Shown here one piece after another: positions 1 through 64,000 of a DNA stretch of 64,000 nt. This DNA comes from Trichosphaerium sp. ATCC 40318. Taxonomy: Eukaryota; Protista; Tubulinea. The position numbers were made by a program, and so were the translations under genes. The stretch's first letter is position 1; each line of letters opens with the position of its first letter. Under the pieces are notes generated by a model. It was not told the origin of the DNA. It did no database searches and saw only the letters and a program-made list of their open reading frames with translations. The stretch spans positions 1 to 64,000 of the forward strand of contig JALMLS010000489.1 of the NCBI GenBank assembly GCA_038496445.1, in the 5' to 3' direction.

Positions 1-288
1 AAAGATGAAGAAGATACACCCATTGTATTGGCTGCAAACAAAATAGATAGAAGAGTAGAAAGACAAGTAACACAAGAAGCTATTGATAATCTTAGTAGCA
101 ATTATGGTATACCTTGCTTGAATACAAGTGCAAAGAATTATGTTAACGTGGATGAGACTTTTCATGAGTTATGTCGATTGGCACGTAAAAAAGTGGATAT
201 GGTAATCCTCAAAAAAAGAAAAAGAGAAGATGCACTATCCTGTGATTTATCGCGAACTTCCAATCCAAAAAGAAAACGCGAAGTGTAA
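1..288 (+). CDS. Ras-family small GTPase, C-terminal part (5' end outside window)
   Basis: KDEEDTPIVLAANKID (G4 NKxD) and TSAK (G5) followed by VDETFHEL. The basic tail has no CaaX box. Confidence 0.85.
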   Translation, partial: KDEEDTPIVLAANKIDRRVERQVTQEAIDNLSSNYGIPCLNTSAKNYVNVDETFHELCRLARKKVDMVILKKRKREDALSCDLSRTSNPKRKREV

Positions 289-652
289 AGCCTCCATTTT
301 TCAAAAAAAAATTTGATTGTGAGCAACCTCGTGCTATTTCTCATTGATCATTTGCAACATTCATAACAAAATTATTGAGAATACCTATAATGCTACTTGC
401 CTAGCATCACAACAGATTGATTCCATGTTCTACAAAACAAATATCTGTACAACTTTTTGCTGTTAAAATTAAGAAAATTCTACGGGAAGTTTGCTTCTTT
501 TTCCCTTACCAAATGTAAAAAAGGGTAAATTTATTCTTAGTAGCACTTGCGTACTACAGATGATACAAAGGGGCACTTTATAAGGAAAAATAAAGGAGTA
601 TAACCGATTTCGGTTTTACGAACTCTAAAACGATTCCTGTGCTCTTGTACTA

Positions 653-1104
653 CTATATCTCTGCGTAGTTGTTTCGTTTCTTGACGTGTAGTACAAATAT
701 AACAACTCCAGCAATAATCACGCCCAAAACGATAACTAGACCAATTGATAGCCCAACGAAGAGCCCGACCTTTGATTTCCCATCTAGTGGAGCAGAACCG
801 CCACAAGTTGGCACTCTATCCACTTTACATTGTTCACCAGGCCAAACAAGAAAGTTTGTGCTATTGCACGCACTGCATTTGTTAAAGTGCTGGCACAGTT
901 TTACAGTGCAAGTACTGTTCGTTGTACATTTATCAAACACGCCGCCAGGACAAAAGCATTGGCAAGTCTAAACGCCTCGTAGTTAACAAATGCGATTGTA
1001 CAAAGTTAAAGACAAAAAGGTACTCCTGTTTGTTCTGCTGCTTTGCACAGACATAATAGAACGCATAGAATTACTACTGATACAGTTAGTGTTTGTAAAG
1101 CCAT
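653..1104 (-). CDS. small Cys-rich single-pass membrane protein (signal peptide, one intron)
   Basis: MALQTLTVSVVILCVLICLCKA signal peptide. A GT..AG intron joins it to TCQCFCPGGVFDKC...; TM VGLFVGLSIGLVIVLGVIIAGVVIFVL is followed by KKR. Confidence 0.65.
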
Positions 1105-1984
1105 TTTAGTGTATTCTGCTACAGCAGTTTGGCGAGGTCAAACGTGAAACAATTTATCACAAAACTGTTTTTGAAAAAAGCGTACCTCTTTGTAGCTCTA
1201 TTTGAGTGTAGGTTAGCTTTGAAACTATTCGTCTGTATTGTTGCCTCCTGTGTATATTGTCAGTGCCGGCTGTGTATAATCTTCAAAACACATATCTTAC
1301 TTTTTACTGGAATGTGAGTTTTTTCGCATTTCTATATTCTCGTTAAAGAAACGCTTGCGCATTTAATAGAGTGCTTACGTTTTCAAAACATAACAATTTT
1401 GTTAGGGGTTACAGCGTTGTGGTTCGTACCGTTGAATACACGCAAAGGTATACCATGCGTAGTAGAACTAATCATATTCATATTTGCTATTCTGTTTTTG
1501 GTTTCTACCTCGTTACTACATTTGTGGTATGCTTTAAATATAGTTTCTTGGACAGTACTCACATGTTCTAATTGGGAATATGCCTCTGAGAGCCACTTCC
1601 TGGCTGGTTTGCACGTCATTTAATACGGTATGGGGTGCTTCTGTATACTAGGTATCATGCGTTCAAGACTTGGAGAAGAAAAGAATGTATCCAATGGACA
1701 AAAGAAACGATGTTTGACTCGTCTAGAAAGCGCAACATAATAACTATAAGCTATAGAGGTATTACACCAGTAATGGGACTGAGTCTGTTGTTAGGTTCAT
1801 TCGATTACAACATGTGCATTGAAAGGTCATGGCCAGCTGGCTGTGTTGTCCAGTAGAGTTGAACAGAGTACTCAGACCCTCGTTGTCCACTATTGAGTTT
1901 ATGGAAGGTTTGTTGACTAACGAGCAAGTACAGTCTCTTTGAGTCAAGTAGTTTACTAAACTCACCGTGTTTAATAACATTAGT

Positions 1985-3997
1985 AAGGGATTCTCTTGAA
2001 GTCAAGTAGTTTACTAAACTCACCAGATTTACTAACGCAGCTAATCAATTTTCGGATACTACAATGCTACAGCGTATGTAACAATGACTTCAGTAATATT
2101 GTAACAAATAACCACGTTTAGGCTCATTTATTGTAGCCTCACGGCCTAGAACCACGTGCAATAGATATCGAAAGGGTTTAGTGGAACTACCACGATTTAA
2201 ATCTAGAACTACGCAAAGAGATTATAATGTATCGCCATTCTATTGCCCATCACATCGCAGCTATGTCCATAACTCACGTGAGATGACTTGCTACTCTCCT
2301 TTGAGATTCTACTCCACTGAGCCTCAAGATAATTTTGTACAAGAAATAGAACAAGTACGGCGGCACTATTGAACCTTTATTCATTTTTGTTTTTGTCACG
2401 TGATTTTTTTTTCTAACAGTTTTTTAAAACGAAGGCGTACTATAAAAACAGCAATAAGGTCTTCCAGCGTAGTTACAAAAACGGAAAAAAGAAAGGACTA
2501 GTAGAAGAGTTTTATGAAAATGGTACTCTCTCCAAAATATTTAATGTTAAAGAAGGGAAAGCAGAAGGAGAGCACAAGCAATGGAATAAAAACGGCATTT
2601 TGACTTCTCATTGCTATTATAAGAACGGTGAGATAGTGGGTGAATGCACACAGTATTATGAAAATGGAGTTAAAGAGTTTCAGTGCTATGTTAAAGATGG
2701 CAAGAAAGAAGGTGAATATAGAAAGTGGCATGACAACGGTAATATAGATGTACAATGGTATTTTAAAGAAGGCAAGGCAGACGGACAAGCCAAAGAGTGG
2801 TATAAAAGCGGTCAATTAAAGGAACTGTTCTATTGCAAAGATGGCAAGCGTGAAGGTGAACATAAAGAGTGGTATGAAACTGGTCAATTAAAGGAACTGT
2901 TCTATTGCAATAGAGACAAAAAAGAAGGAAGAGCCAAAACATGGCATGCAAATGGAAAATTAAAGCGGGACATTAACTTTTTGAATGATGAGTTTGAAGG
3001 AGAAGCGAAAGAATACTATGAGGACGGTCAATTGTGTGTACAATGTCACTACAAAGATGGCAAGAACGAAGGTGAATATAGACAGTGGCATGACAACGGT
3101 AACATAGATGTACAATGGTATTTTAAAGAAGGCAAGAAAGAAGGAGAAGCTAAAGAGTGGTATAAAAGCGGTCAATTAAGGGCAACAGAATTCTACAAGG
3201 ATGGTAAAAACGAAGGTGACTTTACAATGTGGCATGAAAACGGACAATTAAACATCCAAACAACCTATGCCAATTGTAAACAAAATGGTTTACGCAAAGA
3301 GTGGTATGAGAACGGATATATGTCATCCCTTTTGTGTTACAAAAACGACAAGTTGGAAGGTGAAGCCAAAAATTGGCATGAAAACGGGCAGATGAGTGTA
3401 CAATGTCATTTCAAAAATGACATGAAAGAAGGTGAATGCATGGAGTGGTATGAGAATGGACAGCCTGATTTCCAATGTTGTTACAAAGGTGATAAGAAAG
3501 AAGGTGAATATAAAGAGTGGCATAAAAGTGGTAACCTAAGTCAGCAATGCTATTTCAAAGATGATAAAAGAGAAGGTGAAGGCAAAGAGTGGCATGAAAA
3601 TGGTCAATTAAGTGGACATGGATACTTCAAAGAAGGCAAAAGTGAAGGTAAACACAAACAGTGGTATGAAAATGGTAAATTATCTTACACGTGCTCTTTC
3701 ATTGCTGGCGCAAAACAAGGTGAAGTCAAAGAGTGGTATGAAAGTGGTCAATTACAATTTGAATACCATTGCAAAGATGACAAACGTGAAGGTGAATACA
3801 AAGAGTGGTATGAAAGCGGTCAATTAAAAGCGCAATGCTATTTCAAAGATGACAAACGTGAAGGTGAATACAATGAGTGGCATGAAAATGGCCAACTAGG
3901 TCTTCATTGTCATTTCAAAAACGATAAAGAAGAAGGAGTCGAAAAATTATGGACTGCTGATGGTCAACTACGGGCTATATTCTTTGACAAAGGCTAA
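1985..3997. repeat. inverted segmental duplication, partner at ~57666-59750
   Basis: Upstream region, both small exons, both introns and the repeat exon align in reverse complement (e.g. gggattctc..tcaagtagtttactaaactcacca; ctcctttgagattctactccact). Confidence 0.85.
2064..3997 (+). CDS. MORN2/YwqK-type 24-aa repeat protein with N-terminal mitochondrial-presequence-like leader (exons 2064-2073, 2122-2354, 2435-3997)
   Basis: About 20 repeats like EGEYKEWYESGQLKAQCYFKDDKR. Spliced N-terminus reads MLQRSFIVASRPRTTCNRYRKG...RFYST. The same exon structure is found in the paralog at 57666-59666. Confidence 0.85.
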
Positions 3998-4171
3998 TGA
4001 GAATATTTCAAGAAAACAGATTTTGAGTTTACGTTTTTTTCTTGAACCTCACACAATCGAGTCAATACACTTTGTAGTTAAAATATGTGTCAATGTAACT
4101 AAGTAATCATGAAAATGGCGAATAAGTTTGCTCACAGGAAAGTGTTTATTCCTTTTTTTTTTCTGTACATT

Positions 4172-6693
4172 TCAGAGCTCAGAATCTTTAATTCCTTGCT
4201 CAAGTTGATCGTCAGCGTTTGTCTTTCTTACAACTGTTGGTTGACTAGTAACTAACAGCGGTGTATTTTCACTTAAACCACTGTTATTATCACTTGTGCT
4301 GTCATTGTCAGAAGATGAAGGAACAGTCTTCTTTTTGTAGGCTAAAGCAATAGCGACCTAAAACCAATAGTTATTATGTTTTACATGATCTCTAGATGTC
4401 TTACCGATATTACTATACCGCAGAAAATGATAAAGAAGCCAGCTGGCGCAACTTGGTAATTTCCTCTCACTTCTCTCTTAACAGATAAAAGATCTAATAC
4501 CTTAGAAGAGAAATGAGCATGAGCTACATGTAGGGAAAAAGAAAAAGTACTTACATCATCAAATAGAATACCACTGAGCGCAATTACGAATCTATGTATT
4601 TTAGCACGTGATAAAGTTATGAGGTAAATCGTACAATCTGACTGTCTCATTTCTTAAGTGTACCATGAAAAAAACAGCAAATGCTAGAATAAACGCAGAA
4701 GCTGGCAAAATGGTTAGAAATCAAAAGTATGTGTAGATCTACAGTTTGCTTTTTTCTCTTTTGTTTGGCCGTAGACAACAATGTCGTCATATTGTGGCCC
4801 TCAAGTAAGTTGATTTGAAAATATACTTCTAAAAGGAGGTTTACCTGAAACCCAGTCTTGGTTAAGCTGTTCACAAAAGCTACCACACTTGACCCACACC
4901 ATAATAACACCAATAAATAGTACATTTGAAGATATGAACAAATTAAGTATATCTAACATCAGATTCTTCGGTTTATGTAGTTTTGTTGGTACAAAGACGA
5001 GGAATGATAAGCCCTAAGGTTATATCAAGGTTAATGATCATAGGTTAGAGAAGTGAGAAGCAAAAAGACCCTTTTTTTTTAAAATCTCCAAAATGCTGTA
5101 GTCAGTACCGTTGGGATTGTTATCATTATAGTTCCAATGAGCTGTTCTATTTTGTGAATAGACTTCAATCCACCTCGTAATATATCATGAAACTGCGATA
5201 GCTACAAAGAAAATTATAAATGTAATAATTCTCAAACCAGCTTTCAGGTAAATTAATCAAATCACGTGCCGTAAAACTGAGAATGTCCCAATATATTACT
5301 AAAATCTTGGAAAAAGTAAGTGATCAACAATCACGTGATTTTGTTTAGTTTGACATACTAGTAAGATGAGCATTGGGTGGCGTCTACCCCAAAGAGCTAA
5401 TATGCATAGTAGCGGAACAGATAAAGCGTATAAACCATAGTAATCATATTGAACAGTCAAATGAAGGGAATCATCAGAAGCTCCTAACAATAGAAAAACA
5501 GTTCCGACCTACACAGAAGCTATGAGATATCACTAGACTGTTAACAGTCATACCATTGTAACACAAGTGAGACCATAAAGTAATTTAACACGCCATGTTC
5601 CGAATACATGTGAGGACGTTTTAAGCTCAGTAAAGATGACAAGACTAAAGATAACCATACCGAGCTAGAGACATTAAAAAACCCTATTTCTCGCGAACTC
5701 GTACCAAACCAAAGCCACTAAATAGAGTGCCGAGTAGTACAACGTATTGAGAGAAGTAAGACATATGCCATGAGTCCAATACGTCAGCTCTGGTGCCATA
5801 GTAAAGATGCGTAGTAAAGGCATGTGCTGTGAAGAATATAGCAATCATTTGAGACGTTTTGTTGGAGCGTGTCATTACGCCATATAAGCAAAATAACCCA
5901 GCGAGTATACCTTGAAAAGATGGCACAAATATCATGTACCAAGGAGAACTAAACCCTGAAACAAAACATGAGCATGTGACGACAAAATTACGTCTTAGCG
6001 CTCGACTTACGCCAAGGTGCGTATTCTGGATGATGTAGGCCTGCTCTGTTTTCGAGCCACAACCAACGCATACCACAACCAATCTAAGATGCGTTAGTCT
6101 GTTAATATCACGTTTTTATCACGTGCCATTACTAATAAAAAGAGACCAGCAAGTATTAAACTGTACATTCTTTGTAAATCATCTGCTCGTTCATGTATGC
6201 TCTTAACGACTGCATACGACAAGAATAGACCTGCCACTACTAACAATGAACCAAATAAGAAGCCTGGTGGGAATCCTGGGTCGTAGTCGAATGTAAGAAT
6301 GACAAGGGTCCATTTGGCGCTTGCGGCGTAGATCAGAGAGAAGCTCTAGATAGTTTTAATAAAAAAAGAGTTGTTGACATTTTATCGGCGAAAAGAGACA
6401 ACGACGTTGTCACGTGACATACCAATAATAAGACTGCGCTATCTTTTAGTGATTTGGCTACAAAATTGAGGACAACCGCAACGACTATTGACACCAGGCA
6501 GCTTGAGTAAAGAAATTCTGTTGAAGGTGATGTATGAATGGCTATTTCTATCCATGACAGCGGTATGCCAATCTGTTGTTACACTTGAGTTTATGCGAAA
6601 AACAGCCTTTGGTTAACGTACAAATAGAAGCAGTAAGCTTATTGCTAATATAATATTAACCGCGCCTAACTTACAGCCGAATACTTCTGCCAT
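4172..6693 (-). CDS. multi-pass membrane protein of unknown function (many introns)
   Basis: Starts MAEVFGCKLGAVNIILAISLLLLF. Successive hydrophobic exons are bounded by GT..AG. Polar tail ...EQGIKDSEL-stop. Confidence 0.55.
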
Positions 6694-6901
6694 TCCTAAA
6701 ACTAAATAAACGAAGTCAATGACAATCTCTTTCGAATTTGTTTCCCAAATTGCAAGCTAAAACAAAGAAAGTTCCAAGATATGCTCATAGAACCTACATA
6801 TGAGTATTAAAATAGGCTGAGGTGACACGTGATGTACACTTTTTATAACGATTTTAGTACAACACAAATAGACAAATTAGGTTGTTAACAATGTCCTTTA
6901 C

Positions 6902-7540
6902 TTATATACTACGGTCAAGAGGTATTTTCCAACAATTTTGATAGTTTAAACATCGACTGGCCACTTCTCCATCTTTAAAGATGCCATACTCTCTCCAACC
7001 ACTTTCGTGAGCTAATGAGTACTCGCCTTGTCTGACACCATTATCAAAGAAGCAGGTAAAATACACATCACCATCTTCTAGCCACAGCTTGCTCTTCCCA
7101 TGCCTTACTCCATCTTTGAACATAGTTGATTTCGCTTTTTTCCTTCTACCAGTAAACCACACTATTCTCTTTCCGTCTTTTTTACCGTGTTTAAAATACG
7201 CTAAACGCTTCACCCATAATTCTTGCGGTTGTGAATTTGCCTCGCTTTTTTCTATGTCCACTCTGACCTTCTCTGAGGAACAAGAGGATTCTGACTCTCC
7301 TTCATCAGGGTGGTACCGTTGCCAATTTTTGTCCAATCTCGTTGCCTCTGTACAAGAAATTTGCATCACGTTTTCTTTGCGTTGGTGATACCGAAGCCAT
7401 TTGCCATGCTTTCTTAGGCTACTATCAAACCGTGAGTTTATTGCGGTATACTTCGATAGCACAGGCCACAGCTTATAAACAAAGGGCGATTGTTCTATGA
7501 TACAATGATGAATCTCAATTGGAAGACTCAATAGATCCAT
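6902..7540 (-). CDS. F-box-like + MORN2 repeat protein (intronless)
   Basis: MDLLSLPIEIHHCII F-box-like start. Repeats KHGKKDGKRIVWF and KDGVRHGKSKLWLEDG. Confidence 0.7.
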   Translation of the reverse strand: MDLLSLPIEIHHCIIEQSPFVYKLWPVLSKYTAINSRFDSSLRKHGKWLRYHQRKENVMQISCTEATRLDKNWQRYHPDEGESESSCSSEKVRVDIEKSEANSQPQELWVKRLAYFKHGKKDGKRIVWFTGRRKKAKSTMFKDGVRHGKSKLWLEDGDVYFTCFFDNGVRQGEYSLAHESGWREYGIFKDGEVASRCLNYQNCWKIPLDRSI

Positions 7541-8215
7541 ACGTGGAGCTCCTTAAGGTAAACTTTAACTTTTAAGTGCGCATTCATCAAACCGAAAGAA
7601 AAAAACTGTGCAACTGCTTTTTCTGGTTTAATAGTCCCTTTTTTTTGATGTCGTTGTATTGCATGCATGATTGCAGGTATGTCTTGAAAGTTAAGCAAAA
7701 ACAAAAGTGGGACCATTACTTAACATGTTAAGGCAACAGCGACATTCTCGAAGCTTGTTTTTATTTAAAGACTACCGCTAATAACAACTGCGACTGTTAT
7801 AAAAAGGTTCACAGCTTGGAAACAAACATAACATACAGTATAAGGAGTAATACTAGCTAATTTACGCTCAAAATAGGCAAAAAGGTACGGCGAACCCTTA
7901 ACAACCATAATATAACTATTATCCGTTTCAGTCAAGCACCTAGTTATTTCGCAGTTATTTTTCGCTCTGGAAGCACTTTATTTGCTGCAGTATCCATTGG
8001 AGCACTTTTACGAGAAAAATAAATGACAAAATAACTGGACTATTACGTTGACTGAAACGGACAATATTAAAAAACACATTTTGAAAAAAATTACTCACTC
8101 GGGCCCTTTCCGGTAAAAAAGTCCGCCGAGGTTTTGTATTAATCTTAAGTTAGCTTCAAGAATTCCATTGGAATATATCATATTCGCAAATAAGAAGACG
8201 ACAACTTTGTGGATA

Positions 8216-9274
8216 ATGTCCGATTGCAATCTACTCGGCATTCCTGCTGACGTACAAAAGTATATCTGCACTTTCAACAAGGAGACGTTCACAAAATTCC
8301 ATACGCTATCAAAGAGGGCAGCTACAAATACGCACTTTGATGAAAACCTGGACCGTGTTGGAGAATGGCTAAGATGGTACAATAGTGGAAAGGTACAACC
8401 CTATTGCTTAGTATTTATTTAATACATCAACAACTAATCATACTAAAAGGTACAAGTGCGTCAGCATGTACCAAATGGTATTGCCAAGAGATGGTATGAA
8501 ACAGGAGAGCTTCATGCCAAGATTCATTTTATCGATTATAAACGCCATGGTACTGAGACACGTTGGTATCGAAGTGGTCAGATAAAATATTCTGTACCAA
8601 TTATTAATGGTGAACTCAATGGTATTGAGAAATATTGGCAAGAAAGTGGACGACTTTACTGGCAGAGTACTTATGTTGATGGTAAACAAAATGGTGAAAA
8701 AAAAGTGTGGAACATAGATGGAATACTTGTAGCTCAATGTGTATTTGTTGATGATAAACAACATGGTGTTGAACGATCATGGTATGACAATGGACAACTC
8801 AATACTCAGTGTATGTATGTTGATGGTGAACGCAATGGTGAACTCAAAGAGTGGTATGATAATGGACAATTACAAATGCAGTGTATTTATTCCGAAGGTA
8901 AAAAGAATGGTGATTACATGTACTGGCATAGTAATGGACAACCCTCGATAAAATGTAATTATGTTGATGATAAGAAAAACGGTGAGTATAAACAGTGGTT
9001 TATGAATGGTCAAATTGCAGAACAATACACAGTAGTAGACGGTGAGAAGAATGGTGAATACAAAGAGTGGCATGCCAATGGACAACTTGATATTCAGTGT
9101 GTGTATGTTGATGGTAAACGCAATGGTGAACTCAAAGAGTGGTATGAAAATGGACAACTTCTAATGCAAATTATGTATGCTGATGGACAACGCACTGGTG
9201 TAAGCAAACAGTGGGACAGAGATGGTAAAGAAATTTCTAGCAGAGGCAAGGTAATAGGAATGAACCTGTTGTAA
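8216..9274 (+). CDS. F-box-like + MORN2/YwqK repeat protein (intron 8393-8449)
   Basis: MSDCNLLGIPADVQKYIC start. About 11 repeats like NGELKEWYDNGQLQMQCIYSEGKK. The intron restores the frame. Confidence 0.8.
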
Positions 9275-10429
9275 ATGGCATTAAATAATCTTGGCAAGGG
9301 GGTTAGAAAAAAGACAAGAAGTCTTATGTACTTGATTGTAGTAACCAAATAAATATAACAGTTTCTGCTGTAATAATGGCGTTGAATACGCATAGATTGC
9401 ACTTTAAGGTATTCTCACATTTAGTTAGTACAGCGTTAGCAGAATTGATTATGTTGGACCACAATGCGCCTAACTTCCACTATGAGCATAAACAGACTGA
9501 TCCATTAATAATTGTAGGAAACGTAGATGTAAGTTCTTTTTTTTTTCCAATAAAAAATGGATTTATAAATGTCAACTTCAGAACAAGTACTTCTTGTTTA
9601 GACTCTAAAGACATACATACAAAAAAATTACTATAATTCTTTCGGCTTACGTTCGTTAATTTACATCGTTGTTTATTACTTCAGCCTTGCTGAGCATTCT
9701 GACAGTTTTTTTTTGGATGAATATGTAACCATTTCAGGCGTTTGAATTCGTGAGACCGAAGCTCAACATTGAACTCAACAGAAGACGCATTAACACAATT
9801 AAACTATGGCTAATATCAACAACACCCACAAACCCCTAACCAAATTCAATCAAACCTAATGTTAGAGTTCTAACACTCTCAGTTGACTTTCTTCTATCAA
9901 CTAACCAAGGAACACTAACTAAGACAATGTTGGGAGGAAGACAAAATGTCTTGTGGCTCTAGCGCAGCGCCAAGCATTTGTTATATTATACAAGAACACT
10001 TGGAAAATAAAAGAAAGGTTTTACAGTTTTTTAAAACAAATTGAAATGGAAATTTTTGGGTGGGATGTGGGTGATTGCTGCTCACCATGTTGTTTAAACT
10101 TTGTCGGTTGTTGTTGTTGTTGATTTATACAAAGTCAACTCAAGTTTACCCAAACGTCTGTAATGGAGTAAAACACGTGTACCGCCATTACTAAACCACC
10201 AAACCTTGCTGCCAGAGCAAGGTTGTGTCTAGTGATCAGTGTGTAATCATAGGGACACACTCAAGGGATAATAGTCATCAATCAAAGTATTACGGCACCT
10301 CGAGTGCCAAGTGATCGAAAACCATGGTGGTAGAAAACCCTTGAAAACTTCATTTTCTTTCCAAAACTTTTCTTTTCTTTCCTTTTTGCTGTTCACCTCC
10401 TTTTCTGAAAAATTCACATTGTATGTAAT

Positions 10430-11183
10430 TAGAGATGGCAGAAATACCGGTCTGAACCGGTTCCAGACCGAAACGCAAAGACCGGTCCGTAAACGGTCCA
10501 AACGGTCCGCTGTCAAAGGGGGTACCCTTGGAAAATCGGAAAAATAGCCGAAAAGGGAATTTTTGTCAAAGGGTACTCCCTTGGATTTTTATCGGTCCAA
10601 ACGGTCCTCTATCACAAAATCTCAGATGCCTCCATCCATTGACCTACTCACTGTGTGCATGCACATAAGGTGGCTGTACACTTTTTGTGGCAGGTTTGAA
10701 TATCACCACTTTTTTTTTTTCATACCTAAAATAGTTTAGATACTATTATTTCGCGTAAGCAATGCACTTGATAAGTTGCTCTACGCGCACAAAGTGATAA
10801 AAAGATGTTTGGGTGAAAGTGTATGAAAGTATGTAACATCACGTGATTTTGTCCAAATGTCAAAATAACGTCACCACAGGCACATTTTGACTCAAAAAAA
10901 GTAGCGGTTAGGCCAGCGTGACCTTGTTTTACCACGCTAAACTTAATTTTGTTAAAACGGGCTGATTGAGGGCTTTCAACCACTCTATGTGTAGAACTCT
11001 CAATTTTAAGGCGTTTCAGGCTACTTTTATTCAAAATAAAGTGAGTGGTGGTTCAAAAAGAAGCCAATTACATTGTTATTCACTGAATGAATACTGCTCT
11101 TGCTCTAAATCACGGACCGGTTACGGACCGAAAACCGATATATTGAAACCGGACCGGTATCGGACCAGTATTTGCCACCTCTA
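10430..11183. mobile_element. non-autonomous hAT-like DNA transposon (MITE)
   Basis: TIRs TAGAGATGGCAGAAATACCGGTC and GACCAGTATTTGCCACCTCTA. Perfect 8-bp TSD TATGTAAT (10422-10429, 11184-11191). Many subterminal ACCGG/CGGACC repeats. Confidence 0.9.
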
Positions 11184-11387
11184 TATGTAATGTAATTCGC
11201 ACAAGTGCGCTGTAGTGTTTTATGTACAAATATACACGACATCAGTGCGCTATTGATAGCCACTAAGACGTTGTCTTTCCTCCCAAACAACCGCGTATTA
11301 GTTGTCCAGGTGGCGCAACGGTTATTCTAACAGACATTTTTCTTTTTGAAAAACCAACATATTTATTTGTTTAAATGGTATATTGGC

Positions 11388-12548
11388 TAGAGCCAGATTA
11401 TGTAAGCAGTCCACTTTTAAAACAAAATTATTTTGATGTTGAAAATAGTTTTTTATGATTGACACTTGAGTAAATAGTAGCCATACATACTTTAAATAAT
11501 ATGCAGAAAGTATGAAACATTCACCGACAGTGATGTAGCGTACAATGACTCTAAAAAATAGTTTAATTTTGTGCCTTTTTAAGCATTGTTTAGCTAAGTC
11601 ATACTTATTGCACGCATTATCAATTATGTTTTCATCACTTTGAGTAGGTGTCAATGATCGCATTTAGTAGCCTAAAAGCATGTTATTGAAAAGTAAACGC
11701 ACAATAAAGCGCCTCAAATGTGGGAGTTTGTTGAATGATATTTGATGAAACAAAAGGTTTACTATTCTACACTGATATTATATGTGATGTTCTACACCTT
11801 TCTTCAATTGGAAATGAGTATATGGCATAGTGGTGCCACTATGATCAATTGTAAAAATATGCATGCCAATAGCGTTTGCATCAAAAGTACTCACTTACAT
11901 TTTTTTTTCCCCAAAGTTATTGGCCAATCAATTTTACATCTCAACAATTGCCTTCAATATACTCATATGTGTTGCAAGTGATGTATTTTAGCTGGCACGT
12001 TTTTGCGTTTTAAAAATGGATCAGTTTTCTACATCTGGAATTTTTCGTAAAACCAATATTAAAGGCTAGGGCCAAAACGGTCCAAACTGCGAATATGTAG
12101 AAATAGAAGTATATGAGCTGTTTATATAGTTTAGAGAATATCGATGGCATCGCCTGGCATTACACCTTTTTTTTGCCTTTTTGTTTTAAACGGCGTTTTA
12201 TGCTCGTAAACACATATTCTACGCATGGGTAACACTGATAAAGTATTATTCTTTGATTTTAAAGAGCAATTAATTTTTTTAGCCACTAAACGCTGTAAAA
12301 CCCTTATAACTTCGGTTCCTACGTATTTGGAACTATTAAAAGGCTGTGTAATGCGCAGGCATCGTGAAACCGTGTTCAAGGAGTTTATGTTGCTACTTTC
12401 CTTTTAAGGCAAAAAGTTCTTGCTTTACAGTAAGTACTTTTTTCCGCGCTTACAACGTAATTTTATGCTCTCACACTCCACCACCTTGTTTAACAGCACC
12501 TTTTTAAGCCGATAAGCGCATGTGGAATGCTTACGTAATCTGGCTCTA
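11388..12548. mobile_element. non-autonomous TIR element (TAGAG...CTCTA ends)
   Basis: 27-bp TIRs TAGAGCCAGATTATGTAAGCAGTCCAC and GTGGAATGCTTACGTAATCTGGCTCTA (2 mismatches). TSD is unclear (ttggc vs ttagc). No transposase ORF. Confidence 0.7.
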
Positions 12549-12769
12549 TTAGCCGGAGGTCTATGCTACACTATTAGTCTACCCCCCCTACACTCATGGC
12601 AACAAGATATGATCCTATGAACTTACTTTTTTTGTGCTCACTGGCTTTCTTTTAGATACCCGTTATCTATCATGTATTGTGCATATACGAAACTTTATCA
12701 TGGTTTTTTTTTCTTTCTTTTCTGACAATTTTTTTTTCAGGTGGCAGTTCTGTTGACGTCAGTTTTGAG

Positions 12770-13017
12770 TAGAGATGGTATGGAAAACTGAAATTGTTAA
12801 CACTTTTTGAAAAAAGAGCCAAAAGTGAAATATTTCAGAATTTACATTTCAATTTACAACAGTTTTTAGCAAAATTCTAAGCCAATTTTCGTACTCTATG
12901 CTCCTTGTAGAGCAACATAAAAAATTCAAATACCGGATATTATGTAAGTTGTGTTTGAAACAGAGAAGTTATAAAATTTCGTAATTTTCACTATTTCAGT
13001 TTCCCATACCATCTCTG
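12770..13017. mobile_element. short hAT-like MITE
   Basis: TIRs TAGAGATGGTATGGAAAACTGAAAT and ATTTCAGTTTCCCATACCATCTCTG. Flanks gttttgag / gttctaag resemble a decayed 8-bp TSD. Confidence 0.7.
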
Positions 13018-13313
13018 TTCTAAGGCCTTATTTAGTTTGTACTTCCACATTTCTTCCAAATCTTTAGACCCTCATAGTGCAATCAACTAAGAGTATGAGT
13101 TCAATTGATTGTAACAGTACGACTAGGTTACCCTTTGCAGCAATCTTGAATGTCAAATCAACATAAAATTTGGCTCGCTAACAAAAACGTACACCTTAAC
13201 TTAATGCGGTTTGATATAAGTTCATTCATCTCTGTAGAAGATCCTTTTTTCGTGTGAATTCCGAATACGATTTAATACGAGGAGGACGTTGTACTATAAA
13301 CACAAACACAAAA

Positions 13314-14709
13314 ATGGCTTCACCCATCAATATCACAACAGGAGGATGCTTTCAAAACTGTCACGATGTAGGTATATGCTTTGAAAGTACTTGCTCTTGT
13401 TTCCAAGGCCATGCAGGCAAATGGTATGGCCATAACGCTTAAAACAAACAAACCGAAAAAAAAAACGTGTTTCTTTTAACTCAAAAAATATAGGTGTCAG
13501 TATTCACCTTCAGGTACCCTTAATTCTATCCATATTACGCCTAAAATAAGTCGAAAGAAAATTTTATATGGGTATACAGCGTTGGTGTTGGATTATGGTT
13601 CATCATACTTACTATCTACGCGCTGTACGCGTAAAACAATGTTTAAAAGTTGGGCCTACTTTAACACATTTTTTTTGCCGTTAGTGTAGTACTTATCCGC
13701 AAAGGCATTCTACAAACTAGATTAACATCAAAATCGCTGTCAATCAAACTATTATGGATATTCATTGTATGTCTGTGCTTTGGTACGTATCTGCTCCTCG
13801 GAAAATGTTTCATACGGCCCACGTGGCTCTATCACGTATTGGTTGTAAAAATCATTTTCTAATAATAATTTAGCACGCGCTCTACTACAGACAGTAAATC
13901 CTTTGAATACCCGAAAAAGAGTGCCTTGGTTAGTGGAGAGCTTGTTATATACTGTCGGAACAGACTGTATGATGGCTAGCTTCGTGATAATTCTCAGACT
14001 GTGGTTAGAACACATAATTTGAAAAAAACAGTTCCTATTTACAACACATCTTGTAGGGCCCTAGTTGAGCCTAGACCTGGGTGGCTTGTACGTCAGTACA
14101 CTAGATGGATTTGTTGGGTATGGATAATAGGTATAAATCAGTTCTAGATGGCATATGAAGCCGTGTCTGACGTCTTTATTGTAGTCATCGTGTTCCTTGA
14201 AATATTTTTTGCTGGGTTCAGAAATATTGCTGAGGGACCTTTGAGAGCTATTGCTGTACTGCTATATAACATTTACATACTACTGTTCATTTTATTCACA
14301 ACTATTTGTTTGATAATCATTGGTGTTAAGACATACAGAACACTTAGTACTATCAAGGATATGTTTCGCGGTTTCAGGAGAAAGGTGAATGAACATGCTT
14401 TTTAACAGTTCACTAATCATATTTCTCGCTTAGTTGTTTCACATGATTCTATCAACAAGCATCTTAAGTTCAATCTTTTTATTTGCTCTTGTGTCATTCT
14501 CAGTTCTTGGACTGACTTTGTATCCACGTCAGCGTGAGAGTCATGTTTTATTCTTTGGTGTATTTACGCTATTATTTCGTGCTTTGGAGAGTGCTTATAT
14601 TCTTACAATCATATTCACAATGACTCCAGTAAAGAATTCAACTCCACAACCAAGCAGCAATGAGGTAAAAAATAATGAGACAATGGATAAAGCTTCAACC
14701 GTCATATAA
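13314..14709 (+). CDS. EGF-like domain + multi-pass (probably 7TM) membrane protein
   Basis: CFQNCHDVGICFESTCSCFQGHAGKW|C has EGF-type Cys spacing. It is followed by several hydrophobic exons (ORFs 14148-14405, 14434-14709). Confidence 0.6.
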
Positions 14710-14940
14710 CAAAACAGAAAAAAATAAGAAGACCGATTTTATATATTAGTTTTTACTCTGATAATTAAAACAATTTTTTAGGTACGCACAAAAACTGGAA
14801 GCGAGGTTGGAACAGCAAGATCAACAGGAAATTATCGCGACAGTACTACTGAAAATACCGTAAACACTGTATAAAACAAAAATACGTTCTTTATAAGCGC
14901 ACAAACCGTGTATAGTTCTTTTTTAGCTCAAGCAAAAATG

Positions 14941-17253
14941 TCATTTGAAAAACTTGTTGTTTGGTACCAGAAGTGGTTTCTTTCCTTCTGCATCAATACT
15001 ACACTTAATATCTGGCCTGTAAACTCGATAAATAAATAAATACTTTGTAACTCTAGAAAACACGTGCCTGAAATGATTAAGTGTTGCAACAATACTCTTC
15101 TTATCTTTATTATCCCACCAATACGGAATATGTATTAAAGTCACACCAGCACCTTCAAGATGCTTTTTTTTATCACTATCACTTCTTTGTTGTAAAACAC
15201 TAGGTCCATAGTTTCCTATAACGTCAGAAAAATGATGTTCTCCTAAAGAAACAATAAACAAAAGTATCATTGAAAATAAACAGACAGTTACTTGCAAAGA
15301 ACTTTTCCTCCAAAAAAAAAAGAGGATTGAGCAAACACTCACTATTGTTTTACCTTGGTATTCAATTGCGATATTGAATTTTGGTATAAAAATATCTACA
15401 ATAATCTTTGATTTGTTAACGGCTCCAACTATATCTGTAAGATTACACTCTTCCTTCATCTCTATGTCAGGTAGTATACTTCTCATTGCTGCCAATAAAT
15501 GCCTAAATAAATGATGTGAACTTATTGGAGATTAAGAAAGCCCATACATTTGATTTGTTTTTTTGTTCTTTTCCTGAAACAGCACATTTTGCCATTCGAG
15601 TTCTGGATACATCTTTTTGAGTATCATCTTGTATTTACCATTTTCAGCAAGTCCACCACCGCCATATGCCTTTATATCATTCTTACCTACTCTATGCCAA
15701 TCATGTGGTTCTTTGATGCCAAGAACATCCTCTAGACCTTAAAATAACAAAGAGTATTAGCCAAAACAAAACAGATGCAAATATGTACTCTTCATAAACT
15801 GTATGGAGTTTTCTTCCTTATCCCAGTATCCATTTGGTACTCGTCTATGATAAATTAATCATTTGTGTATAACTACATAACACATAGTGTTAACATACAT
15901 AAACTTTCGTATAGTCCAGTTATATTCAGGGAATATTGCTGCTAACATATCGACAAGAGATCCGTTGTAACTGTATAGAAACAATTAATCACATTTGAAC
16001 TTCTTTAAGCCCTCGTACTGTCTGACAACCCCTGATCCTCCTTTCAATTTGATCTTTTCAATGGTACATTTATACCAATCACTTGAAACCTTATAATTCA
16101 ATGCTTTGGCAATATAATCAAGAGTGTCCCTTTGAACATGACGTTCTCTCCATAATTTCGAGCAAGTTCTAAATTGAGATACGTCCCATGTATATTGTGG
16201 ATAAATACTTGGAAGTGCTTTATGAAGTAACCAATCATACCTTAATACAAGAGATTTGTTAAGAAGAGACTAGTAATTCAAAACGCACTTGATAGCTACA
16301 ATTGTTCCTCCACCATGTTTCCTAACATCCTTCACAGACACATTGTACCAATCAGTGTATAATTTAACGCCTAGAGACATCGCTATTGTGTCAAACTTTT
16401 TCCTTTGATTATCCAAGCTATCCCAATATTGTTTTGGTGCTCTACTACAAAGAGAGTTACAATCAAACACATTTAGAGCATTGATACTTAAAAATACAAA
16501 TTCAAAGACGAACCTGAACCGCCATGGCTGCCAATTGTAATTTGGGTAAATGGTTTCTACTGCTTTAGCAAGAGATTCTTCAAAACTATGACTACTTAAT
16601 TGCAGCATTACAGTAATCAAACTTACTGAGCAAGTACACTATTTCCTCCTTCATGGACAATATCACGTGTATGAACATTGTACCAATCACACAATGTCTT
16701 GATACTCATAATCTCTCCTATACGATCCAACTTTACACTCACAGGCATACCCAAAGGCCACAACGATGCAAGTGGCTTCCTAAAATGTAAACAGAGTCAA
16801 ACGCTTTGTGTATAAACAAAGAGTACTCACTTGAAACGCAATGTTGCCCATTTCTTTTTAGGATAGTTTACAACCAAAGCATCTTGCACGGAATTTTTAT
16901 ACCTTACAAAACCGGTTAGGTGTTGTCTGTCAGTGTGCACGTGACAAAAAAAAGTGAAAAGCACATACATGCTTAGTAGAGCAACCCCTCCTTGTACACC
17001 ATGTATTTTGCTACGCGTTATAGTATAGTAATCGTCTAGAATCATAACTCGCAGTTTTGGTGCGATTGTGCTTTCGAAAAACTGTCGGTGTTCAGTCCAT
17101 TCGCTTTTGTAGTCTGATTTCTGTCGTTTTATTACAATGACGCTGGTGTTTACGCGTTTGTACGCTAATTTAGTTAATGAAGTGTTAAACGTTAAGTTTT
17201 AGTATTCGCGTACCATTTCGGAACGATTTAAACGGTTTTTGAAGAATTTGCAT
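14941..17253 (-). CDS. 'DWY'-repeat protein (five ~68-aa repeats) with C-terminal PD-(D/E)xK / RAP-like nuclease domain; putative mitochondrial presequence
   Basis: Repeat example: PKQYWDSLDNQRKKFDTIAMSLGVKLYTDWYNVSVKDVRKHGGG..YDWLLHKALPSIYPQYTW. C-terminus VDIFIPKFNIAIEYQGEHH..DSDKKKHLEGAGVTLIHIPYWWD. N-terminus MQILQKPFKSFRNAYKRVNTSVIVIKRQK. Confidence 0.75.
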
Positions 17254-17527
17254 TCTATACGACAGTTGTTGTCACGAAATAGTTTCCAAGCGGTGAAAAT
17301 CATCACAACGCGTACCAAGCAACTCAACCAGCTTGTTTACAAAATCACCAACAGCAAAAAAAAAAGCGCTTAACCTAGCAATTGTAGCTTAACAGTACTT
17401 GTAAATTTTGAACGCAAACGCGAAGAAATTTATAGTGACAAGAAAAATAAACTAACCAACATGCACTAAAACGTCATTACAGCAACCCAAGATAAAACAA
17501 AACATTTTTATTTGACATGTCAAAAAT

Positions 17528-18532
17528 TCAAAAGCTACTGCTTCTCTTTCGTTTAATCATATGTTCATTATGTATCTTATGTCCAAGCATATCCGCATGG
17601 CCTGATGGAGAAGGGACCGCACTATAGTGCCTATTGAAACGCTCCAAGTATGGCAATGACTTGAGGGATAGAAAATCATCATAAAATGTGTCAACATCAG
17701 CAATCCGTAATTGTCTCCAATTTTTAAGTATCACAGGTGACAAAACCTTGCCATAGGTTGTTTTAGTCCTCGTTTCCCATTCCCCTTTAAAATAGAATTC
17801 TTGGATATTTGGAATAGCTTTGAATAGCCAAGTCCAAACCTTTACTTGTCTAGTATCATGTAGAAGCATTGAAAGAACTGTTATATTTGGAAATAAAACA
17901 GGGTTTTGTGTTAGGTTAAATGCTCCTCCTTCTATTCTGATGTGTTGAACTTGTGGTGATATAAGTAATAGTTTATATACAGTTGAAGATTCTGTGCCAA
18001 TGAAGTCTATTCGTGTAAGATTTGTCAATGGAACACTTGTTACAGTGCTCAAAATATTTGATTTCTTTCTCGGTGGGGACTTAACTTGTAGCCATTGCAG
18101 AGAAGGTGTTGCTCTTAAAATTTCTTCTAGCGGTATTAGTTCCCCCTTGTTTGTTGGTTGAACAGTCGATACCCTAACCAAAGAAACCATATTTGGTAAA
18201 TCGATATCGTAAACATCTTTGGGTTTAATACTTAACTTTACCATCGGCTTGAGAAGTTTTTGTAGCTGAGACACGTGGGTTGAAGGTATTTCGCAACTAT
18301 TGTATTCTACACACAAAGAATTGTCTCTGTATTCTACTCTTTGCGTAAGGAGGTCTTTAAGAGATACTATAGCTTGAGGTTTTAAATAAAAATGGTTTTG
18401 CCATTCTCTACACACCGCACAAGCCGCTGCACGTGTTCGCAGAGATAAATAATCGCGTAACAAGTAAATTATCAGTTGGCTTGGCTTTAATGTTGAAGAA
18501 TACTTGTATTGAAGATCCGCGTTTAATTGCAT
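17528..18532 (-). CDS. F-box + degenerate LRR protein (intronless)
   Basis: 334-aa ORF. IYLLRDYLSLRTRAAACAVCREWQ is F-box-like. LRR-like units PSLQWLQV, NLTRIDF, PNIQEFYF. Confidence 0.65.
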   Translation of the reverse strand: MQLNADLQYKYSSTLKPSQLIIYLLRDYLSLRTRAAACAVCREWQNHFYLKPQAIVSLKDLLTQRVEYRDNSLCVEYNSCEIPSTHVSQLQKLLKPMVKLSIKPKDVYDIDLPNMVSLVRVSTVQPTNKGELIPLEEILRATPSLQWLQVKSPPRKKSNILSTVTSVPLTNLTRIDFIGTESSTVYKLLLISPQVQHIRIEGGAFNLTQNPVLFPNITVLSMLLHDTRQVKVWTWLFKAIPNIQEFYFKGEWETRTKTTYGKVLSPVILKNWRQLRIADVDTFYDDFLSLKSLPYLERFNRHYSAVPSPSGHADMLGHKIHNEHMIKRKRSSSF

Positions 18533-18734
18533 GCTTAAACTCGTGATATTGTATTCTATGTACTACTTTGTATTTGGTGTTGCACAACTTTTAACACAGT
18601 CAACGGTATTAAACACACTTGGGCACTAACGGGCAACAGTGCGTTCTACGAAGTTAAATACCTCAAGATAATCGTGGCAAAGTGTACAAGTTTAGGAGGC
18701 GTTTTTATTTTACATGTGCTTCGGTTTTCGTGGT

Positions 18735-20467
18735 TCATGAAAATTCGGCAACAAAAGCAGGTAGTACAGAACGTTCATCAGGTACTATAACAAGCTCTTT
18801 AGTGTGACTCAAGGAAAACCTAAAACACGTCGTTAACAAAATACAAAGCGAAAGAAACAAATCAAAATACCTTTCTGGTAGTGCTACAACACAACACAAT
18901 ACACACTCTGCAACGGATTCATATGCCAAAGCTGAACTGGGTTTTATGGAAAGTATTAATTCTAAGGAACCAGTCAATAAGGCCGTGTTGTTAAAATAAA
19001 CAAATATCTCTCGATTCTTTTTTACCTTTGTCTAATCCAAACTCGTCTTTTTCCTTGCTCATACCATTTTGTAATATACTTGCAAGTCTTGATCGTGTGC
19101 AGCCATAATATCTATAAGAAAACATGAGTAATCACATAAATAGTTTGTTTCCAGTTATAAATCAAAACAAGTGAAGTACACATACGCAATTATTGGTGTT
19201 GCTCTGATGTTATTTTTGCTCAGGTCTCCTGTATGCTTTTCGTATTTATCTAATAAGGGGTAAATGAAATGCAATGATAAAGTATAAACTATATTGTACC
19301 TTTGTTAGGTTTAAAAGTAACATTATGAACGCTTACAAGCTTAACATCGCTCGTTTCGAAATCTTCTTTAATTTTTGTTTTTGCATTTGGGAAATCAGCG
19401 TCAACATCAAAAGCTAGTTGTTTGGATTCTGTCTTCTTCACTGGTTTTTTATTTTTCTTAACTGATGGTTTCGGTTTTCGCCTATAATTGTTTTGTCTTT
19501 GTTTATCAGAGTCTGTAAAAAAACAGGGTAAACAACTAAGACAAAAGTAGAGAAAAAAATGAGAATACTTACCATGAATAATCAGAGTCGTATTTTTACC
19601 AACAACTCTCTCAACTACATATGGGGATCCCTCTTTGGGTGTTTGTAGCTTGAACTCAGAAAATGTTGTTCCAGGAACAGAGGATTTGTATGTGGAAGAA
19701 GTCTTAAAAATAGTTAGTTTTCTTGATTGTAACCACGTCAAAAAAAAACCTCGCAAACATTATACCTGATTAACAAAGTACTTATTCTCCTCTTCTTGCA
19801 ACTTCATAGCAAGTGCAAGATCAGAATCATGGGTTGAATCTTGTTGAAGGGCAGCAGCAATAGCCTAAATATATCAGCAAGGACTTGATAAATGATAATA
19901 AAAAAACACAACAAACCACTTACAATTGCATTTTTCTTAGCCACTTGAGCTTCTAAATGCTCATGTACAGCTTTACGATACCACTCTATATCATCACCAT
20001 TCACAAAAGCAAATGAAAGAGGCTCTTCAGGAGTAACAAAATCTTGTATAATGTCCTCAGCCACAACTTTAGTAGTTGTCTCTTTTTTTTCAGCTTCACC
20101 AGCTGTTTGCATTTGTACCAAAATAGCAGCTAGTTCATCGTCCGTTGGGTTTTTAAGCTCCTAAAACGACAGTTGTGAATAAAAGCGTTGTTTTAAACGT
20201 GAGTTCTACGCCGTTTGGACGCAAACGTAATAAGCGTACTTTTAGTGGTTGTTTTTTATTGCTTGGTCGTTGCGTTAGAGTATCCATTGCTGTGTTTATG
20301 TCTCCTCCAGCTTTTAGAAGTACTGAAGTTAAATCATCTAACGTGGAGTTCGGAAATAGCTCTGATAGCTGTAATACCTGTACGAATACGTTTTAGGCTA
20401 ACACTACTTTTGAGCTCTACAAATTCTAGCGTACACTATTAAAATCAACTTTCTTACGCCTGGACAT
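18735..20467 (-). CDS. CUE/UIM-like protein with degenerate PARP-like (ART-fold) C-terminus
   Basis: CUE-like LPNSTLDDLTSVLLKAGGDINTAMDTL and UIM-like DSDLALAMKLQEEE. C-terminus SILQNGM..FG..CVLCCVALP..ELVIVPDERSVLPAFVAEF resembles PARP catalytic strands. Confidence 0.55.
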
Positions 20468-20746
20468 ACGCTTGTGCCGATATTTTGTGCTTGCATAAAT
20501 AAAGTAAAAAACACAAATTACTACAAACGCCATTCAACAAAAATCGTTCAGAATTTCCACATTTTTTTAAATATCGCCTTTACACCATTTCTACACCATC
20601 CGCGCTCATTATTTAGAGTAAAGACATGCACTTAATCATAATGACTTCGGGGGGATAGAGAACAGCAAATTTGCAGAAAAATGTCAAACAAGAAATAGCG
20701 ATTTTTTTATTTAGAGCAAGTAGTATACCATTGTTTTAAGACGCAT

Positions 20747-21739
20747 CTAGTCACCCTTGTTATCTGGGAAGCGTCTGTGAAACTCATCAACGAGAGCCTC
20801 GTTCATTGACTCATCTTCGTTAGTAAAACGAACATCAATAGGACCAAAATCAGGGTTCTCATCAAAATACTTCATTGCTGTGTCAAACAACAATTTGGCA
20901 CACTCAGATTTATCCATACCTTCCATACCATCTAGCCTACGCATGAACATGTTAGAATAGAAAATGGGTGTATAATTGGAGATAATAAAACGTACTCAGC
21001 ACCAAGTGCAGGAAGAGCGATACTGTCACATCTCAAATCTTTGGATTGACGAATAGAGTTCCTAAACGATCCGTTAGATCTCTAATTTACAGCGATGAAA
21101 CAATGGTAAAGAAATCCGTACCAAACTGACATTTTGAGGTAGTATTCAAAAATGTCACCTTTTACTTCCTCCCATTGAGGTGTAACAGCGTGGATTATGA
21201 AATCTTGGCGTAAAGCACCTCCAGAAGTTACTACAAAGGGTTAATAAGCCGGCTTTTTGAAGTTACATTAAAAAAAACCGCCAATGCTTTTTAAATTATG
21301 CATAGAGCAAACACTGTTGTGAGTTTAACGTACCTGCTACCTCTCCTTGTACCAACTTTCGCTTCTTGTCAGAAATAACGTCTTCGCTTTCCTCTACAAT
21401 AATATCGCCGGCTTTGTCTACAATCTCTTTTGCCAAACCGTCTTCGTGGTTGAGGTCGACTATTTCGTTGTAAATAATGCGAAAAAGGTTGCACCGCGCT
21501 TACCAGTTGCAGGAGATACAATTACATCAGTGTTTTCTTCGGTGATATGCCCATCACGAACAGAAATTTTTTGGCCTGTAGGGAGTTGTTCAAGGACCAG
21601 TGTTTGAATGTAGCGCCTAGGTTACTAAGCATTTTGTTTGAACCATTTTATACTCGTACTGTTGTGTCCGTGTGCGCCTAGGCGTTCTAGAGTTGAATCG
21701 AGTTGGTGTGGCGCGAGAAAAGCATCTAGCAGCGAGCAT
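20747..21739 (-). CDS. macrodomain protein (degenerate active site), mitochondrial-presequence-like N-terminus
   Basis: VVVTSGGAL..FIIHAVTPQW and SIALPALG are macrodomain motifs. N-terminus MLAARCFSRATPTRFNSRTPRR. Confidence 0.75.
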
Positions 21740-21884
21740 TGTGTATTGTACAAAAAAACGCAGTGAAAAAAAAGTCTACTGCTTTCTACTTGCTTGTCAT
21801 TCGACGGTGTCAGACTAAAACGTCAACCACAATTACTTCAATAGTGTATTTACAACGCTACAATTACATTTTACTAAAGAGTCT

Positions 21885-23146
21885 TCAACCGCGTGCTGCG
21901 CTCAGCGGTTTCTCTTGTACTTGTGTGTTAATCCAGTTTATCATCTTGCCTTTTACTTCGCTACCAATGTTTGGGTCAAACTAAACGCCATTTAAATAAA
22001 TTAGGGGCAGAACAATTTTCGAAAAGATGAAACTTACCAACAAATTATGTGACCCTTCACCGTACTCTACAAACTCTTTTGTTTTTGATTTTACTCGTTT
22101 TATTAAATCCCTACTTGCTGACACAGGTATTGTATTATCGCGTGTACCATGCAATACAAGGAGAGGGAACTCAATTTTATCGATAATGGACTACAACAAA
22201 ATTCATAACTTTGACATTTTGTATCAGCGTACTTGTGCGTATTCTCCAAGCTCCAGCAAGCTCTTTCCAGTACCAAGGCGTAGAGGGTATGAATAACACA
22301 AAGGATCATTCTTGTATTCAAAGTACTCTTCATCATTGTAGAATCTATGACGTACTGGCTCAGGGCCCCATGCTAACCAACTACCACCAAGGTATACGAC
22401 CCACAAGAGGCATTCTTTGATAAACCAACTTGGTTCTATAGAATTAGCGATAGCAGGCGCAATGAATGCAACTCCCTTGAATCGTGACCATAATTCATTT
22501 TCTGGGTCTGGTACCTATCATTGAGGTGAGTCTGAAGCGCTCTGGCGCAGTTTTAATGGAAAAATATTCGTACATCTCTTTGTTGGATAGCGTATGCGGC
22601 TGCTATGCTAACAGCGCCACCCATTGATACTGCGGCAATGGAGAAGGGCAAATTTAGTAGGTGTTTTTCTACTGTGTATTAGTTTTAGCGATTATACTCC
22701 GTCTTACGCTGTAAAAAATGGTGCGTGACGTGAACAGCATCATCACGAAGGCTTTGCCACTCCGTAATGTGCCCACGCAAAAGATAGGACTCAGATGTTT
22801 TACCCCACCCTCGCTAGAAACGGGGTAAGTATTCAAGCGCATTGTTCAGAAATCAGACAGTATGAAAATTACTTATTTTAGACTGTTGTTTTATACTCAC
22901 CTGATCGTATGCTATGACGTACCACCCTTCGGAGGCGGCTGTTTTACAGAAGTCTACGTCCTTTGAGACACCTTTAGACAAACTACCTTAGTTTGGACTA
23001 TTTCGGTTTACTACCATACCTGAGTGGCTATTCATGCCGTGTAACCATAGTAATACTCCGCGCGGAGCGTCTGGGGCGTAGAGTCGTACAAATAACTTCT
23101 CTCCGTTAACATCTAACGTAGTAGTGTCTTCTCTAACGTTAGCCAT
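21885..23146 (-). CDS. alpha/beta hydrolase (monoglyceride lipase/lysophospholipase-like)
   Basis: Motifs LWLHGMNSHS, YDQRGWGKT, nucleophile AVSMGG, PLLVLHGTRD and GSHNLL. Confidence 0.85.
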
Positions 23147-23296
23147 GTGTTCTGTTTTTGAATTCTACTTGCTAGTGATTATGCTTAAAATTGCTCTCTT
23201 GTAGGTTTACAAGGTACTAGTGTATACAATAGTCTGTTTTGTTGAAATGGGGCTAAAGTTAAGTTGTGAATAGAAAAATATTAAGCGACGGTTTAA

Positions 23297-23667
23297 TTGT
23301 GGAGGCACTAAAACAAATAATATTTGCTTTGCTCCTTGAAGCAAGTCTCGAGGGTTTTAAGAATTCACGGACTTGCACTTTTCTTTTATTTTTCACGCGG
23401 ATTTTTCAATTTTGTCTGCACGTTTTTGAATTTAATTTCTACGAAATAACAAGTTTGTGACACCTTCTGAATGACTGTTTTGTATTGCATTACAATATGA
23501 GGCAGGGTGCCAATTGTTGTTTGTAATCAAAAACCCAAAATTGCGGAAAAACACAAAAATCCACGTGAAAAATAAAAGAAAAAGTGCAAGTCCGTGAATT
23601 CTTAAAACCCTCGAGACTTGCTTCAAAGAGCAAAGCAAATATTATTTATTAGTGCCTACACCCACAA
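23297..23667. mobile_element. long-TIR MITE (foldback-type)
   Basis: About 105-bp near-perfect inverted repeats (aggcacta...gcaagtctcgagggttttaagaattcacggacttgcactttt) around an ~150-bp core. TSD and exact ends are not resolved. Confidence 0.8.
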
Positions 23668-23740
23668 GTTAGGGTAATACATAGACAGCAGCAACAGACA
23701 CATGTTCCACGTGATTTACAATACCACATAAAACAGTTGA

Positions 23741-24811
23741 CTAAATGTGTTGAACCTTTGCACCTTTTAATGCATCGGTCCCAACTTTTGTTACATTTAC
23801 CATGCTTTTGAGTATGATATATCTAACACCAGCAAGCGCAGCAATACCTTCATCAGTAACGTTCATAAGACCAGCAAGAATAACAGTGTGAACACCGGCT
23901 AAAGCTTTTATGCCGTCGTCAGTAATCTTGTCAGCAAGAACCATGTCATAAATGTTAATTGAGTGAACACCTGCCAGCGCTTTAATACCTTTGTCAGTCA
24001 CTGAGGTACCCGCAATGTATACATTACGAACGCCTGATAAGTGCTTAACGCCCTCATCTGTTATTTGAGGGCATTTATGTAAGCTGATTCCGTATGCGCC
24101 TGAGAACACTTTAAGATCTTCATCTCGTATGTTTGTTCTGTTGAAGTGGACTGTATGGACACCAGCAAGCGCCTGAAAGGCACCAGGATCAATCCGATTG
24201 CAACTATGTAGATAAATAGTGTGCACTCCTGCCAGAGCTTCGATGCTTTCTGCAGATATCTTTGGACAGTAGGCGAGGTTAATCTTGTGAACTCCAGCTA
24301 ATGCTTTAATACCCTCTCCTGTTATCTCTTTACAACGTGTGAGATTTATTTCGTGAACTCCAGCGAGTGCCTGAAGTGTAGAATCATGTATGTTCAGCCC
24401 ACAGAGGTTGATTGTATCGCCTGCCAAAGACGTAATATATGTCTCGTTCAGCATTTGATGTTGAAGAATTGAAATATCAAGGTACTTAGCACCAGCTAGT
24501 TTGGCTAAATACCCTTGCCACATCATCTTGTAGACTATCTTTGTATGTCTCATCACACCCTTATGATGTGATATAGTGTCAACATGTGAAGGATCTGACA
24601 CTATGGCTTTGACGTAGCCAACAACGTTATGAATAATATCCGAGAACAGTCGGTTTATTTGAACCAACTTGTATCGGACGTCGTCTTGAGACGTTTGAGC
24701 AACCAGCGTTATTAATTCATTGGGAAGCTCCAGTATATTTTCGCAGGCGTGTAAAGTGATGCTAGAGCGTATTAGTATGCGTAATAATCTGAAGTGTGTA
24801 TTTTCTGTCAT
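23741..24811 (-). CDS. F-box + LRR protein with 'LAGVH' repeats (intronless)
   Basis: ILELPNELITLVA F-box. About ten ~22-aa repeats ITDEGIKALAGVHTIxL. Confidence 0.8.
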   Translation of the reverse strand: MTENTHFRLLRILIRSSITLHACENILELPNELITLVAQTSQDDVRYKLVQINRLFSDIIHNVVGYVKAIVSDPSHVDTISHHKGVMRHTKIVYKMMWQGYLAKLAGAKYLDISILQHQMLNETYITSLAGDTINLCGLNIHDSTLQALAGVHEINLTRCKEITGEGIKALAGVHKINLAYCPKISAESIEALAGVHTIYLHSCNRIDPGAFQALAGVHTVHFNRTNIRDEDLKVFSGAYGISLHKCPQITDEGVKHLSGVRNVYIAGTSVTDKGIKALAGVHSINIYDMVLADKITDDGIKALAGVHTVILAGLMNVTDEGIAALAGVRYIILKSMVNVTKVGTDALKGAKVQHI

Positions 24812-25029
24812 GGTTGTAAGTTGGAGTGAGGTTAAAATCCCCGCTCTTTGGGAAAAAATCCCCGCGCGTGGATTTTGAACTGTCGGGTGGTTGTTTCGTT
24901 AATATGTTTTACAGTTTTTTGTACCATTTCACATGATAAAGAAACAACAATGGTAATAATTATGGAATAAATAAGTACACATTACGTTAAACCAAAAATT
25001 TATTTGTACATATTTGAGTAGTCAACACG

Positions 25030-28000
25030 CTTTACACGGCGCTGTCGTTTTAACTCAATATTTCCGCGGCTGATATCCTTCCAAAACTCAGACTGTGAGC
25101 GCTCATATACATCTGGCAGGTAAGTAAACAACACCAAAAATGTAAAAATGTACCTTCCGACTGTTTTGTTGTCGAGAATGCTTCAATAAACTCAAGGGCT
25201 TCTAATCTTGGAGTAGGTGATGGCAGGTGCTGTATGCTGCTCTCCACAGACTTCATTGGTGAATTTTGCGCGGTTGATTCTTCTTTGTCAAGATTAATTT
25301 CGGCACACAAAGATCGTGGTGAGTAAGGTGAACACGAAGAGTAGCCACTGTTAGAAAGTGATCCTGATGGTGATGGCGAAGGTGTGGAAGGAATTTGTAC
25401 TGGTGAGGAAGATGGTGAACTTTTGCTAACTACTTTGTTTTCGTTATTTCTGTTTAAATAATGTAACCGGCGCATTCGAGTTTCCTTTTTGGCTGTTTCT
25501 TTATCTATGCTTGACAGCGGGGCTACAGTACCTATATGAAGTAAATTTTAAGCACGGAAAAAGAAAAAACACCCAAAAACGTACTGCGATTTAAATAAAT
25601 TGATCTTTCATCCTCGACACTCTCTGCTGTGAACCCTTGCGCATGCAGACGACACGCCATGATGTGCTTGCACTTTTTTCCATAATGGATGAAGTATGGA
25701 CATCCGCAAGTAGCTGTTGTGTGGCGTAAAGAAACTGGGTACGAACATGTTTTGTTTTCGCTGGAAAGACACGCATACATTGTAATATTGTTAATTTGTT
25801 CCTCCAGTTTTGTGACGTGATGCTTATTAATTGTTAGTGAAGAAAACAAACACCAAACGTACGTTTAAAACCAATTTTTGAGCTTTTTTTTCCATTTCAT
25901 CGTCTTTGATCCTAGCGAGTGACTTGCGGATAATAGCACCTCCAGATGCCTCAATTGAGTTTTGTATAACACAATGATGCAACAATATAGCAGGTAAAAT
26001 TGTTATACAACGTGTTATCCCATAACGGTGTTGAGAAAACCCTAAAAGCAAATCAATTTTTTTTTTAGGTAATATGCAACCTTTACGTACCAAATACAGC
26101 CATAAATTGCTTCCATTGTGTCTCGACCTTGTTGTTCGTATTAAAAAGGCCAAGACGAAAAGGACGACCAAAATCAGGCCAAGAGCACCTCCAATCTTTT
26201 CCAAGCCTTAAATTGTAAGTAACAACCATTGTATTTGTTCGTACCAGTTGGTTTTAAAGTACCAATAAAATGCATTGCCCGGGTCTACTTTCTTTTTGCC
26301 CTTTGATTTTTTATTCCATGTGGCGCATTTAGAGTTGTTTGACCATTTAAGGGCGTCATCTCAGATTAGTGTTTACTAAATTGTACATGCTTTGATTTAC
26401 TTTAAACTTTTGCCACACTACAAACACGTGTATACACAGCTCTGTGTAAAAAATTGGCTTCGAATATGAACTTCGAGCATTATGATGTGCTTTTTTTAGC
26501 AGTTTTTTTTATCTCAATTGTACATCCTCAGATTTTCCTTAAACTTTATATTCAAAGTCTACACACATATTTAAGGTGTTTATGGCAATATGAGCTTCGA
26601 ATATAAGGTTTAGGGATTGAATTTTTCTTATTTTGGAAAGTAAATCTTAATTTAGTATTTTTTCTTTTTTGCACAGGCTTGAATTTGCTTAATACGCTGG
26701 TATACGGTTAATGTATGTGTGCTAAGTGCAGTCATCAAAAATGAACTTCAAATACAGGTTTTGTCTTTAGTAATAATGTAAAATAGCCTAAAATGTGTTT
26801 ATATGATAGTAAAACGCGTTTTAGACACTTTTCGGTTTTGGCACATCAGTTTAAGCAGTTTTTTTTTTCAATTTTTCAAAGGCGACCTGTGTTGCTCTAA
26901 ATCGCTATGGAGGATGCCTTGTGTGTCTGGAATGTATTGTGTAAAAAGTAGCAAATTCTGTACGCTGGGTCTAATCTGAGAGGACGCCCTTAATGGTTTC
27001 GCACTTGCTTTGACAAAATAATTTGAACTTTTTTCCTTGAATAGTCAATTGTTTTTCAGAAGTTGAATGCTCCATCAAACAAAGCTGTCGCATTGCTTCC
27101 TTGCTATTACAATGTAAATTTGTGGTAAATACAGTAATTACGCACTATTCTGGAGTATTAGGTTTCAATTTAAACCTATCTCTTAATTTGTTACCCCAAG
27201 TACGTTTGTAGTGGAACTGACATAACAAAAACAGTAACCCTGCATTCATTATTCCTTTTCTTTCAGCAGCATCCTTATCTATCATTATAAATGGACACCA
27301 GTCATCGTCTACGCACAGTTAATTTTTTTGTAGTGTTTTTTGAGTACCATTAAACGTTCTTTTCATTTTAGTTTTAATGGTCGTCAAAAAAGTTTCTACA
27401 TTCTCAGCTTCGCTACTAGATGCTATACACAATGCACCTAAAAAGCCTCTACCTGTAGCAGGATCTTCACATACCATTCCCCATATAGGAAATGAGTACG
27501 TATTAAATTTATAAACGCTGTCTATTCCAACAACATTTTTTCCATATTTATGTAAATACTTCAAGCTATCGGGAGTTGCTAAGACAATGCAAAAGTGGCT
27601 CTCTTTGTAGGTTGGTCTATGTTCTGGTTGCTTGGGATATAATATATAGTCTTTGAACTGTGCCTCTTGTAAAAAGTTCAAGACCTCATCCACGATATTT
27701 TCAGACCTGAAAAAATTAAATAAATAAATAATTGTTAAACAATTACTTACGGCACAGTGTTTTGATTATGTTTAATCCACTCCTTTATTTTAGTTGCTGA
27801 AATGTCCCATTTCTTGTCGGTAGAATCTTTTATCAGAGAGCCATTAGGATTGTTTATTAGTTCTCGCTTTAATTTTGGGATAGCATCAGAAACAAATGCT
27901 GAAGGTTTAGCCCTGCCAAAGCGTTCTGATGTTGCATATTCATCTTCCAAAATGAGGCGTTTCCGAACCTAATTTGGTGTTAACAACCAGCAAAAGTCTA

Positions 28001-28475
28001 TTTGAACATGTACTAGATGTTTGTAGTACTTTAGAGAAACTTCTTGTCGTGCACTCCAATTAGGCTTGTGACTACCAGTTATTGTGATGTTTGCGTGAGT
28101 TGGATCTTCAGTGCATATTTCCCACATTAACACACAATTACAGCCAGCGTTACAAGTTTGGCAGTACAAAGTTTCTTTGCATAGAATAACGTTGCGTGGA
28201 ATAAGCTGTGGTGGCACATTAAAGTGTTTGAGTGCATCTTGGCCTTCAAAACGAGGATTTGAAAATTTACTTCCACCAAGCACCTGACGGTTTTTTTTGA
28301 TGCTATTGTGGCTCCGCATTGTGATTTTTCTTTTTTTTCCATTTTTACGAGTTGTGTATCCGCATTTCCATTCCGCATTGTACACAGTTGTTTCACTGTG
28401 TACGTTTAATAACTTAGGCAAGTCTTTAACTAAGACTTGCTGTTTCATCGCATCAAGTACTTTATTTGGCAACAA
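25030..28475 (-). pseudogene. MULE transposase (intron-containing, SWIM finger), interrupted by a nested element
   Basis: Motifs GIDSVYK (D1), MIDKD (D2), LCQFH, TNNKVE (E) and SWIM CGCPYFIHYGKKCKHI. The frame ..KCETI|KWSNN.. is restored when 26351-26989 and one TTAA are removed. Ends are approximate. Confidence 0.8.
26351..26989. mobile_element. non-autonomous TTAA-specific TIR element (Kolobok-like termini)
   Basis: TTAA on both sides (26347-26350, 26990-26993). 19-bp TIRs GGGCGTCATCTCAGATTAG and CTAATCTGAGAGGACGCCC (1 mismatch). Confidence 0.85.
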
Positions 28476-29475
28476 ACTGACACATGGCTTAAATTACATA
28501 TTTTTATTTGTACACCTGGACAACCACCCGACAGTTCAAAATCCACACGCGGGGATTTTATCTCAAAGAGCGGGGATTTTAACCTCACTCCTTGTAAGTT
28601 CGCTGGTTTTTATTAAAAAATAAGCGTCTACGCACGTTTTCTCGTCTGGTATACGTTTAGTGCGCAGAGACATGATATGAGGGTATAAGCGAGAGGTTTG
28701 ACTTTAATGTGGTTAAACAAACTAATTTAGTACAAAAGCGTGTTTGCTGAGGAAGAGGTGTTACTCTTGTGTGTTCAAAGTTATGCTATTCAGGAAAGTT
28801 TAATACAAGGCAATTTTATTACATAAAAGGAAGTATTACAACGAAGTAGATTAGAACTACTAGATGTATAAAAGGTAACTCTAGCACGAATATAGAAGTA
28901 TTGCGCTGAAAGAATAATACCAAACAGAGTAGGAGAGTCAGTACGCTAACACTAAATCCGTATCTTAATTTTGTAATTGCATCCTACTTTCGTTGTATAC
29001 CGGATTGTTTATTAAAGTTTAGTATATATGTATCATATATTATAGGTCTGGGAGCGACTCACTATTTTCATTGTACAGATAGTTAACCATTCATTTGTAT
29101 GAAAATACCAAAGCTTGAGCAAGTTTTTACTCTAGGATTATGCTCCTGTGCCTCTGTAAGGAAATGACTGTGACAGTCATCTGGCATGGCTGTAAGCTAA
29201 ACCTCGTCAAACAGATAACTTACTGCAACTTAAGACGCACAAAAAATTTGGCCTGCAAATAAATTAAAGTGACTTAATACGCTTCTCTTGCCAGGGTAAC
29301 ATCAACAGCTTTAGGTATTATTAGAAATTAACTCCTTTCCGCAACTAAAGTGCTACAGTACCTTTTGTAACACAATTCCAGGGTTTTTACCAGGGTTTTC
29401 GTCAGGGTTTTTTTCTGACTCTTACGCTCTAGTACTTCAGCTACACTCTATTTAAACGTGCAATAAGAAACCAAT

Positions 29476-32400
29476 ATGAGCGAGGGAAAACCCGAGTTTC
29501 AACCACTACTACCCGGTAACGCACTGTCGGGACATGTTTTCGGGCGTAACAATGTATAGGACATAATGAAAGGCAACCGGCTGCTTCTCACGTAGTTATA
29601 CCACTATTGAAGACCAAGGTGTCGCAGTTTATGGTAGAAGGTTCGTACACGCCCACCGGCACCCATAGAACGTATAGGACGTACTCTCTTACGAGAAATA
29701 GGAATGACATGCGCTTCTTGTGTAAAGACTATTGTCTCAATTCTAGAGAGCGAGGATGGTATATCGAAAGCTGTAGTGAATCTTCTCAGCAAAGTGTACG
29801 CAGCCCAGGGCTTTATTTTCTTTTCTTATTGTTATTGTTCACTGGATCTCTTAGTGCTGTAATAAAGTATGACCCCAGTATTTACAATGAAAACACTCTA
29901 TGCGAACTCATAGTAGATATTGGATTTGGCGCACGTATCCTTGAAGGTACTGCGCCAGGGGATTTGAAGTTGAACATTACTTGGAGAGGTAATTTAGATT
30001 CAAAGTCATTTAAGAGAACAATTCTGGAGATTGACGGCGTGAATGATGTTGAGGTAAATCATACTTTAAACGAGACGTATTGAGTTAGCTGATGTAAAAT
30101 TATAGCTTTCCGGGACTACTTTAAGTGTACGGTACGAGGTGGACTTCATAAAAGGAAGAGATATTCTAGCGCGTATTGAAGGATCTGGGTTTCCAATCAA
30201 AGTTTCGCCGTACTCTATTGAATCACTGACAAGAAGTTCTTTGAGTCACGAAGCTGAAATAAGGAAATGGAGATTCCTTTTTTACATTTGTATCGGCACG
30301 TGTTTCTTTGCTGATGAGTCTTTTTTTCTGAACTTTCTTTGAGATTGTAACTTTCTTTTAGCTTTCGCTGTACCTACGATGTTGTTGATGATTCTTCACA
30401 TGTTTGATACACCTGCTAAGAAGTGGCTCGAAGCTGACATATTTGAGAATAATAAATTACCTGGAGTATCTCCTTTTGCTGTTTTCATGTTCCTACTAGC
30501 TACACCTGTTCAAGTACGTTACTTGCAGATATTGGAAACGAATGACTCTAACTTTCGTTGTATAGTTCATCCTTGGTTCGTTTCTATATGTCAACTCCTA
30601 CAAATCCATGAAACACTGTTCTCCTTCCATGGACGTTCTGGTACAATCACATTATTTTGTGTTTGATTTTCCCAAAATTTCCAGCAACTTTTCCTAACTT
30701 GTGTTATTTTTTTCAGATAGTCATTGGGACCACTGTTGCTTATTGTTACTCCCTTATATCTATAATATTAACTATCACTCGTTACACAACGAAAACAACA
30801 CTAAACTTTGAAACAAGCGTCATGCTTATCACGTTTATTACACTGGGAAATTACATTGCAAATATTGCCAAAGGCAAGACTTCAACGGCCATAACAAAGC
30901 TCATGGACTTGAAAACGCCGACTGCACTAGGTAAGGAAATCTCACTTCAACTGACAATCATATCTGATCTTGTGATTTAGTTGTTGTAACAGACGAAGGT
31001 GGCAAAGTTGTTAGCAGTGAAACAATTGATACAAGTCTATTGGAACCGGGTGATTTGTGCAAAGTTCTCCCTTCTACTGGGATACCTGGAGACGGTGTAG
31101 TCGTTAAAGGGAAATCAGAAGTTAATGAATCTATGTTGACTGGAGAATCGAGACCAGTCCTAAAACAACCAGGAGATAAAGTGATCGCTGGCACTATAAA
31201 CATCACAGGAACAATGATTGTAAAGGTAAATACAACAAGTGTTGTCGAAGGTTTCTTGTTGATAACCTCCTTAGATTGAAAGCGTAGGAGCTGATACAGT
31301 GTTGACACAGATTACAAAGATGGTCCAAGACGCTCAAAACTCAAAACCTGATATTCAAAAGCTTGGAGACAAGTACGGTTTTCTGAGAAGTTTTTTTTGT
31401 TGGGATGCTTGTTTTTCGCTTATTTGACGTGTTAGGATATCTGGATACTTTGTTCCTGTTGTTCTTTTTGTAGCTGTAGTAGATTTTATTGTTTGGTACT
31501 CCTTGATTTCTACGGGCATAGTGCCTTCCTCCTGGATTCCAGAATACGTTGGAGAACCAGTAATCTTTGCGGCACTATTTGCTATTTCAGTTCTTGTTAT
31601 CTCATGTCCTTGTGCGATTGGACTGGCTACACCAACAGCAATGATGGTACAAGACTAATGATAGCGCATAATCTAACAATTTCTACCAGGTAGGAACTGG
31701 TTTAGGAGCTAAACATGGCATATTTATAACCAACGGAGAGGTGAACTTTGTTTCTTTTTTTTTTTTCATACATCAGTGATGTTCTTATACAAGTTTTGCT
31801 GTTGGCTCACTTCATTTTTGATAGGTAATACAAAGAGCCAAGGAAGTTACTGCTGTCGTGTTTGATAAAACTGGAACTCTCACGCTAGGGAAACCAGTTG
31901 TCACTGACTGGAAAATTGTTGATGGTATAGAGGAGAGCGAGTTTTTCTCTGTAGCTGCATCAGCTGAACTTGACAGTGAACATCCAATTGGTATTGCAAC
32001 CTCATTAAATCGATACAACATGACGTATTAACACTGGGGTTAGGAAAAGCTATTGTCGATCACGCGAAAGAAAACGGATACACAGTAAATCAACCTGCCA
32101 AGTTTAAAGGAATGTACGTGTTTGACCCGAAGTATATGCTTGAGAAAGTAGTTGAGCTGATGCCTTTACTTAGCGAAGGGAAAGGAATTGAATGTGAAGT
32201 TAATGGAAAGCAAGTAATAATCGGTACAGAGAGACTCATGAAAGAAAAGTCTATCAAAATGGATGTCAATATCAAAAAATGTATTGAGGGTTTTGAAGAA
32301 CGCGGATGCACGTGCGTATTCTTTATTGAAATAACAACCTTAATTAATACCATTAACTTTATTTCATAGAACAATGTTGTGCGCTGTAAATGGCTCTATC

Positions 32401-33282
32401 ATTGGGTCTGTGGCCCTTCGTGATCCTCCAAGAAAAGGTAGGCTAGTCGGTTTGTTTAAAAAAGGTAAAACCCTAACCAATCACAGAGGCAAAGAGAATA
32501 GTTAACTACTTACATCAACATTCAATAGGTACACAATCATAGCGTTTTATGTAAGCTTACGTTTGTCTGTAGAAACATACATGCTTACAGGAGATAACCA
32601 AACTACCGCTGAGACGTTGGCTTCTTCTATTGGTATTTCTAAAGTGTTCTCTAAAGTGTTACCACATGAGAAAAGACAAAAAATACTTGACTTGCAACAA
32701 GACGGACATATTGTAGCGATGGTAGGCGACGGGATTAACGATACACCTGCACTTGCTCAAGCCGATGTTGGTATTGCTATTGGTGCTGGGACAGATGCTG
32801 CAAAAGCAACAGCAGAGATTGTTTTGATGAGAAGCAATCTTGTTGATGTGTTGATTTCGTTGAGCATTATGAAGAGTACATACAACCAAATAAGAATGAA
32901 TTTTGTATGGGCATTCTTGTACGTAGCCAAACATAGTAGTGTCTACTTGGAAGAGCTTTTGATAAAAAATCACCAAGATGCTTTAATGTACTTTCTTTAC
33001 TGATAGCTTTTGTTTAGGTACAACACTCTTGCTATCCCTTTTGCGTCCGGATTGTTCTTCCCTCTTATAAAGATTATGATGCCACCGTGGGTCGGTAAGT
33101 TCCTTAAACCACTTTTTTTTTACGCTAGCTTTTTTTTCTGATTTTTTTTAGCTGGTTTGTTGATGGCGTTTTCCAGTATTTCTGTTGTAGTATTTAGTTT
33201 AAAACTAAAATTATTCAATGCACAACGTTTTTATGACATTGTCGAAACACCCGATGATGATACCCTTGTACCTTTAGATTAA
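29476..33282 (+). CDS. copper-transporting P1B-type ATPase (ATP7/CCC2-like)
   Basis: [48 protein letters not shown] and MAFSS motifs across many exons. Confidence 0.95.
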
Positions 33283-33565
33283 AAATAAATTCTTTCATTC
33301 ACTAGAATTAAGATTTCGCTTTTCTTTAACCTACGCTTGCCAGCTTTCACCTTGTGTATGTCCGCCAACAGTAGCTGAAAAAAATTAATAATTAAAGGAC
33401 AACCAACCAAAACAATTTTATTGGAGAACGAATTTGTTGACACGTGCACACTGTAACAAAAAAGAAAACTAAAGACGAACAATTCTGTTTTATCAATTTT
33501 AACACTACTTTGCTTGACCATATGCTCCAAATACTATATTCTTTTTTCAAAATAATCGTTACAAC

Positions 33566-35738
<2,173 letters not shown>

Positions 35739-35799
35739 GCGTATTCATTTATTCACATGGTGAAAATCTTTTTTAGTTAGCAGGTTAAATAAAAGTTGT

Positions 35800-37766
35800 T
35801 TAGTGCCTGGATTGTTCTCATCCGCTCGCGCAAGGATTCTATCATGCATCATCTCTTGTGAACATGTATCCGCAACGTATATTTGTTTACATATTTACAG
35901 TAATTCCAGTTGTTCTCGCGTTCTCAATGAGTAAAGTAATATTATTTGTACAATTGTTAGTTTTTAGATGCGTTTTTTTTTGGCCTATTCCTCGTTTGTT
36001 TTCTTTGATTTACCCTTTTTTTTCACTCTTGTCCTATGTCTACGTCCCTTTCTATGTGGATCCCATTGTAATTGACTTATTTCAACCTCACAAGCTTCAC
36101 ACCACACTCTTAATTTCCATTAATAAAAAGCTCAAAAAGAAAATAATTTTTTTAAAGAACTTACTTCGTTTCTGGCATCTTTGTCTCAACACTAGCAGCT
36201 GGTATAAATTGAATACTTTTATATACATCCAAAGGCTCTGAATTAAGAACAAAGTCTTTAATCAAAGAGCAAGTAGGTGTGACAACAGTAGCAACAAAGG
36301 CTTCCTAAACGCAACTTTTGAGTACGAAATTCTTCATCAATTCTTTTGTACCTTGTCTGACGAATCAGCAATGTATATTCCTTTACCAAAGGATTCGTGA
36401 AGTCTAGGAACCAGGTGGTTCTTGATCCACCTTATCTGCTTTGTAGCATACCGCCTATCAATAGTTAAAAGTTAAACCAAAAGAAAAGACTTCACGCACG
36501 TTGTTGTTTGTATTAGCTTATCACGTGAATCTTCAAGAAGTTTTTTGCCTTCATCAGATTCTAAACTACTAGTGCCATCATTTAATGACAAGTACTTCAA
36601 TAATGCATCAAATTCTTTATAACCTATTGCTTGCAGGACGCCTTAAGAAAGTTGAGAATTACTTAAGGATTAAACTAAACTATTTGTAACGCTACCTTTC
36701 GTGTAGTCAACCTCAACATTCTGGCTTTCAAAGGTCTTCCTGATACTCAACAGCTCATCTACTAGGCCCTGTATTATGTAAGACAAACTACTGTAAGAGA
36801 CGATTGTATACCTTGGCCAGTAACTTGTCTACACGTGCTGCCAAACGTGTATTCAAAACACAAGTGTCACATTTTACCCAAATAATACATGCTTCATAGC
36901 GCATCTTTTCAACTACCACAACTATTAATACACAATAAGTATATATATTTACCTTGTTGGCTTATTAACTCTGAATGTTTTAACCCAGTGGTTTGAAAAA
37001 TAACCAAAGAATTGAGAATTTTTCTTCGATTATTTTTATGCAGTTGACCTGCTCTTTCTTTGTCATGTTCCTGCCAGGAGTTACTACAAGGATACGAAAA
37101 TAGATCTCATTAATACGTACGTATAGCATATCATAAAGTTGTTCAGTTGGAAGTGCCTCAAGCTCGTTTTTTGTTGTTTGTTCTGATTGTTTTTCTTTTG
37201 TAGTTTCATTTTCTTGTTTGCTCTTCGTTGAAAAGAGTAATGCTTCAATATAATAATTCGTTCCACCACAGATGATAGGTAGTTTACCTCTTGACAGTAT
37301 ATCACTGATATGTCATTCGTTAAGGCGTGTGAGATGCGATTTGTCATAAAACTGCTTATACAAGGATACTATAGGCAATGTACGCTCTGCGTATGTCCTG
37401 ACGTTAAATTCTTTATTTGTAGGCTCTATTATATTTAACATCCAATGCTTAACGCCAGACATCTCGTCTTCCGTTATCTGGTTTGTTGCTATTGGTAGCC
37501 CCTGTTTTAACGTTACAAATTTGCGTAAATTATGGAATTCACCTTGTAGCATTGCATAGCGTCCGCTGATACTACCTTTACGCGGTTACGCTATTGTAAC
37601 AACTTACAAAAATGTACCTCTCCATTGAAACGTAATGCTATTTCTACCGCCTAACAAGCGCGTTAAATACGCAGTAGACGTCTACAAACGTTAAATGTAC
37701 CAAATCCGATTTGCCGGCCCCTGTTGTACCTGCAACAACCACAACGCGCTTTGCAGGTGCCGCCAT
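35800..37766 (-). CDS. tRNA dimethylallyl(isopentenyl)transferase (TRIT1/MOD5-like)
   Basis: MAAPAKRVVVVAGTTGAGKSDL P-loop, SADAMQ, GLPIATNQ, QAIGYKEF, RRYATKQIRW and a C-terminal C2H2 finger (CEAC..H..H). The 3' end is approximate. Confidence 0.9.
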
Positions 37767-37945
37767 AACAATGTTCAATGGTCTAAAACAGTACAAACGC
37801 TATTTGCCTCAGACTCAATTTTTGCGAGTTTTTTTCACAGCGAGTCGCCAAAAAAAAGCTCGAAGAGAGAATACCGTTGAAATACTTCGAACATCACTTT
37901 GATATTTTTCCACCCTCCCGCCACTTTTACAAACAAGTTAAACAA

Positions 37946-38970
37946 ATGAGCAGCATTAATGTACTAGGCATTCAAGTACTAGACAACCCTACAAAATTTA
38001 CGAATCCATTTCAGTTTGAAATAACGTTTGAGTGCGTAAGCCCAATCACAGATGGTACGTGCACAAAATACCCCCGCTACAGTTTTTTCTTTTTGTTATT
38101 TCTTTTGTAGTCTAAACCACATGACGTAAACTGCTTTAATATAGTACCCGGCGCACGTACTAATAATATTCATAGACTTGGAGTGGAGTTTAACGTATGT
38201 TGGGTCCGCTGATAATAAAGACTTGGATCAAGAATTAGATTCTATACTTCTCGGACCAATAGCTGTCGGCACAAACAAATTTGTATTCCAGGTACTCAAA
38301 CCGGTTTTTTTATTTTGCGGTTACAACGATTGAGTGAAGTGTCGCTTAAACTCTACCAAACACACTAAAAGGCCCACATTTCGATTGTTTTAATGTAATC
38401 AATCGATTTAGTACGCATTTCGTTAACTTTCGTTTTACGCTATAGGCATCACCGCCAAGGCCCGCAGAAATACCACCACAAGATGTACTAGGCGTTACAG
38501 TAGTTTTATTGACTTGCAAATATAAAAAGAATGAATTTATTCGTGTTGGTTACTACATCAACAACGAGGTTGCTCTAGGCGTTGATATGACACAGTATCC
38601 TCAAGGTACACTCCCAGATCCATCAATGATTGTCCGAAGCGTTATGGCTGATAAGCCTTGTGTTACATTGTATAATATTCCTTGGGACGGACAACAACAG
38701 GTACTTGATTAAATTTATTTTTTTTTGTAGAGTTCAACTACGTGCTTTTTTTTTATTTCTGGTGAACAGTGATTCTTTTGTTTGTGATGTTCATAAACCA
38801 ACTTTTTTTTTTTTCTCATTATGAAACATTTGTTTTCTTTTCCTCATTGTGGCTTGTAGGAACAACAACCTATGTTCTCTGCTGGTCCTTCATCTACTGA
38901 AGAGAGCTATGCTATGGATGATGATATTATGGGTAGTGGTGGAGATGATGATGCAAACATGGAGCTCTGA
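37946..38970 (+). CDS. ASF1: histone chaperone ASF1
   Basis: [40 protein letters not shown] and [12 protein letters not shown], with an acidic tail. Confidence 0.96.
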
Positions 38971-39359
38971 GGCCGGTTTCGCCTTTTACACAAAAAAAGA
39001 GAGCTTATTCTTAGGGCCAGCTTATACCCCCATTTTTTTAATTATCGTTAAAATTACGTGGTAAGGTTGCGTTTTGGGTGTATATAAAAAACGTCGATGC
39101 AATCATCGTTCTATGTAATTTTATACAAAGTAAAAAGTAACTAAAAAAAAAAACCAATAACTGACTTTGATTATGTAATCCCAAACATCGGATTATCGAT
39201 GCCCATTTTTCCGTCCGTCGTTACTCAAACCTAATAATATGGATTCTATCAGGCGAATTAAAATATGAAACTTGTTACAATGTACTGAATGCTGAACAAA
39301 TACAAGCAAAAAAAAATGTGACTATGAAAATCTTTTTAGTCATTAAAACGGGACAATTC

Positions 39360-39733
39360 TTCCATCAACAAATTGCCCGTTTTTCACAACTGGTCTGTAT
39401 TCCACTGTCCATTGCTGTATTCACACGATGTCTATAATCTTTGACCAATATGGTTCCATTACAAAAAGGTTCTCTGATACTATATTTAAGCGTACATGCC
39501 ATACTGAAGACTAGTAACGTTAAATTTATTGTGGTTATTATTTACCACAAAGCATCTACCATAGCTGTTGCTTTTTCATGAGTCATTACAGGTGGTGTAT
39601 TCATTAAATGTAAAATAACATCTTCTCTAATCTTGTTGGCTTGTTCGTCTGTTAAGGCTGGTACAGCTGGTTCTGGCAGCCTTCCCAATTCTTTTACGTT
39701 TTGGTGTGCGTGTACAGCTAGAACGCTGCCCAT
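39360..39733 (-). CDS. small hypothetical protein (MG start)
   Basis: Coding-like first exon MGSVLAVHAHQNVKELGRLPEP... ending at a GT donor. The downstream exons are uncertain. Confidence 0.35.
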
Positions 39734-39949
39734 AAGAAATAATTTTTAAAGTCACACGAAGCTTAGTTTGAGTTAACTTAACTTAACAAATTTTATTGCT
39801 TCAAAAATTAAAACATCTCCTCATAGTTGTATCTTTACGAAATATACAATCGAGTACCTCTTTCTTTTTGCACGTGGTGTGCATAGTTTAGGCAGTTTTG
39901 ATAGTTAAATTATGATTGATTTTTTCAAAAAAAATGGATAATATTTCAT

Positions 39950-42217
39950 TTAGGTTTTATCTTGTATAGGTCTTTCGTCCTCACTGCTTGAAGACATTAT
40001 TCTTGGCATCATTTCATAAGGTGCTTCTGTAGATGTGTCTAACCCAACAAGCCTTCTTTGTGACTCACTAGGTGTAATAATACTAAAAAAACAAACATGT
40101 CAACAAAATGTCTTTTCTTTTTTCATGGAAAGTTCATGCACGTACTTTTGGTTAGCAGCAACTTTCCTTCCCCTTACAATAGCGAAATTGTATTTTATAG
40201 AATTAACAAAGTCTTGTTGACATAAGCAAGCAAGGAATAGTAAAGTACCAAGGCTTGAGGCGCATAAATTCTAAAACGTTTAGTATGTAAAAAACCCACA
40301 GCTTTGACATACAGATACACTCCACATGATTGGTTCAAGCTCACTTCTTGTAGGGCAATTACTGAGTCCTTGTAATTCACATGCTATCACATCTTCAACG
40401 TTTTGCTTGTACGAGTATTAGCCGTGGAAAAAGTATCAAAGAAAAGCAAAAAAAATAAAGTACCAGTTTTGCATCAACTATAGTGTAAGACACTATGTAG
40501 AATATCTCTAAAACAAGCAACACAAACCCATAGGATATAAGCAGAGCTAAAATACCAATTTGTAGAGAATAATCCAAACCAGAGTTAAGCTGTAGACTAT
40601 GTGTCAAACTATTTTTGTTCCCTCTTCTCTGAACAGTAGTCAGTGTCAGATTTTTTTTCTAAATCAATCTTTGAGTACCCGAATAATGAGGTACACCGAT
40701 AAGATGATAGAAGAAAAGCCTATAAAAAATACGATATTTACTGGTATTACTAATAAAGCAAGATAGTCCTCTTTGTCCGCTGGTTCAGAAGATACTTTAC
40801 AACAAATTAGTTTCCATGTTTTTTTTTCATATAAGACATACTCATGCAAATGTGGCTCGAATTTGATGCGTGAAAAAGGCCTTTACTAGCTGTAATAACA
40901 GTTAAGATTAACGTAATTATTATTGGTCCAAGGTAGGCAGCCCACTTTACAAGTGCTTGTGCTGTAGGGAAGAGAAGAACATATAAGTTCGACTAGAATA
41001 CAGTCATTATAATTATCAAATAGCAAACACGTACAAGAGCTGTTGTCATCCAGTAGAAATGGCATACAAATAACAGAGTATATGCTGTTGTACCAAATAG
41101 AATGCATAGATAATTCGCAGAGTTAACATCAGAGCGAAGCAACCCATCCCCATTGCATATTAAGTAGTTTCCTCCCCAACGAGATATACTTAGCAACAAT
41201 GATACTAGGAAAGCATTTTACTTTTGAGGCCTTATATAGAGATTGGGTATACGTACGGAAGGCGATCGATCCTGCAAGAAAACATAGGATAACAGTAGGG
41301 AATTTTCTATAAATCTTGTTCGATAACATTGTTGTTAATGTGAACAAAGATAAAATGAGGGATATTGGTGCAAGAATAAGATCAGACCAAAAACTAATGT
41401 CCCAGTATTTCTTACTCCATACAAGAGTATTAGGACAACCCCTATTATAGAATTAATGGTACACACCACTTGTATATTGAACATACGTTGTGCACACACG
41501 ATCTTCAGGACCAGCACTTGGATTATATTGAACAGGAGATCTACGGAACATTGTTAAAAAAACAATCCACGGCGACTCGATTAATCACGTGACACGCACA
41601 TGCAATCACTGTCTTTAATTATAGCTGATGTATTCCTTGTAATACAAGGAAATTTACCATCTACAGGATAAGCTGGTAGACCTAAAAAACGGTTACGAAT
41701 TTTGAAGCACACAAAAACAAACAAATGCTCACCCAACACAGTGTCAAGTTCTGTACAGTTAATTTTGACTTGCGGTTGAGCTTCAAAGAGATCTTTACAA
41801 GCGTCTAACACGTTTTCACACTCGCTACGACACGGGTAGAGTGGAAAACCTCCACCAGCTTTAAAATATTAATAAAGGGTTGAAAGCAGTGTGTACTAGC
41901 GTAGGGAATATCGTACCACCACAACCATTGAAGATGCGCATGCATGTGAGTTTTTTAATGGCAGAAGCACATATTGTAGAGAAAACGCCTCCAGCTGTTA
42001 TTCTATACTTATTTTGTGCGTAGGTAAGCACGGCAAATTCATTAAATTCTGTTTCGTTTGTATATCGCGTGTTAGGCTCGAAAACAGACTCTGAAGACGG
42101 TATAACGTTACTACAGAGGTTTTCGAGTAGCGGAAACTGTTTACACTCTCCAAATTGAGCATACACCGCTATACTACATGATAATACTACCATCAAAGTG
42201 GTTGTAGTGTATTGCAT
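39950..42217 (-). CDS. Frizzled/Smoothened-like 7TM receptor with cysteine-rich domain
   Basis: Signal peptide, then Frizzled-type CRD (CASAIKKLTCMRIFNGC..PCRSECENVLDAC..NC). TM region includes RKFPTVILCFL and CILFG..YW. Confidence 0.8.
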
Positions 42218-42510
42218 TGGTAGTGATGGCCAACAACGCAACTGTGCTGATACTATTTACTAGATCTACTATATACCGTTTGCGCCTTATATTGAGCGCC
42301 CTACTGTAATCTTTACCCAATAAACTACTATTTAACGTAAACTTAACCAATTGGACTTTTTTGGAAGCTTAATTATTGACTATTGGTAATATAGGTGCGT
42401 TATGTTTATACATAGTACAGTATTGGTGATGACAAATAAGCATCTTCAATAAAAGTTGACATCTCACCAAACTTGTTTGTTTTATCTACAGTAGCCTTTA
42501 AATGTAGCCA

Positions 42511-43350
42511 TTAATTTTTAGGTGGGTTTTCAAGGTTGTATTTGTCCAAAAGCTGCTTCTTGCTTTCCGCAAACGCCAAATCAATTTTCTTCTTTGCTTC
42601 ATTGTGTTGTACTAAAAACTCGCGTATCTCACGCTCTTCTTCTGGTTGTGATAGTTCACGTTGTTTAGCGCGCTCAAGCTAATTTTGTAAGACAAATCAG
42701 TACATTTTTTTTTATCAGTTACCTTGAAGTCATGTTCGCGGACTAGTTGTTCGTGTACACCTTGTCGCGTCTCTCTTGCTAAGAATAATCCATTTACTTT
42801 TCTACAGTTATAAAATGCGCTTTGTGTAGTACCTTTCGCGCTGAATTTATCTAAGTTGGCTTCTGCGACCTCCATAGTGTTTTTGGCATTTTGTATTGCT
42901 TCTTCGAGAGCGTTCTATCTTTAATAAGTACTGCATATCACGTTTGTTAGTACCCTGCACTGCTCAAGGGCAACAACGTCACTATTACCTCGACTCGTCT
43001 TATTTTGTTACTACAGCCTCGCTAACGCATTAGTACTTACCTCAAATTCTTTTAAAAACAATTGGGCTTCATTTCGAATATAAGTGCCATGATCGAAGTA
43101 ATAATCGTGTAAAAGGCCAATATCCTTCATTATTGATTGGAACGAACCAATTTCTATTCGCTTGGCGCCCTTCATAATCGTTTTCAAGAGTAAAATGTAA
43201 GTCAACAAAAATGTGTCAAACGGTGTTCCTTAAAGTTTGACAAAATGACATTTGGGAATAACTACTGATAGAAACCGAATGTGGCATAGCTTTTCATTGC
43301 ATAGCCCTCCCTTGGTACTTCAGATGGAGGATCTGTCAAGCCTTAGAAAT
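42511..43350 (-). CDS. hypothetical coiled-coil protein
   Basis: Helical coding exons (NALEEAIQNAKNTMEVAEANLDKF..., AKKKIDLAFAESKKQLL) with GT-AG borders. The start is not resolved. Confidence 0.4.
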
Positions 43351-43439
43351 GGGATGTCTTTTTTGAGGCAACCCAGTTTTCTCACTAAAGTGAAGGTAAT
43401 CTTGTATATTTTTGGTCCCACTAGAAAAGGGTTTTAAGT

Positions 43440-46400
43440 TTACACGTTTTCAATTCCCGAGAAGCTATCATCGATATCTTCTTGTTCTTCGAAATAGCCC
43501 TAAAAATGCAAATGATTAGATATTTTGATGACTTTTTAGTTGTTTTTGTACTCTGGAAGTATATTCATCGGCTGTTGTTTTCAATACATGAGCAACACGG
43601 TCTGGTAAATGATCGAGTATCATTGATTTAGAAATAATTATTTGTCTGCAGTAAACATTGTGGTTAGTGTTGTTACCTTTGATTGCAAAAGCTTTTAAAA
43701 AATCGCGTACGAATAATCTGTGCTTGAAACCCACTGTGCCTAGAGAAGATGGATATGTTAATAAAAACTACTAATTATTGTAGATGTATACATTATTTCG
43801 ACAAATTTATACGTTAACGTACTTTAAATTGCTCTTTTTTTGTTAGGAAAGATAGTTTCTTATTAGAAACGAAGTATGATAGGACTTTTCCTGGAGGCAC
43901 TAAAGGAACAACCAAGCTTGAGGAGAATATCAATATGTAACAAGCAGGATTTAAAAGTGTAAAGAGAGTACATACCTTGCAGTATCGTTCGAAGAGAGCT
44001 CTTGATTACTTTAAGAAAGTAAAAAGGTCAGAAAAAAAGAAGAATTGTTTGAAATTATGTACCGTGTCAACGCTGTATCTTCTTGAGCTTCTGTTAGACT
44101 TATTTCAGCAGTATCAGCACAAGGAAGAACGACTCTAGCAAATAATCCGTATTTGCTATATTTACATAGATGTGATTCTGTTATCATATCTGACTTAAGT
44201 TTCTCAAGCGTGTCAATGCTTACTCTATATTAAACAAGAATGTTAGTGACATTCCCAATAAACTACACATTCTAACCTTGGCACAACATCTTGTCCTACT
44301 ATAACACTTGTTATAAAGTCCTTACAGTAAGCAGAAGCTTCTACATTTAATACACTAGGTGGAGAGTACGCTATACATCTCAGCTTACAGGTTGTAAGCT
44401 GTATGAAACGTGAGACGAATCGTACCTGAGGGTATCGAGGCTTTAGTTTGACAGCCAATAGAGCTGCAGCGCCAGCACCCAAACTATGTCCAGTTACGAG
44501 AATTTCATAATCTTTATATGGGGTCTGCTGCATAAGTAGCTCAAGGTGACCTCTGGTATCTATATCTTCCATAACTTTATCAGCAGCTTTTGTTGTTTCA
44601 TTAGCATTTTACAGAAGTACGACTAAGATAACCGACCGTACCCATTAGCATGCCTTCATGAGCGTAACATGTAAAATCAACATCGTAATCAAATTCTTCT
44701 GGTTCACCGGTAGCATCAGTAAGGCAATCTTTAAGTGATAAGGTTCCACGAAGTGACACAACTACAGCTTTTTTCTTATGATCTGCTACAATGAAATCTA
44801 AAAAAATAGTTAGTTTGCACTGTTGACCAGAAAATAAAGTAGTAATAGTACATGGAGTGTAGTAGAGTTCGTTCTCAAAGCATACCTAAAATAGGAATGT
44901 AAATAAAAGAGAAGTAGAGCAAATCAAGCCTGGTATACATACGTGTACTATCTCAATAGTATGATCAATATTAAGTTGTTTCTTAAAAGCAGTAAAATTA
45001 CAATAGCAACAATTGTCACCCTAAAAATGATCTTTAGAATGTGATAATAATGTACAGGTATACATACAGTAACACGATTATCAGGGTACCTACAAAGGCA
45101 GCCACAGAAACCTTGAGTGTTTAAAAAGTAAGCAAACACTAAACCATCATTATTACATTACCTAGTTTGAATAACCCAGTGCACAGATTCATGTACATAT
45201 ACAAAGGCCATCCGTAAGCACTTAATGCATACTTTGCAAAGTAATTAACATCATGAACAACACTTGCTTCAGCAATATTAGCTGTTGGATCGTGTCGTTT
45301 TGCCTGTAATTAAATAAGATTACCTATCTTAACTGCTAAACAACGTACTGTTTGTCTTTGTTTTGCTCTCATAATAATTAAAGCTGCAGCAACATCAGAT
45401 GGTACAACATCAACACCTTTAAAAAAACTAGCAAATATTTGTCCAACTTCAAGAAAGACTGATCTCTCCCTTCCCTAACGTTTATTTACGTTAGCACTTA
45501 ATCACGTGATATGAAAAAACAATTTATGACATGATTCAGTGTACGTAAATATTTCACGTACTTGTAAGCCGGCACAGCAACAAAAGCATTGGCCTGTTTA
45601 CACAAAACTATGTCAGAAACTTTACACTAATAAACTTGTGTTTCAAAGAACGTACAGAATTTACGCCACTTTGTTGCGTTTTTTTTTAAGTTTTCTGATC
45701 TTGTAGGACCAAAAAAGAATGTGAATACGAATACAAGTGTTATTAAAAGTGATAGACCACTACCACCAAGAACAACTCGTAGAATAGTGAGTGATTTTTT
45801 CTGGTTGTCTGAGCAGTTGTTGTTTTGTATGAATAGCCAGTATACGCCTATTATGAGTTGTGAGCGTATAGTCAGACTACTTAACAAGTACCCAAGAGAG
45901 CCCAAATTAGTTCACATACAAGAGATACGCTGTGAAGATAACTTGAAGAGTTAAGTGTCATGAAAAATTATGTCACAAGTTTTTTATAGTTAATTGTGTA
46001 CTGCTTGGTCTAAATGGTGGATACAGGAAGTATACTATTTTCTCACGCTTGTGTGTTTCTAGTAGTGCACCTTGTAGGGATATAATACCAATTGCCGTTG
46101 TGAGAATAAAAGATATCGCGTAAATAACCATGGCGCCTATTATATACGTCTTGAATACGTTTTCTATACAATTCATTATAAATGTGCGTTCATTAGTCTG
46201 AATAGTGTTGAAACGTACTTGCTGAGCATTCAAAGTTCAGTGACGTAAATACAACTGCGAGTGTAACGAAGCTGTGCGTGTTAGTGTATTGTAACGGTAT
46301 TAACACGAAAACGTACCATATTAATCTAAAAAGTGCTGCAACGAAACCAGGTACTACAAAGTCATCCGTTCCTGGTAGTTGCGTTAGTTACATAAAAGAA

Positions 46401-46463
46401 GCGCATTAACAAAGACGACGTACCTATAAGCCACCTCTTACCGAACAACCTTAGCGCTGGCAT
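43440..46463 (-). CDS. sn1-diacylglycerol lipase (DAGL-like)
   Basis: MPALRLFGKRWLIGTDDFVVP start typical of DAGL, 4 TMs, DVVPSDVAAAL, SLRGTLSLKDCLTD, GHSLGAG, DVVPR and MILDHLP. Confidence 0.92.
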
Positions 46464-46576
46464 GTTGTAAAAGCGTATTACGTCAACCCAGTATTAAGTA
46501 CGCGATCAAAAACGGACTATTTTTGTAACTTAACCTGCTTTTCCGCCCTTGATACGCTATAACGCGTGATGACTTG

Positions 46577-48545
46577 ATGATGAAAGCATGTAAAGAGTGT
46601 AGAAGGAAACACATAAAGTGTGACAAGAAAGCGCCATGCTGTAAGTGTTCGTCTAGCATTAATACAAGAATTGACCCGGTGTCAAGTGAATTGTACTAAA
46701 TCGAAGTTACAATGTGTTTACGAGACGCTAAAACCGAAAGGACGGAAAAAAGGACAAGGTACTAAACAATACAATTCTAGTGGTTCGTTACGCATAATAA
46801 ATGCTGTTGGTGCCTCGTAGAGATAAATACAATAATAACATATTAAAGTCGTTACAAAATCAGCAGAGTGTACTAAAAGTACAGTGGTAGGTTCCAATCA
46901 TAGCAGACTAAAGAATAAAATCGATAATCTTGAAAAAGCGATAGCTCTAGAGAAGCAAACTCAAAAATCACTTAGGCAAACAATCATGGACTCTTACGGA
47001 CTGTCAAACACAAGACAATTAAAGAGAAAGCATTTTGTGAGTACTAAAAACAGTAGTTTAGCTGTAGCAAGTATAAAAATACGCAACTGTTGCACGTGTT
47101 TTCCAAAAAGGCAGAAAAGGATAATTCTTATTTTTCGTTTAGAACAATGCTTTCTCTCTTTCTACAGCTCGTTTGAACAATGCTTTCAATATTAGAAGTT
47201 GTATAGATAGTTATAGTGGATTTATAGGGTCGGACATGCCTACGTTTGCGCTGCCTAGTGCAGCTTATGATCTGGATGACTTTATGAATCGAAAAGGTAG
47301 CAAAAAACTTTCTATTTCAAGCACTAAAGGAGCGCTTTAGTGACCTCTCGTAATTTACAGACGTATTCAATATTGGCAATGCAACAGCTATGTTACAAGA
47401 ATAAGGCAAGGGCTAGAGATTTCGGTGAGTTTGCATTGAAGTGTCACGAACGGCTTGTAAACAGACCTAGTTATGATACAGCAGGTACTTAACAAACTAA
47501 TTTGACAGTAAAAAGTAATGACTATTAGTTGGTATGTTATTGCTTGCAATGTATCTTGTAGCAATAGATGATGAAGTTATATCAATGAAATGTATATCTT
47601 TAGCTTCTGATATGTGTACTTTTCTACAAAGGGTACAAAAAGTAAAACCAGGTATTCTGATAGTTTTTTTTGCGACACAATTAATTCTGACATCTGTTTT
47701 GATAGACTCACAGAGGAATATATCAAGAAGTAACACGCTAACAAATACAGTCAAGACCCTAAATATGAGGTTGATACTAGCTCAAGGTAGTCGGGAATCA
47801 ACAGAGAACTTTATAGCAACCTCGAAATGGGTAAGAGCTTGTCTTTTGACTATACAAGAAGATATTCGCAGAAATGTTCTGACTTCACAAGATATTGTTG
47901 TGCTGAGGAATATTCTTGAGATGTTGGCCGTTGTTGAGGTACACATTATCACTCTTGGTCATGTGTTAACGTTTTATTAGGCTGAGCTATGGCAAGCTGA
48001 AAGAAATATGGAGATGTACAACGCTAGCTTAAGCCATATTAAAGAAGCGATAGCCTTTGGTGCCGCTTATGAGAGTTCTTTGCCAATGAATACTTTCTAT
48101 TGTCATGCAGCTGCTACTAGAGTATTCGAGAAACTTGGCCTTGAAGAAGAATCCATCAAATCAGCTGATTGCGTCGTTTCAAGTCCAAGTCTAGTATCCG
48201 GCTTGGCACATGACACAGTTTATCCTTTTGTTGGTTTTGCTATTGGTGAAGCTTTTCGGACCTATGGGACGTACAAGCTTTATGCTAAGGATACTACAAA
48301 TGCTGTAGCTATGCTACATAAGTTGAGTCATAGCTATCCCTTGATTGCTAATAACCTACACGTGCGTTATTTTGAGAAAAGCCAAATAAAGAAAGTACAG
48401 AAAAACTAATTTTTCTTTTTTATAGTTGCTGTCAGTGGGAGCACCAACAAAGCTTTGTCCTGTTGAGCATATTGCCACATTTCAAAACGTTCCTGCAGAT
48501 GATAGTAACGATGTATTGGATGGTTGGCTGGAGATGGGTATTTAG
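46577..48545 (+). CDS. Zn(II)2Cys6 (GAL4-type) transcription factor
   Basis: Spliced N-terminus MMKACKECRRKHIKCDKKAPC|LNCTKSKLQCVY, then a basic linker, a coiled coil and a helical C-terminal region. Confidence 0.85.
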
Positions 48546-48748
48546 TAGTACTGTTGTAAATTAGAGATAAAAAAGAAGCTTACAATAAGCATTCCTGACA
48601 TCCAATGCTCGTTTCTTGTTTGTTAATCGTTGTGTTTGTTAGTAAAGTATTCTAAAACCTTGTGATAGGGTCTCGAAAGAAAATGAAACCAGCCGTTCAA
48701 CGTGAGTCTGTTTAAACAGTAAATGCATGCGCAGGTCACTCCATAGTG

Positions 48749-49982
48749 ATGGCAAGTCCTCCGCGTCTACTTTTTTGGCGTGCTATTAAACTAAAACGGT
48801 AACCCGCTATGGACATTATAAGTACCAGCGCATTACTAAGGATTTCGAGGCGGGGTACGTATTTTATGAACTTGGAGTGAATTAAAGAACTTAGTAACAA
48901 TTGTGTAGCCAGAGCCTTAAAAGCGGTCCCTGTACCTCCAAAAAAGCTTAATGAATCCGATAAACGCGTAATAGAGCGTATTGCTAGTAAACTCGAAGTA
49001 AAATTATTAGATGATTGGTACACTGTACGCCGGCGGCAGTTTGACGCGATGGGAGGCAAGTACATTACAGCAAAGTACGTTAACCGCCGACTGTTCTTTT
49101 CTTGGTTAAAAACCAGCTAACAAGCTTCAAGATACGATGGTTCTATTATGGGTGTAGTGCAAATGGCGTATCCTAAGTACCCTTGGGAATTAGCGAAGTT
49201 CAAGCACGTGCCTAGAAACTTCTGTGTTGGGATTAATTTTTTTCTTGGCAGATTCAAAGCTTTGGGTCATTGGGAGTTAGAAGATAATCAAAAGGATATG
49301 TTCTTGGTTGCTGGACAAAAACTTGGCTTTAAGACGATGGATGATTGGTATGGTGTAAAGTCGAAAGACTTGGCTCCAATATGTGGTAGTATATTGAGCT
49401 TGAAGTACTTGATATTTTAATTTTTGTTTGTCATGAAATACTTTTATGTCTGTTTAGATATGGAGGTAGTATTACAAGAGCTCTATCTTCAGTGTTCTCC
49501 AATTATATATGGGATCCAGATAAGTTCTTCTACAGGTTGTTCGTCTATTACAAGGCTTGGATTCTGACATATTGTAGGAGAAAGCGTACTTGGAGCACGT
49601 CTGCACAGATCAAGTTTGTGAAAAGTTTAGAACCCGCTCTTGATATAAGACAAGCATCCGATTGGTATTAGTTTGTTTAAAACGCTGTAGGTATTTATAA
49701 TTAACATGTTTATTATAGGCATCGTGTTTGTTATGAACAAATACTCGATCTTGGCGGAGCTGGAATAGCCCATTATTATCCTTATGTTTTAGAAAAAGTT
49801 TACCCTGAGACTGATTGGAATTGGTCTGCCTTTCAGAAACATCCAAGGTCAAAACAAAGGTACCAAGCTTTTAGAATATACTATGTTATACCGTACAAAA
49901 AAACTGCAAGCTGATTATTGTTTGTAGAGTCTTAAAAACGGGAACCAAAGTTCTATTCCCAAAAAACTCTGTTGTAAATTAG
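48749..49982 (+). CDS. 'DWY'-repeat protein (three repeats, no nuclease domain); putative mitochondrial presequence
   Basis: N-terminus MASPPRLLFWRAIKLKRISRRARALKAV (includes a 14-nt microexon). Repeats LLDDWYTV..GG..YDGSI..AYPKYPW; TMDDWYGV..YGGSI..VFSNYIW; ASDWHRV..GG..VYPETDW. Confidence 0.75.
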
Positions 49983-50401
49983 TTGTAAACAATAAAGTCT
50001 GTTCAAAAGATTGGTCATCTTAGTTTGATTCTTAGCTGCATCAGGTGCTTGAAAGTATATCAAAAGCAAAGAAAACTGTTTGTCTATGAACTTTGACACC
50101 TAATTATCACATGTAGACTTGCAAAGAAATACACACTATTGTTGACCAAACTCAGGTTGAGTTCTTTCTTTAGCGTTTAAACTCCCACAAGTGTCAGCGT
50201 GCATTCTTATAGAGGCGTTTGGCTATGGGTGGTCAGGCTGGCACTTGCTGAATTATTACGTTTATTTTCGAGTAGATTATTTGAGTGAAGAGCGTTTGTT
50301 CACGCGAAATACTTGATCAATCAAATTCTGTTCAGAAAATTCAGCTTCTGCTAACAACCACGGATCACAAATTTTCAAACAACATTTGATAACCCAACGC
50401 A

Positions 50402-51558
50402 ATGGCACAGCCATTCGTGGTTCCGAATAAATGCTCTACGGCAAGGAAAGACTACAGCGAAGAGAGATTAAAGATGTTTAATACCCTATCTATCGATGGG
50501 ATAAAGGTAAAAGCTAAAATCAACCCCCGTGCCAAACTACTTCTTCGCTCATTGTTGTTTACAGGGCGTTTTTGATAAACAAGGGTATTGGGAAAAAATG
50601 AAAGAAACAAATAGCAATCTACTACCAACATATGAAAATATGGACCATCCTAAAGTGAAAGTAGGCGACGAAGCGCCAGGAGGTCGAGGTACGTCACGTG
50701 ACTTCACGTTTTTTTGAATTTTTGAGATTACTCAATTTTGTCCTTAGTGTTTGACCTGAATGGTAAAGAACTAGACTTTAAGAAGCTTATTGCGCGTGAT
50801 AAACCTGTCGTTCTCAACTTTGGAAGTTACACGTGGTCAGTACTTAATTCTCCTTGGGTTTTTTTGAAGTTTTTTTATTTTGGGTTTTCAGATTAGTTCT
50901 TACTATTTTACAGACCCCCATTCCGCCTGCATCTTGTTGCAGTATCAGATATAGTAGCGAAATACGCTGCTAAGGTAATTAGAAAGGTCACCTGTTAGAT
51001 ATTTATTATTAACACAGAAATAATAGGTAGATTATCTGGTAGTGTACATTGTGGAGGCACACTCAACTGATGAGTGGCACGTGACAACTAACGATAACGA
51101 TGGCGTATGTTACCTTCAACCAAAGACTTTGGAAGCCCGTATGGATATTACCAAGGTAATAATTTATTCCTAATTTTAGCACTTGTTTCTTTTGCAAAGA
51201 AACGCAATTATGATGATTGTAGTTGTGGATTTACTTCATATAAAACTACCTGGCTAATGGTTTTGAAGGATATGATTAACGAACTATCACTAAAAGATGA
51301 TGTTGTTGTTGATTGCATAGAGAACGAAACAGACGAAGCTTGGGAAGCCAAACCAGAGGTACAGTCAGAATAATCGCGACTTCTTTAACAAAGTTTCAGA
51401 GACTTTATGTTGTTGATAAGGGAATGATAGCATACCAAAGTGGTATTGGACCTTTCGGGTTAGTACTTTTGTTGAACTAAAAAAGAAATTCTAACTGTTT
51501 TACTTCAAGGTACAACATCGAAGAGCTTGAAGAGTTTTTGAAACAAAAATACTCATAA
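50402..51558 (+). CDS. iodothyronine deiodinase-like selenoprotein
   Basis: Motifs VKVGDEAP, KPVVLNFGSYT-U-PPF (UGA = TG 50834-50835 + A 50914), VVYIVEAHSTDEW, VVVDCIEN, PERLYVV and GIGPFGY. Confidence 0.93.
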
Positions 51559-51596
51559 AGAAAGAACCTACTTTCTTTTTTACATAGAAAACACAT

Positions 51597-51688
51597 TGAT
51601 GTCGTTGTTGTAATGGTGAATTGCTCTTCGTTAAACCCTCAAAACAGGGATGAAGAGTGATGAAAAATAAAACACAACATTGACGTCA
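51597..51688 (+). promoter_or_regulatory. type II SECIS element
   Basis: GUGAA core at 51616-51620. 11-bp helix UUGCUCUUCGU/AUGAAGAGUGA, unpaired AAA at 51633-51635, CCCU/AGGG mini-stem and UGAA at 51661-51664. Lower helix gaugucguuguugu/acaacauugacguc. Confidence 0.92.
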
Positions 51689-53761
51689 CGTTGAAACTGT
51701 CTCATTCTGCTTCTCTTTAGCAAAACACTTGTGATTACGCAGTGTTGGTATTTTACCACATAGACATTGCGTTTTCGATTGTCAAGTACATAAGCACCAC
51801 TTTGGGAAATAAAAAATTTTTCGGTTTTAGCCATTTTTACTTGTATTGACAACTCAGTGGTAACAATGAGCAAGCAATATGGAATCGCGTTATTGATATG
51901 TTGTCTTTGTATGTCACTATCAAGTACGTAAAAACTGCTTCAAAACAATTAAAAAACCGCCACATTCTTAAAAAAACTCACAAGCGCTCGCCCAAAACGT
52001 TGAAGGGCTTCCAAAGTCTCTAGAGGTTAAAAGTAACCTCAAGTACTCTTTTATCCTTGAAGATGATCCATCGAAGGCCTGCAAGTACATGGAAGAGCCT
52101 TGTGCAGATCTAAGCGATATTTGGTAAGATAGATCTTTTTGTACAATTTTCCATATTCGACATCACGTGACTTGTTTTCTAACTCAAAAAACAAAGGGGT
52201 TACGATTTTGAAGAGGATGGTGTCACTCATTACTTTGCTATTGTTGGTGTGACTAACGGTGTTGATATTGTAGATGTGACAAACCCAACTGAACCAAAAC
52301 GAGTCAAGTTTTTGAAAGGATGTATTAACATGTGGAGAGATATGAAAGAGTGCGTATTGTGTTTATTACCGACGTATTCAATGACGAAACTGGTCGTTGG
52401 TTAACGGTGTGATGTAGTTATGGCACTACTATCTATGGTATTTCTGAGTACACACAGACATGCGCATGTCCTGAAGGTAACGTTAGCTGCGTTACAATTG
52501 CTGACGTATTTTACCAAGGCACACCTTGTTTGGAACACATGGAAATTACTTCACCACCTGAAGTTGCAGGAACATACCAAATGACTGAAGGAAGACAAAC
52601 ACCTCAACTTGAAAGAGTTGGTCCTATCGTACGCAAAATATGTCTCATTTTTTTTGGTGCTAATTTGATTGTAAAGAATGGCAAACTCGTATCCGCTGAA
52701 CCACGTGATGACAAAGCATGTGATTTTATTTCGAATGGTGTTGAGCTTTTAGGAAATATCGCTATTATTGATGCTGGTGATTGCGGTTACGCAATTAAGA
52801 TACTCAATGCCCAAAACGCTGGTAGCGCTCATTATATTAGTCTGCTTTAGGTAGCAGATCTTCTAACGATTTCTGCTCCAGGTGCTATTGCTGTTGTCAT
52901 ACATAACGATAAAGATGATATTATCTACCCAGGTATGGGTGGTTGGATAGTGTACCATGAAAATATAACCATCCCAGGTACACGCATTAATTCCAGGTCA
53001 ATGATTCTAACATATTTTTTCTTGTCAACAGCCGTTATGATTGGTTTAGATGATGGTGACTTACTCCGTCAATATGATGGCGTAGAAATTGTTCTTGATG
53101 CTAGCAACAGAAACTTTTCTGATTTATTTGCTCCTCCTGAAGGCACGTGATATTTACAAAGCTATAGAGCGTGAAGATATGAACTAACTTTTTTGTTTAA
53201 AAGGAATTACAATTATCGACATGTCCGATCCTTGGGACCCAAAGATCAATCAAACGTTTACAGATCAATTTATGCATTCTCACAATGTCTATGTTGAAGA
53301 AGATAGACCTTTTATGTATGCTAATGCCTTTATCGTTAACATACACCTGATTAACATAACTTCTTTTTTTAAGGTATGTTTGTGGTACTTCAAATGGAAT
53401 GTACAAAGAAGTGCAGAATCATGGAATTACGTGGCAAACGGCGGATTGGTCATTTATGATGTCAAAAGTATGATTCCACAATATCTTACAGAGTGGAATG
53501 AGACATACATACACGATATGATGGTATGTAAAAGACGGAAAAATTATATAAGGTGGCTTACACAAAAAGGTAAAAAAATGTGGTGAGGTGTACTATCTCT
53601 ATGGTGCTGCCATATCAGATGACGACATTTATGTCTGGGATGTGACAGATCCACTTAATATGGTCCAAGTTCTGCGCTTCCGAGGTACAGTTTAGCACGT
53701 GCACACTTTTCTGTAATTTAGCATAGCGTATTTGAATTTCTGCTTTTTAACCGTTTTTATC

Positions 53762-56700
53762 CGTGATAGTAACTTTGTCAACTTTTTTTGTCAATATTTA
53801 CGATGTTGTCAACTTTGTTACAAAATGCTGTAAAAATTATTTTCAGCACGCACAGCCAGAAACAACGTATTTGAGTTGAAAATACAAAGTGATGCCCGAT
53901 TTAGAAAAAACACGTGTTGGGTTTTTTTTTTGCTTTAAATGTACCATGTGGTTTTACACGTATCTCACATGGTATGTACTACTACACCTTAAACAGTACA
54001 TAGTGATGCATTTTGCACATTTTTAACCCGTTTAAGGTTTTTATTTCACAACAGCAGCATATTGTACTGTAAGAGAGTTGTTGCGCGTAGAAAAGCATAG
54101 TGTAGGTACTTGCGAGATGGTTTACTTTATTATCTTTTGATTTTGCCCCATACTTTTTTACAATTGGTGAAATATGTCTACAGTGCTTCTAACATACCAC
54201 GAGATATCAATAGTTACTTTTTTGTAACATGGGAGGTAAGTATAACAAAAATCTGTAAACAACTTCAAGAAGTGTATACACAGCCTTGAACATTGTGTTA
54301 TGAGCGTTTGAAAGATCCTACATCACTTAACAAGCCATACTTACTATTTGTGTTTGATGTTGGACGCTAATGAGCCACCATTACGGCCAGCAATACCATC
54401 AATAGGTAACATCAAGCTGCTTGCATGGAACCAAGGAAACAACCCTGTTTTTTATTGTTCAAAAGAGAAAAAGTGGGCTCGACAATATAGTCACATACGC
54501 CATGCAAACACACACAAAGGGATTACATGGTATTACCGTTGCAAAAGACGCGGGATTTGTACAGCTAAGTTACAGATTGTCTCAAGAGCTGGTAAAGACG
54601 CTGAACATGCTCAAGTGTTGGATATCAGACAAACAGAAGGTACTATAAACAACAACAGTTTAATTGAAGTTTAAAATAACCAAAATTGTTAGGGCATTCT
54701 CTACAGTGCCTCCCTATTCCCGTTCATAAATTAAAACTTGGAACTGGCGCAAAAACTAGCATTAAAAAAGATCTGGCACGCAAAATACCAAAACGAAGTG
54801 TGGTATTTCGAAAAATGACATCAGCATCTATCACTAATTGTTTTTATGTACTAGTATAAAGCTTTTTTACAAGATGAATCTAAAGATCCTCTTAATGGCT
54901 ATGAGGTACCTAACGCTAATAACATGGCATACCTGGCGCGTAGAGTGCACCACGAAAAGGATATGCACCATGAGGTATTGGTTTTTTATTATGCTTGGAT
55001 TAACATGCCCACAGGTTTACTCAAACATTCGGATGATGTACCCCGAATCATCTAGAATTGTTCAAGCCACAAATGATGTAATATCATTTGTCGAGCCAGA
55101 TTGTGACAAAAAAATACGCAACCTTGATACCAGTGTCCTCTTTGTTGATGGCACCTTTGGCATTGCGGATATTAACGCTCAAGTACGTGTAGTAAAAGTA
55201 AACAAGATTTTTTAGCTCATATATTTTACTTTAGGTTTTGTTTTTTTGGGTAAAGGCTGTTGGTGAACACTACACCAAAGGAACTTGTATTAGCTTTGCC
55301 ATTATGAAGAATAAAACACTGGCAGAGTATGAATACGCGTTTATGCACCTAAAGAGTGTATGTGGTGCTCCTTTTGAGCGTTTGATGACTGACGGAGAGA
55401 CAAACATGAAAAGAGGTACTTTTTTTGCCAACATTTGTTTTACAACTAGTAATATTTGTTTAGCCGCTACAAATGTACTGGGACCCTTAAAAATAGCCCA
55501 GTGTATTTACCATATAGCAGAAGCTCATAGACGAAGGCGAGCAAGGCTAGGATTGAAAAAAGAAGGGCGTGAAGAAGAGAATAGATGGTGTAAGCTTGTT
55601 TCTTCTGAGCTGATATACGAAAAAAATGAGAAAGCATTCTATCGTAAATGGCACGCCTTTAAAAAAGAAGTGATTGAGAAGAGCGATGACTGCAAACAAT
55701 TTATTAAATACTTAGCTAATACTTACATTGAGGTTGCAAACGAAATAACCGAGTACACTACATAATTCATACCACAACCTTTTTCTTATTTTTTCCTTAC
55801 TTTTCGTTTTAAACTTTTTTTTTTACTAGCTCTCCTCCATCTACTTGGGCTCTTTGGACTGTTAAGAATACGCCTTGGAAGCACTGTCGAACGAATAATA
55901 TCAGTGAGGGCAACAACTGCGATGTCAAGAATGTGTTAACATTTGAGGGTACTACTAAGCGAGCTTGTGATGTTGTGTTTTCTTCTCTGGCAAACTATGC
56001 AAAGTGCAGCTTAAAGGATGGCATGCGTACAGTAGAAGGAATACCTGTTGGCACTCCCAAAGCTGTCACAGAGAAGAGGCGCAAAGAGCAAGCTGAGAAA
56101 ATCAGAAAGCGGTGCATGTGCTAATGCTACATTAATTTTTGCTTATAATGTTGTTTAGTGAAACGGCTTAATACTCCGCTGCTAAAATTAAAAGCACAAC
56201 AAAAAGCTGCGAGAGAAGCTAAAGAAGCTAAAAGAATCCAAAAAGAAAAAAAACAACGCCTTCAACATAACCAACGCCTTACAGTGCCATTAAAGGTTAG
56301 AATCTTGGTAAATTTAAGCTATTAACTTTGCTCATAGCTTCGAAAGAATAAAACAATCATAATCAAAAAAAAATCAATGAAAAAATACCTTGCTACCAAA
56401 CTTTAATAAACTTCATTTCCTCCTCTATTGTGGCGTTTACTTGTAGCTGATGAGATGCCTGTAGTATATATATAAACGGTGAAGTTCTTGGTTTGTTTTT
56501 AAATAGCTTAGTTGTGGTTCAGGGCTTCATTTCTACCAACTACTTACTGATTTTTTGGTCAACTTTCTGTCAACTTTTTGTGTCAGCAATTATTACTGTA
56601 GGTATTTCATGAAACGTAATATTAAAGGTCTTTCAACCTAAGCAATATATATGTGCTTCGCAGGATATGCTTTGTTAATAATAAAAAAACAGCTGAAGAG

Positions 56701-56767
56701 GTTGAGAACAGGTTCACAGAAAGTTGACAAAAAAAAATTGACAGAAGTTGACATATTACCTGTCACC
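53762..56767 (+). mobile_element. Mutator-like (MULE) DNA transposon, second family
   Basis: 8-bp TSD TTTTTATC (53754-53761, 56768-56775). Imperfect TIRs with GTCAACT subterminal repeats. The empty site is seen in the paralog near 62150. Confidence 0.9.
54348..56410 (+). CDS. MULE transposase (intron-containing)
   Basis: WYYRCKRRGICTAKL..H zinc finger (FLYWCH/WRKY-like), LFVDGTF, MTDGE, QCIYH and TNNISEG. Ends are approximate. Confidence 0.85.
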
Positions 56768-57665
56768 TTTTTATCAGGTCGTCAAGGCGCTGCACATAAC
56801 ATCTGGGTTGATGACAGTTGCCGTGTCATGTATGTGACACACGAGCGTATAAACGAGCCAATCACTGTATTGGAACACACAACCAAAATGTACACATACA
56901 TTGATATTCAACTACTAAGCATACTAATACTGCTAAGATCTTGGATCACTTACATCAAACCAGTTCCAAGGCACACTTCCTCATAATGTGCTTGTCAAAG
57001 ATGATATTCTTTGGGCAGCTTTTTACAGTGAAGGTACCTCATATCACATGTTAAGATCAACTTTTTGTAAAGCGAGAAAATAGGTGTGATTGCTTGGAAT
57101 ATCACAACACCTGATAAACCAACACTTCTTGCTCATTATCAAACATCTAAAATTGAACGTAAGACCACACCTGCCTAACACCCAGTAGCAATTTATACTG
57201 ATATTTTTACTACTTTAGGCGGACTTGCTGGAGTTTGGGGAGTGTATCCTTTCGCAAAGTCTGGCTATGTGTATGCATCGGACATAGAAGAAGGTACAGG
57301 AGATTTGCAATCAAGTGATTTCTTTAATAAATAGCACTCATGTAGGGCTTTTTGTGATGGAGTTGGTTGATTCTGAACCTATTGAAGAAGTCAAAGAAGA
57401 AAACTACAAGAGTACGTATTTTTATTAATCACGACATTAGTCTTCTTTGTACTTATACTATCTTAACAGCACTCTCTATTGTTCTTGGAGTGGTTAGCTT
57501 ATTACTTCTCTTTGCGTTAATACTTGCAATCATTATGTACTGGAAAAAGAGACCATACAAACGTGTTTAGATAATAAACTACATTTAGTTTATAATTAAA
57601 CATTAAGAACAATTGATTTCTTGCCACTTGTTAATTTCTTGAAATATTCTTACTTAGTCCTTTGT

Positions 57666-59666
57666 TTAAGAAGAAACCCTCAGCTGACCATCAGAGTTCC
57701 ATAGTTTTTCTACTCCTTCTTGATAATCATTTTTGTGATGACACTGCATACTTAGTTGACCATTTTCGTGCCACTCTTTGTGTTCACCTTCAAGTTTATC
57801 ATCTTTGTAAAACGCTTGCTCCCTTAATTGACCACTTTCATACCACTCTTTGTATTCACCTTCACGCTTGTCATCTTTAAAATAGACTTGCCATTTTAAT
57901 TGACCACTTTCATACCACTCGTTAGCTTCACCTTCTTTCTTGCCAGCATTGAAAGAGCAATTGAACGACAACTTACCGCTTTCATACATCTCTTTGTATT
58001 CGCCTACGTTTTTGTCTTCTTTGAAGTATCCTTGTGCACTTAATTGACCATTTTCATGCCACTCTTTGGCTTCACCCTCTTTTTTATCATCTCTATAATG
58101 GCAGTGTCCATTTAATTTACCATTTTTATGCCACTGTTTATATTCACCTTCTTTCTTGCCACTTTTGTTATAATATTGCATGCGGAGCTGTCCATTATCA
58201 TACCACTCTATGCATTCACCATCAATATTATTTTCTTTGAAACAACGTTGTATGCTCAATTGACCGTTTTCATACCAAACTTTTGCTTCACCTTCCAACT
58301 TGCCGTTTTCATAATGCTTAAGGGATTCCATATTTCCATTTTCATGCCAGTTTGTAAGGATTCCTTCGTTTTTACCATCTTTGTAGAATCCTATTACCCT
58401 TACTTGACCGCTTTTATGCCATTCTGTGGACTTGCCATCTTTCTTTCCATCTTTGAAATAGCATTGTATACACAATTGACTGTTCTCATAGTATTCTTTC
58501 GCTTCTCCTTCAAACTTATCATCCTTAAAGTTAAAGACTTCCTTTAGTTTTCCGTTTGGATGCCATGTTTTGGCTCCACCTTGTGCTTTGTCGTTATGAT
58601 AACAGAAACGTTCCTTTAGTTGACCGTTTACATGCCACATCTTGTGTTCACCTTCTCTTTTATCATCTTTGTAAAAGAGTTGATCTTTTAATTGACCACT
58701 CTCATACCACTCTTTGCATTCACCTTCGCGCTTGTCATCTTTTAAATAGACTTGTTGTTTTAATTGACCACTCTCATACCACGTTTTAGCTTCACCTTCT
58801 TTCTTGCCAGCATTGAAAGTGCAATTGAACGACAACTTACCACTTTCATACATCTCTTTGTGTTCACCTTCTTTCTTGCCTTCTTTGAAATAGCATAGTT
58901 GACTTAATTTACCATTTTGATGCCACTGTCTATATTCACCTTCTTTCTTGCCATCTTTAACATAGCACTGAGCTTTTTTAATTCCATTTTCATAATACTC
59001 TGTGTAGTCACCCACCATCACGTTATTCTTATAATGACAAAGATGAGTCAAACTTCCATTCTCACTCCATTGCTTGCACTCTCCTTCTGCTTGTCCGTCT
59101 TTAAAATGGACTATGGAGGAGAGAGTACCATTTTCATGCCAAATCTTGTGATCACCTTGTTCTTTACCATCATCATCGTAGCAACATTGAGCGTGCAACT
59201 GACTATTTTCATAAAACTCTTCTACTAGCCCTTTCTTTTTCCCGTTTTTGTAACTACGCCGTAATACCTTATTACTGTTTTCATAATACTCCTGTTTAAA
59301 AACGGTTAGGAAAAAAAGCACGTGACAAAACTAAAATGAATGAAGGTTCTTAAACATTAGGAGAATAGTGCCGCCGTACTTGTTCTATTTCTTGTACAAA
59401 ATTATCTCGAGGCTTAGTGGAGTAGAATCTCAAAGGAGAATACAAAATCGTCTCACGTGGGGTATGTACATGGGCGCAATACGATAAGCCATAAAATGGT
59501 GATATATTGTTTTCTCTTAGCGTAGTTCTAGATTTAAATTGTCGTTCCACAAAACCCTTTTTATACCTACTGCACGTGGTTCTAGGCAGTGAGGCTACAA
59601 TAAATGACCCTAAAAAATAGGTAAGTTACAATCTTACTGAGGTCGTTGTTACATACGCTGTAGCAT
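57666..59666 (-). CDS. MORN2/YwqK-type repeat protein with mitochondrial-presequence-like leader
   Basis: Spliced N-terminus MLQRSFIVASLPRTTCSRYKKG...RFYST, followed by about 22 24-aa repeats. Confidence 0.85.
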
Positions 59667-60264
59667 TGCGTCGTTTTTACGAAATTTGATTAACTGCGTT
59701 AGTAAATTTGGTGAGTTTAGTAAACTACTTGACTTCATGAGAATCCCTTGATGATTGTTTCTAAATCACGATATAAAGTTAAAGCTCAGCTGGAAGGAGA
59801 ACTAGCTTATCCAACCTTTGGGAATGTGATCCACGTTTTGGTAGGAGGAATTATGACTTTGCACTAGCACGTGATTTTAAAAACCTCACTTGCGATCCTA
59901 AAACGAAGTTGTCTACCATCTAAACCACCTTTATTAACTTTGTTTTTGCATCCTCACTGTTCCACAATAAGAAAGTGATAATGACTGCCATATGGCTTTT
60001 ATAATGCTTGAATTTTAGTGGTCGCAGTAAAGAAAACACGCAAATTGCATTTCAACTTAAAAATGGGATTCACTCATTTCTTGTGGCTTGCCTGAAGATT
60101 TCTACTTCATATAATTTATGCACTTATCACTAAAAACAAGTGCCACCATTACGGTAATACAATAAGTATGAAGTTTTATGTCATCTGTTTGACAGAGCAC
60201 TTTTTTCGGGTGATTTTTGCCGTTAAGTCATTGTTACGGGTATTGACAACTCAGAGTGGTAACA

Positions 60265-62983
60265 ATGAGCAAGCAATATGGGATCACTTTGTTGATCTGT
60301 TGTCTTTGTATGTCACTATCAAGTACGTAAATGCTTCAAAAACAGTAAAAAACCGCCACATTCTTAAAAAACTCACTAGTTCTCGCCCAAAACGTTGAAG
60401 GGCTTCCAAAGTCTCTAGAGGTTAAAGGTAACCTCAAATACTCTTTTATCCTTGAAGACGATCCAGCCAATGCCTGTAAGTATACAGAAGAACCTTGCGC
60501 TGAACTAAGCGATATTTGGTACGCTAAATCAAAAGTTCGATACCTTTTCGTTATTTTCCAAATTAGATGTCACGTGACTTTTCTAAATCAAAAAAGGGGA
60601 TACGATTTTGAAGAGGATGGTGTCACTCATTACTTTGCTATTGTTGGTGTGACCAACGGTGTTGATATTGTGGATGTGACAAACCCAACTGAACCAAAAC
60701 GAGTCAAGTTTTTGAAAGGATGTATTAACATGTGGAGAGATATGAAAGAGTGCGTCTTGTTTTTTGTTACCGTTCTCTGTGGCCCACGTGGTCTCTGACA
60801 AAAATACCCAAACCTCATTGTTTACGTTTTGATAGTTACGGTACTACTATCTATGGTATTTCTGAATACACACAGACATGCGCATGTCCTGAAGGTAACG
60901 TTAGCTGCGTTACAATTGCTGACGTATTTTACCAAGGCACACCTTGTTTGGAACACATGGAAATTACTTCACCACCTGAAGTTGCAGGAACATACCAAAT
61001 GACTGAAGGAAGACAAACACCTCAACTTGAAAGAGTTGGTCCTATCGTAAGTAAAATATGTCTCATTTTTTTTTTGTGTTAATTTCCTTGTCAAGAATGG
61101 CAAGCTAGTATCCGCTGAACCACGTGATGATAAAGCATGTGATTTTATTTCGAATGGCGTTGAGCTTTTGGGAAATATCGCTATTATTGATGCTGGTGAT
61201 TGCGGTTACGCAATTAAGATAATCAACGCTCAAAATGCGGGTTAGCTTTCTTTTTAGTTGATATTCTTTCTTACTATTTTTGTGTTCAGGTGCTATTGCT
61301 GTTGTAATACATAACGATAAAGATGATATTATCTACCCAGGTATGGGTGGTTGGGCAGCGTACCATGACAACATAACCATCCCAGGTACACGCATTAATT
61401 CCAGGTCAATGATTCTAACATAATTTTTCTTTGTCAATAGCCGTTATGATTGGTTTAGATGATGGTGACTTACTCCGTCAATATGATGGTGTAGAAATTG
61501 TTCTTGATGCTAGCAACAGAAACTTTTCTGATTTATTTTCTCCTCCTGAAGGTACTTACAAAGCCAAAAGATATGAACTAACGCTTGGGTTTTTAAAGGA
61601 ATTACAATTATCGACATGTCCGATCCTTGGGACCCAAAGATCAACCAAACGTTCACAGATCAATTTATGCATTCTCACAATGTCTATGTTGAAGAAGATA
61701 GACCTTTTATGTACGCCAATGACTTTTAAAGTTAAACGTACCAATTCTGCTTTTTTCAGGTATGTTTGTGGTCCTTCAAATGGTAAGTACAAAGAAGGTG
61801 CAGAATCATGGGATTACGTGGCAAACGGTGGATTGGTCATTTATGATGTCAAAAGTATGATTCCACAATATCTTACAGAGTGGAATGAGACATACATACA
61901 CGATATGATGGTATGAAACAGAACATTTTCATCGTTTCTTTGACCCTAACAACAAAAGGTAAAAAAATGTGGTGAGGTGTACTATCTCTATGGTGCTGCC
62001 ATATCAGATGACGACATTTATGTCTGGGATGTGACAGATCCACTTAATATGGTCCAAGTCCTACATTTCCAAGGTACAGTTTAGCACGTGATAAGATAGT
62101 GCTTTTCTGTCATCCAGCATAGCGGAAATGAATTTCTGCTTTTTAATCGTTTTCATCAGGTCGTCAAGGCGCTGCACATAACATCTGGGTTGATGACAGT
62201 TGCCGTGTCATGTATGTGACACACGAGCGTATAAACGAGCCGATCACTGTATGGAAAATGTTTGATACACCAGAAGGCGAAATTGATTGGAACACACAAC
62301 CAAAATGTACACATACATGATATTCAACTACTAAGCATACTAATACTGCTAAGATCTTGGATCACTTACATCAAACCAGTTCCAAGGCACACTTCCTCAT
62401 AATGTGCTTGTCAAAGATGATATTCTTTGGGCAGCTTTTTACAGTGAAGGTACCTCATATCACATGTTAAGATCAACTTTTTGTAAAACGAGAAAATAGG
62501 TGTGATTGCTTGGAATATCACAACACCTGATAAACCAACACTTCTTGCTCACTATCAAACATCTAAAATTGAAAGTAAGGCCAGGTAGCATTTTCTTTCG
62601 TCTGATCTTTTGTGCTTTAGGCGGACTCGCTGGAGTTTGGGGAGTGTATCCTTTCGCAAAGTCTGGCTATGTGTATGCATCGGACATGCAAGAAGGTACA
62701 GGAGATTAATCACGTTATATCGCGTATCACGTGATTTTTCTTTATTGATGTGTTGTAGGTCTTTTTGTGATGGAGTTGGTTGATTCTGAACCTATTGAAG
62801 AAGTCAAAGAAGAAAACTACAAGAGTACGTATTTTTATTAATCACGACATTATTCTTCTTTGTACTTATACTATCTTAACAGCGCTCTCTATTGTTCTTG
62901 GAGTGGTTGGCTTATTACTTCTCTTTGCGTTAATACTTGCAATCATTATGTACTGGAAAAAGACGCCATACAAACGCGTTTAG
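60265..62983 (+). CDS. choice-of-anchor-B/LVIVD-like protein with inserted PA domain, signal peptide and C-terminal TM
   Basis: SDIWGY..GVDIVDVTNP..WRDMK. PA domain ACD..IAIIDAGDCGYAIKIINAQNAGAIAVVIHN. HSHNV, YIHD, AHNIW, PHNV and WGVYPF..YASD, then a TM and basic tail. Confidence 0.85.
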
Positions 62984-63322
62984 ACAATAAACTTCATTTA
63001 GTTCACATTCAGTTTTTGGTTACAACCAAAAATAACCTTTTTGACAAAAATTGCTGATGGTAATCTCGCTACTATCTATTTTACACAAGCCAAATTAACA
63101 ATTAAATTCACCTTTTTTCGTTTTTGAAAGTGACTTTCTTGTTGAGGAACATGGCCTTTTTGGTTAACTATTTGCTTTGAATTTATTTGGCACACGCAGT
63201 TGAAACGCTGTCTTTGTTTGAAAGGATAATAAATAGGAGTTTTGTGTTAGAAGACTGAGGTGAAACGAGATATTTCGAATTCACAAAAGGTGCCATGATA
63301 CAAATTCAGGTTCATACAAGAG

Positions 63323-64000
63323 ATGAAGCTCTTTGTATTGTTTTTAATAACTGCCTCTTTGCTCTACGCTGAAGATGTGTTTCTGAAGGGTGTTGACGTT
63401 CCTGAGTTCGTCATGGAGGATGTGGATACGATTAAACGAAAGCTAGACGCTTATGATGCGTCATTGGATACTTCTTGTATAACAGATGGCTTGTACAAAG
63501 AAATGTACGTTTAATTCTGTACTGTAGCTCTCTCTAACTTCTCAAGGGCATTAATGGCATACAAAACGGCGTCGGAAGTGATGGAAGTTGAAGTTTGTGG
63601 CTCCGATGTCAATGGTATTTCAAACACCGCAGACAGTGTCGACGGCTGTGAAGTACGTTATTGTTACTATATGATTGTGTTTTAATGGCCCATAATGAAG
63701 GTTATGTACAAACCCCATCCACAAGACGAATGTGTTATTGTGCGTATGCCTGCTAGTATTGATGATATGAAAACTCTATGCTCCATGCCTGTGGTAGAAA
63801 AAATACAGCCAAGATCAGTAAGCCAAAAACTTTACACATAAAAATAACTTTTTTTTGCTTGGCATAAAAAATAGTCACGTGATTTTTTCAAAGTACCCAA
63901 ATACGTAGTAGATTGTTCGAAAATCTCGCTTCTATTTCAGGTTATGGTTTGTGTACCATATCATTCACAGCGAGCGAGGGAGGTTTAAATAAAGATGATT
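63323..64000 (+). CDS. secreted hypothetical protein (runs off window)
   Basis: Signal peptide MKLFVLFLITASLLYA followed by spliced coding exons. Confidence 0.6.

Follow-up and report, generated by a model that had tools for sequence, protein, structure and literature searches.

The minus strand at 14941-17253 of the 64,000-nucleotide stretch of DNA analysed here (the window) carries a spliced gene whose predicted product joins a basic leader, an array of five repeats and a C-terminal PD-(D/E)xK endonuclease domain. Our verdict is that the gene is a variation on the known organellar design of a repeat array plus a nuclease, and it belongs to an unstudied family with many members in amoebae and other protists. 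Organellar gene expression and genome maintenance depend on lineage-specific modular repeat families (PPR, OPR, HPR, FASTK and mTERF). We tentatively read the product as an imported mitochondrial nuclease guided by its array, with mtDNA as the slightly likelier substrate, and we give this reading as a whole somewhat less than an even chance.

The gene has 13 exons and runs from an ATG at 17253-17251 to a TGA at 14943-14941 (Table 1). Its spliced frame is open for 542 aa with a 41-nt intron 4, or 545 aa with a 32-nt intron 4, and over 60 full-length homologues align colinearly with the product. GT-AG borders mark eleven of the 12 introns (41-111 nt), and the final one is GC-AG. There is no GT donor inside the 5-nt ambiguity of the contig junction at this last intron, and the GC-AG splice brings back the conserved RPD motif of the nuclease. 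For intron 4, the 41-nt form is preferred because it is the sole choice giving the family spacing GG-x2-LL-x2-Y/F-x2-S; the 32-nt form was dropped on this predicted repeat spacing. RNA-derived contigs back 2 of the 12 introns, intron 4 and the nine other junctions being modelled from sequence, and no contig at the locus conflicts with the exon model. The initial annotation had proposed a spliced minus-strand gene here, and the open frame, the homologue colinearity and the two junctions in RNA contigs bear it out. A 34-codon out-of-frame uORF begins at an ATG further upstream, at 17303; it overlaps the main start and may hold expression down. Rfam and tandem-repeat scans of the region gave no match. 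A paralogue of the repeat-nuclease gene lies within the same window, and no ligase gene was found near the locus inside it.

Table 1. Features of the repeat-nuclease gene (nucleotide positions in the window; residues of the predicted product)
Feature	Residues	Positions	Strand	Remarks
5' UTR		17254..17323	minus	at least 70 nt; RNA contig extends to 17323
Coding exons, first seven		17253-17214, 17164-16969, 16902-16831, 16779-16627, 16585-16514, 16444-16289, 16240-16019	minus	
Coding exons, last six		15970-15899, 15844-15789, 15737-15548, 15502-15354, 15242-15068, 15016-14941	minus	
Leader	1-33	17106..17253	minus	spans intron 1; predicted amphipathic
Intron 1		17165..17213	minus	49 nt, GT-AG; RNA contig joins 17214 to 17164
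Repeat 1	34-102	16833..17105	minus	spans intron; most diverged copy; independent E 1.2e-14
Repeat 2	103-177	16516..16832	minus	spans two introns; independent E 1.4e-21 over residues 120-177
Intron 4		16586..16626	minus	41 nt preferred; 32- or 35-nt acceptors in frame too
Repeat 3	181-253	16171..16437	minus	independent E 1.4e-25
Repeat 4	258-327	15901..16158	minus	independent E 4.3e-25
Repeat 5	330-400	15577..15840	minus	independent E 1.1e-20
PD-(D/E)xK endonuclease domain	402-527	14989..15573	minus	Vsr/DUF559/DUF2726/RAP type
Last intron		15017..15067	minus	51 nt, GC-AG; RNA contig skips 51 nt

The repeats were searched with an HMM trained on 139 repeats from other proteins, this one being left out. 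All five copies claimed in the initial annotation match well past chance (independent E 1e-14 to 1e-25), and the consensus strings given there for the repeat and the nuclease agree with those of the family. No tandem repetition is present at the DNA level across the gene; the copies are therefore old. For the fold, an AF2 model of the homologue P0018 was used, which is 30% identical to this protein and has a mean pLDDT of 89.5. In this model, the repeat period is about 72 aa, with five short helices per unit and a Trp-rich linker. The modelled repeat superposes on a bacterial DUF4046 cluster, 98% of whose members carry PF13255, with a TM of 0.78 and an rmsd of 1.8 A over 74 of 77 residues. DUF4046 proteins in the AlphaFold DB (AFDB) match the homologue model at E-values of 1.6e-6 and 1.2e-5, and precomputed, unverified PF13255 matches are given for many homologues. 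In a direct Pfam profile run, DUF4046 was matched by none of 70 full-length relatives and by no exon of the gene. The model thus suggests a distant DUF4046-type five-helix module, DUF4046 being the closest family that has a name. The repeat had originally been called unassigned, a description to be amended by this structural match, although DUF4046 is itself uncharacterised.

Judging from the model, the module is without a solved structural counterpart. Pfam and NCBIfam left the repeats unmatched when searched exon by exon, the repeat and nuclease profiles found chance-level matches only among PDB sequences, and Foldseek with a single repeat returned nothing under E 4 from the PDB and Swiss-Prot models. 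A wide VIA-align search with a single repeat peaked at Z 4.1 (TetR, Slx4 CCD), which is too weak for a fold family; the likeness is a weak one to the integrase SAM-like, TetR and Slx4-CCD helical DNA-associated domains. The summed Pfam matches of relatives to Myb_Rap1, SAM_TNK and CH are also weak and were put down to repeat-summed noise or vague helical likeness. No PPR, OPR, HPR or TPR family of Pfam matched the exons or the relatives. Rather than the antiparallel helix pair of 34-40 residues that defines those families, the unit is predicted to be a compact five-helix module, unlike the PPR/OPR/HPR helical scaffolds with which the initial annotation compared it. The hypervariable positions of the repeat are 36, 40, 45, 49, 50, 56 and 60, and they cluster around a conserved GG turn, the one feature suggesting that variable positions may read sequence.

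For the nuclease domain, an HMM trained on 59 other proteins matches residues 402-527 at 1e-37. The conserved residues are D446, E457, Q459, G460, H463, D481 and K484, together with the IPYWWD and RPD motifs; the D, E, G, H, D and K are invariant or at least 90% conserved in the 59 diverse members, and all are found here. Near-invariance of catalytic residues is the pattern expected from selection for catalysis, and the nuclease is predicted from this conservation to be catalytically intact. In the homologue model, the C-terminal domain has an alpha-beta-beta-beta-alpha-beta core with the acidic residues on strands 2 and 3, and D446 and E457-x-Q459 fall in family-invariant columns. Model residues 403-528 align with a Toxoplasma mitoribosomal RAP protein at Z 10.5 and with the RAP domain of human FASTKD4 at Z 9.3; DNA-bound Vsr (Z 9.6), I-Bth0305I (Z 9.4) and the DUF559 protein NGO0050 (Z 9.4) are matched about as well. 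On this 30%-identical homologue, a Vsr-like PD-(D/E)xK domain thus stands at the C-terminus of a repeat protein, as in RAP proteins at the fold level. The Pfam RAP (PF08373) threshold is missed: the cut-off is 24.2 bits and exon 12 reaches 14.5 (E 0.036), and the RAP profile reaches E 0.1 in 1 of 59 homologous domains. The closest Pfam match is DUF2726, weak in 38 of the 59 members, with DUF559 in a few. What survives of the initial label 'PD-(D/E)xK/RAP-like' is therefore the Vsr/DUF559/RAP fold, and not membership in Pfam RAP.

The predicted product begins with a basic, acid-free and amphipathic leader of the kind seen in mitochondrial presequences. As first noted, about 30 residues are free of acid: residues 1-29 hold 8 K/R and no D/E, and the first acidic residue is D31. 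The hydrophobic moment is 0.6-0.76 over residues 1-12. Three or more K/R with no more than one D/E occur in residues 2-21 of 60% of homologue N-termini (n=73), compared with 14% of internal windows, and arginine is doubled in these leaders. Presequence-like leaders, Arg/Ser-rich and acid-poor, are found across homologues from several protist lineages, and the protein is probably mitochondrial. Its own leader is Lys-rich, with KR...KRQK motifs, and could also act as a nuclear signal.

The family comprises more than 2,000 clusters at 50% identity and occurs in Amoebozoa (including a dictyostelid homologue), Heterolobosea, some giant viruses and a few bacteria. Repeat number ranges from 2 to 25 and about half of the members have the same nuclease, in line with the modular family first envisaged; of 349 relatives collected, 183 keep the architecture of array plus nuclease. 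The median family pI is 9.0. This high value and the hypervariable positions by the GG turn point to nucleic-acid binding. An ATP-dependent DNA ligase (Lig E / Chlorella-virus type; PDB E-values down to 4e-21) is added in P0062, P0235, P0029, P0155, P0208 and P0024, and P0191 has the ligase and the array without the nuclease. Such fusions are rare (7 of about 350 relatives), and this gene is without one; the ligase-bearing P0029 is among the closest homologues of its product.

Bacterial members sit in mobile elements, where the array-plus-nuclease genes adjoin a DNA methyltransferase, primase, NikA-like, TraG/VirD4 coupling protein or Schlafen AlbA_2 gene. Proteins of this nuclease clade in prokaryotes, phages and giant viruses have the enzyme joined to arrays of DUF4379 zinc fingers or to NUMOD1 / I-HmuI-like modules, with DNA-binding parts of homing endonucleases among these partners, and they carry homing- or restriction-endonuclease annotations. 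The repeat found here (DWY) is present at 1 of the best 80 prokaryotic nuclease loci and at none of the best 80 loci on viral contigs with the nuclease. Giant-virus relatives are also seen by structure, with a TM of 0.90 to a Nucleocytoviricota cluster, and a viral-metagenome protein in the AFDB has the full architecture (E 3.7e-21). A literature search returned no paper on DUF4046, and the papers on DUF4379 or on RAP and amoebae do not describe the family.

The analysis shows the gene, its domain architecture, the conserved catalytic residues and the spread and fusions of the family, and it shows the folds on the 30%-identical homologue. We infer, rather than observe, that the protein is imported, that its array binds nucleic acid, that it does so with specificity, and what the substrate is; the mechanism that we propose builds on these points. 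A nuclear gene would make a presequence-bearing protein that mitochondria import. Its five DUF4046-type modules would stack into a rigid array through conserved Trp/Tyr/Pro linkers, and the array would bind a defined stretch of nucleic acid, with the variable residues around each module's invariant GG turn setting the preference. Binding would then place the C-terminal Vsr/DUF559/RAP-type PD-(D/E)xK endonuclease for nicking or cutting. The target may be mtDNA, where nicking or cleavage would be directed by site or structure and would serve maintenance, recombination or repair; certain paralogues in other species may couple cutting to the fused DNA ligase, which would reseal.

The ligase fusions, the homing-endonuclease relatives and the bacterial mobile elements make DNA no less likely than RNA as the substrate, and we slightly favour it over RNA maturation. 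Against mtDNA, nearly all of the large organellar repeat families (PPR, OPR, HPR and FASTK) act on RNA, a mitochondrion with dozens of site-specific DNA nucleases would be unusual, and RNA-acting RAP domains fit the modelled nuclease fold as well as Vsr does. The array might instead read single-stranded RNA, and the RAP-like domain cleave or trim polycistronic transcripts, making the protein a counterpart of OPR-RAP, HPR-RAP and FASTK in lineages where RAP is undetected. The order of leader, repeats and C-terminal Vsr-like nuclease is the same as in RAP proteins, the many paralogues with presequence-like leaders recall PPR or OPR families, and FASTKD5 reportedly cleaves mitochondrial pre-mRNAs (PMC12242768). 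The top structural match of the nuclease is the Toxoplasma RAP protein, the nearest AlphaFold DB cluster is called 'RAP domain-containing protein' by UniProt, exon 12 has its weak RAP match, and the groups in which the family has expanded, Amoebozoa and Heterolobosea, are exactly those in which a survey saw no Pfam RAP (PMC8190603). However, the RAP match of exon 12 is below threshold and all but one of the 59 homologues fall short even of E 0.1, the ligase fused in relatives belongs to a DNA-ligase family, by sequence the nuclease lies nearest to DNA endonuclease architectures, the globular five-helix module differs from known RNA-reading alpha-solenoids, and bacterial members lie within mobile elements. 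Mitochondrial transcript maturation, the function initially proposed, is thus not favoured by the ligase fusions, the homing-endonuclease kin and the mobile-element settings, and we place it on the unlikely side.

On a further reading, the protein is not organellar at all. It would instead work in the nucleus or cytoplasm as a DNA nuclease derived from mobile elements or defence (e.g. against giant viruses or other invaders) or as a domesticated selfish nuclease, its basic N-terminus being a nuclear signal or meaningless. The relatives in giant viruses, the bacterial mobile-element settings, a nuclease clade typical of homing and restriction enzymes and the KR...KRQK motifs of the leader all suit this explanation. 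We consider it improbable: 12 spliceosomal introns and a paralogue in the same window indicate a resident cellular family, and presequence-like leaders recur in homologues of several protist lineages. Several apicomplexan mitoribosome RAP proteins are structural, non-catalytic scaffolds. A catalytically silent scaffold, in which the array and nuclease-like domain merely bind nucleic acid (e.g. associated with the mitoribosome or nucleoid), would suit the structural RAP proteins of Toxoplasma and Tetrahymena mitoribosomes among the top Foldseek/VIA matches and the uncertainty, voiced in PMC12687428, over which FASTK members are catalytic, but it is very unlikely given that the catalytic D, E, H, D and K are (near-)invariant over 59 divergent members and all kept here.

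An imported, array-guided mitochondrial nuclease therefore remains our preferred reading, and it can be taken a step further. The DWY/DUF4046 modules might form a programmable reader, each five-helix unit contacting a fixed number of nucleotides through its hypervariable GG-turn residues, so that arrays coupled to the nuclease, with or without DNA ligase, would be site-directed 'cut' or 'cut-and-rejoin' enzymes for the mitochondrial genomes or transcripts of amoebae and heteroloboseans; we regard this extension as distinctly doubtful. Should the array indeed read sequence, nucleic-acid targeting would gain a new natural scaffold, and there would be a handle on mitochondrial nucleic-acid processing or repair in these protists. 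Even without sequence reading, DUF4046 gains its first functional context, in fusion to strand-cutting and strand-joining enzymes. Amoebozoa and Heterolobosea have been reported to be without detectable RAP proteins (PMC8190603), and it is exactly these groups that the family fills, with a different, confidently predicted repeat module and a predicted intact RAP/Vsr-like nuclease.

Among known systems, PPR-SMR / PPR-DYW, mTERF and TALE proteins are conceptual analogues: they too are modular arrays with many paralogues of differing repeat number and an optional enzymatic tail, although no relation to this family in sequence or fold was found. PPR and TALE have a known recognition code; for DWY/DUF4046 repeats one is only conjectured. 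The module fold, seen in the homologue model, is shared with Pfam DUF4046 (PF13255; uncharacterised, mostly Bacillota), a link that names the module and explains no function. With Vsr, DUF559, DUF2726 and I-Bth0305I, the nuclease shares the core fold (Z 9.4-9.6) and the D ... E-x-Q-G-x-x-H signature on the central strands. Its Pfam matches are all below or near threshold, however, and it has AFEYQGxQHY and IPYWWD motifs of its own, as a distinct subfamily. To this subfamily also belong the DUF4379 treble-clef zinc-finger-array (or NUMOD1) nucleases of prokaryotes, phages and giant viruses (tblastn E down to 5e-20; EYQGxQHY). In the DUF4379-array nucleases the enzyme is again attached to tandem small modules, although the modules are zinc fingers or NUMOD in the DUF4379/NUMOD1 nucleases and DWY/DUF4046 units here.

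The closest likeness in overall design is to FASTK/FASTKD1-5 (human), OPR-RAP (Chlamydomonas) and HPR-RAP (apicomplexan) proteins, which likewise have an organellar leader (here predicted), a tandem array and a C-terminal Vsr-like PD-(D/E)xK domain. Their repeat is a 37-40-aa helical hairpin or FAST_1/FAST_2, whereas here it is a 72-aa five-helix module. This family also differs from them in missing the Pfam RAP threshold, in strictly conserving the catalytic residues and in carrying a DNA ligase in some of its members.

The focal gene encodes a 542-aa product with a leader, five DWY repeats (helical modules of ~72 residues) and a C-terminal domain; its position and those of other features are listed in the table. 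The introns are 41-111 nt long, and all but the last of the 12 are GT-AG. Two of the 12 junctions are supported by reads; the other ten are predicted. In contigs from two public RNA-type runs, 17214 is joined to 17164 (intron 1), and at the last intron RNA contigs skip 51 nt. Because no GT donor is possible anywhere within the 5-nt alignment ambiguity, this intron is read as GC-AG, a splice that brings back the family-conserved 'RPD' motif. Intron 4 has three in-frame acceptors, and we prefer the putative 41-nt version because no other keeps the spacing that the family shows behind the GG motif. More than 60 full-length homologues align colinearly with the spliced protein, and with the two observed junctions this upholds the exon model of the initial annotation. 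At the 5' end, the transcript contig extends to 17323 and includes an upstream ATG; the resulting upstream ORF (uORF) could dampen translation from the main start codon.

Features in the window and bacterial genes combining DWY repeats with the nuclease
Feature	Position	Strand	Description
Focal gene	ATG at 17253 to TGA at 14941	minus	13 exons, short introns
Last intron	15017-15067	minus	GC-AG; 51 nt skipped within 15015-15067
uORF	17152-17303	minus	ATG at 17303; 34 codons, out of frame, overlaps main start codon (17253), ends in exon 2 after splicing
Upstream ORF	17528-18532	minus	single exon, 334 aa, directly upstream of focal gene
Paralogue	~48750-49980	plus	about three DWY repeats, no nuclease domain detected
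Bacterial locus L161	1348-3006		mobile-element-like neighbourhood
Bacterial locus L162	6001-7446		mobile-element-like neighbourhood
Bacterial locus L003	1792-3525		mobile-element-like neighbourhood

Profile HMMs were trained on other proteins only (139 single repeats and 59 nuclease domains). The repeat HMM matches the focal protein five times (E 1e-14 to 1e-25) and the nuclease HMM once (E 1e-37), so the five repeats of the initial annotation are confirmed, as are the C-terminal motifs, which are present in the spliced product. Only about a quarter of residues are identical between the focal repeats, and the gene has no tandem repeat at the DNA level. With just exon 7 (73 aa) as the query, a database of 1.84 billion representative proteins yields 2,159 matching proteins at E <= 1e-3, of which 758 also reach <= 1e-10; as many as 18 stretches match within one protein. 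Across the 139 repeats, an aromatic/hydrophobic core is kept (W6, W31, Y32, G43-G44, L48, Y51, Y63-P64, W68 and F73), positions 13 and 72 are conserved as basic, and entropy is maximal at positions 36, 40, 45, 49, 50, 56 and 60, flanking the GG turn. The family median pI is 9.0. A ligand-reading surface would look like this, with variable positions and a high pI, although the pattern proves nothing.

The repeat HMM detects 349 of the 350 relatives collected. They carry 2 to 25 repeats each (mode 4-6), and 183 of the 349 also have this nuclease C-terminal to the array, in keeping with the proposal of a modular family with variable repeat number and an optional enzyme. The taxonomic range, taken from the few database entries bearing names, includes the amoebozoans Cavostelium, Echinamoeba and Physarum, the heterolobosean BB2, a marine protist transcriptome and many metagenomic contigs; structure searches extend this range to dictyostelids, Tubulinea, Discosea, giant viruses, planctomycetes and Bacillota. 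Three relatives (P0314, P0319 and P0313) have precomputed matches to DUF4379 or to HA (PF03457), a helicase-associated domain, an indication that the array has taken part in more domain shuffling.

AlphaFold2 was run on a homologue with 30% identity (mean pLDDT 89.5) and on one repeat by itself (pLDDT 92.4). The models fold the repeat compactly into five short helices, with a Trp/Pro-rich linker after them; a PPR/OPR/HPR-type hairpin is therefore rejected. No Pfam or NCBIfam family matches it in a scan of the exons, no reviewed UniProt protein does, and no solved structure is a convincing counterpart (Foldseek E > 4; best VIA Z 4.1). The repeat, which the initial annotation could not place in a named family, is not entirely without one: its predicted fold superposes on DUF4046 (PF13255). 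In the ESM Atlas, the single repeat superposes on bacterial DUF4046 proteins (TM 0.78, rmsd 1.8 A, 74 residues) as well as on proteins of amoebozoans and, at TM 0.90, of giant viruses, and AFDB DUF4046 entries match the array (E 1.6e-6 and 1.2e-5). PF13255 matches are precomputed for many relatives; the Pfam profile run done here gave none. We conclude that the repeat probably belongs, at some distance, to the fold family of DUF4046, an uncharacterised family for which a literature search by name returned no paper. The next-best shapes (integrase SAM-like N-terminal domains, TetR and the Slx4 CCD) are only a lead towards DNA-associated helical domains.

The homologue's C-terminal domain is modeled with an alpha-beta-beta-beta-alpha-beta core that matches a Toxoplasma mitoribosomal RAP protein (Z 10.5), Vsr bound to DNA (9.6), I-Bth0305I (9.4), the DUF559 protein NGO0050 (9.4) and the FASTKD4 RAP domain (9.3). 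Compared with Pfam at the sequence level, the domain comes nearest to DUF2726 (38 of 59 members, every match weak); Pfam RAP reaches E 0.1 in just one of the 59, and scores 14.5 bits on the focal gene against a cut-off of 24.2. Since the fold matches RAP structures and the RAP sequence score is sub-threshold, the domain as modeled is RAP-like in fold and position but outside Pfam RAP; the label 'PD-(D/E)xK/RAP-like' holds in that structural sense.

A repeat-guided endonuclease is the best reading of the focal protein, because of its architecture, its fusions and its conserved catalytic residues. The evidence on substrate is split between DNA and RNA. An endonuclease directed at mitochondrial DNA, slightly favoured over RNA processing, can be proposed tentatively from the module's DNA-associated appearance, the homing- and restriction-type relatives of the nuclease, the mobile-element contexts of bacterial members and the ligase fusions. 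In 185,579 prokaryotic species genomes, the EYQGxQHY-motif nuclease subfamily has 400 confirmed loci, and viral contigs hold at least 360. Its fusion partners at such loci are arrays of 2-6 DUF4379 treble-clef zinc fingers, in many cases together with CapR-homology regions (L001, L009, L012, L013, L025, L030, L038, L060, L075 and L076), or NUMOD1/I-HmuI-like modules (L017); an array of small modules plus this nuclease is a recurrent design. Among viral proteins, the structural neighbours bear homing, restriction or Vsr endonuclease annotations. DWY repeats join the nuclease in only one of the best 80 of the 400 prokaryotic loci, on a plainly bacterial contig (sigma-54 regulator, histidine kinase, Schlafen AlbA_2 neighbour). 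Of the other bacterial members, some adjoin NikA-like, primase and N6/N4 DNA methyltransferase genes or, alternatively, a TraG/VirD4 coupling-protein gene; a third has a housekeeping-like context. Around the three tabulated genes, neighbours include NikA-like, DnaG-type primase/AAA_25, N6_N4 DNA methyltransferase, TraG/VirD4 coupling-protein and Schlafen AlbA_2 genes.

The tails of two relatives, P0062 and P0029 (the latter among the closest full-length homologues), match Lig E-type ATP-dependent DNA ligases in the PDB (E 4e-21 and 2e-12), of the Lig E / Chlorella-virus type. Used as queries in a local phmmer search, the two tails pick up this domain in P0235, P0155, P0208 and P0024 too. It follows the nuclease in six relatives and, as a fragment, precedes the array in P0191. 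P0090 and P0235 are isoforms of a Cavostelium transcript, one with the ligase and one without, and the 64-kb window holds no ligase.

Mitochondrial RNA processing, which the initial annotation favoured as transcript maturation, draws on a striking parallel with RAP proteins, on paralogue numbers and on the reported absence of Pfam RAP proteins from Amoebozoa and Excavata (PMC8190603); against the ligase fusions, nuclease relatives and mobile-element contexts, it appears slightly less likely than the DNA reading. The basic, acid-free leader noted earlier is borne out: it is predicted to be amphipathic and carries 8 K/R, and the protein has nothing acidic ahead of D31. Among 73 homologues with a Met start and >=20 residues ahead of the first repeat, 60% have >=3 K/R and <=1 D/E in residues 2-21, versus 14% of windows taken from inside these proteins. 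The leaders have twice the arginine and more Ser/Thr, and many of them read as textbook presequences. Mitochondrial import of the focal protein is probable on this pattern, and a nuclease acting outside organelles is improbable. D, G and H are invariant in the 59 nuclease domains, and P, E, Y, D and K, like the PYWW motif, are >=90% conserved; all are present in the focal protein, which argues for an active enzyme, and a non-catalytic scaffold seems very unlikely.

For a repeat-guided endonuclease of this kind, the design of a repeat array and Vsr-like nuclease with an organellar leader is already known; our literature search found no paper describing the module, the nuclease subfamily, the ligase-bearing variants or the lineages. 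RAP proteins share the fold and C-terminal position of the focal nuclease, which stays below the Pfam RAP cut-off. DUF4379 and NUMOD1 proteins carry the same nuclease subfamily on arrays of modules other than DWY. PPR, OPR and HPR proteins are built from hairpin repeats, whereas the focal family is predicted to use compact five-helix units.

Follow-up and report, generated by a model that had tools for sequence, protein, structure and literature searches.

The 64,000-nucleotide stretch of Trichosphaerium sp. ATCC 40318 DNA analyzed here (the window, on contig JALMLS010000489.1) contains a gene that very probably belongs among the deiodinase-family (PF00837) selenoproteins. A first-pass annotation had made the same assignment from the letters, and it is sustained by the PF00837 match of exon 5, by the alignment of that exon to Dio3, by its matches in the ESM Atlas and by in-frame TGA codons in paralogues. 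In the reading that we hold with high confidence, this is a functional gene of eight exons for a soluble, predicted thioredoxin-fold protein of the iodothyronine deiodinase family, 234 residues long, with selenocysteine (Sec) at position 106. The codon for that residue would be put together from two exons by splicing, and a SECIS-like hairpin lies beyond the stop codon.

Gene model

Translation of positions 50100-52100 in three frames yields an eight-exon gene on the + strand, spanning 50402-51558 (Table 1). The joined exons form a frame of 705 nt (234 codons and a TAA), and the sole internal stop in the joined frame is the TGA at codon 106. All seven introns have GT..AG borders, and their lengths range from 41 to 113 nt. 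An in-frame TAA lies 12 nt 5' of the ATG, and the paralogue on contig C490, whose start is also Met-Ala, aligns there with exon 1. No transmembrane segment or hydrophobic membrane anchor was found when the 234-residue product of the joined exons was scanned, and the protein has no extra domain.

Table 1. Features of the gene and its 3' hairpin in the window, followed by related loci in the assembly. Positions without a handle are those of the window; a slash within a sequence marks an exon border.
Feature	Position	Strand	Remarks
Exon 1	50402..50506	+	ATG, 35 codons, phase 0; donor aag/GTAAAA
Exon 2	50565..50688	+	124 nt, phase 1 at end; frame continuity; 50% aa identity to C490/C151
Exon 3	50748..50835	+	Ends NFGSYT + TG (50834-35, Sec codon bases 1-2); 64% identity to C490/C151
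Intron 3	50836..50913	+	78 nt, GTCAGT...ACAG; divides Sec codon TG/A
Exon 4	50914..50974	+	Opens with A (UGA base 3, codon 106), then PPFRLH
Exon 5	51027..51155	+	Deiodinase signature YIVEAHSTDEW; 79% identity to C490/C151
Exon 6	51269..51358	+	70% identity to C490/C151; weak collinear matches in C3, C54 paralogues
Exon 7	51400..51458	+	RLYVVDKG...GPF; collinear matches in C490, C151, C3, C35, C54, C1
Exon 8 and stop	51510..51558	+	TAA at 51556-58
SECIS-like hairpin	51597-51688	+	Type II; GUGA core, 58 nt past stop; 444 nt past UGA in mRNA
Helix I	51597-611 with 51674-688		14 bp
SECIS core	GUGA 51616-19 with GA 51662-63		In internal loop
Helix II	51620-31 with 51650-61		12 bp
AAA bulge	51633-35
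Mini-stem	51636-39 with 51646-49		4 bp; apical loop 6 nt
T4_deiodinase locus	C16:255054		Pfam scan
T4_deiodinase locus	C54:69259-69887		Pfam scan
T4_deiodinase locus	C54:226453-226790		Pfam scan
T4_deiodinase locus	C54:92937		Pfam scan
T4_deiodinase locus	C1:456587-457110		Pfam scan
T4_deiodinase locus	C35:113117-113647		Pfam scan
T4_deiodinase locus	C3:180648-181235		Pfam scan
T4_deiodinase locus	C44:116871		Pfam scan
T4_deiodinase locus	C26:403629		Pfam scan
T4_deiodinase locus	C4:235531		Pfam scan
T4_deiodinase locus	C21:195614-196143		Pfam scan
T4_deiodinase locus	C176:71762		Pfam scan
T4_deiodinase locus	C268:36448-36751		Pfam scan
T4_deiodinase locus	C490:6390-7007		Pfam scan
T4_deiodinase locus	C151:149770		Pfam scan
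GUGA-core element	L019:3431-3503
GUGA-core element	L021:2973-3044	-
GUGA-core element	L022:3166-3235
GUGA-core element	L023:3218-3294
GUGA-core element	L030:2734-2805	-
GUGA-core element	51604-51675		Window gene

Relationship to known deiodinases

Single exons of the gene were used as queries against Pfam, the PDB and the ESM Atlas. Exon 5 alone scores 22.7 bits with PF00837 (E 6.7e-5), or 21.9 bits when the genome was scanned, against a Pfam cut-off of 27; the remaining exons lack the length for a score. Collinear exon matches link the gene to paralogues that pass this cut-off. Clusters named T4_deiodinase account for 21 of the 30 nearest named feature matches of exon 5 in the ESM Atlas, with AhpC-TSA clusters among its lower-ranked neighbours. 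In the PDB, Dio3 and Dio2 are sequence matches of exon 5 only; exons 3 and 4 have no match in that search, and the match of exon 6, to a repeat protein, was set aside as spurious. Exon 5 aligns to mouse Dio3 (4tr3_A) over VDFLIIYIEEAHPSDGW. The structures are 4TR3/4TR4 for Dio3 and 9H48 for Dio2.

The active-site motif of the family, FGSxT-U/C-PxF, appears after splicing as NFGSYT-TGA-PPF, and the motif at the edge of the insertion, YIxEAHxxDGW, is represented by YIVEAHSTDEW, which aligns to YIEEAHPSDGW of Dio3. The proton relay of deiodinases is formed by Ser, Thr, Tyr, Glu and His, with a stacking Trp (PMC11592359), and these relay residues and the Trp are all present in the GSYTU and YIVEAHSTDEW stretches of the predicted protein. 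A second relay His (His219 in Dio3, His182 in Dio2) is apparently not conserved, as judged from one pairwise alignment. Deiodinases have been described as containing a peroxiredoxin-like module (PMC11592359), but both the signature and the Pfam match of this gene are those of a deiodinase, not of the peroxiredoxin (AhpC-TSA) family.

The resemblance to vertebrate DIO1-3 extends to a near-identical active-site stretch (VLNFGSYTUPPF, beside the vertebrate SCTU form), the YIxEAHxxDxW signature, a Sec encoded by UGA and a SECIS in the 3' untranslated region. However, the protein lacks the N-terminal membrane anchor of the vertebrate enzymes and has Tyr for Cys before Thr-Sec, a replacement pointed out in the first-pass annotation and plainly visible in the motif. 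The gene also differs from those of vertebrates in having a GUGA SECIS core and a Sec codon split by an intron.

The homologue in Dictyostelium to which that annotation referred is a published one: in D. discoideum, Lobanov et al. (2007, PMC2375036) described a deiodinase-like selenoprotein whose SECIS is of type II and has an AAA bulge; its gene is the one deiodinase-like gene among five selenoproteins (PMC2375036). The likeness, taken from the published description, includes the UGUA that precedes the SECIS core region in Dictyostelium (PMC2375036) and has a counterpart at 51609-12 in the window.

The divided selenocysteine codon

Exon 3 ends in AGT TAC ACG TG (to 50835) and exon 4 begins with A CCC CCA TTC (from 50914). 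As modelled, the junction 50835/50914 would join TG and A into UGA and give NFGSYT-TGA-PPF. In the unspliced frame, codon 106 reads TGG and a TAG stop follows at 50894-96. Use of an alternative acceptor, the AG at 50890-91, would keep the TGA while adding 22 nt and shifting the frame. The first-pass annotation had described all of this, from the division of the codon by the 78-nt intron to the fate of the unspliced RNA and the frameshift at the upstream AG, and each of these points agrees with the sequence.

Support for the junction 50835/50914 comes from comparison. The same split (TG/gt...ag/A) is found in two close paralogues, on contigs C490 and C151. Taking the two in that order, the junctions are ACC TG/GTATTA...TTAG/A CCA CCA, with an intron of 84 nt, and ACC TG/GTACTG...TCAG/A CCA CCA, with an intron of 87 nt; exon 4 of both opens with A CCA CCA TTT. 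Any phase-2 intron splits a codon, and a codon divided in this way is to be expected occasionally in an intron-rich genome. Comparison of the three genes indicates that the intron position dividing the codon was inherited and does not serve as a regulatory device. No evidence of regulated or alternative splice use at the Sec codon emerged from the comparisons among the gene and its C490 and C151 paralogues. The earlier proposal that splice choice directly gates Sec is thus true only trivially, as the split is inherited in three paralogues and no alternative use of it is seen. A literature search on intron-split Sec codons returned nothing relevant.

The in-frame UGA occupies the position that is homologous to Sec in relatives, and conserved coding sequence continues downstream of it. 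At the homologous site the in-frame TGA is contiguous in paralogues on six contigs (C54, C1, C35, C3, C44 and C26) and stands in the motifs xFG(S/N)YT-U-PPW or LGSHT-U-PPM. Between the window gene and its C490 paralogue, pN is 0.20 and pS 0.76 over exons 4-8, and the exons 3' of the TGA are on this measure under purifying selection. Since synonymous sites are saturated but pN remains low past the TGA, translation must continue beyond the UGA.

The SECIS-like element

The hairpin 3' of the gene has the full set of SECIS features, namely helix I, an (A/G)UGA...GA core, a helix II of about 12 bp, an unpaired AA(A), and an apical loop with mini-stem. The AAA bulge is followed by a 4-bp mini-stem, and the element is therefore of type II, as the first-pass annotation had proposed when it placed such an element about 60 nt after the stop; the GUGA of the core lies at 58 nt. 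This core differs from the canonical AUGA. The fold energy of 51597-51688 is -32.9 kcal/mol (z -4.1), and none of 200 shuffled sequences folds as well.

An energy-based SECIS scan was too noisy, and a strict helix-count scan was chosen. Its structural criteria were a TGA...GA motif, 8 or more helix II pairs, a correctly spaced AA and a stable helix I. It returns five candidates on both strands of the window (128 kb), and only the element at 51597-51688 has 13 helix II pairs. In 40 dinucleotide shuffles of the window (5.1 Mb), one candidate is as good as this element, which is beyond chance.

Elements of the same architecture occur 40-80 nt past the stop in eleven paralogues, with a spacing of 12-13 nt between UGA and AAA; counting that of the window gene, 6 of the 12 elements in the family have a GUGA core (Table 1). 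Helix II, assigned manually and verified by counting pairs, covaries across the paralogues, with pairing in 71% of cells as compared with 34-48% in slid controls; none of 500 shuffles reaches the observed value. RNAalifold predicted no structure from the SECIS alignment (A3).

Sequence models are less discriminating. A covariance model derived from the paralogue elements alone (R1) places the window element at the top of the 128 kb, at 51604-51675, but its score of 20.7 bits (E 0.13) is barely over the 19.3 and 18.8 bits of background hits. This model leans on primary sequence that is absent from the window element, and for that reason it separates the element only weakly from background. Among the Rfam models, SECIS_1 does not match the window element, and SECIS_5 gives it 20.3 bits (gathering score 50). 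Even at a lax threshold, Rfam detects none of the paralogue SECIS elements, so the weak library scores of the window element say little.

The deiodinase-like family and the selenocysteine machinery

When the whole 70-Mb assembly is scanned with the PF00837 profile, about 15 deiodinase-like loci appear (Table 1), most of them with an in-frame TGA. The gene had been treated as a singleton in the first-pass annotation, and this view must be abandoned. Because Dictyostelium has a single gene of this kind, the family is a large expansion for a protist. At least four subfamilies can be distinguished, characterized by NFGSYTUPPF, by xFG[SN]YTUPPW, by LGSHTUPPM and by other motifs. The in-genome paralogues (C490, C151; C54, C1, C35, C3; C44, C26, C4; C16, C21, C176, C268) resemble the window gene in family, Sec position and SECIS architecture. 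The C490 and C151 paralogues share all eight exons with it, at 50-79% amino acid identity, and have all seven intron positions in common with it, including the one in the split codon. In contrast, the TGA of the other subfamilies is contiguous and lies in SYTUPPW, NYTUPPW or SHTUPPM motifs, where the window gene has a split TGA and SYTUPPF.

The C490 and C151 paralogues (L029, C490:3500-10000, and L031, C151:147000-152232) are 98.8-100% identical in their exons and are located near contig ends. The pair may have arisen by a very recent duplication, or one locus may have been assembled twice. A tRNA gene (L029 13-83, - strand; 52.6 bits) is present beside the C490 paralogue, and weak matches to the tRNA-Sec model occur beside the two paralogues, at C490:3418-3503 and C151:140081-146896. 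In a further copy, on C54 (90000-96000, minus strand; L032), the His of the signature is replaced (LEARASDGW), helix II of the SECIS is incomplete through loss on its 5' side, and the R1 score is 27.4 bits, compared with 42-66 bits for others. Judged from these changes, this copy is probably decaying.

The presence of Sec machinery in the genome had been named beforehand as a check on the assignment, and several components are found. A tRNA-Sec gene on C5 scores 61.7 bits, over the gathering score (Infernal, RF01852), and has the anticodon UCA, long acceptor and D stems and a run of T after the gene; ARAGORN called no tRNA at this locus. Five collinear exons match SepSecS above the cut-off, and at C102:9912-11031 a selD-like gene matches in three exons, again collinear. 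The last matched stretch of this selD/SPS-like gene contains a TGA, and it may be that the gene itself encodes a selenoprotein (SPS2-like). A search of the genome for eEFSec with TIGR00475, a bacterial selB profile, matched only general translation GTPases.

Alternative readings

The window copy has a GYNGYN-type tandem donor, AC/GTG/GTCAGT (50833-50838), which is not shared by C490 or C151. Its upstream GT, at 50833-34, lies 3 nt 5' of the modelled donor, and with the same acceptor it would be workable, as AC and A would form ACA (Thr) and the frame would be kept with the Sec codon lost. Were this the main or a regulated site, the locus would produce a Sec-less protein with SYT-PPF, or switch between two forms. 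The modelled donor, GTCAGT, does match weakly at +3, where its C is unusual (found in one of the 14 donors that the window gene and its C490 paralogue have together). However, G stands at -1 in all 14 of those donors, a pattern that TG/GT fits and AC/GT, with its C, does not. The upstream GT is, moreover, missing from both paralogues, since their Thr codon is ACC (ACC TG/GT). Its use would also remove the catalytic residue, which is encoded by TGA in every family member, and would leave the SECIS pointless, yet the SECIS is retained. Predominant or regulated use of this donor is accordingly very improbable in our estimate. There is an equally slight chance that splicing at the tandem donor toggles by 3 nt between a Sec enzyme and an isoform that lacks Sec but keeps the frame, for instance with selenium supply; if true, this would make the choice of splice site a real switch for selenoprotein synthesis.

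The two other readings concern the UGA itself. It could be a plain stop that leaves a 105-residue fragment, or the locus could be a pseudogene, with the 3' hairpin fortuitous. The weak scores with the covariance and Rfam SECIS models would suit a decaying copy, and at least one family member, in the C54:92937 region, looks degenerate. Against this stand the frame, which is intact across eight exons with a single TGA, the strong purifying selection past that TGA indicated by pN and pS, and a hairpin exceptional enough that 5.1 Mb of shuffled sequence contains just one comparable candidate; we consider a stop or a pseudogene highly improbable. UGA is reassigned in some protists, and the codon might be read as Cys or Trp, by near-cognate suppression or under a reassigned code, instead of as Sec. 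However, reading frames of the paralogues end in TGA, so the code is standard and TGA not reassigned. The genome also has a tRNA-Sec with the anticodon UCA and SepSecS, and a SECIS-like element lies 3' of the window gene and of its paralogues. A reading as Cys or Trp is the least credible of the three and can be given hardly any weight.

Proposed mechanism and significance

For the preferred reading, that of a Sec-containing enzyme, a sequence of steps can be proposed. Splicing of intron 3 at 50835/50914 would form the UGA from TG and A, and the SECIS would recruit a SECIS-binding protein and the Sec-specific elongation factor, allowing Sec-tRNA to decode the UGA. The nucleophile would be the selenolate of Sec106, presumably assisted by conserved residues (Ser, Thr, Tyr, Glu, His and Trp) that correspond to the mammalian proton relay and the edge of loop D. 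The enzyme could carry out reductive dehalogenation or a redox reaction like that of peroxiredoxins, after which a thiol would reduce the oxidised selenium; Cys154 or Cys185 may be the resolving residue. A role as dehalogenase or redox enzyme is a fair inference. Thyroid hormones are not known from such organisms, and the substrate of the enzyme therefore probably differs from the vertebrate one.

The deiodinase family, the recoding of UGA through a SECIS and the occurrence of such genes in amoebae are already known, and the gene described here is very probably a genuine and fairly ordinary addition to a family that is large in this genome. What it provides is a correctly modelled member of a large set of deiodinase-like selenoproteins, at a locus where automatic annotation will almost certainly fail. 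As the Sec codon is missing from the genomic DNA, even gene finders that allow for TGA and search for it in frame will overlook the gene. With three paralogues that keep the split and others that have a contiguous TGA, the family offers a clean comparative case that is useful for testing selenoprotein-prediction tools.
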